64,000 bases of DNA from the human T2T-CHM13v2.0 reference genome, Homo sapiens. Within the stretch, counting starts at the first letter, position 1. Every line of letters starts with the position of its first letter. The notes beneath the pieces are model-generated. The model saw nothing but the letters and a program-made list of their open reading frames with translations. It made no database searches and was not told the DNA's origin. The position numbers and the translations under genes are program-made. Shown piece after piece: positions 1 to 64,000 of this stretch. The stretch lies in NCBI RefSeq assembly GCF_009914755.1, contig NC_060927.1, one strand, 5' to 3'.

Positions 1-14
1 CCACTAAGAAAAAA

Positions 15-312
15 TTTTTTTTCTTTTTCTTTTTTCTTTTTTTAATGAGACGGGAGTCCAGACTGGAGAGCAGTGGCACAATCATGGCTGCAGCCTTGAC
101 CTCCCAGGCTCAAGTGATCCTCCAACCTCAGTCTTCCAAGTAGCTGGGACTACAAGCATGCACCACCGCACCTGGCTAATTTTTGTATTTTTTGTAGTGA
201 TGGAGTTTCGCCATGTTGCCCAGGCTGGTCTCAAACTCGTGGGCTCAAGCTATCTACCCGCCTCAACCTCCCATAGTGCTGGGATTACAAGCATGAGCCA
301 CGGTGCCCAGCC
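15..312 (-). mobile_element. AluJ
   Basis: T-tail then Alu body with J-type gctcaagtgatcctcc. Confidence 0.9.
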
Positions 313-642
313 AGGAAAATTATTTTTAATAATTCCAAAATAGCAAGTTTATAACAAGTATTAAGTTTTTGTCTTTCAAAAGACAAAACCTTTTTGTGGA
401 AGAACCCTCTAACAACTGATTAGTCTGATTTTTTTTTCAAACACTTATGAAATGATACATGTTGTCTCCAGGAATATTTAATTTGTATTTTAAGATTAAC
501 GCATTTAATAAAACCATAAACAACCACTGACTTTTATTTCAAACAGGTCCCCATTTACTAAAACCTTGACCTTTGACTGTGTTATATTCTATTAAAAGTA
601 ACAACATTCTACATATGATTTAATTCTCCCTGTAATCTAATA

Positions 643-754
643 AAGGCATTCCACTAAATATATATATATTTTTAATTTCACTTAAAAATATATATAAAGG
701 CATTTCACTTAAAAATATATATATATATTTAAGATATATATATATATCTTAAAT
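643..754. repeat. (TA)n-rich low-complexity repeat
   Basis: Repeated tttcacttaaaaatatatata units and TA runs. Confidence 0.8.
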
Positions 755-1444
755 CTCCCACATATTCAGAGCATAGGGAAAGAAATGTGTATGAGCTGAG
801 AAAGGAGGAAATAAAAGCACTAGAGGAATGGGGGGGTGGCTACAGGGAGGGAAGAAAAGTGTTTTAATAAACATTTCCATAACTTAATACCCGCTTAGAT
901 TTTCAAAATTCTAGTTTGATTTTTTTACTGTTTGATTTTATACTCTGTGCTATAGCTTATATTTGAATTACTAGTATCCCATAACCTGAAATTAAACTCA
1001 ACTAAATCTCTTGAGGTGTATAACAAGCTATACAGAATTACTAAAGTAATAAATAATTATGTTTCATTTAGTCTGTTAACTACCCTAAAGGATGGAATTT
1101 TACTAATATAATCTATTAATATTGTTTCATAGACTATCACTAGTTTTCAATTTGATAAAGCTAGAAGGGAGGCAATATGCAGGGGTTTCAAACTGGCATC
1201 CATAGGCCACTTCCAGTGAGCAAACAATTCATTCTGCGTAAACTGCCAAGATTTTTTAAACTGGACATTTCACATAAAAATTTAGATTTTTAACTTACCT
1301 CAAAAAAAAAATCACTAGATTCATAGTTCTGGTCCCACTGCTGTCAATGCTCCCCAGCTGCCCACTAGACAACTTTCCTCCCCACTTTCTGTGGCTTACG
1401 AAGTTCCACAGGAAGTAGGGTTTGTAATCCCTAAATAGAGTGTG

Positions 1445-1543
1445 GAGGCAGTCAGATCCTGACTCGAATCCCAGCTCCCCCACCTCCAAGTTGCACAACC
1501 CAGGGCAAGTAGTTTACCCTCTTTAAGTTTCAATTTCACCATC
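1445..1543 (+). mobile_element. MIR fragment (interrupted by the THE1 LTR)
   Basis: tcgaatcccagctcc...gggcaagtagtttaccctct...tttcaccatc core. Confidence 0.65.
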
Positions 1544-1548
1544 ATGAC

Positions 1549-1925
1549 TGATACTGTTTGGTTCTGTGTCCCCACCCAAATCTCACCTTGAATTGTAGTT
1601 CCCATAATCCCCATGTGTCATGGGAGGGACCCAGTGGGAGGTAATTTAATCATGGGGGTGGTTACCCTCATACTGTTCTCATGATAGTAAGTGAGTTCTC
1701 ATCAGGTCTGATTATTTTTAAAAGGTAGTTTCCCCCTTTTGCTCAGCACTTCTCCTTCCCGCCACCATGTGAAGAAGGACGAGTTTGCTTCCCCTTCCAC
1801 CATGATTGTAAGTTTCCTGAGGCCTTCCCAGCCCTGTGGAACTAGGAGTAAATTAAACCTCTTTCCCTTATAAATTACCCAGTCTCAGGCAGTTCTTTAT
1901 AGCAGCATGAGAATGGACTAATACA
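1549..1925 (+). mobile_element. THE1 (THE1C-like) solo LTR, ERVL-MaLR
   Basis: TGAT...AATACA termini, 377 bp, 5-bp TSD atgac/acgac. Confidence 0.93.
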
Positions 1926-2355
1926 ACGACAAAGAAGATAATAATCATTTATAATTCAGGGGTTAAAAGTGAAATAATATATATAGTACAAAATACAAAA
2001 TTAAATCTTCAATAAATGATAGTTATTATTATACTACTTGGATTAAAATTCCTAAACCTAATTAACTAAGATTTACCATGAATGTTTCCCACCTTCTGTA
2101 GACCCTAAAGAAAAAAACTAAATCACTATTGCCTTATCACTCCATAGGGCTCCTTGGTAAAATAAGGATAGGAATAATAAATATCTTATAGGGCTATCAT
2201 ATTAAAATACGTTAATACATATAAAAATGCTAAAAATGGTACATGGCACATACTAACCTCTAAAAAGAGTTGTTATTACAGTAGTAATTGTTGTTTCAGG
2301 GGGCTGGCACATATAACCTTTAATAAATGTTTGATGAGGAGAAGCAAGTCAGTGA

Positions 2356-2770
<415 letters not shown>

Positions 2771-5700
2771 TAAAGCTGAAAAACTCAGTGAAAACCAAAT
2801 CACTCTGAACATGTAAAAACAAACCTAATGTTCTGGGCTCAAACACAAATTATTATTAAACTCTTGACAGAAACCAAAGAGCTGATTCCAAACATAAAGC
2901 ATGCACATTATATGGTGTCCGTAATTTATTTTCCAACAAGTTTTAGAGTAGTCCTGTTTCAAGATTGCTAGAACCAGACCAGTCTAGGCTGTGCTTTCTT
3001 TCCAATTCTTCTCTGCCTCTTCAAGAACCTCAGCAGCAGACTTCAGGAACAGTGGAAAGGGGGATCTCACTACCTTTTAGGATAGTAGTTATAAAATCTC
3101 AGCCTTTAAAAACAAAGAATGAAGAAAAAAGTCTGGTCAAGCAGCAACAGTGGTTCTCTATCAATTGGTACCAAAATGATGATTTGATCTTTAGCATACT
3201 AATCATCTCAGTTGATGTAGTTTTTAATTAGTCTGGGAATAATAAAGAAGCTCAATTCTTCAAGTATTTAACAAAGGATAAAGACAGTCTTTCCTGGCTA
3301 AAGTAGTAGGCATATTCCAGATTCCTGGCCATGTCAGGGAAATCCTTTCATAGCATTCAAAACAATGAGGAAAAGCAACAGAATTGACTCAAAAAGAGTA
3401 ATTTCCTTTCCAACCTAAATAAACTTTACACAAACTTGCCTTTGATAATCGACTAAACAAGCTGCACCACTAGCATCAAGGGAGGGTGTGCAGATATCTA
3501 GCAGGTGCTGCAGTTTATCACAAAACCGTCTAAAATAATTGGAAGTGACAACCAGCACTACCACAAATGATTTATTAGTCTTTCACTCAGCTTTTCAGCT
3601 TCCTTAGGGCCAGAATAAATAATTTACCAACTCCGTATCTTCCAATCATTAATTCTTCCCAATGCATCCAAACTACATTTAACTCTGCTAGGTTCAGTCA
3701 AATAAAACACACAATAAGAATATTTTTCCAAATATAAAATTATCTGACCACATGTAAAGGCAAACATGTCAATCAAAGATGTACAATACAGATGCAGAAG
3801 GACTCAAAGTCAGCAACTGCAGTCAAGTTTGAGGGTGCTCGTGGAATAAATTAAGTGAACAAGAAAGCAGAGCCTAGCAAAGTGCTTCTCTCGTAGATGA
3901 AAAAAGACTCCAGTGACTCTGGACAGCAAACCAAAAAGGCAACCTAAGCACACTGAGTGACAGAGATTTTAAACCTCAAGCATCATCATCTCACAATAGT
4001 GAATTCACTGATTGACGGCCTCCCCCAAAGTGTCCCACAAATTGTAGAAAATATTCAATATCCTTAATCAAAAAAAGGTGGAAAAGTTAAGACCTATATG
4101 AATTTCAAGCAAAGTAGACTTAATAAAGTACAAAACAAGGCATCTTCTTTAAGGCATTTTAATAGCTATTTTGAATGGGTTTACAGGACAATTACAAACT
4201 CCTGTGAATTCAAAAATAGATGTGAAAATCAAAGAAATAAACATTCTCCCCCAAATGTGATAATGATGTTAAAAGGTATGTCTATTAATTATATAGAAAA
4301 AACATACAAAAAGCAAAAATTACATCCTAAATCTATTTTTGATGTTAAGCTAGTCTTGTCTCATTAAATCAGCATCTATGATTAAAACAGAGATCATTTT
4401 TGGTACATAACGTATTGCACTATGAGAGCAGCATCTGTTTATTACACAGCATAAACATTTTTCAGCTTTCTGAAACTACTGACATTCAATAAATGATCCA
4501 GACCTAGCAATTCACTTAAGCTTCTTTTTTATTTCAAGAAGAAATACTTTAAGTGAAAGAGTTAATAAAACTGATAGTCTAACAATCGGCATTCTATAAG
4601 CCAGCTTCAAGCTGTTGGGCATACAAAGAATTTCATAAATTGACAGCTTTCTCTTTAATGGTTTGAGAGTGCACCACAACCCAAATCTTAAGTGTGTAAT
4701 AGATGTTTAAATATACTTTTAAACATATGACTTCTACCAAATACATGATTTTTTGCAAAATATAAAACACCTTAAAATTAAATTAGCTGAACTGAAAATG
4801 ATAATATAAATTTGAACCTAAAGAATGCAACTTACATTATACAATTTTTTAAAATGTCTAAAAACATTCCAAAATGTTTACAAAATAAGAATGTATTTTT
4901 TTCAATACTCAAGAGTTCACTGTTAACTGAAAGAATTATATACCTGGGCACAAAATCATATTGTTCATATTAAGCAAAACCATGTCTTATTTATGCACAG
5001 ATCCAGCACACACGTTGCTGTGGCAAAATAAACTCCAAATAGCACAGGTCCTAGCCTCCCACAGGTTACAATAAAGCAAAAATATAAAAACTAGAAAACA
5101 CCTACTTTTTAAAGGCATCTTTTTCAAACAGATGCAAAACATACAAAGATTTTTATGTTTTTTTGTACTAGGAGGTTGGGAGGAGTCAGAGGACATCTGT
5201 TGAAAAGAAAAGCATGACAGTGTTGTCTGCAGGCTTCTTTGCCAGGAATGGAAACAGTGGATCGGCCTGTAAAGACAGGAAATTCAATAAGAAAAAAGAA
5301 AGCAAAATACTGCTCTAGTGGCATCAAATTGCCTAAGGATGCTGCCTAGTGCCAGAACCTGGATACAATGCTATAAGAATTGATGGCAGCTTGTCCGTGT
5401 GCTGAAAACACCGAGCCCTACAGAGCTCCATGAATATCTGTGGAAGAAGTCTATGCAAAGTATCCTGACCCTTAATGTCTGTCAAAAGAGAAACAGGTAT
5501 ACAAATTGTGGTTTTGATGTTGTTCTATCATGAAATATTACACAACAGTTAAAATGAATCAACCAGGTGTAAAAAATCACAGCAAGTAACCGTTGAGGAA
5601 TAACGATGGCTAAGAAGGAAAAAAATTGCAAATAATAGAATAACAACAAATAATGGAATATTTCAGTTAGGTAACCTTTAAGAACATTTAATGTTAATGG

Positions 5701-5857
5701 ACACATAAATGTAGTAATAATACAAAAACAGGAAAGATATAAACCAATTTCGGTATGGCAGTTATCTCTGGGAAGGGAAAGACTTTAAAAATACATGTGG
5801 TGGCATACTAATTCCGCATGGTAAATACACGTTTGCCTGTTCTACTTATTTTCTGTA

Positions 5858-5858
5858 C

Positions 5859-5889
<31 letters not shown>

Positions 5890-6174
5890 TGAGACAGGGT
5901 CTCACCTGTCACTCAGGCTGGAGTACGGTGGCATGATCTCGGCTCACTGCAGCCTCTACCTAACCAGGCTCAGTTGATCCTCCCACCTCAGCCTCCCGAG
6001 TACCTGAGACTACAGGCATGTGCCACCATGCCCAGATAATGTTTGTATTTTTTTTTTTGCAGAGAGGGTTTCGCCGTATTGCCCAGCCTGGTCTCGATCG
6101 CATGGCTCAAGCAATCTGCCTGCCTCAGCCTCCCAAAGTGCTTGGATTACAAGCATGAGTTACTGCACCCAGCC
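5858..6174 (-). mobile_element. AluJ
   Basis: Full Alu; TSD tgtactttct / tatactttct. Confidence 0.9.
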
Positions 6175-8853
6175 TATACTTTCTAAAATTTTTAAAATCT
6201 AAGCCACAAAATGAACAATTTTCTTCTTAAAAAATTTAAAAGGTTTTACAATATTCTTACCTGAAACGTGAAGGTCTATCTTCTTTAAAATCACTGGTTT
6301 GGCCAGTCTTCATATTCTAAAAACTTTTAATTTAAATCTAAGACACTAAAAATTCTACCCTCTTTTCACAAGTTACTTGATTTAGTAACAATTTCAAGTC
6401 AAGTTCTCAGGAGATCTCATGCTTTTATTTCAAAAATGAACTGAAGGACTCCACCATGCAGATCTCCTGAATGAAGTTAAAGATACTCTCATCAAGGGGC
6501 TTTTAAATAAATAGTTCTCTCATTTGCTATGAGAACAAACAGGCTTGAGAGCCTGACTCCCAATTCCTTGACTCTGACTTCCCTGGGGGAATCTGTCACT
6601 TCATTAGTGAGTTAAGTTCTTTTCCATTTTCTTTGTTATGTGAGGTGTTAAACTTCTACATATTTGAAAAAAAAAAATCCTAGTAAGACTTTGGACATAT
6701 CAATTGAAACCTTAATGAAATTCAGTACCACAAGTACAAGTTTTTTCATCTTGTGTTAACCTTTCCTGCAGCCAAATTTCTTTTAAGTCCAACTCCATTT
6801 CTTTATATGCCTTTGAAAATTTGACAGGTCATCTATTGCGAAATAGAAACAAGATGCCTCTCATTTACAATTAAATTTGTACATGAAAACAAAAGTTTAA
6901 TATACTTTTTGTCACCATGAAGAAAATATGAGAGATATTAATTTCCATAAAAACTGATAAATATTCTCTCAAAGTAGCAACCATCTGATTTCAAAAAAAT
7001 TACTACCTTGTTATCTTAAATGAGAAATGATATCCAACTTATATTGATGTTTTTCTATCTGAAGTATGTCATGCAATATTGTAATTTATCTCATAAATCT
7101 ACTAGAGTGTGATCAAATCCTATCAACTCTGATTGGCATAAATTTGAAACTATGAAGCAATCACATCTGTTAAGCAGTTTTAGGTTCCTAGACAACATTT
7201 TTAAAGTTCATACAATAACATAATTATACTTTTTTTTCTAGGACCTTCCTGCACTGGGTTTGAGCTTTTCATAAACTTTGTTTGTGTATACAAGATTCAA
7301 TATAACATAGAAAGTACAGTAAACAATAAAAGATGGAAGTGGGGGAGATGAAGTGATAGAGATGGTCTAAGTGGTACACTCAAGAAAATAAGGTCACAAG
7401 GTGGGGAAAATGAGTTCATTTGAGTGAAAAAATATAGCATATATTTAATTTTATCCTGAAACTACTCTTGAAAATGAATGTTGAATTTAAATGAAAATAC
7501 GTGAACATAGAATAAAGAATCCCAACCATGTTTTATGAAGCAAAATACTAGTATACAGCAGAAACTTACTATCTATATGTTTTTGGTGTAAAAACTCTAA
7601 TTTTTAAAATTTGAATGGTTTAATGAAAAGATTACATAGTATGTATAGGGATCAAAAAGTAAAAAATAAATATCCCCAAAGTAATTCTATGCAACTTTAA
7701 GAACGTTTCTAACAAGTAAGCAAACGCAAGCATAAAAATGAACAGTCTGAGTTACAGATAACTCAGACTATGGCTACCAAGACAGATTATTAAAAATAAA
7801 ATTCAGAACACTGTTAAGTAACTTTATCAAGTATCAATCCTTTCTGTCTTTATACACATCATGCCTAAGATATGACTTAGGAATGTGTGAACGTTCTACT
7901 AAAGATAGCTGAACTAGTAGAAACTCCATTTGAGCCATTCATTGGTAACTGATCATATACAGTTTCGAGATATTTCCTATCCTCCTAATCCTTACACCTG
8001 TCACTCTTTACATGCATACAGCTTCTTAAGAAAAGATACGTTCCTAAAGTGAGTATCTCTTCAACTTCACTGCAAACCAACCAGGGTCTTGTATGTACTC
8101 AATACCTATTTGCTGATTCACTAATTTTAACTTATATGAAAGGAGGAGTCATGAGTTAAACAGTTTAAATTAAAGCAATTATATTTCCTACCTTTAAAGT
8201 TAAAATCGATAAAACTAAACAAAACATGATGATCAAAGGAAAACTTCCAAAAAGAGACAACAGGTAATTATGATGGTGAAATTTCATCAAGAGAGTGACA
8301 AAGATTTTTTTAACCAAATCTTGTGCTTCAGATGTTTTCCTTTTGTCTGTGGATATGACATGCTTTCACAGAACAAAAAGACGTTTCCTTAGAATTTATT
8401 ATTTTACTATTTGGAATGATTGAAATGATATGCTAATGGAAGAAAATAAGACTTTTTCTGTATTATTTGCCCTTTACTATATGATATTGTTATACTCTCC
8501 TTAACACGTAAAACTATCCACTAGTCATTCTATTTTTTTCAATATCTTGTATCTTAATTCCTAATTAAATGCATCAAGAAAGATTCTCCATTACAATGAA
8601 ACTCTCATGACTACTTTGTCATTTAGCTTTAATATAAAGACATTTCTCTGATTACCCCAGGATGACAACAGTATTAATATTTTACTAAAAGAAATAAATC
8701 TCCATTAAGTTTTTAAAACTCAATCAAACATTAATTGAAATAGGATTAAAATAAGAAATAATTTCAATCCTTCTGACTAAATTGTACTGTTGTTATCTAT
8801 TATCTACCTCATTTCTGCATTTTGTTTATGTTTTCATTCATCTAAGAAATATG

Positions 8854-10708
8854 TCAGCAAAGTCTCAGGATACAAACTTAACGTGCAAAAATCACAAGCA
8901 TTCCTATACACCAATAACAGACAAACAGAGGGCCAAATCACGAGTGAACTCCCATTCACAATTGCTACCAAGAGAATAAAATACCTAGGAATCCAACTTG
9001 CAAGGGATGTGAAGGACTTCTTCAAGGAGAACTACAAACCACTGCTCAACGAAATAAAAGAGGATACAAACAAATGGAAGAACATTCCATGCTCTTGGAT
9101 AGGAAGAATCAATATCGTGAAAATGGCCATACTGCCCAAGGTAATTTATAGATTCAATGCCATCCCCATCAAGCTACCAATGACTTGCTTCACAGAATTG
9201 GAAAAAACTACTTTAAAGTTCATATGGAACCAAAAAAGAGCCTGCATTGCCAAGACAATCCTAAGCAAAAAGCACAAAGCTGGAGGCATCATGCCACCTG
9301 ACTTCAAACTATACTACAAGGCTACAATAACCAAAACAGCATGGTACTGGTACCAAAACAGAGATATAGACCAATGGAACAGAACAGAGGCCTCAGAAAT
9401 AATACCACACATCTACAACCATCTGATCTTTGACAAATCTGACACAAACAAGAAATGGGGAAACAATTCCCTATTTAATAAATGGTGCTGGGAAAACTGG
9501 CTAGCCATATGGAGAAAGCTGAAACTGGATCCCTTCCTTACACCTTATACAAAAATTAATTCAAGATGGATTAAAGACTTAAATGTTAGACCTAAAACCA
9601 TAAAAACCCTAGAAGAAAACCTAGGCAATACCATTCAGGACATAGGCATGGGCAAGGACTTCAAGTCTAAAACACCAAAAGCAATGACAACAAAAGCCAA
9701 AACTGACAAATGGGATCTAATTAAACTAAAGAGCTTCTGCACAGCAAAAGAAACTACCATCAGAGTGAACAGGCAACCTATAGAATGGGAAAAAATTTTT
9801 GCAATCTACTCATCTGACAAAGGGCTAATATCCAGAATCTACAATGAACTCAAACAAATTTACAAGAAAAAAACAACCCCATCAAAAAGTGGGTGAAGGA
9901 TGTGAAAAGACATTTCTCAAAAGAAGACATTTATGCAGCCAAAAGACACATGAAAAAATGCTCATCATCACTGGCCATCAGAGAAATGCAAAGCAAAACC
10001 ACAATGAGATACCATCTCACACCAGTTAGAATGGTGATCATTAAAAAGTCAGGAAACAGGTGCTGGAGAGGATGTGGAGAAATAGGAACACTTTTACACT
10101 GTTGGTGGGACTGTAAACTAGTTCAGCCAAAGTGGAAGACAGTGTGGCAATTCCTCAAGGACCCAGAACTAGAAATGCCATTTGACCCAGCCATCCCATT
10201 ACTGGGTATATACCCAAAGGATTATAAATCATGCTGCTATAAAGACACATGCACACGTATGTTTATTGCGGCACTATTCACAATAGCAAAGACTTGGAAC
10301 CAACCCAAATGTCCAACAATGACAGACTGAATTAAGAAAATGTGGCACATATACACCATGGAATACAATGCAGCCATAAAAAATGATGAGTTCATGTCCT
10401 TTGTAGGGACATGGATGAAGCTGGAAACCATCATTCTCAGCAAACTATCACAAGGTCAAAAAAACCAAACACTGCATGTTCTCACTCATAGGTGGGAATT
10501 GAACAATGAGAACACTTGGACACAGGAAGGGGAACACCACACACCAGGGCCTGTTGTGGGGTAGGGGGAGGGATAGCATTAGGAGATATACCTAATGTAA
10601 ATGACGAGTTAATGGGTGCAGCACACCAGCATGGCACATGTATACATATGTAACAAACCTGCACGTTGTGCACATGTACCCTAGAACTTAAAAGTATAAT
10701 TTAAAAAA
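8854..10708 (+). mobile_element. 5'-truncated L1 (L1PA4/5-like), ORF2 C-terminus plus 3'UTR
   Basis: ORF2 fragments in track ORFs 8790-9896 and 9893-10330. TSD aagaaatatg at 8844-8853 and 10709-10718. Confidence 0.95.
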
Positions 10709-11229
10709 AAGAAATATGCTTTCCACAAAAACATTGATAAAAATAAGACAATTCCTGTTCTTATTATAAGCAATAAACTAGTAATTATAATGTGGCACAA
10801 TAAGTGCTCTAATAAGGTATGTAGGAGGTGAGGTAAGATAACTAAAGAATCACAGAAAGTTTTCAAGAGCTGCATCTTGCAAAATGAGTACACAAAACAA
10901 CTGGTTCACCAAACACAGATTAACCACATGAAATTGCTTCTTCTCCCTCCCAAAACCCTACTAAAATAGCAGTTAATAATTTTTTAAGGTGTATTTCACA
11001 AGGACAAAAAAGTGGAAGTGGAGAGAAAAACAGAAAGAAGATCACAAATTTTTGGAAAACAGATGAATAACTTATCAAAAGAAGTTACTCATAACAGAAC
11101 ACATCAGAAAAGACACTAAGAAGCAAATCATTCTGCCCACAATCAGGCAATGACTCAACCTCACACATCCCACTTCTACACTGGTGCTGAATCTCCAACT
11201 AAGAGAACTGAGGGAAAAAGAGGGATAAA

Positions 11230-11600
11230 AAAAAAAAAAAAACAGGAAAAGAAAATAATTCAAGATAACATCCCAAACTGAAAGACATTTGCTCTTAAAA
11301 GGGTCCTCTGAAGATTCATTTAAAAAAATGAATAAAACCCATTCTAAGACATATTATCATAGAATTTCAGAGATAAAGAAATGATCCTAAAGCCTTCTAG
11401 AATATTAAGAACAAGCCATATATAGCCAGGAAAAAAAAAGTGGTGGACAAAAAAAAGTGGCAATGGATTTCTCAGTAGTAACACTGAATGTTGTGAAATG
11501 AAGCCTTTAATATCTAAAATAAAATTATCTACAATCTAGAATTCTATATCCAAACCATTAATCAAGTCTGAGAGTAAAATAGAGTTATTTCAACCTTTCC
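11230..11600 (+). mobile_element. Ancient L1M/HAL1 ORF1 remnant
   Basis: ctaagacatattatcatagaatttcag, atcctaaagcc, gatttctcagtag and ctagaattctatatcc motifs. Confidence 0.55.
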
Positions 11601-12789
11601 TAGGGCCTATTTCCATATAATGAAAAAGTTACAGAAAAAAAAAAAACAATGAGTTGGGATCCACGGATATGAACAAAGTAAAGGTATCCAATCTCTGAGG
11701 AGATTGCTAAAATGTGGGACAGTGTGACTACTATCTATCCCAGAATTCCTGCCACACTGTCAAGGCATACATACATGAAGTTTGTATAATGCAACAGAGA
11801 CCACACCCTCCTAAAACAGAAGGTAAATGGAACAGGTAAAGAAATGTAATACAAGAAGTTACAGAGATGTTTTATAATAGATTATTGGAAACAAGACCAG
11901 AATAATACTGAACACTGGGCAACATAAAAGTAATTTTAATACACAATTTTAACGCATTTATTATTATTATTCTAAAAAATGAAACTTCAATATTCAAAAT
12001 GACAATCATGAATTTTTTAAAAATCCTTGTTAATTGATAAAATTTAATGAGATGCACAAATCTTAAATTAACTTTGCTGTTAAAAGAAGTCTTAAAATCC
12101 TGCTGTGTATTTGCAATTGTTTAGCTCTCAGTAACTGTATTACTGAACTGAAAATTTTTCAACTAAATATCTACTTAGAAACACTATAAATTAGGAAGTG
12201 GAAAGAATATGTGAAGTACATTATACATTAATATTGAGACAATTTATTTTACTTAAGCTTCCCCTCCACACAAATTTCTCCTAAATTATCAGATTCTTCA
12301 TTTTATAAAAACTTATCAATATTTTTATATAGTGAAGTATTACTGATTTATCTTTGAACAGAGTTTGGTCAAGTAGATATTCAAAAGTTTTGTGGTACTT
12401 GGGACAATCTGTAGTCTGAGACTAGCTGACCCTTGCATTGCAGAATACCTAGCATATCTGGTCCCCATCCATTAAATGCCAAAAACACTCTCACAATCGT
12501 GACAAGTGAAAATCCCAAACCAATATGTGAAACTTCCTTATGGAGCAGCACCAACCTTGTTTGAAAACTCTTAGTCTAAAAGTCTTACATTAAGAAAAAG
12601 CCTGCTAGGGTGTGGAAACAATAGAAAAAAGTCTGAAGGAAACACTTTTATCAGTTATACTAAAAGTTTTAATTTATCAATTTTATCCTCATCTAAATGT
12701 TCTTTCTTTAGATGCATTTTTTGGTACTCTGTACTGAGGATGACTTAAAGAGATCTGATATAATCACTCTAGAATATATGTATATTCGC

Positions 12790-13080
12790 TTTTTTTTTTT
12801 TTAAAGACAGGGTCTTGCTATGTCATCCAGGCTGGAGTGCACTGGGGTGATCACGGCTCATTGCAGCCTCAATCTCCTAGATTCAAGCAATCCTCCCTCC
12901 TCAGCATGGGACCACAGGTACACACCACCATATCTGGCTGATTTTTTTTATTTTTATATTTGTAGAGATAGGATCTCCCTATGTTCCTCAGGTTGATCTC
13001 AAACTCCTGGGCGCAAGTGATCCTCCTGCCTCAGCCTCCCAGAGTGCTGGGACTACAGACGTGAGCTACAGTGCCTGGCT
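12790..13080 (-). mobile_element. AluJ
   Basis: Alu body; TSD tattcgctttt / tattcactttt. Confidence 0.9.
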
Positions 13081-14282
13081 ATTCACTTTTTAATAAAAGG
13101 CTTTCCTATATATGATCTTTTTAATACTCATTTAGATAGCCAAACTAAAGTCAAATATAGGATCTAAGGCATGTCTTTTATATAATTTGTGTGATATTGT
13201 TTTTGTTGTTATTGCTATGTTGTTTGGTTTTTACTGTTTCTATGAACAATATCAGTACTAAGATGGTCAATACTGAGACACTGTATCAAGTCACTGTGGT
13301 ATTTAGTATTATTAAAGGCTCCTATATATCACTATTATGTAACAGCCTAAGAAATCCCTGAAGTACAACAGGGTCCCCTTTTTTGTTTGCAAACTCTAAA
13401 TTTAATAAGGATCTATTTAATTAGTCCAGAATTCAAATACATGCCAAATTTTGCAACCACATGGGAGGTAGGCAGAAAGAGATTTGAAACACTTCCATGA
13501 GAACAACCTTGATTGCTCTACTAAAACATCAGTGCAGGGACCCAAACTACTTCATATGCTGTCCACAAAATGGATGAGGCATGAAAGAAATCTTGTGTTT
13601 ACCGTGACCTTTGGCTGTACTTTTACTTGTCATAATTATAAAGAAGCTACTCTGAGAGCCCACACATAAGACATAGTATTTCTCTTAGAACTATAGTAAA
13701 GTATTTCAGGAAGGGCTTCATACCGTAACTAACTGGAGGCAGAATACATGGGTAGTTCTTTCCTTTTTTGTTAGGTATAATAGGCATTTCTGAACAAAGA
13801 AAAAGTTCTCATATTATACATATGAATAAGATTTATTGCACAAGAATTTTTCCAATTGTTTAATGCACATTCAAGTACAAATACGCCACTCTGGTTACCT
13901 GGTTCAACTTAACAAGTCATGTATGTTCTAAACACAAAAACTACAAATTAAAATTGTGCAATGTAACTATGACTTTAATAATGTAATTTGCCATGTCAGA
14001 TAAATACATATCAGGAGGAAATTCAAAAGAAAACTATAGAAAAAAATTAACTTACTCTCATCTAGAGATTTCTATTTTCCCACACAGAATTTCACCAAGG
14101 AAAAATAGTTGTTTTCGGAAATGTTTTGGCAAAACTGCCAACTTTATCAACATATGTGACATGTAACACGCTTTTAAAGAAAGAAAAGACCACTGGATCA
14201 TCCAACATGAAATTATAAATTCTAAAGGCATAACAAACAGGATTAGATTTCACGAAAATGTCAAACATACTACAAATTAGAA

Positions 14283-14671
14283 CATGGGTCTCCAACCCCC
14301 AGGCCATGGATTGGTTCAGGTAGGTGGCCTGTTAGAAGCCAGGCCACACAGCAAGAAGTGAGTGGCAGACCAGCCAGCAAAGCTTCCTCTGTATTTACGG
14401 CCGCTCCTCATCAGTCGCATGACTTACCTGAGCTCTGCCTCCTGTAAGATCATCAGCAGCATTAGATTCTCATACGAATGCAAACCCTACCATGAACTGC
14501 GCATGCAAGGGAGCTAGGTTGCCTGCACCTTATGAGAATCTAACTAATGCTTGATGATCTGAGGTGGAACAGTTTCTTCTGGAAACCATCCCTACCCTTC
14601 CCCCCACCGTCCATATAAAAATTGTCTTCCATGAAACCAATCCCTGGTGCCAAAAAGGTTGGGAACTGCTG
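14283..14671 (+). mobile_element. MER1B-type hAT-Charlie DNA transposon
   Basis: TIRs catgggtctccaacc / ggttgggaactgctg; perfect 8-bp TSD aattagaa at 14275 and 14672. Confidence 0.9.
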
Positions 14672-14718
14672 AATTAGAAGATTTACAAGGCAAACGAAGC
14701 ACAAAAATTTCTTTAACA

Positions 14719-14832
14719 GGCCAGGTGTGATGGCTCACTGCTGTAATCCCAGCATTTTGGGAGGCCAAGACAGGAGGACTGCTTGAGCCCAGGAGTTCAA
14801 GACCCCATCTCTAGAAAAATAAAATAAAATAA
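14719..14832 (+). mobile_element. Alu monomer (FLAM/AluJ left arm)
   Basis: Single monomer with an A-rich tail. Confidence 0.8.
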
Positions 14833-15174
14833 AATTTTTGAAAAAAACCTGTAATGCTTTATATGAAGAAAAACTTTAGAACTATCCATTAAAGTATGAT
14901 CAACTTTGCCATACCTATCGTTCTGCTCCCAAAAGTAATCATCTTTTACTGTCACCTTGAAAATAGGTTCCAAAAGCCATAAAACATCAGAGTTATCATT
15001 TACTAAAGTCAATTACAAAATGCCTATGTTGGCTAACATAAATACTTGTCACAAGAGAACTTAGTTTAATCATAAAGAAAACATTCTTAAAGATATTACA
15101 CATGAATTAAGACTCCTGTTAAACATACACTTTACAAGACTATTAGAAATTACTCAATGGAAGTTCAGGTACCA

Positions 15175-15293
15175 CCACAGGTCCCCATTTGACCAGGAAG
15201 GTCCCAGTTCATACCTGTTGTCGTTACATATTACAGTATACTCTTTCATTCTCAAAACTCTCCTGGATTATAAGATAAATTATGTCATTAACC
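15175..15293. mobile_element. MER94-like hAT-Blackjack remnant
   Basis: gtcccagttcatacctgttgtc...ctttcattctcaaaa...gataaattatg resembles the recalled consensus. Confidence 0.55.
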
Positions 15294-16204
15294 TAGTTAT
15301 TAAAATATTTCCTATTAATAAATCGTGTTCCTAGGATTTTATGTTGTAACATTATTTACTTGAAAAGTCTTTCTAACTTAAAAACTTTTAGTGATTCATA
15401 CAGTACCCTACCGGTCACATAGATGCAGTCAGTTACTTATGGCATTCATACCAATATCACCCAAACTCCGTTGCCGTCTAATTCATCTGTTCTCAGAGGT
15501 GCTCTGAATATTTAAGACCCAGGATGGAGGCTTCCCTCTGTCTTAAAGTAGAAAACAGGTTGGAAAGATCTTTTCCTCTTAGTCTCATACTAATTCAGAA
15601 CATCTTTCCTTACTTTTTAAGGTTCCCCAGAATATTTTAAATAATTACATCTAAAAGTTTAGAATTATAATTGATTGCTTTCTTGTCCTTTTTATGCACA
15701 TGTTAAAATGCTTAACTGTGTATTAAAGACTATATTTGGGATTAATAGTGTTTGTGGTCATTTCTATAAAAGCTCAGGCAACAAGCACTTAATCATTCTT
15801 TTAACAATATGTACATGTGTGACCCTGATAACATTATTTTTTTTAAGGAAATTAAATTTTACCTAATAGAGCCCTGGAAATGGCCTTGGGCTTAAGAGTC
15901 AAAAGACCTGATAGGAGTGTTGCACATCCACGAGGCAAACACTATCCCCAAAGCACAAATTCTTCTTTTGTATGTAATTTTTCCTCAACAATACAGTATT
16001 ATAAGAAGAATTAAATCAGAAAATTCAAGAGGCTCAAGTACTTGTCTGCTGTTTAAGAAAGATGACTAAATGTTATACAAAACGAATATACTTTGCAAGT
16101 TAAATATTTAGAGGAAAATACCAGTACTCTCTAAAAAAAGTAAAACAACTTTGGTTAAAAACTACGGAGTACTATCTATGTGTACAAAACTGTAATGGGC
16201 TACA

Positions 16205-16420
16205 CAGAAAGGCCTTTGAGTCAGAGTAAATGAGTCCTAATGCGAGCCCCACCACTTTCAGCTGTGTGGCAATCAGCAAGCTACTTAACATCTCTAAGTC
16301 TCTATTTCTTCAACTCGAAAATGAACAGTAGTTATATCACTGTGAAGATCAACGAATAATCCATGTAAAAGATATGAGCTCTGTATCTGCACATAAGAAA
16401 TCAACAATGCTAAGTATTAT
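16205..16420 (+). mobile_element. MIR
   Basis: tttgagtcaga...gcaagctacttaacatctctaagtctctatttcttca core. Confidence 0.7.
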
Positions 16421-19024
16421 TATAAAAGTCTACATTAATGTCTCTTTTCAAAAACAAGTCCTAAAAAGTTATTTTGATGTCATAAGAAAATTTCACATGT
16501 GCATGTGTGTCTGTGCACATATCTGTGTATCTTCCAAGGAAAGATCACTTAGATGACACAGCTAGCACTCCCCAAATATATGTTAATAATAGGGGCTGGG
16601 TAGATTATTCAATACTGGAGAAGGAAGCTTTTTTTTCTTTCTTTCTTTTTTTTTCAAAAGAAGACCACATTGGCATTACTGAAGCACATTTAAAAAGAAA
16701 ATGCCATATCTAATAGTATCTGTGGTTGTTCATCTCCAGAAAAGACACAGATATGTATGACACACACATTTCTAAATCCATGTATATAAATCAAAGGAAA
16801 ACACTTCCTTTAAGGCAAGCATATGAAGATACTAAAGGAACATTCCAATTAAATATTCATATATTCAATATTTCAAAATAAGAAATTTGGATATATGTAT
16901 GCATAATTTACAATTTTATAGTGAAACCTGTCTACAGAGGCCATTTTCACTATATTTCAGTAGCATCTCAACTTGAAATGTACAATGCAGTTTCTCTCTG
17001 AAGTGTGAAAACTGTAAAGTACATACTAATTCACTGCAAGCAAACACAAAATAAAGACCATGTTGTGCATATGGCACTCACCCGAATGACTACTTTAACC
17101 TATTCATTAAACCCTTTCAATAAGAGAGCCCTAATAACTGCTCTATGTTACGAAATAGAATCAGAAATGATCTTAAATTTGATTAAAAATAGAAACTTCA
17201 CACAAGAGAATTATTAACTAAGTCAAAGAAACTACAGCTTGCATTTATAAAGCTCTTTGTCCATTTTCATTCATTAAATATAAAAATTTCCATAAGAAAT
17301 ATGTCATTATGACTGACATACACAATTTATATAGAAAGATTTATATAAACAGCCTGATGTTTTCCCAATACAAATATAAGGTGGATTTAAAAAAACAAAG
17401 ATTACAGCAGTCAAATTTATTCGTCAAGAATCCAAATCTGAGTTGGACTTCATTTCTCTGAACTGTCCTAAAAACATTCCAGTAGTAGAACAGATTTGCC
17501 ATTAAAATAAAATAACCAAGACTTATTCATTTTAAAACAAGTAAGAAATGCAGATCTGTTCTTTAAAGACACAAAGGGTAATGCAGACTGAGGTTTACAT
17601 GTTCAATCACTGTTTATAAATGATAGGCTATATCATTAATTTGTAAGTGACTCTAAAATGAGTATGCACATAATACACAAACATTCTACCACTGGTAACT
17701 CTAAATAGGTAAATTTAAAGCTAAAAAAAGCTGAAATTTTATCTCTGCCATAAATTTAAAAAAAATCCATGAGCATTGCAATGACTATACTTTTGCCTTA
17801 GAGCTGATACTTTAATTTTCAAGAACCACAAAGAAAAAAATCAAAACTAGTCAGTAACAATGCAGCGTCTAAAAGCAATAAACTCAAAATTAACTTATAA
17901 ATAATTTAAAGGATGTCGTGAAGATGTATTAATAATTCATCAGATAAATAATTTACTAAATAATCAAATAAATAAATAATGAAATACATAAATAAAACAG
18001 CAAATAAATAATTCTGCAAAATAACCTAAATAATAAGTCACCCAAACATATCACAACCTACAAAGCTACAATGATTTTCCGGATTTTGATAATTTAAATA
18101 AGCAAATGTACATAAGTTAGATCAATCCTTGTTAGAATTAGAAATATTTTTCAATACTATTGGTAAAATCCTCATCTCAATACATATGAACACATTTTCA
18201 ATGTTTAAAAGACTGCATAGGATTAGTTCTCATACATCATTAATATAATTATAATACAACTGCCTTGATATTATATATATCTTTCTCTAACATATTTTCC
18301 CTCAAACAACTGGACACTCAAGACATTCTTAACTTACACTTCTTTTTCAAAGAAATACCTACAATATAATAATGCTACAGCCTTTCTGACAGTTTTCCTA
18401 TCTTCACCAAATCTTTAGAAATTTTCTGCAGGAGAATAAGAAGAAGAGCCTTAATTATTACAGATGGCATTTCATTCACTAGTGGACAATGTTTTACAAT
18501 TCTAAAAATAATGGGAAGTCGACATTATTAGTCATAAACTATGTCAAGATTTTTAGAAGTCTTCAGTGGACTAACTTCAACTTGACAGTATCCAACTTTC
18601 TCTATTGGGGCTGACACACAAGCTGTTACAATTGGCGGGATTTCAGACGTGAAAGACAAAAACTTCAAAGGACAAAGTGATTGGCTGACATCTAATGCTA
18701 TCTTCAATCTGGGAAGCTCAAAGTCCTTGAAAGAACACGATGAGATCCCTTAACTGTTACAATCTGAATGTAGTCACAATCTAATTAGGGTACCATAAAG
18801 GGTCAAAACACAACTGACCTCATAAATCAGCCTTCATTTAACAAAGGTTTTATCTACCCATAGTATAGCATTCTTTATATCCTTAAATAGTAGATCCCAA
18901 GTTATGATAGCTGTTCCCATAGAAATAATAACTTTGTGATAGGTTTTTGACACACTGAAGGGACTACATTAAAACAATATAGTACGCTTGAAGAGAAGGA
19001 AATTAACCTAATTTACTAATTAAA

Positions 19025-19150
19025 GTGTTTTATATAATTTATCTTAGTGAATTCTCACAACAATCTTTCAAGTTAGGTAACATTTTACCTATTTTTCAGT
19101 AAAGGAAACTGAGGCCCAGTAAAATTATGTATACTGCCTACAGTGCCCAA
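19025..19150 (-). mobile_element. MIR
   Basis: attctcacaacaatc...aggaaactgaggcccag. Confidence 0.65.
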
Positions 19151-19277
19151 GTGGCAGGAAAGATCCACATTTTGCCTACACAATCTTCAGTGGGAAGATT
19201 CATTAAGCTATAGAGCCCTTAAATTTAGGCCAAACCTGAAAAATTTAGAAAATTCTAAAACACCTATATTGTTAAAG

Positions 19278-19488
19278 CATGGGTTCTCAACTAAGGGTGA
19301 CTTTGTTTCTTAAGGGACATTTGGCAATGCGTGGAGGCATTTTGCGTGTCACAACTAGGGAGAATTACTGACATCTAGTGGGTAGAGGTCAGGGATGCTG
19401 CTAAACATCCTACAATGCACAGGATGGCTCCTACAACAAGGAATTATCTAGCCTAAAATGTTAGTAGTGATGAGGGTAGGAAACCCTG
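19278..19488 (+). mobile_element. MER20 (hAT-Charlie)
   Basis: gggacatttggcaatg...catctagtgggtagaggtcagggatgctgctaaacatcctacaatgcac...aaaccctg. Confidence 0.9.
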
Positions 19489-19982
19489 AATTAAAGTAAC
19501 ATGTATGGTTTTCCTATTACAAAATAATATATATTTGGTTAATAGATGTAGAGTCTTTTTTCTATGTATAATATGTATAGTGAAATATCCTGGATAAAAA
19601 AAGTGTATCCTTGGGAGACCGGGTATATGGGAACCCTTTGTACTTTCTGCTCCATTTTTCTCTAAAGCTAAAACTGCTCAAAAACTATCTTATTTTTTCA
19701 AATATGTATTCTTCACTTATATGACTAAAGTTATGATTACCTTTCTTAGAATCAATATTAAACAGTAAGTCTACAGTCATAAAAAATGTTTTCTAAAAAT
19801 TTCATATATCAAAATGTTTTCAACAAGTTAATATGAGAGCATTAAAAGCTAAATTTAGCCAGACATGGTGGCTCACACCTGTAATCCCAACACTTTAAGA
19901 AACCAAGGAATGACAAAAATGTATGTTTCCTTATATTTGACCTGTTATATTATCATATAGAGGCTTTAAATAATAGCATACT

Positions 19983-20460
19983 TTGTCAGCTAGGATTAGG
20001 TCACATCCCTCCCAAATCAATAAAAATAATAATCAAATAATAACAAGGAGAGGGGGAAAAAAGGAGGGAGGAGACAAATTTATTTCTCCCATGTAAATGT
20101 CCAGAAGAAGAAAATCACAGGCTGATATGGCAGCTCCAACTATAAGGGGCCCAAGTTCCTTCCACCTTTTTGCTCTACCGTACAGTTTCTATTCAAAGTC
20201 ACCTCATATTCCAAGAAGGCTATGAGAATTGCAGCTAATCTACCTACATTGCAGGCAGCAGGAAGAAGTCTGAAAGGAGAAGAAAAGCCCTCCCTATTCT
20301 CTTATCTCACACAATATTCCACCTTATATCTTATAAACCATAAACTTAGCCCTTTGGTCACACTTAACCACTTGGAAGGCCAGGCAATGTAGTCTGTAAC
20401 ACTGTCAATATACTCAGCTATAAAACTGGGATTCTTTTGTAACTAAGGAAGACAGAATAA
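19983..20460 (-). mobile_element. Old MLT1 (J/K-like) LTR remnant
   Basis: tttatttctc...ggctgatatggcagctcc...gtcacctca...acttagc...gcaatgtagtct motifs. Confidence 0.5.
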
Positions 20461-21827
20461 ATTTTGTGAGGTGAATTAAAATAGGCAGACTGCAGTAAAA
20501 GTTACAACTCTTCAAAGAAAATGAAAGAGGTACTGAAAGATTTTCATTAGAGAAGTTCACTGCAAATTAATGAAAATGAAGGAAAAGATATTTAACAATA
20601 GAAGAATGGTTAAATTTAGGGATAATCTTAGAATCGAATGCTATGATTTCACTAAATATCACTTTGAAGAATTTTACTGATATGGAGAACTGTTCACAGT
20701 ATTAAATAAAAAAATATAAACTATTTCATATACAATAACCCATTTCATACCAATATACATATATACAAATACATATACTAGTATATATATACACATACAT
20801 ATAGGCCCATCATATAGCTATATCTAGAGAGACTGAGACCATATAAAACTTAAGAAAATAAAAACTAAACTGATACTAGTGGTTTAGCTCTCCTTTGAGG
20901 AATTGTAACTAAATTTTACTTTATCCATACATTTCATTAATTTCTAGTTTTTCTACAATGAATACATACTATGTGTATTGATTATTTTTCATAAAAATGT
21001 TGGCACAGATGAAGAAGCAATCAGCCACCTTAGAAAAGTGGTTAGGTTCAGGCTTCAATTTATTTTATTACCTAGAATTCACTGATTTAAACAATGGCAT
21101 GGAGCATCTACATCTGAGCTGTATCTTTACCAACCGGGGCAAAACATAGATGTTTCTCTTTAGGCAGTACTAAGAAGCCAACTTCTCTGTGCCCAACTTG
21201 TATTCAACTTACTAGCATTCACATATCACGTTTGTCAGCTTTGCACAAGTCACTCCTAACCAGATGCTACATCCATCATTCCTAACAATGTACCCCGACA
21301 TATTGATTACTTTGCTCATCTCATTCTGTGGAACTAATCGTTTGTCCTTCATGCTTCTACAAATCCTTCCACTTTCTATATTTCTCAGCCTATTTTTAAA
21401 ATTTCTACCCTACTGTACATTTTTCTGGTTACTTGTATAATGAACACATCTAACATAAATTATATCTTTCTTATACTTTTAAAACTATCTTGAATTGTCC
21501 CGAATTTTCCAGAGTTACTACTGGGTACACAGAGAATTGTTATATTGGCATTAATTCCATTGGCTGAAACTCCATAATTACCATTAATAGAGTCTCATAA
21601 TTTAGAATGCTTCAAAATTTTCCATATTTTCTAGAGTGATTTACTTTCCAAAATCCCCATTATCACCATAAAAGAAATGGAAAAACAAAGGAAAAGACAT
21701 TCAAAGCTACTAACAAGTGCATGGAGTTGGCCAAAATAGCAAACAAACAAAAAAGTGAAATAGATGGACCCAGTCCTCTAGAAAATGCGTTAGACACTCA
21801 CAACAAAGTCCGGGCACAATGGCTCAC

Positions 21828-22110
21828 GACTGTAATCCCAGCACTTTGGGAGGCCAAAGTGGGCAGATTGCTTCAGTCCAGGAATTTGAGATCAGTGGAC
21901 AACATGGCGAAACCCCGTCTATTCTAAAAATACAAAAAATTAGCTAGGCATGGTGCTGTGTGCCTATGGCCCCAGCTAGCCAGGAGGCTGAAGCTGGAGG
22001 ATCGCTTGAGTTGGGAAGGTCAAGGCTGCAGTGGGCCCTGCCTGGGCGACAGAGTGAGACCCTGTCTCAAAAAAAAAAAAAAAAAAGAAAAGAAAAAGAG
22101 AAAAAAGGGA
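21828..22110 (+). mobile_element. AluJ (internal deletion in right arm)
   Basis: Alu body plus A-tail. Confidence 0.88.
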
Positions 22111-22261
22111 GGGAGGGGAATTCATAACAAAATGTAATAAAAGATAAATGTATAATCCAGACAATGTATACTACAGAAAATCCAGCAGGTAAAAAGTCAC
22201 ATCAGGCAGGGATAATCAGAAATGCCTCTGTGTCTCAGATCAAAATCATACAGGAATACAA

Positions 22262-22495
22262 TAGTAGTTGTCAACTATGGAAGACACTGCCCCCAGGGGA
22301 CATTTGGCAATGTCTAGAAAAACTTTAGGTTGTTCCAAATGAGAAATATAACTTGCATCTGGTGAGTAGTGGCCAGGGATGCAGCTGAACATACCTAAAC
22401 CTATCATCCCTAAACATACCTAAACATACAACAAACAGGATAGGACCCCTCCCCCCAAAAAATCAGTTATTCAGCCCAAAACGTCAACAGTGCTA
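22262..22495 (+). mobile_element. MER20
   Basis: ccccaggggacatttggcaatgtctag...gccagggatgcagctgaacat...gcccaaaacgtcaacagtgc. Confidence 0.8.
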
Positions 22496-22761
22496 GAAGG
22501 ACCAGTATGAGCGAAAAAGAAGAGATAGCATTTAATCAGTATAAAAGGATATGAATAAAAGAATTGTTGCTATAATACATGATGCTTTAATAAGTCATAA
22601 CATGGCCAACAAAAAAACAGTGGGAAACAAGACTAGAAAACATAACAAGGAGTAGATTGTGATGGCCTATACAAGAATGACAAACCAAAGAAATATGGAA
22701 AAATAACCATTATAATAAGAATATAAGAGAACTGAAGCATAAAAATAGCCATATTTTATAA

Positions 22762-23078
22762 CAGGGGTCTCCAACCCCTGGGGCCACAGACAAGCAAGCA
22801 AAGCTTCATCTGTATTTACAGCTGCTCCCCATTGCTCACATTACCACCTGAGCTCTGCCTCCTGTCAGAACAGCAGTGGCATTAGATTCTCATAAGACTG
22901 CTAAACCTTTTGTGAACTGTACATGTGAGCGATCTAGGTTGCGTGCTCCTTATGAGAATCTAATGCCTGGTGATCTAAGGTGGAACAGTTTCATCCGAAA
23001 ACCATATCTCCACCCCCATCCATGGAAAAACTGTCTTCCACAAAACTGGTCCCTGGTGCCAAAAAGGGGGGACTGCTG
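22762..23078 (+). mobile_element. MER1B-type hAT-Charlie
   Basis: TIRs caggggtctccaacc / gggggactgctg; TSD ttttataa / ctttataa. Confidence 0.9.
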
Positions 23079-23760
23079 CTTTATAAGACTAAATTGTAGA
23101 TAGACAGGGACACTGCTTTCCAGCAGTACGTAAAGCTAGATATCTTGAGACTATTCAAATCTAACTTTAAAACAGAGGAAAAAAAATCTGTTTAAGGGTT
23201 TAGTTAGCAAGAAAGTACAGTATACATATAAGCTATAAATAAAGGAGAAACCTTACAAAACAGTAAGCCAACAGAAGAAACCAGCTCTCATTCTAACGTT
23301 GGTAAAACTGAGCTTACATTTTGATGGCTGCACAAGGCTTAGGAAACAAGATTTTAAGGAGTCTATCACAAGAAAACACCTATATAAAGTTGGTGCTCTC
23401 AAGGGGTACATCCTCATGTTAACAGCAATGAGGAACCACAAAGATCTCCCTCCTGTAACACCTTTATAGTCACACCGACCCCCGATCCCTGGCACTCCCA
23501 CCATTCCTAATTCCTGGCAACCATTAATCTGTATTCCATCTCTATAATTTTGTCACTTCTAGAATGTTTTATCAATTCTCCTGCAACTGTAACCACAAAG
23601 TGGCCTTCACAAAGGTTCTCACACTAAATTCACACTACTTGTATGATCCAATAAATTTCATAGGAGATCCAATAAATTCCATATTTAAAGCATTCTTAAT
23701 CTGCTAGGCAGGCAACTGGAGAAAGCACAGGCAAATGCTCCACGAAAGAAAATGACTTCA

Positions 23761-24086
<326 letters not shown>

Positions 24087-24318
24087 TCAACCCAAGCCTT
24101 AATCAATCCAACACCTTTCCAAGATATACTACCGAAGTAGAAACAAAAAAAAAAAATTCAAGGATTCCACACACAACAAAAGAGAGCCATCACAAAAAAG
24201 ACATGGCAAAATTAACATACAGATTATTCCACTGTTGGAAAGAGCATACAGTAAGAATGTTTTAAGCAATAATATCTATATAAAACATAAAACTTCAAGA
24301 AATAAAAAACATAAGTAC

Positions 24319-24616
24319 TTTTTTTCTTTTTTTTGAGATGAGGCCTCGTTCTGTCACGCAGGCTGAAGTGCAGTGGAGCAATCTCGGATCACTGCAGCCT
24401 CCACCTCTCAGGTTCAAATGGCCTCCTGCCTCAGCCTCCCAAGACGGTGGGTTTACAAGCATCTGCCACCATGCCCAGCTAATTTTTGTATTTTTAGTAG
24501 AGACGGGATTTCGCCATGTTGGCCAGCATGCTCCCAAACTCCTAATCTCAGGTGATCCACCCGCCTCAGCCTCCCAAAGTGCTGGGATTACAGGTATGAG
24601 TCACCACACCCAGCCT
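24319..24616 (-). mobile_element. AluS
   Basis: Full Alu, T-tail first. Confidence 0.92.
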
Positions 24617-25071
24617 AAAATTTTTAATTCAGTGTAAAAGTGCAAGAGTTGAATAGAGAAAGAATTAGTGAATTAATTCTTAAAAATCCATCTAAAATGC
24701 AATTCAAAGACACAGAAAAAAACTATGTAAGAGCAGTCAAGAGATACAAAGAATAGAATAAAAGAGGTCTAAACAAAATACTTCTAAATCTACCTGTGAT
24801 ACAGGAGACCGTTTTTTAAATTGCCAATCCATTGGAGAGAAAAACTTTTGTAAAATGCAATGAAAATTAATTTTTTTAAAAATTATATGCTTATTAGGTA
24901 ATGTCAATTAGATATAAAAGTTTCTAAATGCTTTCTCTGAATTTGTCTTTACTTCTTCACAGACCAGTAAAATCAGTTTGCAGACCAGCACTGATCTGAA
25001 GATCACAGGTTGAGTACCAATGGTCTAAAACACAAGTAGATCAGAATTATAAAAGGATATAAACGAATATA

Positions 25072-25207
25072 GGCCAGGCACGGTAGTTCACACTTGTAAT
25101 CCCAGCACTTTGGGAAGCCAAGGCAGGCAGATCACTTGAACCCAAGAGTTCAAGACCAGCCTGGGCAACATGGCAAGAACCTGCCTCTACAAAAAATACA
25201 AACATTA
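25072..25207 (+). mobile_element. AluJ left arm (Alu split by the L1 insertion)
   Basis: Left monomer ends at the A-rich linker. Candidate Alu TSD aacgaatata (25062-25071) / aaagaatata (33874-33883). Confidence 0.85.
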
Positions 25208-25330
25208 CATGGGCGGAGCCCCCTTGGCATATGAGGCTCTGCACTGCCCTGGGAGTGTAAAGTCCTCACCAGCAAAAAGGCTCTCATCAGATGTGAACCC
25301 TTGACCTTGGACTTCTCAGCCTTAAAGCCT
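25208..25330 (+). mobile_element. Isolated fragment of an ERVL-MaLR (MST-type) LTR
   Basis: gtcctcaccagcaaaaaggctctcatcagatgtgaacccttgaccttggacttctcagcc resembles the MST LTR 3' half. Confidence 0.7.
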
Positions 25331-25618
25331 AGATCCCTTCCAAGATGGCCAAATAGGAACAGCTTCAGTCTGCAGCTCCCAGAGTGACGGACGCAGAAGA
25401 CGGGTGATATCTGCATTTCCAACTGAGGTACCTGGTTCATCTCATTGGGACTGGTTGGACATTGGGTGCAGCCCACGGAAGGCAAGCTGAAGCAGGGTGG
25501 GGCATTGACTCAACCGGGAAGTGCAAGGGGTCAGGGATTTCCCTTTCCTAGCCAAGGGAAGCCGTGACAGACTGTACCTGGAAAAACGTAACACTCCCAC
25601 CCAAAAACTGCGCTTTGC

Positions 25619-25768
25619 TCAAGGTCTTAACAACCGGCAGACAAGGAGATTCTCTCCTGTGCCTGGCTCGGTGGTTCCCACACCCACGGAGCCTTGCTCA
25701 CTGCTAGCGCAGCAGTCTGAGATTGAACCACGAGGCGGCAGCCTGGCTGGGGGAGGGGCGTCCCCCAT
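25619..25768 (-). CDS. L1 ORF0 homolog (antisense 5'UTR ORF), truncated at 49 aa
   Basis: MGDAPPPARLPPRGSISDCCASSEQGSVGVGTTEPG resembles the recalled ORF0 MAGAPPPASLPPCSLISDCCAS. ATG at 25768 in GCGATGG context. Confidence 0.5.
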   Translation of the reverse strand: MGDAPPPARLPPRGSISDCCASSEQGSVGVGTTEPGTGENLLVCRLLRP

Positions 25769-26354
25769 CGCTGAGGCTTCAGTAGGTAAACAAAGCTGCC
25801 AGGAAGCTCGAACTGGGCGGAGCCCACTGCAGCTCAGCACACCCTGCAGCCGCTAGACTCCACCTCCGTACACAGGCCTTAGCTGGACAAAAGGCAGCAG
25901 ACAACTTCTGCAGATTTAAACGTCCCTGTCTGACGGCTCTGAAGAGAGCAGTGGTTCTCCCAACACAGCGTTTGAGCTCTGAGAATGGATGGACTGCCTC
26001 CTCAATTGGGTCCCTGAACCCGTGTAGCCAAACTGGGAGACACCTACCAGTAGGGGCCGACAGACACCTCATATAACCGGGTGCCCCTCTGGGACGAAGC
26101 TTCCAGAGGAAGGATCAGGCAGGTTCTGCAATATTTGCTGTTCTGCAGCCTCCGCTGGTGATACCCAGGCAAACAGAGTCTGGAGTGGACCTCCAGCAAA
26201 CTCCAACAGACCTGCAGCTGAGGGACCTGACTGTTAGAAGGAAAACTAACAAACAGAAAGGAATAGCATCAACACCAACAAAAAGGACATCTACACCAAA
26301 ACCTCATCTGCAGGTCACCAACATCAAAGACCAAAGGTGGATAAAATCACAAAG

Positions 26355-27379
26355 ATGGGGAGAAACCAGAGCAGAAAAGCTGAAAATTCCAAAAATCAGA
26401 GTGCCTCTTCTCCTCCAAAACATTGCAGCTCCTTGCCAGCAATGGAATAAAGCTGTACAGAGAACGACTTTGACAAGTTGACAGAAGTAGGCTTCAGAAG
26501 GTCAGTAATAACAAACTTTTCCGAGCTAAAGGAGCATGTTTGAACACATCGCAAGGAAGCTAAAAACCTTGAAAAAATGTTAGATGAATGGCTAACTAGA
26601 ACAAACAGTGTAGAGAAGACCTTAAATGATGTCATGGAGATGAAAACCATGGCATGAGAACTACGCAACGCATGCACAAGCGTCAACAGCCGATTTGATC
26701 AACTAGAAGAAAGGGTATCAGTGATTGAAGATCAAATCAATGAAACAAAGCAAGAAGACAGGGTTAAAGAAAAAAGAGTAAAAAGAAACAAACAAAGCCT
26801 CCAAGAAATATGTGACTGTGTGAAAAGACCAAATCTACATTTGATTGGTGTACCTGAAAGTGATGGGGAGAATGGACCCAAGTTGGAAAACAGTCTTCAG
26901 GATATTATCCAGGAAAAATTCCCCAACCTAGCAAGGCAGGCCAACATTCAAATTCAGGAAATACAGAGAACACCATAAAGATACTCCTCAAGAAGAGCAA
27001 CCCCAAGACACATAATTGTCAGATTCACTAAGGTTGAAATGAAGGAAAAAATGTTAAAGGCAGCCAGAGAGAAAGGTCGAGTTACCCACAAAAGGAAGCC
27101 CATCAGACTAACAGCGGATCTCTCGGCAGAAACCCTACAACCCAGAAGACAGTGGGGGCCAATATTCAACATTCTTAAAGAAAGAATTTTCAACCCAGAA
27201 TTTCATATCCAGCCAAACTAAGCTTCATAAATAAAGGAGAAATAAAATCCTTTACACACAAGCAAATGCTGAGAGATTCTGTCACCACCAGGCCTGCCTT
27301 ACAAGAGCTCCTGAAGGAAGCACTAAACACGGAAAGAAACAACCGGTACAAGCCACTGCAAAAACATGCCAAATTGTAA
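26355..27379 (+). pseudogene. L1 ORF1 (disrupted)
   Basis: Fragments 26721-26978 (KRPNLHLIGVPE) and 27039-27221 (KEKMLKAAREKG), with in-frame stops between them. Confidence 0.9.
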
Positions 27380-27442
27380 AGACCATCAATGCTATGAAGA
27401 AACTGCATCAATTAAAGGGCAAAATAACCAGCGAACATCATA

Positions 27443-31784
<4,342 letters not shown>

Positions 31785-32401
31785 GAGATTTTTAAAATTA
31801 CCATAATAATTGACCTATTATCCTCTATGAGTCTCATCATCTGATAAAGATTTATTCTCAATTATATAAAAATCATCAGTTATTGTTAAATAAGAAACTC
31901 AGTATATGTAGACTCCTCCAGTCTCTTGGATTTACATATATAGTTTTAATTGTCCAATAATATTGTAAAAGTTAATATCCTTTCAATGTATCTGATTTAA
32001 AATTACCACAGAGTATTGTGGGATTAAAGGAGTACTGTGTCAAGGGAAAAAAAAAAAAAAGAAAGAAAGTTTTCTCATCTATTCTGGTGACACTGTGGCT
32101 GACAGTATCTACTTTAAAATGGAAGTGAGAAAATCCAGCACCCGGATTTGAACCGGGGACCTCTTGATCTGCAGTCAAATGCTCTGCCCCCTGAGATATA
32201 CCCCCTTCACCTGTTAGAAGCTCCTTCCTTGTCCACTTATGGTGACTCAATACAATCAAGTTCCACCCACACTAGAGTTCTGGCAAGCTATGTGTTCTAA
32301 AGCCCCACCTTCTTAATTATCCATCATCTGCTTTGGCTTGTCCCTTGGCCACTAATAAACTGAAAGGGAACACTTGAAAAATGACAGACAAAAAAAAAAA
32401 A
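31785..32401 (+). other. L1 3'-transduced unique sequence with terminal poly(A)
   Basis: Non-L1 DNA between the inner L1 tail and the right TSD. AATAAA at 32354-32359 and poly(A) from 32390. Internal ATTAAA at 32023-32028 with an A-run from 32047. Confidence 0.88.
32137..32205 (-). tRNA. tRNA-Cys(GCA) copy, probably a pseudogene
   Basis: GGGGGTATATCTCAGGGGGCAGAGCATTTGACT-GCA-GATCAAGAGGTCCCCGGTTCAAATCCGGGTGCT. Anticodon at 32170-32172 and B-box intact. D-stem G10>T, and the 3' acceptor strand lacks CCCC. Followed by GGATTTT. Confidence 0.9.
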
Positions 32402-33693
32402 AATACCACACAACTACAACCATCTGATCTTTGACAAACGTGACAAAAACAAGAAATGGGGAAACAATTCCCTATTTAATAAATGGTGCTGGGAAAACTG
32501 GCTAGCCATATGGAGAAAGCTGAAACTGGATCCCTTCCTTACACCTTATACAAAAATTAATTCAAGATGGATTAAAGACTTAAATGTTAGACCTAAAACC
32601 ATAAAAACCCTAGAAGAAAACCTAGGCAATACCATTCAGGACATAGGCATGGGCAAGGACTTCATGTCCAAAACACCAAAAGCAATGACAACAAAAGCCA
32701 AAATTGACAAATGGGATCTAATTAAACTAAAGAGTTTCTGCACAGCAAAAGAAACTACCATCAGAGTGAACAGGCAACCTACAGAATAGGAGAAAATTTT
32801 TGCAATCTACTCATCTGACAAAGAGCTAATATCCAGAATCTACAAAGAACTCAAACAAATTTACAAGAAAAAAACAAACAACCCCATCAAAAAGTGGGCG
32901 AAGGATATGAAAAGACACTTCTCAAAAGAAGACATCTACGCGGCCAACAGACACGTGAAAAAATGCTCATCATCACTGGCCATCAGAGAAATGCAAAGCA
33001 AAACCACAATGAGATACCACCTCACACCAGTGAGAATGGCGATCATTAAAAAGTCAGGAAACAACAGGTGCTGGAGAGGATGTGGAGAAATAGGAACACT
33101 TTTACACTGTTGGTGGGACTGTAAACCAGTTCAACCATTGTGGAAGACAGTGTGGTAATCCCTCAAAGATCTAGAACTCGAAATACCATTTGACCCAGCC
33201 ATCCCATTACTAGGTATATACCCAAAGGATTATAAATCATGCTACTATAAAGACACATGCATACGTATGTTTATTGTAGCACTATTCACAATAGCAAAGA
33301 CTTGGAACCAACCCAAATGTCCATCAATGATGGACTGGATTAAGAAAATGTGGCACATATACACCATGGAATACTATGCAGCCATAAAAAGGATGAGTTC
33401 ATGTCCTTTGCAGGGACATGGATGAAGCTGGAAACCATCATTCTCAGCAAACTATCACAAGGACAGAAAACCAAATACCGCATGTTCTCACTCATAGGTG
33501 GGACCTGAACGAGATCACTTGGACATAGGGCGGGGAACATCACACACTGGGGCCTGTTAGGGGGTAGGGGGCTGGAGGAGGGATAGCATTAGGAGAAATA
33601 CCTAATGTAAATGACGAGCTGATGGGTGCAGCAAACCAAAATAGCACATGTTTACCTATGTATCAAACCTGCACATTCTGCACATGTACCCTA

Positions 33694-33867
<174 letters not shown>

Positions 33868-36669
33868 TTAAACAAAGAATATAAAAGAGAGTATATGAAC
33901 AGTATCCAAATAAATAATCGTTGAAATTTTTCCAGACTAACTGAAGTCACAGATGGAAGGTCTGAGATGCAAGAAAAAACTGAGAGTAAAGATGCAGGTA
34001 TGTATGTGGGTAATTCCTTAACAGTTTAAAGGCTAAATCCACCAAAATTACTAGAACACAATCCCTGACCAGACTAGCTTTTTCTTTTTTTTTTTTCCTA
34101 ACTAAGAATAAGGGCTAGATGTACTATAAATAAACAAAATAAGGACAAGAGGACTTAGTAAAGAAAGTTATTGGAGACCAAATTTCAAGAGCTAAAGATT
34201 CCCTCTCCCAGTAGAAATATACTGTCCCTACTGCCAAAACTGTGTTTAGTTTATTAAATTAGGGTGAATTTTTAATGTGCAACTTTATGAAATAAAAAAA
34301 TTACAGTCTTATATTAGCTAAGGCTGAATATATTTTCAATTATATTGAAACAAACAGGATTCCAATTTCCACTAACTGTCGTCTTCAATGTGAGGTGAGC
34401 TATATAATACTTTGGCATACTCTACCTGTCAAATCTTCCAAGCACAACAGATTCTTTTACTTTTAAATGCAGTTCATTTAAAAGACCCTGCTAAGACTTC
34501 CAGAAGAAATCAAATGTAAATTCAAACTTACTTAGTAAAATTATGAAATTATGGCATTACACCTCCTAAAACAGAATCATAACTAATAGTTATATAAATG
34601 GTTGTTTTTTCAAATATTTAACAGATACCTAATTGAAGCATCACAATAACCTCATGGAATCCTGGCTTTATAGAACAGATATAATAATGGGTAAAAGCTT
34701 AGAATGTAAAAGAACATAGTGAACGGCATTAAAAAATACACAGAAAAGGATACATAAATTGAATGTAACAATGTAAAGAGAAAAAGATGTCCAAAATCTA
34801 ATCAACAGCTGCTTCTTAGCAGCATTCCCCATCAAATGAAATTGAAAGGACAATCATTAGGCATACATAGTAGATAAACTAAACGAAATGATGCATTAAC
34901 TTATTTGATTCATTGTCATCAATATGAACGAGATTGATGAACAAAATTTAGCGAGATTACTTTTTAAATTTAATTGCTTATTGAGCCTTAATAAGACTCA
35001 TATGGTACTACCTCCAAGGGTAGAAAAAAAGCTGGCCTGAGTGATTAAAACTTCCATCAGGTATAAATAAGTAAAGGCAGAGTGTGGCAAAAATTGTCAT
35101 CCATACTTAATCATGAACAATTAAAAGTATAAGCCATTCTGAAAAGCTGAGGGGTAAGGTCTTTAAATAAGAAAACTTCTCCAAACTAGACCATAGCTAT
35201 ATTGATTCAAAGTTAATGCCTCAGCAGATACAAAACACCAAACATCTTTACTGAGTGGTTTAGAAAAAAGTTGAATTTAAGCTGGAAATTTATGAAGTTA
35301 AAAAAAAGAAAATGCCTTATTTCAGCCAGACACAATGTTCAGGCTAGAAGAATATGTGGCCTTATCATTTCAAACTTTGGTTGCCCACACCAAATTTAAC
35401 TATCAAACCATTCTGATATAAAGAAAAAGAAAAATATTCCATAGTGCCTTCTGAGTTTTTACTCAATTATAATTACATTTGTACATATGTTTTTTAGCTG
35501 CTTCAAGTCTTTTCTGTGGAGAAAAAAAAAAGGTAGGCTTTAAAAAAAAATCCCTACATATATAGATACATCCATGCATAGAAAATGTTCCCAAAACTAA
35601 CCATTTCACTTGTACTTCCTGATCCCTACTTGAAACATAAATAAGTAGGCAAATTTTTAAGATATATTAAACATTAATATACTTTATAAGTAGATTTTTA
35701 AGTAAAAGCAAACTGCAAATTTTTTTTCAATAAAATCAAGCCACAAAGCCAAAATTCTTTATCATAAGATGTGCAAATGGCTTAAAATTTTAGGGAGTGG
35801 GTGGGAAAGACTAGTAGTTGAACTCTAAATCTGTCAAAAGAGGATGCAAGCTTACTACAGGAAGATTCTAATAACTGAAATCCCTGAATGTTTTAAGATT
35901 AAGATCATAGAACAGGGGATCACAAGCTTTCCCACCTAAACATCCCTAAATAAATGCCACAACAGACAATGACCTCATACATATGAGAGTCTGGGAATAG
36001 AACCCAAAATTGCTATAGTGTCAATTTTCTGCCACATTAAGTATATGATCTTAAAATAATTGTGCTAATTCCTTTTTGACTCTACAATATCTCACTAAAA
36101 ATCATACTTAAAAAGAATGTACCACATTGATATTTGTGGGTTTTTTTGTTTTTTTTTTTTAATTTATTTTTTTATTGATAATTCTTGGGTGTTTCTCACA
36201 GAGGGGGATTTGGCAGGGTCATGGGACAATAGTGGAGGGAAGGTCAGCAGATAAACAAGTGAACAAAGGTCTCTGGTTTTCCTAGGCAGAGGACCCTGCG
36301 GCCTTCCGCAGTGTTTGTGTCCCTGATTACTTGAGATTAGGGATTGGTGATGACTCTTAACGAGCATGCTGCCTTCAAGCATCTGTTTAACAAAGCACAT
36401 CTTGCACCGCCCTTAATCCATTTAACCCTGAGTGGACACAGCACATGTTTCAGAGAGCACAGGGTTGGGGGTAAGGTCACAGATCAACAGGATCCCAAGG
36501 CAGAGGAATTTTTCTTAGTGCAGAACAAAATGAAAAGTCTCCCATGTCTACTTCTTTCTACACAGACACGGCAACCATCCGATTTCTCAATCCCTTCCCC
36601 ACCCTTCCCGCCTTTCTATTCCACAAAGCAGCCATTGTCATCCTGGCCCGTTCTCAATGAGCTGTTGGG

Positions 36670-37905
36670 CACACCTCCCAGACGGGGTGGTGGCCGGGCA
36701 GAGGGGCTCCTCACTTCCCAGTAGGGGCGGCCGGGCAGAGGCGCCCCTCACCTCCCGGACGGGGCGGCTGGCCGGGCGGGGGGCCGACCCCCCCACCTCC
36801 CTCCCGGACGGGGCGGCTGGCCGGGCAGAGGGGCTCCTCACTTCCCAGTAGGGGCGGCCGGGCAGAGGCGCCCCTCACCTCCCAGACGGGGCGGCTGGCC
36901 GGGCGGAGGGCTGACCCCTCCACCTCCCTCCCGGACAGGGCGGCTGGCCGGGCGGGGGGCTGACCCCCCAACCTCCCTCCCGGACGGGGCGGCTGGCCGG
37001 GCAGAGGGGCTCCTCACTTCCCAGTAGGGGCGGCTGGGCAGAGGCGCCCCTCACCTCCCAGACGGGGCGGCTGGCCGGGCGGAGGGCTGACCCCCCCACC
37101 TCCCTCCCGGACGGGGCGGCTGGCCAGGCGGGGGGCTGACCCCCCCACCTCCCTCCCGGACGGCACGGCTGGCCAGGCGGGGGGCTGACCCCCCACCTCC
37201 CTCCCGGACGGGGCGGCTGGCCAGGCGGGGGGCTGACCCCCCCACCTCCCTCCCGGACGGCACGGCTGGCCAGGCGGGGGGCTGACCCCCCCACCTCCCT
37301 CCCGGACGGCACGGCTGGCCAGGCGGGGGGCTGACCCCCCCACCTCCCTCCCGGATGGGGCGGCTGGCCGGGCGGGGGGCTGACCCCCCCCCCACCTCCC
37401 TCCCGGACGGGGTGGCTGCCGGGCGGAGATGCTCCTCACTTCCCAGATGGGGTGGCTGCCGGGCGGAGAGGCTCCTCACTTCTCAGACGGGGCAGCTGTC
37501 GGGCGGAGGGGCTCCTCACTTCTCAGACGGGGTGGTTGCCAGGCGGAGGGTCTCCTCACTTCTCAGACGGGGCGGCCGGGCAGAGACGCTCCTCACCTCC
37601 CAGACGGGGTCTCGGCCGGGCAGAGGCGCTCCTCACATCCCAGATGGGGCGGCGGGGCAGAGGCGCTCCCCACATCTCAGACGATGGGCGGCCGGGCAGA
37701 GACGCTCCTCACTTCCTAGATGTGATGGCGGCTGGGAAGAGGCGCTCCTCACTTCCTAGATGGGATGGCGGCCGGGCGGAGACGCTCCTCACTTTCCAGA
37801 CTGGGCAGCCAGGCAGAGGGGCTCCTCACATCCCAGACGATGGGCGGCCAGGCAGAGACACTCCTCACTTCCCAGACGGGGTGGCGGCCGGGCAGAGGCT
37901 GCAAT
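36670..37905 (-). repeat. SVA VNTR (GC/CpG-rich ~35-50 bp tandem units)
   Basis: Repeated units such as ggggcggctggccgggcggggggctgacccccccacctccctcccggac and ctcctcacttcccagacgggg. Confidence 0.95.
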
Positions 37906-37935
37906 CTCGGCACTTTGGGAGGCCAAGGCAGGCGT

Positions 37936-38002
37936 CTGCTCCTTGCCCTCGGGCCCGCGGGGCCCGTCCGCTCCTCCAGCCGCTGCCTCCCGGGCGGCGC
38001 TC
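37936..38002 (-). pseudogene. MAST2: MAST2 exon 1 3' fragment spliced into the SVA Alu-like domain
   Basis: Minus strand reads APPGRQRLEERTGPAG, then after a 1-nt deletion PEGKEQ, matching the recalled MAST2 N-terminus. It ends GAGCAG and joins ACGCCTGCCTTGGCCTCCCAAAG, the SVA_F1-type junction. Confidence 0.93.
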
Positions 38003-38020
38003 CTCAGCATTTCTTTACTC

Positions 38021-38064
38021 TTTTTTTTTTTTTGAGACGGAGTCTTGCTGTCACCCAGCCTGGA
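38021..38064 (-). mobile_element. Alu 3' end plus A-tail, 5'-transduced inside the SVA insertion
   Basis: Minus strand TCCAGGCTGGGTGACAGCAAGACTCCGTCTC-A13, located inside the SVA TSDs. Confidence 0.88.
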
Positions 38065-38092
38065 CTTACACCATGTTCTTTAAGGTGGGAGC

Positions 38093-38239
38093 CTACTGAT
38101 TTCCCCCGACCCCAGACTGGGCGGCGGCCTCCAGCTTGCCCTCGAAGGTGAAGTCCAGCAAGTCGGGCTTGAGGCAAAGGCTGCAGTTGATGGGGGAGAC
38201 ATCGGCAGGCAGCCGCTCGAAGGGCCTCTTCTCCGGCAT
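38093..38239 (-). CDS. Potential 48-aa chimeric micro-ORF (NPEPPS MPEKRPF...AAAQ + SGVGGNQ*)
   Basis: ATG at 38239-38237 in GCCGCGATGC context; TAG at 38095-38093. No evidence of expression. Confidence 0.2.
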   Translation of the reverse strand: MPEKRPFERLPADVSPINCSLCLKPDLLDFTFEGKLEAAAQSGVGGNQ

Positions 38240-38272
38240 CGCGGCGAGGCCCAGGCTGTGGAGGCGGCGGCC
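38117..38272 (-). pseudogene. NPEPPS: Retrocopied first-exon fragment of an NPEPPS-family gene (puromycin-sensitive aminopeptidase; probably an NPEPPSP1-type paralog)
   Basis: Translates RRLHSLGLAAMPEKRPFERLPADVSPINCSLCLKPDLLDFTFEGKLEAAAQ, matching the recalled NPEPPS N-terminus except INYS>INCS. Homology stops at ...GCCGCCCAG, the expected exon 1 end. Confidence 0.92.
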
Positions 38273-38460
38273 ACCACATTGATATTTGTACTTCTTCACA
38301 TACTCAGCTCTAAAGAGTTGAACTAGAGGGTCTCACCTTTTCTGTTCAAACCAGAACTGTATACCTTTGTGAAAGAGCACATATTTTATATTTGAAGGAA
38401 AGCTAATCTAATAAATTCCTAGGTTTAATCAGTGATTGTCTCCTAGAATCAACTTTACTT

Positions 38461-38490
38461 ACACACACACACACACACGCGCGCGCACAC
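38461..38490. repeat. (AC)n(GC)n microsatellite
   Basis: acacacacacacacacacgcgcgcgcacac. Confidence 0.9.
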
Positions 38491-39899
38491 CCCACTAGTG
38501 AGATGTTTTACTTTTAAACATGTATTTCTTGAATGCTTGACCCTTACAATGTATCATGTACTGTATTATAGAAGTATAATCGATAACCATGTTATAGACA
38601 ACTTTTTTCAACAATTAAGGATTAACTCTACTATTACATTGCAAATATTAGCAAGAAAATCAACCGGAGATAATGCATGCCTTGTTTTCACCTAATTATA
38701 AAAATTATCTTAAAAGGTTATGACTTATATAATTAGAAGTCATAATTATGCATAATTATATATTTGAGTTTAAATTATATTAAATTAAATATTCTGAATT
38801 TAAATTATCTTTGTTTTATAATTAAGCCATTCTCATAATTTGTATAAAAATCCTTTAACAAAAAAATTAGATCTAATCTAAAATTTTAAGAAAGACCTTT
38901 TTTTTTTAAAAAAAGTCATTAATTTTCAGTCATCTTTTGGACTGACATTTACATGTAAAGAGATATAGGTTATTATTTTTGCATTTAAATTATCTACAAG
39001 GGTAAATAAAAATCATTAACAAAAGATTGTTTTGAATTTTCAAATTTAAATTAGTGGACTTCCTAAACTTTGGGATAATTTCGGTAAATGTTTTTTGCTT
39101 CAAAATTACAAACTTCTATACAATTATAAATGTAATTTTCACCTAACTTATTTAATTTGAGATAAATTCAAAGATATCATGAATAGTTATTATAACTTTT
39201 AACTACACTATATTTGAGATACTTATTTTTATAACACTTTAAGAAAAAAATTACAGGTCATGCATTATTCCCACTTCTTTTTATTGTTAATTTATCTCAT
39301 TTATAAAAAGTGATCTCTGTGTTCTGGGGGAAAAAAAGCTTTCACTATGACATTATATCCATTTTCTCTCTTCAATAAATTTATAAAATTTTCACAGTTA
39401 AGTGTAACTTATTCAAAAAATGTTAGTTAACAAGATTTTTAAGTACATTTTATTAGCAAAGTTCCTAGAATCACTTAGATCCCTAAATTTAATTTCCTAG
39501 TTAGTTACTGAAAGGATTACTTAACTACTATAATCAGATACCTTTACAACATCAACAAAATCAATGGAACAAAATGTCAAAATAGAAGAAATCTGTCATG
39601 TTTCTGCTGGGAGCCACTTATTCCTATATATTCTAATATAAAAAGATGATGTAAAACAAAATAAACAGTTGCTGGATTTATCATGGTTTTCTCCTTTGTG
39701 AATTAAGCACAAACTTAATGGTTAATGCCAGTCAAAACAGCTTCTTCACAGTTATACACATAAACTAAACAATGAATATATAAAAATATATCCTTTTCTC
39801 CAGAGGAAGCCCAGTTAACTTCCTGAACAGGAAGAATTAAAAACAACCAAAGAAACAAACAAAAAAAATGCAACATGCTGTACCAAGTACCAGAAAAAA

Positions 39900-40900
39900 T
39901 TCATCAATGAGTGTATTTTTGTTGTTGAGAAATTTTCAACTCTAAAAAAGGTAATATTACAAACATCTGTGTTCCCACCAACTAGAATTTATAACAAATG
40001 ACATTCACGTTATGCAATCAAATTCACATAAATATGAAACCATATTTGGTTCACTTTATGTACACATAAAGGAATAACTAGAGATAAAGTTGACGCCCAC
40101 TGTTCACCACCCCCAGTGGCATTCCCCTTCTTTACCTCCTTACTAGCAACCACTATCATGAAATTGGTATGTGGCCTCCTAATTCATTTTCCACATTGTC
40201 AGTTACGTATTTAAATAACAGAATGTGTTTCATATATTTTTTCAGTTTTCATAAATGATACCATACTGAAAGTACTTGCTTCTTTTAATTCCACATTTTT
40301 GAGATCTACTACTGTATCTATCCATCTACTTTGTTCCTTTTAACTATGCTTTTATCAAGTAGCGAATCACATATGCATAGCACATTTTATTTATCCATTC
40401 CCCTGCTGATGGACATTTAGGTTATTTCTAATTTTTCACAATGTCAATGCTTTAACACATATCCTTTCTGTACAAGTTTCTTTGTTCACTTGTGTTTCTC
40501 TAAAAGACAGTTTCTCAACCTCAGAATTCTTGATATGTTGGGCCAGATAATTCTTTTATTATGGGGGGGTCTGTCCTATAAATTGCAGAATGTTTAACAG
40601 CAACCCTGGCTTCTACCCACTAGAAGCCAACATTACTCCTGAGGTGTGACAACAAAAAGTATCTCCAAGCATTGCCAAATGTCCCTTGAGGGGTAAAACC
40701 GCCCCTATTCAGAACCACTGTTCTAAAGTCTATACAAAAGTAAAATTCATGGGTTATATGTATTGATATATTTTCCATTCTACCGGATACTGTCCAACTG
40801 TTCTCCAATCACTCTATCAACTTAAACTCCCACCAGCATATAATACCTCTGGGTTCCAAACATCCTTGCCAAAATTTGATAATGTATGATGATTTCAGTT
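39900..40900 (-). mobile_element. Ancient L1ME-type 3' fragment (contains MER20)
   Basis: tttatttatccattcccctgctgatggacatttaggttatttctaattttt motif. Confidence 0.65.
40505..40720 (-). mobile_element. MER20
   Basis: tttctcaacctc...gggccagataattc...cattgccaaatgtccc...agaaccactg. Confidence 0.88.
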
Positions 40901-42271
40901 TTTCCAATAAAATACATCTTTCATTTTCCAAAGGGAGACCGTCACTGGAACCATTCAAGAATAACAGGTACATATGCACCACTTCTAAGCAATTATAAGA
41001 TAAAAACTCTAAGCTTAAACGAGGTAAATTACCTACATTATATTTCCTTCTTCTTTGCCTTTGTTCTGTTAGGCCCTTTTTTCTTGGCATACATGCATAT
41101 TAGTATTAATATAATGAATTAATTCTAACTTTATAAAATTTATTTTACCTGTAAGCTTCAAAATTATGATACTTGGTCCACATTTCTTAATAAAACTTTC
41201 AAGAGAATACAAAGAGTTTTAAATAACTCGCTTCAAATCTTTCGAAAGAGATCATGACTTATCAAAGATTCATCACTCTTACACTTTTAATTGCTGGCCT
41301 GTACATGTAAAGGCAGACTGGATATTCACAATGGAAATAACTATTTCTAAATTCTCTATCTATAAAACAATTTATTGAGCAAACTGACTCTAAAAATGGA
41401 GTCAGATTGAATCAAGATGATAGACTAAACATACATTCTGCCTTCCCCTCCCACCCTAAATCCACAGAAATTAGATACACAATTTCTAGTTCCTGATTTT
41501 CAGTTCCCTATAAAAATTAACTGCAATTCCTGCTTATCAGTTCTATGAGATAACTTTGTAGCTTTTTAATATAAACTCTCACTTGGATAAGCAATCTTAT
41601 ATGGGTTTCTGTTACTGGCATTCAAAGAACCTTGTCTAACGGCACATTGAAATAATAATGATTCCACTGATAATGATTCTAACATAACCAGACTAGAAAG
41701 CCAAGGCAGGCCAGAAACTAAGAGGAATACCAGAAAGACAGAAAAGACCTTATTGTAGCTTAAAAAAAATTTTTTTTAATTAAAAAGAATCCTGTACAAA
41801 TTGCTGCAAAATATAGGAGTTGCTGTTGCTCTGAGGGTGACCCAAGTACAAAAAAGTCATGTACTTGAAGCTAAAGGAATTCTTAGAGCTATCAACAACA
41901 TGCATAATAAGAATACCCAGGCAGGCTACTCCTTCCCCACCTCTCACCTGCGGCACTACACCCCACGGCCAAGCAACTAGTAGGAAAAGTATCTGTCCTC
42001 TCGGGAAGGAGCAATGAGCATGGGCCCTTGATTAAAACCAAATTATTTAGAAGCCTTGTGCTCAATCTAAAGAATACATACCTCAACATTTTGTAATAAG
42101 TAATCATTAAAGATTTCTGGACAACTATATACAATGATCAAAGCAGTGTTTTAGGAAGATTAATCCAGTATCAGTAAAAATGAACTAAGGGGAGAAAAAA
42201 AATACAGATAGCAAAGTCAGTCGAGAAACAGTACAGATATAGTGGGGCCTGAAATCCAGATAGAGACCTTA

Positions 42272-43034
<763 letters not shown>

Positions 43035-43329
43035 TGTTTTCATTTATTTAATCCTTAAGAAAACAGTTATTAAAATCTTTATTATAATATCCCTAGCACT
43101 TAGCATTCATTATTAAATTAATCTTAGGATTATAAGGTCTAAAATGATACTAGAGTTTGGCGCCTGAGATGGTCGTATGAGGCAATAAAGACAGAAGTCT
43201 TGAGAGAACACTAGATTAAAAATACTAATGGTTATTTCCATTTTAGAAATGCTGAGTTTTTTCCTGTGAATTTCATTTTTGTTTTAAAAAGGTATTTTTA
43301 TACTAAATTTATGTATAAAAGTTTTTAAC

Positions 43330-43980
43330 TTTGCATTATGAAGTACTTGATACATGCAAAAGAATACATGTATTAGTTACAGATATGTTACAAAGCATAA
43401 AAATAATATGAACATGATAAACTTACCTATAAACCTAAGAAGTAGAACACTACCAATATCTTCAAGCTCCTGGTATATTCCTCCATAATTCTAATCTTCT
43501 GCCCCCCTCATACATAGATAATCATTATCCCAAATTTTATCTTAATCATACCCTTTTCCTTAATGTTTTACTCTATATTTATGAACAATTAAACAATATA
43601 TTGCTTAGTTTTTAACTTGTTTTGAAGTTTCTCATTGAAAATAGTATCATACGTATTTTTCAGTGAAGAAACACTACATATTTTTTCATTAAATATTATG
43701 TTTCTAAGATAATCAATGTGTACACATGTGGCTTTAGGTCATTCATTTGCACTGCTATATAACATTGCAATGTATAAATATGCCATAACTTTTTCATCCT
43801 ATCTCCTACTGATGTATTTACAGGTTTTCAGTGTTACAAGCAGTGCTTTTATGAAGTATTCTTGAACATATCTCCCAGTGCACACCTCCAAGAGTTTCTC
43901 TCACACAACCACAAGTGGAATTGTGTTGAAGGTAATGTGCATGTTCCATTTTACAAGATAATGCCAAACTGTCTTTACTT
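43330..43980 (-). mobile_element. Ancient L1ME-type 3' fragment
   Basis: cattcatttgcactgctatataacattg...tcctatctcctactgatg...agagtttctc...gataatgccaaactg. Confidence 0.6.
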
Positions 43981-45169
43981 TATTACAAAGACAAGTTATT
44001 AAAATTTGAAAGCCAGTACCAAAGAACAACAATGTAAAACACATGCTTAATTAAATGTATGTCACAGACAAGCAAACAAATTCACAATAAAAATAATCAT
44101 CACCATTCTGAATGTCACTGCCCAGCATCACAGGCTAAAATTATATAAGCACCTCATAGGAAACTGTCTCCTTACTCCCTTCTCTTCTCTCGGTGAAATC
44201 ATTACCATTTCTATGTGTTACTCTCTTGGACAAGGTTTTCTGGGTACCAATAACAGAAACCCACACAAAGTTGCTTAGCCCAAAGTGACAACTTTTATTA
44301 AAAAGAAATAATGGTCTCCCACAGAACTGATGAACAAGAATTTTACAATAGATCTTTACAAGAGTCTGGAAATCAGAACCGCAAAGCTGCCAGGAATTAA
44401 GGCTATTGCATCTCTCAGGGACTTCAGACCTCCCTGGCAGTGGGCATCATTTTGTTTCCCACATGCCAGTCCCCTCTGTTTTTATAATGACCACAGGCTA
44501 GCTATGGCTGTCTCAGCCTCAGTTTTACATGTATTTCTAGAAGAAAAGCCTTACAGAATCAAACTTGCATCTCTGCCATCCATCATTTTTAAATTGTTGA
44601 AAACTACTTAGCCCAGTTTAACATACAGTCCTACTCATGGTCCTAACAGCTATGTATCGGGAATACGAGAGTCCCACTTACATAGCTGCAAAGGCCCACC
44701 ATTGGAGCAGAAGTATCACTTCTCAGACAAGAAGGGCTCAAGCTGAGCAGGCAACCAAGAAAGCATCTAGAACAATAACCAGTGAAAAACAGTATAAAGC
44801 ATAAAGGAGAGCCACTCTGAGACGCCTAACTGTAATTCCACACAACTCAGAGCCCTGGAATCAGCATTTTAAGGTGAAATAAATAAATTAAATAGTCAGT
44901 AATTCTGAGAGCAGATACCAGCTTATCACTGGCTATACATACCACTCTCCATCCCAGTGTCAAAAGCCATTTATGACCCTTTCTGACAGCCTACTTTTTA
45001 TGTTTCTCCTATCCCTCCCATTCTTCATCAAACTCCCTGCAGCATATGATGCAATTAACTACCCCTGACTTAAACCTCTCTCTTTACTTGATTTATCTGA
45101 CGAAGTCGTCTCCTGGTTCTTTTCTGACCTGTCAGTTTTCTTTACTCGCGTATTTTTCTCTGTTTAAGT

Positions 45170-45869
<700 letters not shown>

Positions 45870-45870
<1 letters not shown>

Positions 45871-46725
45871 AAGTAGGGAGCAAAATGGCAAAGTAGGGAG
45901 CTCCAAGTTCTCTCTACCCATTGAAACATCAAAAAATAAGCAGTAACTATAAGAACCAGTTTTGTCAAAATCATGGAACAGTCGAAGTTGTATAATAGCC
46001 AAATAAATGTTGAATCAAGAGAAAGGCAACTTCAAAAGCTTTATAATATTTTTTCATGCCCTAGCCCCATCTCTTCCCTGGTACAAATGGCGGCCTTAGG
46101 CTGTCTTCCCTGTGTGTCTTCCCTCTCTGGTTCCAGAGAGAGCAGAATAGACTGTATTTGGAAATTATTGTGTATATCTGTTCTAACCTGTCTGGGAGCT
46201 ACCTTAATGACTGATGCAAGATGCTCCACTCTATTTTACCTAAGAACTCAGGCTACAAAAGCAGCAATCATCTTGAAAACATGCCAAGTAGAACTAATAA
46301 CCCATAGATGCCTGAGACAAAAGATTCCTGTCTAAACATACAATAGTCACCTAATGCCCAGAAGCTGGAGATAATTTATTTGATAAATTAGGAGCATAGA
46401 GGGGAATTTGGAAGACAGCACTATAACATGCATCATCAGAAAAAACTTGTGAGAACTCTAAGCTTCCACCTTGGACTGCTTCCTAGGCTCAGTGCAAGCC
46501 TGGCTAACTATTGAAGGAGTACTCCCAAAGAGAGCCAATCCACGAAGACTGGGAGAGACATTCTTCTTCTGTTTGCTGGGTTTGTTTTTTGTTTTATCTC
46601 TTGACATTCAAGGCAGTTTTGTCACGACTCTAGCTAAACACAAGGTAAAGAACAGAGAATTTACTGACCACACATAACAAGGAATAAAGTCTTTGCAAAA
46701 ACACTTTGGGAAAACAACTAAACAA
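45870..46725 (+). mobile_element. Probable old L1M 5'-region fragment
   Basis: Starts aaaatggcaaagtagggagctcc, L1M 5'UTR-like. Family assignment from memory only. Confidence 0.4.
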
Positions 46726-46727
46726 GT

Positions 46728-46850
46728 CAGGCATGGTGGCATGTGCCTGTAGTCCCAGCTACTTGTGAGGCTGATGCAGGAGGATCCCATGAGCCCAGGA
46801 GTTCCAGCCTGGGCAACATAGTGAGACCCCATCTCTTAAAAAATAAAAAC
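46728..46850 (+). mobile_element. Alu monomer (FAM/FLAM-like)
   Basis: Single monomer with an A-rich end. Confidence 0.8.
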
Positions 46851-47560
46851 AAAATGTACTGTTACAACCTGACTCAAGAAGAAACAGAACCTAACCTGAC
46901 TCAAGACTTAATAGTGTTGATCCCCATTACATTACAGGATCCTTCAGGACAAAAATTCTGTCTTGACCAATCTATGCAAGACACAGTAGAAATCCCACTA
47001 GAGTTTAAGACAAACTAGACTTAAATGTGCAAAGGAAGGAAGGAAGATAGCAGTAACAATAACACTTACCTCTTATGTATTATCAGAATTATCACAGAAT
47101 ATACATTAAAATGAATTTGTAAAGTAGATCTTATTCAGATGCAGGATGAGTATTTTAAAAGATATATTTACTAAATGTAAATGTCATACTGCAAATCTGT
47201 CACTCTTCAATATCAAAAGTTACACTAGGGAATACTGGGCATTGATCTCAAGTTCCTGTGAAATTACTTCCATAACACAGAACTTACCTGGGTCCAAGAG
47301 AGCAAAGCACTCTTCCAGTACTCTAGAGAATACTCGATCCTGATTAGTGGTTCCCATTTCTATTTTTAGAGAGCAAGGTCTGTGACTTACTCTCATTTCT
47401 AGCCCTATGACAATGATTTTTTCAAGGAGACCAAGTATCAGTATATACAGGGGGGCATATGCAATTTGGGAACAAAAAATCATTTTGTCCATTTTTGTCT
47501 TAGAGTTACTCTGAATTTTCAAATAACATAAAAGAAGGATCTATCAAAGTGGGACATGGA

Positions 47561-47849
47561 GGCCAGGCAAGGTGGCTCACACCTGTCAAATGCCAGCACT
47601 TTGAGGGACTAAGGCAGGAAGATCACTTCAGGCCAGGAGTTCACAACGAGCCTGGGCAACAGAGCAACATTCCATCTACAAAAACAAAAAAATTAGCCAG
47701 GCCTGGTAGCACACCTGTAGTCCCAGCTACTCAGGAGGCTGAGGTGGAAAGATCGCTTGAGCCCACGAGTTTGAAATTACAGTGAGCTATGATGGTACCA
47801 CTGCACTCTACCCTGGAAGAGAGAGCAAGACTATGTCTCTTAAAAAAAA
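47561..47849 (+). mobile_element. AluJ
   Basis: Full dimer with J diagnostics. Confidence 0.9.
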
Positions 47850-47854
47850 GGGGG

Positions 47855-48120
47855 GGGAGGCCGAGGTGGGAGGATCACGAGGTCAAGAGTTTGAGACCAG
47901 CCTGGCCAACACAGTGAAACCCCATCTCTACTAAAAATATTTAGCCAGATGTGGTGGCACATGCCTGTAGTCCCAGTTACTCAAGAGGCTGAGGCTGAAC
48001 GATCACTTGAATCCGGGAGGCGGAGGCTGCAGTGAGCTGAGACCATGGCCGTTGGACTCCAGCCTGGGCGAAAAGAGTGAAATTCCATCTCAAAAAAAAG
48101 AAAAAAGAAAAATGAAAAAA
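47855..48120 (+). mobile_element. 5'-truncated AluS in tandem with the preceding AluJ
   Basis: Begins at gggaggccgagg after an A8-G8 junction. Confidence 0.88.
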
Positions 48121-50348
48121 GTTGGGCATGGGCTGAGACGCTTGGCACCATGAGGTCCTTAGATGAAATGAACAACTTAAGACATAAAAAGACAACACCA
48201 TTGAGAGTTTATGTCCACCACTCCTCTATTGCTGGGACTACCATAATGTAATAACCTCTTAAGAGGTCTACTACCTCCACTACAGCAACCACCAGAACTC
48301 ATCTTAGTCAGACCAAAGTGTTCCTTACTAAGATGAAGTCTTTACTCAGCTGCAATATTTGTCTGAATTCAGTCAATCACTTATAATAAAACTGTCATTT
48401 TTTTTTTGAAATTTACTTAGTGGAGGGGACAACTGGAAGGATTATGGGATTTGGAGTCACTGCAGGCCAAGACACCTGTTCAGAGGGAAAAAAAAAAATT
48501 AAAGACCTCCTGTCAGCGACTTATCATTCAAATCTACAAAATTCAGTCCTTTTTCAAGACAAATGCAACTAATCAGCTGAAAGATACACCTTTATCCATT
48601 AAACATATTTCATATAGTTTTTTTTAACAATGTAAAATATCAAAGTTGAAAAGAACCACCTTAAACATAAGGAATAATGGCACAATTTTTTAACTAGCTC
48701 AGTGTTAACAACTATTATAGTACTTCTCAACTCCTTTTTCATGTAATCATTATATGAAATTTCTTTAACAGAGTTAGCCTGATAAAATAATAATTCACTC
48801 ACTGCCACAGAATATTTCAGGAAATGAAATATTTGTAGAGCAGAAAGAATATCTACCATTTGTTTTTATTTTATACATAAACAAGGTTTATTAATCTGAG
48901 TGTTTGTTCTTGATCAAAGAAAAATAATATTCCCAGCAATCCCCAAACTAAAGCAAAAAACTGACTTAAGATTACAGACTTTGGAAGAATTAGATTTGAG
49001 GAAAGAGGGACCTGACTTCAGTAACATGGACTTGCTGAGCATAAAATTCTAGGCATTTTATGTAAATCACTTCATTTTATGTAAAACTCTCAGAGGAAAT
49101 TTCAGAGTGAGAAAATAAAAATCAAAAAAGGTTACAAAATTTTTCCAAGCCACCTAGCCAGTAAACAGTACAAGTAAAATTTCAGATCAGTCTTCTCTGA
49201 CTCTAGGGTGTAATTCTATTATTCTCCCTTGCTTTCTCTGAAAAAATATGCCATGAGGGTGATTTCAAGCTAAAAATAAAGCAGTAAAGGATTTTTCAAA
49301 AAAAAAAAGGGGGGTGGCTAAAGCAACATGATAGTCTAGCTAATACTTTAAATAATCTTTAATACTATCAAACTTTCACACATTAACATAAATAATATTT
49401 GTGTAACTATAATGAGAGCTTTACTCAGCATCTACTGTGTCATGTTCTGCAAATAAACAGATCACAAGGACCTACCTCAAAAAGTTCATTAGTAATTACC
49501 AATTAATACACATTTCTTACCAAAACAAAGGCCCTAAATGAGATGAGCATCTTCAAGCCACCATCCCATGTACTCCTCTAACTTTGTACATGGCTTGTTC
49601 ATCATATACTGATAGAACAGTCTTGTTACACATGTTCCTGGCCTGTTGCTCCTCCTGGTTGTCTGATTAGTGTCTAAAAATAGGTTAAATGCTGAGTTAT
49701 TTATAATCTAAGCCTCTTTGTACAAATTTTGATATATGCTTTCTAGTGACTAGGTGGCCACCAATATCCTCCATACTACTCCTTTACTCCTTTTCAAAAC
49801 ATGTACCACTCTAAGGAATATATTTTATATCACAAACCCATACACATACACATTTAACTGAAACAAAATTTTTATAATAACCACCTTTACACTTACTATG
49901 CACAGTACACTTGATATTTTTAATTTTTTTTTATGCTGACAGCAGCCCATGAAGTATGTCACAAACCACTAACCTACACTAGAATACTGCTCTAGAATTC
50001 AACCCTACTAAGAGAGTGCTGAAATGACAAGAGTGGTTTTTCCTTCCTCTTCTCCGTACTGAAGTACGAAGTCAATAAGACAAGATAGGAAGGGGAAAAG
50101 CGAAGGTGCCCTCCAACACATTTGGAGAGCTAGCCCCAAAGGTCTGACTACTCCCCTGGCCACTAGCTTAGCAACAGCCAGCACCCTATTTATCCTAATC
50201 CCTCCTTTTCTTTCTCTTCCCACCCACTGGCATATTCCCAAAGGTTTTTCCTAAAAGAAGATGGTTCTTGGGGATCATTGTTATGAATGGACCTGTTTTT
50301 ATTGGTTTGTTATTACTGTGAAATACATGACATAAAATTTACCATTGT

Positions 50349-50699
<351 letters not shown>

Positions 50700-52557
50700 T
50701 CACAATGCTGTACCATCATTACCACTGTCTATTTTCAGAACTTTCATCATTCCAAACAGAAACTCTGCACCAATTAAACAATCATTCCCCAATGCTCCTC
50801 CTCCAGCCCATGGTAATCTCTAATTGATTTTTATAATACCATTTAATAAATATATACAAAATAAGTAAAAATAGAATTAAAAAACCCTATAGACAGATGA
50901 CCCAGACTCAAAAATAATCAAATTTTGCTATAGTTATTCAACTGTCCCAGACCTATTTCACCACTACATACCGAAAACACACAAAAAGTACAAATTCTTC
51001 TTACATAATCCCAATGTCATTATCTCAACAATATCAATAATTCCTTGGTATCATCAAGTATTGAAATTTTAAAAATAAAATCAACTAAATTACAAAAAAG
51101 ATTTGCTTCCACCAAAGTTTTCATTGATCCTCTCAATACTGCAATAATTTATAGTTTCTTAAATAAACTTTTTTATAAAGGATAATGGCTATTTAAGACA
51201 AAAAAAACTACAATGTTTCAAATGAAAGCTTACCATCAACTAATAACACTGGTCACCATACACACTGACAAACCACTAAGGAGAAGCTGCAGTGTTATGT
51301 ATTTTTCCACTACAAATCTAGAACGTTATTTAGTATCTGAAAAATGAAAGGTTTCTCAGCAGAGCACCACAAAAATCACCCAGTAAAACCTGTTAGCATA
51401 TTATTTATTTCCCATAAGCAATCATGACTAGAAAAGCCCATTTTGTCCAGTATTATTTTTTTAAATGGACTATTAGATAAACTTAAAAATCTAGATTTCT
51501 TTTGTTTAACCTCAGTTTTCTTAACAGTATTACAGAATGTGAAGACATGATTATCCACAAAAATCCCTTTGGTTTTGCAGAAAGGTCAAACTACAGCACT
51601 GAAGAGATACATGAATAAACTCTACTTAACAAACAATAGTAGTAACTGCTATTCCTATGAGGACTGACTTTGATGCACAAAAGTTTAAGTTTGACATAAT
51701 AAAATCAAAAAATATCATTTTCAAAATATAAAATTAGAGGACATAAAACAGAGGCTCACTCAAACTTAACCTATAATTTTTCACATAGTACATTCACTAG
51801 TTAATAAGAAATTACCAGTCTGTGTTATATAAACAACCAAAGCTCAAAATAGGAAATACAAAGCCAAATGTAAACAAGAAAATAATCTACATGTGTTTTA
51901 TAGTGTCTTTTCTAATCCTATGTATTTTTACTAATGCAAAATATATCAACTTAGTATAATCCTAACACTCTTTAAAGTTTGTGATTATAGGGATTACCTC
52001 CAAGATCAAAACCAGCACTGCATGAATACTAATATCACATGATCTAACTACACAAAAATTTGCTCTGCTCAAGTTTTGCATCACGAGTGTCTAAAGTAAA
52101 TCAAGAAAATTAAAACACTTAACATGTTTAATAGGAAGTATTTGTGTATGTGTGTATTTAGATAAAGCCGTGTCGCTCTTTTTACCCAAATCACTTTCAA
52201 GTATTTGACTGAAGATCCTGCAACTTTTTAAAAGATAAATCAAGAAATGGCTGCTTTGTTTTCAATGTCTCTGTAACCTGAAAAAAACTGAAAAGCTACA
52301 AATGTAACACATTTGTGTAGCCAACATTTTTAAAATGATATCAAGTTTCAAAGATAAAAACCTCTGCATTGTCTTTATAATATTCTTAAATTTCATTATA
52401 ATAAAAAATATGGTTTAAAAATGCAATCAGCTAATACATTCTACTTAGTCATCACTACTCAATGAGAGAAAATAATGGCTAAATGTTGAGTAAAAATAAA
52501 AGAACTAGAAAATAATTTGCAAGGTGTACAAGTAATTCTACATCATAAAACACTGTA

Positions 52558-53173
<616 letters not shown>

Positions 53174-53479
53174 GAGACTGTTTCAAAAACAACAACAACA
53201 AAAAATTATATTTGTGTCTCAACTATAAACTATAAAAAGAAAAATCTAGGTCTATCAAATATTTTATAGAAATAAGTATTCTTAAACAGTAATTAGAGTT
53301 CTCTGATGGCTGTTATCCTAAATTATTGTAGGTCAATAAATTTACCTTTGGAAAACAAAAGTGTAATGTCAAGTACATAGTTTATAACCATTTTTTTAAC
53401 TGAATTAATATTAAAAAATTCAGGTTTACCGTAAGTTAACTGTCAACATGAACTTCAACATCAAGAGACAGAAAAGTAA

Positions 53480-53518
53480 GTGTGTGAGAGCATGTGTGTG
53501 TGTGTGTGTGTGTGTGTG
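53480..53518. repeat. (TG)n microsatellite
   Basis: About 13 uninterrupted TG units at 53493-53518. Confidence 0.9.
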
Positions 53519-53619
53519 TTGTGGCTGGCAATCTTTTTAACTTTTTAAATAAAGTCACTAATTTCATCTTGCCTTCATGCCACTGCCTCTTTCATAAGTG
53601 TCATGAAAAATGTGAAGCT

Positions 53620-54050
<431 letters not shown>

Positions 54051-54281
54051 AATGTGAAGTTGCCTGACCTGTGAGCAACATACACAACCAACGTTATGGG
54101 AAACTAACCATCAAATCAACAGGTAAAGCCTTATTCTGATATTTTCTTGCCTTCAAAAAAAAGTATCATTACTATCAACGTCCTTAACTCTTCTATATTA
54201 AAAGTATCATCAATTCTTTTATATTATTTGTACAATTTCAACCTCCTTGCCAGATTTAATTAACGCTTCTATTTTACTCAG

Positions 54282-54603
54282 CACAAGTATCCCTTATACA
54301 AAATACTTGGGACCAGAAGTGTTTCAGATTTTTTTTCAAATTTTTGAATATATGCATATACATAATGACATATCCTGGAGATGGGACCCTAGTATAAACA
54401 TAAAATTCATTTATCTTTCATTTATACCTTATGTACACAGCCTTAAGGTAATTTTACACAATATTTTGTGCATAAAACAAAGTTCTCACTGTGATTCATC
54501 ACAGGTCAGGTTTGATATTTTCCACCTCTGGTGTCACATCTGCACTCAAAAAGTTTTGGATTTTGGATCATTTCAGATTTCAATTTTTCAAAAGCTCAAC
54601 CTG
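54282..54603 (-). mobile_element. Tigger4/MER46-type TcMar DNA transposon
   Basis: gggaccagaagtgtttcagatttt...caggtcagg...tttccac...ctcaaaaagttttggattttgg...ctcaacctg-ta. Confidence 0.8.
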
Positions 54604-54639
54604 TAGTAACAATTTTTAAGTTGCAATATCTTGGGAACC

Positions 54640-54860
54640 CACTCAGAGTCATACACTGTCCTCAGTGCCTTTTACAAACATAACTGCAATACACCCACAA
54701 TACACCTGCAAGGTAGTCGTTATCCCCAGTTTACAAATGAGAAAACTAAGTCTCAGAACAGTTGTCACTTGAGCATGATTGCATTACTAAGTGGTGGAGC
54801 CAGATTCTAATCCAGATCCATTTAACTTTAAGGTCTGTTTGCTCTTCTCACTATCCTAGG
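54640..54860 (-). mobile_element. MIR
   Basis: tatccccagtttacaaatgagaaaactaagtctcaga...taagtggtggagccagattc. Confidence 0.75.
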
Positions 54861-55058
54861 ATCTCCCTTACACAAACCTTGTTCATGGATGAAAAACACA
54901 TCTCCCACTATTTTTTTCCCCAGAAATGTATTTGGGACTGGGGCAGTGAGAGTAAAGTAATTTCCAGGACTAATTTTTGCAAATAGCAGGACATGGTTTT
55001 CCCCAAATGTGGTTTGCATTTTACCATTTCAAATATGAATATTAAGAATTACATTATT

Positions 55059-55390
55059 GGGGTGAAATTGGTCATTCAGTACAAAAAATAGTTCTAAAGA
55101 ATGAATAAAACCTACTATTATATAGTGCAACTATTATTAACTATATTATTGTCTAGGGTGACTAGACAATAATAATAATGGTACATTCTAAAGTAACTAA
55201 AAGTGTAACTTGATTGTTTGTAATACAAAGAATAAATGTTTCAGGGGATGGATACCCATTCTCTATGTGTGATTATTTCACACTGCGTGCTTGAACCAAA
55301 ACATCTCATGTACTTCATAAATATATACACCTATTACATACCCACAAAAATTAAAAAATTTAAGAAACCAAAAAAGTAAAAATAAAAAAA
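55059..55390 (+). mobile_element. L1MA 3' end
   Basis: ggggatggatacccatt...aaacatctcatgtac...atatacaccta; TSD tacattatt at 55050 and 55391. Confidence 0.8.
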
Positions 55391-55602
55391 TACATTATTA
55401 ATAGAGCAAGACTTAAAAACATCCATTAATCACACCACAAAAGATTTCCTACAAAAATACTGATGATTTTGAACAGAGCAAAGATCCAAAAGTTGGAGTA
55501 ATGTATTGGTAAAAGTACTGCCAAACAGTATCTGTGTTTACTAAGTATAAACAATAATTTTCTAAGAATAAAATAATTATGTGAAGCTCAGAATTGCTTA
55601 TA

Positions 55603-55933
55603 CAGTTTGCCCTTGAACAACATGGGTTTGAACTCTGCCAGTACACTCGTGGATTTTTTCAAAACATATATTTAAAAAATTTTTTGGAGATTCACAACAA
55701 TTTGAAAAAATTCAGATGAACCACACAGCCTACAAATATCAAAATTAATGCATAAAATACATGTAGATACCAGTCTATTTATGTGTTAACCAACTGTTTA
55801 TATTGTCGGTGGGGCTTGCAGTAAACAGTAAGCTATTAGTAGTTAAGTTTGAGGGAGTCAAAAGTTATCAATGGATTTTCAACTGCACAGGGAGTGGGTA
55901 CCCTTAACTCCTACACTGTTCAAGGGTCAACTA
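55603..55933 (+). mobile_element. Tigger2a/MER28-type TcMar element
   Basis: TIRs cagtttgcccttgaaca / tgttcaagggtcaact. Confidence 0.85.
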
Positions 55934-56105
55934 CATTAGAATACTTCATTATAATACTAGAACCAATCAGAAAATATATCTATCTATACATGTTCTCTTT
56001 AAAATCAGAGAATATTTTCCAATTCTATCTGAAAATGTCTATTTCACTATTTTACCCTTACTCCTGAAATATATTTTCATCAGGTATAGAAATCCCGATT
56101 GGCAA

Positions 56106-56425
56106 CTTTTTTTTTTTTTTTTTTTTGAGACAAACTCTCACTCTGTGTTATCCAGGCTGGACCGCAGTAGCACAATCACAACTCACTGCAGCCTCACTGG
56201 GCTCAAGCAATCCTCTAGCCTCAGTCTCCCAAATGGCTGTGCCTATGGTCTCAGCAGGGACCACCAGCACACGCCACCATGCTCGTCTAATTTTTTTAAA
56301 GTATTTGTAGAGATGGGGTCTTACTATGCTGTCCAGGTTGGTCTCAAACTATTGGGCCCAAGCAATCCTCCCACCTCAGCCTCCCAAAGTGCTGGGGTTA
56401 CAGGCATGAGCCACCACACCCAGCC
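56106..56425 (-). mobile_element. AluJ inside an old minus-strand L1M/HAL1 region (~56020-57740)
   Basis: TSD gattggcaa at 56097 and 56428. Confidence 0.9.
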
Positions 56426-57744
56426 TAGATTGGCAAATTTTTTTCCAGCACATTGAGATATCACTCCAGTGTTTCCTGGCTTCCATTTTTGCCCCTGTAT
56501 AGTCAGCTATCATTGTAACTGCCTCAGCTCCTTTGAAGGTAATCTTTTATTCTCTGGCAACTTTTAAGAGATTTTCTTTGTTGTTGATGTTCTTCATTTT
56601 ACTATGATGTCTCTAGAAGCATATTTTCTTTACGTTATTCTGCTTGCAGTTCTCTCAGCTTCTCAAATTTGTCATGGTGCTTTTTATCAGCTCTGAAACA
56701 TTCTCAACTATTATCTCATCAAATATTGTCTATTCCTTTCCCATTATTTTTCCCTTCTGCTCTTGGAAAACTAATGAAAGACATGTCACTTTCTCATTTT
56801 ATGTAATATGTGTATGTGTGTGTTTATAAATATATATCTTACCCTCTTTCTTTTTGCCCATTTCCTTCTCTGTGATACATTCTGGATAATTTCTTCACTC
56901 ATATATCTAGGTCATTGTGTATCTCTTTCTTTAGTTGTATCCAATCTGCTGTTAACTACACCCAACTTTTTCATTATAATTATTACTGCATTTTTCACTT
57001 GTAGAGGCTTCATTGCTTAGGTCTTTTTCAAATGTGTTAAGTTTCTTGTTCCCAGCAGATATTTTTCCATCAATAAATACAGTTGTTTTATAATCTCTGT
57101 CTGATATTTCCAATATCCAAAGTTTTTAAGGGTCTATTTCTGTCGTTTTTGCTGCCTCTTACTCATGGTATCATGTTTCCTTGTGTGCTTGGTTATAATT
57201 TACTGTGAACTAATTCTATGGAAAATTATTTGTGAGAATTCCCTGGAGCCTAAAATTAAAATGTATTCTGAGAGGATTTTCATTTCTTTCTGTGAGGCAT
57301 CTAAAACCACTTTAAGTTACAGCTTGAGGGATTTTTTTGGTACCAGGCAAAGTAAAATATGAACTGCAAATCCAAGAGAGAGAAGGCCAGTTGTTATAAC
57401 TACTTAGGAGCGAAGAAGTATTTTTTTTTTTTTTTAGGTCCAAGGCAACTTTTCTTGCAGCCTCCTGTGGGCAAGAGCATAGCAGGGTTTTAATTTTGGT
57501 TCGCTCATACTCTACAGGCATGGCTCTTTGGAGTCTCAGTTTTATAGGGAAGGAATTTCTTATTAGACTCCCCACCTTGGGCCAACCTGGGCTTCCATTT
57601 CTATATCCTGTGCCTTGTGAGGCCTTCAAAAGCAAAGTAAAAGCTCCTCAGAATGTGGCAAATGTCCTCAGAAGAAAAGCAGTCTTTAATACTCTGCTTC
57701 TCTCTCTGAATTCCTGCCTTCATATAGATTCAGTCCTGGTAATT

Positions 57745-58727
57745 TGTTTTTTAATTTTAGGTTCAGGGGTACATGTGCATGTTTGTCATATACGTAAACT
57801 GCATGTCACAGGGGTTTGGTGTGCAGATTATTTCATCACCTAGGCAATAAACACAGTACTCAATAGGTACTTTTATGATCATCTCCCTCCTCCTCCCACC
57901 CTCAACCCTCAAGTAGGCCCCAGTGTCTGTTGTTCCCTTCTTTGTGTCCATGTGTACTCAGTGTTTAGCTCCCACTTACAAGTGAGAACATGCAGTATCT
58001 GGTTTTCTGTTCCTGCATTAGTTCACTTGGGATAATGGCTTCCAGCTTCACCCATGTTGTTACAACGGACATGATGTCATTCTTTTTTATGGCTGCATGG
58101 TATTCCATGGTGTGTATGTACCACATTTTCTTTATCCAGTCTACCACTGATGGACATGTAAGTTGATTCCATGTCTTTGCCGTCGCGAACAGTGCTGCAA
58201 TGAACATACGTGTGCATGTGTTTTTATGATATAAAAATTTATATTTCTTTGGGCATGTACCCAATAATGGGGTTGTAGGTCAAATGATACTTCTATTTTA
58301 AGTTGAGAAATCACCACACTACTTTTCCACAATGGCTAAACTAATTTACATTCCCACCACCAGTTTTTAAGCATTCCTTATTCTATAAAACCTCACCAGC
58401 ATGTTATTTTTTGACTTTTTAGTAATAGCCATTGCTGACTGGTATGAGATGGTATCTCATTGTGGGTTTGATTTGCATTTCCCTAATGATTAATGATGCT
58501 GAGCATTTATTCATATGCTTATGGCTGCATATGTATGTCTTCTTTTGAAAAGTGCCTGTTCATGTTCTTTGCTCAACTTTTAATGGGATTGTTTGTTTTT
58601 TGCTTGTTCAATTGCTTAAGTTCCTTATTGATTCTGGATATTATACCTCTGTTGGATGGATAGTTTAGAAATATTTCCCCCCATTCTGTAGGTTGTCTGT
58701 TTACTTTGCTGATGATTTCTTTTGCTG
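57745..58727 (-). mobile_element. L1PA15/16-like 3' fragment
   Basis: ORF2 C-terminal remnants ([24 protein letters not shown]) and 3'UTR ccctcaagtaggccccagtgtc. Confidence 0.88.
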
Positions 58728-59131
58728 CTACGCATGTTAGCTCTGAAAGAATAAACCTTTTTAATATATTTTATCCTGCTCTTCTAGTTGTTTTCAGAAA
58801 ATTACTTTGTCTATGTAAACAAGCTGACCATATTACCCTGTTTTCTATTTCAAAAGGTTTCATATTTTTATATCTTAATCACTAAAAGTTTCATTTTGTG
58901 GAACTACGTAACACTGACAGCAAAGAATAACCTCTTTACTCAACTTGATTCCACCAATACTGTCTAGAATAGAATCTTACCAAATCTAACAGATCAATCC
59001 TATTATACGGCTACTAATAGATAGTAAGATTCTGAAATTAAGTCTTCAAATAGAAATATGTATAACGGCTGTGGAATTTAGTGGTCTACTGATTGTCCCC
59101 CCACTAGCAATACTTAAAATGTACAAAAATT

Positions 59132-61380
<2,249 letters not shown>

Positions 61381-61459
61381 GAGAGAGAAAAAAAAAAAAA
61401 ACAGAACACAAAACTGATTAAGTTACATGCTCAATTAAAATGTAAAAATTAGGAAACCA

Positions 61460-61755
61460 GGCCGGGCGAGGTGGCTCACGCCTATAATCTCAGCACTTTG
61501 GGAGGCCAAGGCAGACAGATTACGAGGTCAGGAGATCGAGACCATCCTGGCTAACACGGTGAAACCCCATCTCAACTAAAGATACAAAAAATTAGCTGGG
61601 CGTTGTGGTACGCACCTGTAGTCCCAGCTCCTCAGGAGGCTGACGCAGGAGAATCGCTTGAACCTGGGAGGCAGAGGTTGCAGTTAGCCAAGATCACACC
61701 ACTGCACTACAGCCAGGGAGACAGAGCGAGACTGTCTCAAAAACAACAAACAAAC
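61460..61755 (+). mobile_element. AluSc/Y-like
   Basis: TSD aaaattaggaaacca at 61445 and 61756. Confidence 0.93.
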
Positions 61756-61860
61756 AAAATTAGGAAACCATCTGAATAATTACAGCAATAAAGAACATTA
61801 AGTAAAATTGTTCAAGAAGAGTGAGAACAAAGGTCACTTTTTAAAATTGTACTTAATGTT

Positions 61861-62154
<294 letters not shown>

Positions 62155-62261
62155 AAAATTATACTTAATGTTGTACTTTGATTCTTAAGAAGACGAAAGT
62201 ATAGACAGGAATTAATTCATTCCACAATTTTTGTAGTTTCATTTTTTGTATTTTAAGTTTG

Positions 62262-62770
62262 TGTAGCAAATTAAGTAAAGTTGCAAATTCTTTGTCATTT
62301 TCTCCACCAATAGATGGAGTTTAATTCTCTTCCTCTTGAATCTGGGCTGACTCTGTCTTCTTAGCCAACAAAATACAGCAGAAGTAATGCTCTATCAGTT
62401 CCTAGCCTAGCCTTTAAGGGGACTAGGTTTTTCCACTTTTTGCCTCTTGAAATGCTTGTTCTTAGAGCACTCCTTCTTAGAAACTACCAGTCATGGCCAG
62501 GCCACAGGAAAAGGCCTCATTTAGTACCTCTAGTAAATAGCCCTAGCTGAGCTCCTGGACAGCAGCCAGCATAAACTGCCAGCTATGTAAGTGAGCCATT
62601 TGGAAGTAGATAATCTAACCCCCACTGAGCTGACACCAGATGAAACGAAGATAAACTACCCTCAATGAGTCCTACAAAAATCATAAAATCATGAGTAAAT
62701 AAATATTACTGTTGTTTTAAGCTGCAAAGTTTTGAAGCCATTTGTCACACGGCAGTTAACAACCAGAACA
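62262..62770 (+). mobile_element. MLT1 (G/H-like) solo LTR
   Basis: tg...cttgaatctgggctg...gcagaagtaa...tgttgttttaagc...aaccagaaca. Confidence 0.8.
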
Positions 62771-63169
62771 GCCTCTTATTTACTGCTGTATTTTTAACAC
62801 ATAGAACAGTACCTGGTATTGGACATCTATTTTTAACAAGCACGCCACCAGAAGTATTAAAGTAAAGATGTTATACGTGGCCCTGGCACTCACAGAGCAG
62901 TCAAAAGCATGACATAGACTAATGAGTAAAAAGGTAATTATAATTCACAATAAATATTATAATTCATAATTCATAATATTTATGTATTATGAGTAATACA
63001 TAAATATTATAGTATAGAGTATTTGGCCAAACAGGAAGAGCACAACACAGACTTGGTAGTATAAAGAAGCTTCCTGGAACAGAGTGGCATTTAAGCTAAG
63101 ACCTTACAAAAGTGAGTAAGATGAAGAGACAGAAAAACTACTCTGTGCCCAAGGCAAGCAAAAACATGA

Positions 63170-63595
<426 letters not shown>

Positions 63596-64000
63596 TCAGG
63601 TTTTAAGCCACAGAATAAGAGAATCGTGAGAGCTTAAAAAGATTACCTACCTGGCTGCGGGGACACCAGTCAGAAGACCTTACAGAAACAAAGGCAAGAG
63701 ATGATGGGGACCTGAACTAGAGAAGACATAGTAGGGATGAAGACACAATGGGTTCAAATCCACAGGGTTGAGTTTGATGCCTGTACATGAGGATGTAGAG
63801 AATGGAGTAAAATGTGTCTGCCACGTTTCTGGCTTGAATAACTAGGGAGATGGTAGTGCTGAGATTAAAAAAAAAATTAATTTAATTAAAAAACACACAC
63901 TTGTAAAGATTTTTTGTAAGAGAAGAAGGTAAATTCTGTTGCAGACTTACTAAACTGAGTTTCCTGTGAGCCATTAAGAAGTGGAGTTATCCAGTAGGCA

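What the first reader, a model, noticed from the sequence alone, without database searches (positions are those of the whole stretch)
37936..38289. SVA_F1 carrying a captured NPEPPS-family exon: two unrelated genes' first exons in one retrotransposon
Seen: inside the 17-bp TSD, the minus strand reads NPEPPS-like exon (38272-38117, ending AAAQ/CAG) > 52 nt of unrelated DNA > Alu 3' end + A13 > 18-nt spacer > MAST2 exon 1 piece > SVA. Known: SVA_F1 arose by MAST2 exon 1 splicing into an SVA, and some SVA_F1 lineages carry a 5' Alu. Inferred: the parent SVA_F1 lies in sense within an NPEPPS-family intron. That host promoter drove a transcript in which exon 1 spliced to a cryptic acceptor just upstream of the SVA, and the transcript was retrotransposed here. 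This would be a second round of exon and promoter capture on top of MAST2, a potential NPEPPS-MAST2-SVA sub-lineage. I cannot tell whether it is already catalogued.
Basis: partly seen in the sequence, partly recalled or inferred. Interest (0 to 1): 0.9.

Follow-up and report, generated by a model that had tools for sequence, protein, structure and literature searches.

The report
SVA_F1 retrotransposon carrying NPEPPS-paralog exon
A young SVA_F1 jumping element in a TBC1D5 intron carries, in front of its usual MAST2 piece, a scrap of chromosome 12 and a spliced first-exon piece from an NPEPPS gene copy on chromosome 17; this is a real but ordinary case of SVAs trapping and moving exons.

Summary
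A 2,135-bp SVA_F1 lies on the minus strand between exact 17-bp target-site duplications (36121-36137 and 38273-38289). Its 5' end is a stack of four sequences.

1. 155 nt of exon 1 of an NPEPPS paralog: 100% identical to chr17:39.12 Mb and 99% to NPEPPS itself at chr17:48.39 Mb.
2. 50 nt of that gene's intron 1. In the genome it lies about 1.42 kb downstream, across a GT..AG intron with a strong acceptor.
3. 63 nt from chr12:125.05 Mb, made of a variant Alu tail plus 17 nt of flank. This is not a known Alu-bearing SVA_F1 lineage.
4. The last 67 nt of MAST2 exon 1.

Untemplated G bases sit in front of layers 1 and 4.

Best reading: serial insertion, chr12 then chr17 intron 1 then chr3, with exon trapping at the chr17 step. 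Both inferred parents are absent from this genome. They are also absent from the rows I saw of one published set of 543 non-reference SVAs.

No second copy of any junction exists in this genome, so no sub-lineage is seen. Exon capture and stacked 5' transductions by SVA are well documented. The 2009 SVA_F1 catalogues could not be read, so I cannot tell whether this copy is already listed.

The parts
38273..38289 (-). 5' target-site duplication (minus strand ACAAATATCAATGTGGT)
   Evidence: Exact 17-nt direct repeat with 36121-36137 (D6).
38272..38272 (-). Untemplated G between the TSD and the captured exon
   Evidence: Not part of the TSD: the 3' copy is followed by a. Not in chr17 either, which has c at this place. 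[quoted passage not shown]
38117..38271 (-). 3' 155 nt of exon 1 of an NPEPPS paralog, ending at the exon's splice donor
   Evidence: 155/155 identical to C17:39119912-39120066(-) and 154/155 to C17:48393130-48393284(+). The genome continues gtacag. The single diagnostic base (TGC versus TAC) agrees with the 39.12-Mb copy.
38067..38116 (-). 50 nt of NPEPPS-family intron 1, starting directly after a cryptic 3' splice site
   Evidence: 100% identical to C17:39118439-39118491(-) and C17:48394696-48394748(+). It is preceded in the genome by ttttcctactgcag, and the genome goes on tatagtaatg after ...ATGGTGTA.
38004..38066 (-). 5' transduction from chr12: variant Alu 3' end, A13, and 17 nt of unique flank
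   Evidence: Identical to C12:~125054985-125055045(-) except A11 versus A13. The exact 18-mer occurs only in the window. Of 19 other loci with at most 1 mismatch that I examined, only the chr12 one has the same Alu tail directly upstream.
38003..38003 (-). Second untemplated G, between the chr12 flank and MAST2
   Evidence: chr12 has a here. MAST2 and 28 of 29 other SVA_F1 loci examined have c here.
37936..38002 (-). Last 67 nt of MAST2 exon 1 (SVA_F1 hallmark), 5'-shortened
   Evidence: Matches the MAST2 gene exon end at C1:45681203 and many SVA_F1 copies. It has a 1-G deletion shared only with the SVA_F1 at C6:43410265.
36690..37935 (-). SVA Alu-like remnant after the MAST2 splice junction, then the VNTR
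   Evidence: TRF arrays with periods 37-49 over 36674-37899. The junction sequence is the same as in other SVA_F1 copies. Boundaries are approximate.
36138..36689 (-). SINE-R, AATAAA signal and A-rich tail (ends ...ACAAAAAAACCC)
   Evidence: 98% identical over 643 nt to another SVA. Boundaries are approximate.
36121..36137 (-). 3' target-site duplication
   Evidence: D6.

Best explanation
This is one L1-mediated insertion of an SVA_F1 RNA whose 5' end had been extended in three successive rounds.

**Shown**
- The insert is flanked by a 17-bp TSD and ends in a poly(A) tail.
- Its 5' stack reads: G, NPEPPS-paralog exon 1 (155 nt), intron-1 piece (50 nt), chr12 Alu tail plus flank (63 nt), G, MAST2 exon-1 end (67 nt), SVA.
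- The exon 1 / intron-1 join is a spliced GT..AG junction.

**Inferred history**
1. An SVA_F1 RNA that started inside the MAST2 sequence (cap G kept) inserted on chr12 right after ...GAGTAAAGAAATGCTGA.
2. A transcript that began upstream in the neighbouring Alu carried 61 nt of chr12 flank. It inserted in sense orientation into intron 1 of the NPEPPS paralog at chr17:39.12 Mb, right after ...AACATGGTGTA. A TT|AAAG endonuclease-type site lies 15 nt upstream of that point.
3. A transcript from the paralog's own promoter spliced exon 1 to a strong cryptic acceptor 50 nt upstream of that insertion. It ran through the SVA to its poly(A) signal, and its capped RNA was copied into the TBC1D5 intron on chr3.

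Both intermediate parents are missing from this genome, so they are presumably rare or lost alleles.
For: **The insertion itself**
- TSD and tail.

**Origin on chr17 and splicing**
- 5 of 5 candidates were scored. The two chr17 loci each hold both pieces about 1.42 kb apart.
- Donor gt and acceptor ...ttttcctactgcag are present at both loci.
- The paralog is favoured by 155/155 versus 154/155. The diagnostic base gives Cys, whereas the solved NPEPPS protein and the 48.39-Mb locus have Tyr.

**Origin on chr12**
-.

**Signs of separate integration events**
- Untemplated G at 38272 and 38003, the known mark of a cDNA that reached a capped 5' end (PMC3287187 passages).
- The chr17 break lies 15 nt after TT|AAAG. 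A listed endonuclease-type hexamer 7-20 nt upstream occurs at only 5.3-7.2% of positions in four background sequences (502/9421, 544/9421, 520/8921, 4609/63920).
- There is no microhomology at the chr17/chr12 junction.

**Published precedent (PMC12593883, passages, section 7 and supplement passages)**
- 27 'concatenated' transductions.
- Exon 1 of MRPS18A spliced into an SVA with no parent in the reference.
- 'Unrecovered source elements ... likely lost'.
Against: - No parent SVA exists at either chr17 site or at the chr12 site in this genome.
- In the supplement passages of PMC12593883 that I saw, no non-reference SVA is listed on chr17 between about 30.6 and 43.4 Mb or between 44.2 and 58.0 Mb. 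None is listed on chr12 between 124.81 and 125.36 Mb (GRCh38). This assumes the rows are in coordinate order, and I estimated the GRCh38 places of my loci rather than computing them.
- Neither junction motif occurs in that supplement (its sequence cells are cut).
- The model therefore needs two unseen intermediates.
- The chr12 break has only weaker endonuclease-type sites: GT|AAAG with a 13-nt TSD, or TC|AAAA with a 28-nt TSD.
- The source assignment to the paralog rests on one base.
Confidence: 0.6

Rival explanations
1. Template switching. During a single retrotransposition event the L1 reverse transcriptase reached the 5' end of an SVA_F1 RNA. It then jumped to an unrelated chr12 transcript, and from there to a partly spliced NPEPPS-paralog RNA. 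This would make a tripartite chimera without any SVA ever having sat on chr12 or in the chr17 intron.
For: - It explains why no parent is found at chr12 or chr17, either here or in the published non-reference rows I saw.
- Template switching has been proposed for an SVA-CKS1B pseudogene chimera (PMC12593883, passages).
- The extra G at 38003 could be a cap copy made just before a jump.
Against: - It needs two jumps, each landing at an internal, non-polyadenylated point of an intronic or intergenic RNA, with no microhomology at the chr17/chr12 join.
- It does not explain why the splice acceptor that was used lies only 50 nt before the break.
- It does not explain why the break sits 15 nt after a TT|AAAG site.
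Confidence: 0.2
2. Same serial mechanism, but the chr17 parent sat in NPEPPS itself (48.39 Mb), or in a further NPEPPS duplicate present only in other haplotypes of the duplication-rich 17q region, not in the 39.12-Mb copy of this genome.
For: - The 50-nt intron piece is identical at both loci, and the exon differs by one base only.
- A third, 5'-less NPEPPS copy at C17:37.26 Mb shows that the region has duplicated repeatedly.
Against: - The one diagnostic base matches the 39.12-Mb copy (155/155).
- Only two loci in this genome hold exon 1 and the start of intron 1.
Confidence: 0.12
3. Assembly or DNA-level artefact: the stack was made by misassembly or by non-retrotranspositional rearrangement.
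For: None found.
Against: - Perfect TSD, poly(A) tail, uniform orientation and an intron-less splice junction are the marks of one RNA-mediated insertion.
- The flanks are unique and continuous.
Confidence: 0.02

Closest known systems
SVA_F1 (MAST2-SVA) subfamily
   Same: [quoted passage not shown] VNTR, SINE-R, poly(A) and TSD are all present.
   Different: Only 67 nt of MAST2 remain, whereas PMC12593883 (passages) takes more than 320 bp as full length. Three further layers lie upstream.
Exonic 5' transductions of SVA made by splicing: MRPS18A-SVA, LINC02916, UQCRC1 (PMC12593883); chimpanzee pt_SVA_D6 = STK40 exon 1 + SVA, with added exons of 8 other genes (PMC6139936, section 10)
   Same: An upstream first exon of the host gene is spliced and carried along. 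The parent is often missing from the reference. A second gene's exon on top of a first captured exon is already described in chimpanzee.
   Different: Here the acceptor lies in the host intron 50 nt upstream of the inferred SVA, not inside the SVA. The host is a pseudogene-like NPEPPS paralog. I found no paper naming NPEPPS or NPEPPSP1 with SVA.
Concatenated (serial) SVA transductions and the chromosome-10 Alu-flanked SVA_F1 lineage (CH10_SVA_F)
   Same: Flanking sequences from several source loci are stacked, and an Alu fragment sits 5' of MAST2.
   Different: The Alu tail here comes from chr12. It differs in sequence and junction from the three other Alu-bearing SVA_F1 copies found (L009 chr15, L011 chr8, L014 chr19). 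It is a singleton in this genome.
L1 template-switch chimeras (for example SVA-CKS1BP, PMC12593883)
   Same: Several unrelated RNA-derived pieces lie in one orientation inside one TSD.
   Different: The junctions here fall at internal intronic points and next to endonuclease-type sites, which fits serial insertion better.

Membership tests
SVA_F1 | MAST2 exon 1 3' end joined to the SVA Alu-like 3' remnant at the canonical junction | tested here: met
   The window reads ...GGAGCAG then aCGCCTGCCTTGGCCTCCCAAAG, as in the SVA_F1 at C1:46117657. The MAST2 gene itself continues gtaggg.
SVA_F1 | VNTR, SINE-R, poly(A) signal and tail, flanking TSD | tested here: met
SVA_F1 | Full-length MAST2 part (more than 320 bp, criterion of PMC12593883) | tested here: not met
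   Only 67 nt are present. 28 of 29 other loci examined continue further into MAST2. The copy is therefore a 5'-shortened member, not a full-length one.
SVA exon trapping / spliced 5' transduction | The captured piece ends exactly at an exon's GT donor, and the next piece starts exactly after an AG acceptor in the same gene and orientation | tested here: met
   The intron is 1,423 nt at the paralog and 1,414 nt at NPEPPS, as I counted coordinates.
SVA exon trapping / spliced 5' transduction | Source SVA present in sense orientation downstream of the acceptor at the source locus | tested here: not met
   Both chr17 loci are empty at the break. The only SVA nearby is antisense and truncated. Other human haplotypes could not be searched.
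Serial (concatenated) 5' transduction | Each layer maps to a single distinct genomic locus and ends where a former insertion site could be | tested here: met
   The layers map uniquely to chr17 and chr12. The TT|AAAG site is 15 nt before the chr17 break. The chr12 site is weaker.
CH10_SVA_F (chromosome-10 Alu-flanked SVA_F1) | The chromosome-10-derived Alu and flank lie 5' of MAST2 | tested here: not met
   The Alu tail and flank map to chr12 and differ from the Alu-MAST2 junctions of L009, L011 and L014. That L011 is of the chromosome-10 type is my reading from a similar sequence in the PMC12593883 supplement passage.
   The junction pattern with up to 2 mismatches gave 1 hit, the window. The exact 18-mer gave 1 hit. 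The 3' flank gave 1 hit. There were 0 occurrences in the PMC12593883 supplement. This covers one genome and one call set only.

The most novel reading that the evidence does not exclude
The missing chr17 parent, or this chr3 copy, is or was a live source element. It would have founded a still-segregating human sub-lineage of SVA_F1 with a second CpG-rich first exon (NPEPPS paralog) in front of MAST2. That exon would add transcription start activity, as MAST2 exon 1 does.
Probability: 0.07. Interest if true: 0.45.

Novelty: new member of a known kind. Interest (0 to 1): 0.25.

Why it matters
The copy is a compact record of at least three successive SVA_F1 jumps after the MAST2 capture. Each jump left its mark as flank, cap G or splice junction. 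Two source alleles are no longer visible in this genome.

It adds one more gene, an NPEPPS paralog, to the short list of human exons moved by SVA. It shows that an acceptor in the host intron, not only one inside the SVA, can be used.

It sits in sense orientation in a TBC1D5 intron, so it could in principle affect that gene's transcripts. Nothing here shows that it does. It does not change what is known about how SVAs work.

Tried and rejected
**Rejected readings**
- *Parent SVA directly after the 50-nt piece at chr17.* Both loci were read and are empty. The nearby SVA is antisense and 5'-truncated, with its own TSD GACAAAATTCTT.
- *The Alu is that of a known Alu-bearing SVA_F1 lineage.* The three such copies found have different Alus and junctions.
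- *Splicing at the chr17/chr12 and chr12/MAST2 junctions.* There is no GT after ...GTGTA, no AG before AGTCC on chr12, and no AG before GAGCGCC in MAST2.
- *The SVA_F1 at C3:181923283 is the grandparent.* It also starts G+GAGCGCC, but it differs at 3 sites in the first ~110 nt and in VNTR layout.
- *A third NPEPPS copy holds the parent.* The copy at C17:37.26 Mb has peptidase exons, but exon 1 and the start of intron 1 exist only at two loci.
- *Offspring of the chr3 copy.* None was found by junction or by 3' flank.

**Literature searches**
- SVA + NPEPPS: 11 papers, and none of the 10 listed is about retrotransposons.
- NPEPPSP1 + SVA: 0 papers.
- 'puromycin-sensitive aminopeptidase' + SINE-VNTR-Alu: 0 papers.
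- TBC1D5 + SVA_F: none of the 15 listed papers mentions TBC1D5.

**Sources I could not use**
- Damert 2009, Hancks 2009 and Hancks & Kazazian 2010 are not held. Bantysh & Buzdin 2009 was not looked up (no PMC id was listed).
- The paper reader closed before I could see the supplement of PMC10681720. That supplement may name a 'hot' chr17 5'-transducing source mentioned in the Figure 5 legend.

Full report
**1. What is in the sequence**

Read on the minus strand, 38289-36121 is one retrotransposon insertion. An exact 17-nt direct repeat flanks it: ACCACATTGATATTTGT on the + strand, at 36121-36137 and 38273-38289 (family D6). The insert between the repeats is 2,135 bp.

Its 3' two thirds are a normal SVA body:
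- VNTR arrays with periods of 37-49 nt over 36674-37899.
- A SINE-R that is 98% identical over 643 nt to another SVA.
- AATAAA and an A-rich tail.

**2. The 5' stack, layer by layer**

*Layer 1: NPEPPS-paralog exon 1.*
- 38271-38117 (155 nt) is 155/155 identical to C17:39119912-39120066(-) and 154/155 to C17:48393130-48393284(+). All 5 of 5 candidates were scored.
- Its translation matches solved puromycin-sensitive aminopeptidase chains (E 5.6e-21 and 8.4e-21).
- The single difference from the protein, Cys for Tyr, is the base that separates the two chr17 loci. The 48.39-Mb locus has TAC like the protein, while the 39.12-Mb locus and the window have TGC.
- So the donor is most likely the paralog at 39.12 Mb. 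I take this to be the annotated NPEPPS pseudogene, but no tool named it.

*Layer 2: intron-1 piece.*
- 38116-38067 (50 nt) is 100% identical to a stretch of intron 1 at both loci.
- In the genome the exon ends ...GCCGCCCAG followed by gtacag. The 50-nt piece is preceded by ...tttcttttcctactgcag. By my count from the coordinates, the intron is 1,423 nt at the paralog and 1,414 nt at NPEPPS.
- After ...AACATGGTGTA both genomic loci continue tatagtaatg, without any SVA.

*Layer 3: chr12 piece.*
- 38066-38004 is not generic Alu.
- The 18-mer after the A-run occurs exactly only in the window. With one mismatch allowed there are 22 hits genome-wide, against 2 for the reversed control pattern.
- I examined 20 of these 22 hits, which is 19 loci besides the window. 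Only C12:125054984-125055001(-) has, directly upstream, the same unusual Alu end AGTCCAGGCTGGGTGACAGCAAGACTCCGTCTC and an A-run (A11 versus A13).
- chr12 continues aattgcg, with no SVA in this genome.

*Layer 4: MAST2 piece.*
- 38002-37936 is the last 67 nt of MAST2 exon 1. The gene at C1:45681203 ends GGAGCAG followed by gtaggg.
- It is joined to the SVA at the same junction as other SVA_F1 copies.
- Of 29 other SVA_F1 loci examined, 28 continue further into MAST2. One (C3:181923283) starts at the same base.

*The two extra G bases.*
- Single G bases at 38272 and 38003 belong to none of the sources.

**3. Mechanism**

Because 5' transductions are added outward, the order of acquisition was MAST2 first, then chr12, then chr17.

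The simplest history is serial insertion:
1. An SVA_F1 RNA starting within MAST2 inserted on chr12.
2. A transcript starting in the upstream Alu moved it, with 61 nt of flank, into intron 1 of the NPEPPS paralog.
3. A transcript from that gene spliced exon 1 to a strong cryptic acceptor 50 nt upstream of the insertion and ran into the SVA. This capped RNA was then inserted on chr3.

Evidence beyond the map:
- The two cap-type Gs sit exactly at the two places where this model puts RNA 5' ends.
- The chr17 break is 15 nt downstream of TT|AAAG, a common L1 endonuclease site (motif recalled). That is the layout expected if AAAGAACATGGTGTA was the TSD of the lost parent.
- Such a site 7-20 nt upstream is found at only 5.3-7.2% of positions in four background sequences.
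- The chr12 break has weaker candidates only.

What speaks against the model:
- Both parents are absent from this genome.
- The passages I saw of the supplement of PMC12593883 (543 non-reference SVAs) list no insertion near the corresponding GRCh38 regions. I estimated the GRCh38 positions rather than computing them, and I assumed the rows are ordered by coordinate.
- Neither junction motif occurs in that supplement (its sequence cells are cut).

The main rival is template switching of the L1 reverse transcriptase between three RNAs, a mechanism proposed for another SVA chimera in the same paper. It explains the missing parents. It does not explain the position of the acceptor, the endonuclease-type site, or the absence of microhomology.

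I put serial insertion at about 0.6 and template switching at about 0.2.

**4. Is there a lineage?**

No sign of one in this genome:
- The spliced junction, allowing up to 2 mismatches, is unique to the window.
- The chr12/MAST2 18-mer is unique.
- The 3' flank of the chr3 copy is unique, so there are no 3'-transduced offspring.
- A 1-G deletion in the MAST2 piece is shared only with the full-length SVA_F1 at C6:43410265. That copy may be a relative of the original source.

**5. Comparison with what is known**

- Capture of upstream exons by splicing, followed by retrotransposition, is the accepted origin of SVA_F1 itself. It has been described for other genes, including cases with no parent in the reference, such as MRPS18A (PMC12593883: passages, section 7, supplement passages).
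- The same paper reports 27 stacked ('concatenated') transductions and suggests that source elements have been lost.
- In chimpanzee, the STK40-exon SVA subfamily carries additional exons of 8 other genes (PMC6139936, section 10). So two genes' first exons in one SVA is not new in kind.
- Particular to this copy are the host (an NPEPPS paralog), the use of an acceptor in the host intron rather than in the SVA, and the three-layer record.
- I found no paper that links NPEPPS, NPEPPSP1 or TBC1D5 with this SVA.
- The 2009 catalogues of SVA_F1 members are not held, and the paper reader closed before I could see one further supplement. So I cannot say whether this copy is already listed.

**6. Promoter capture**

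- The captured exon piece begins inside exon 1, about 100 nt downstream of an upstream in-frame ATG.
- It is GC-rich: 69% G+C, CpG observed/expected 0.72.
- Nothing tested here shows promoter activity.
- The captured ATG opens only a 48-codon frame that stops in the intron piece.

**7. Verdict**

It is wrong or unproven about the parent's presence, the origin of the Alu, and a sub-lineage. This is a new member of a known kind, of modest interest.

Noticed in passing
L006 4921-5563 (C17:39116420-39117062): A 5'-truncated SVA (end of VNTR plus SINE-R, 98% identical to the window's) lies about 1.4 kb downstream of the cryptic exon in the NPEPPS paralog. It is in antisense orientation and has its own TSD GACAAAATTCTT. 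It is absent from the matching stretch of the true NPEPPS locus.
   Followed up: partly
G000 C17:37262017-37268043: A third NPEPPS-like copy with Peptidase_M1 exons lies at chr17:37.26 Mb. It lacks exon 1 and the start of intron 1, so the family has duplicated repeatedly on chr17.
   Followed up: partly
L013/L059 (C3:181923283): Another SVA_F1 begins at exactly the same MAST2 base, also with an extra G, but differs at 3 sites in the first ~110 nt. This may be a recurrent transcription start inside the MAST2 sequence.
   Followed up: partly
window 36138-36160: The poly(A) tail of the insertion ends in ...ACAAAAAAACCC before the TSD. Three C bases at the very end of a tail are unusual.
   Followed up: no
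window 38455-38490: A short (GC)n/(GT)n microsatellite lies about 170 nt from the insertion, outside the TSD.
   Followed up: no
PMC10681720, Figure 5 legend: The legend mentions a 'hot' SVA source on chr17 with 65 offspring that carry a 5' transduction. I could not see its coordinates, and a link to NPEPPS loci is untested.
   Followed up: no
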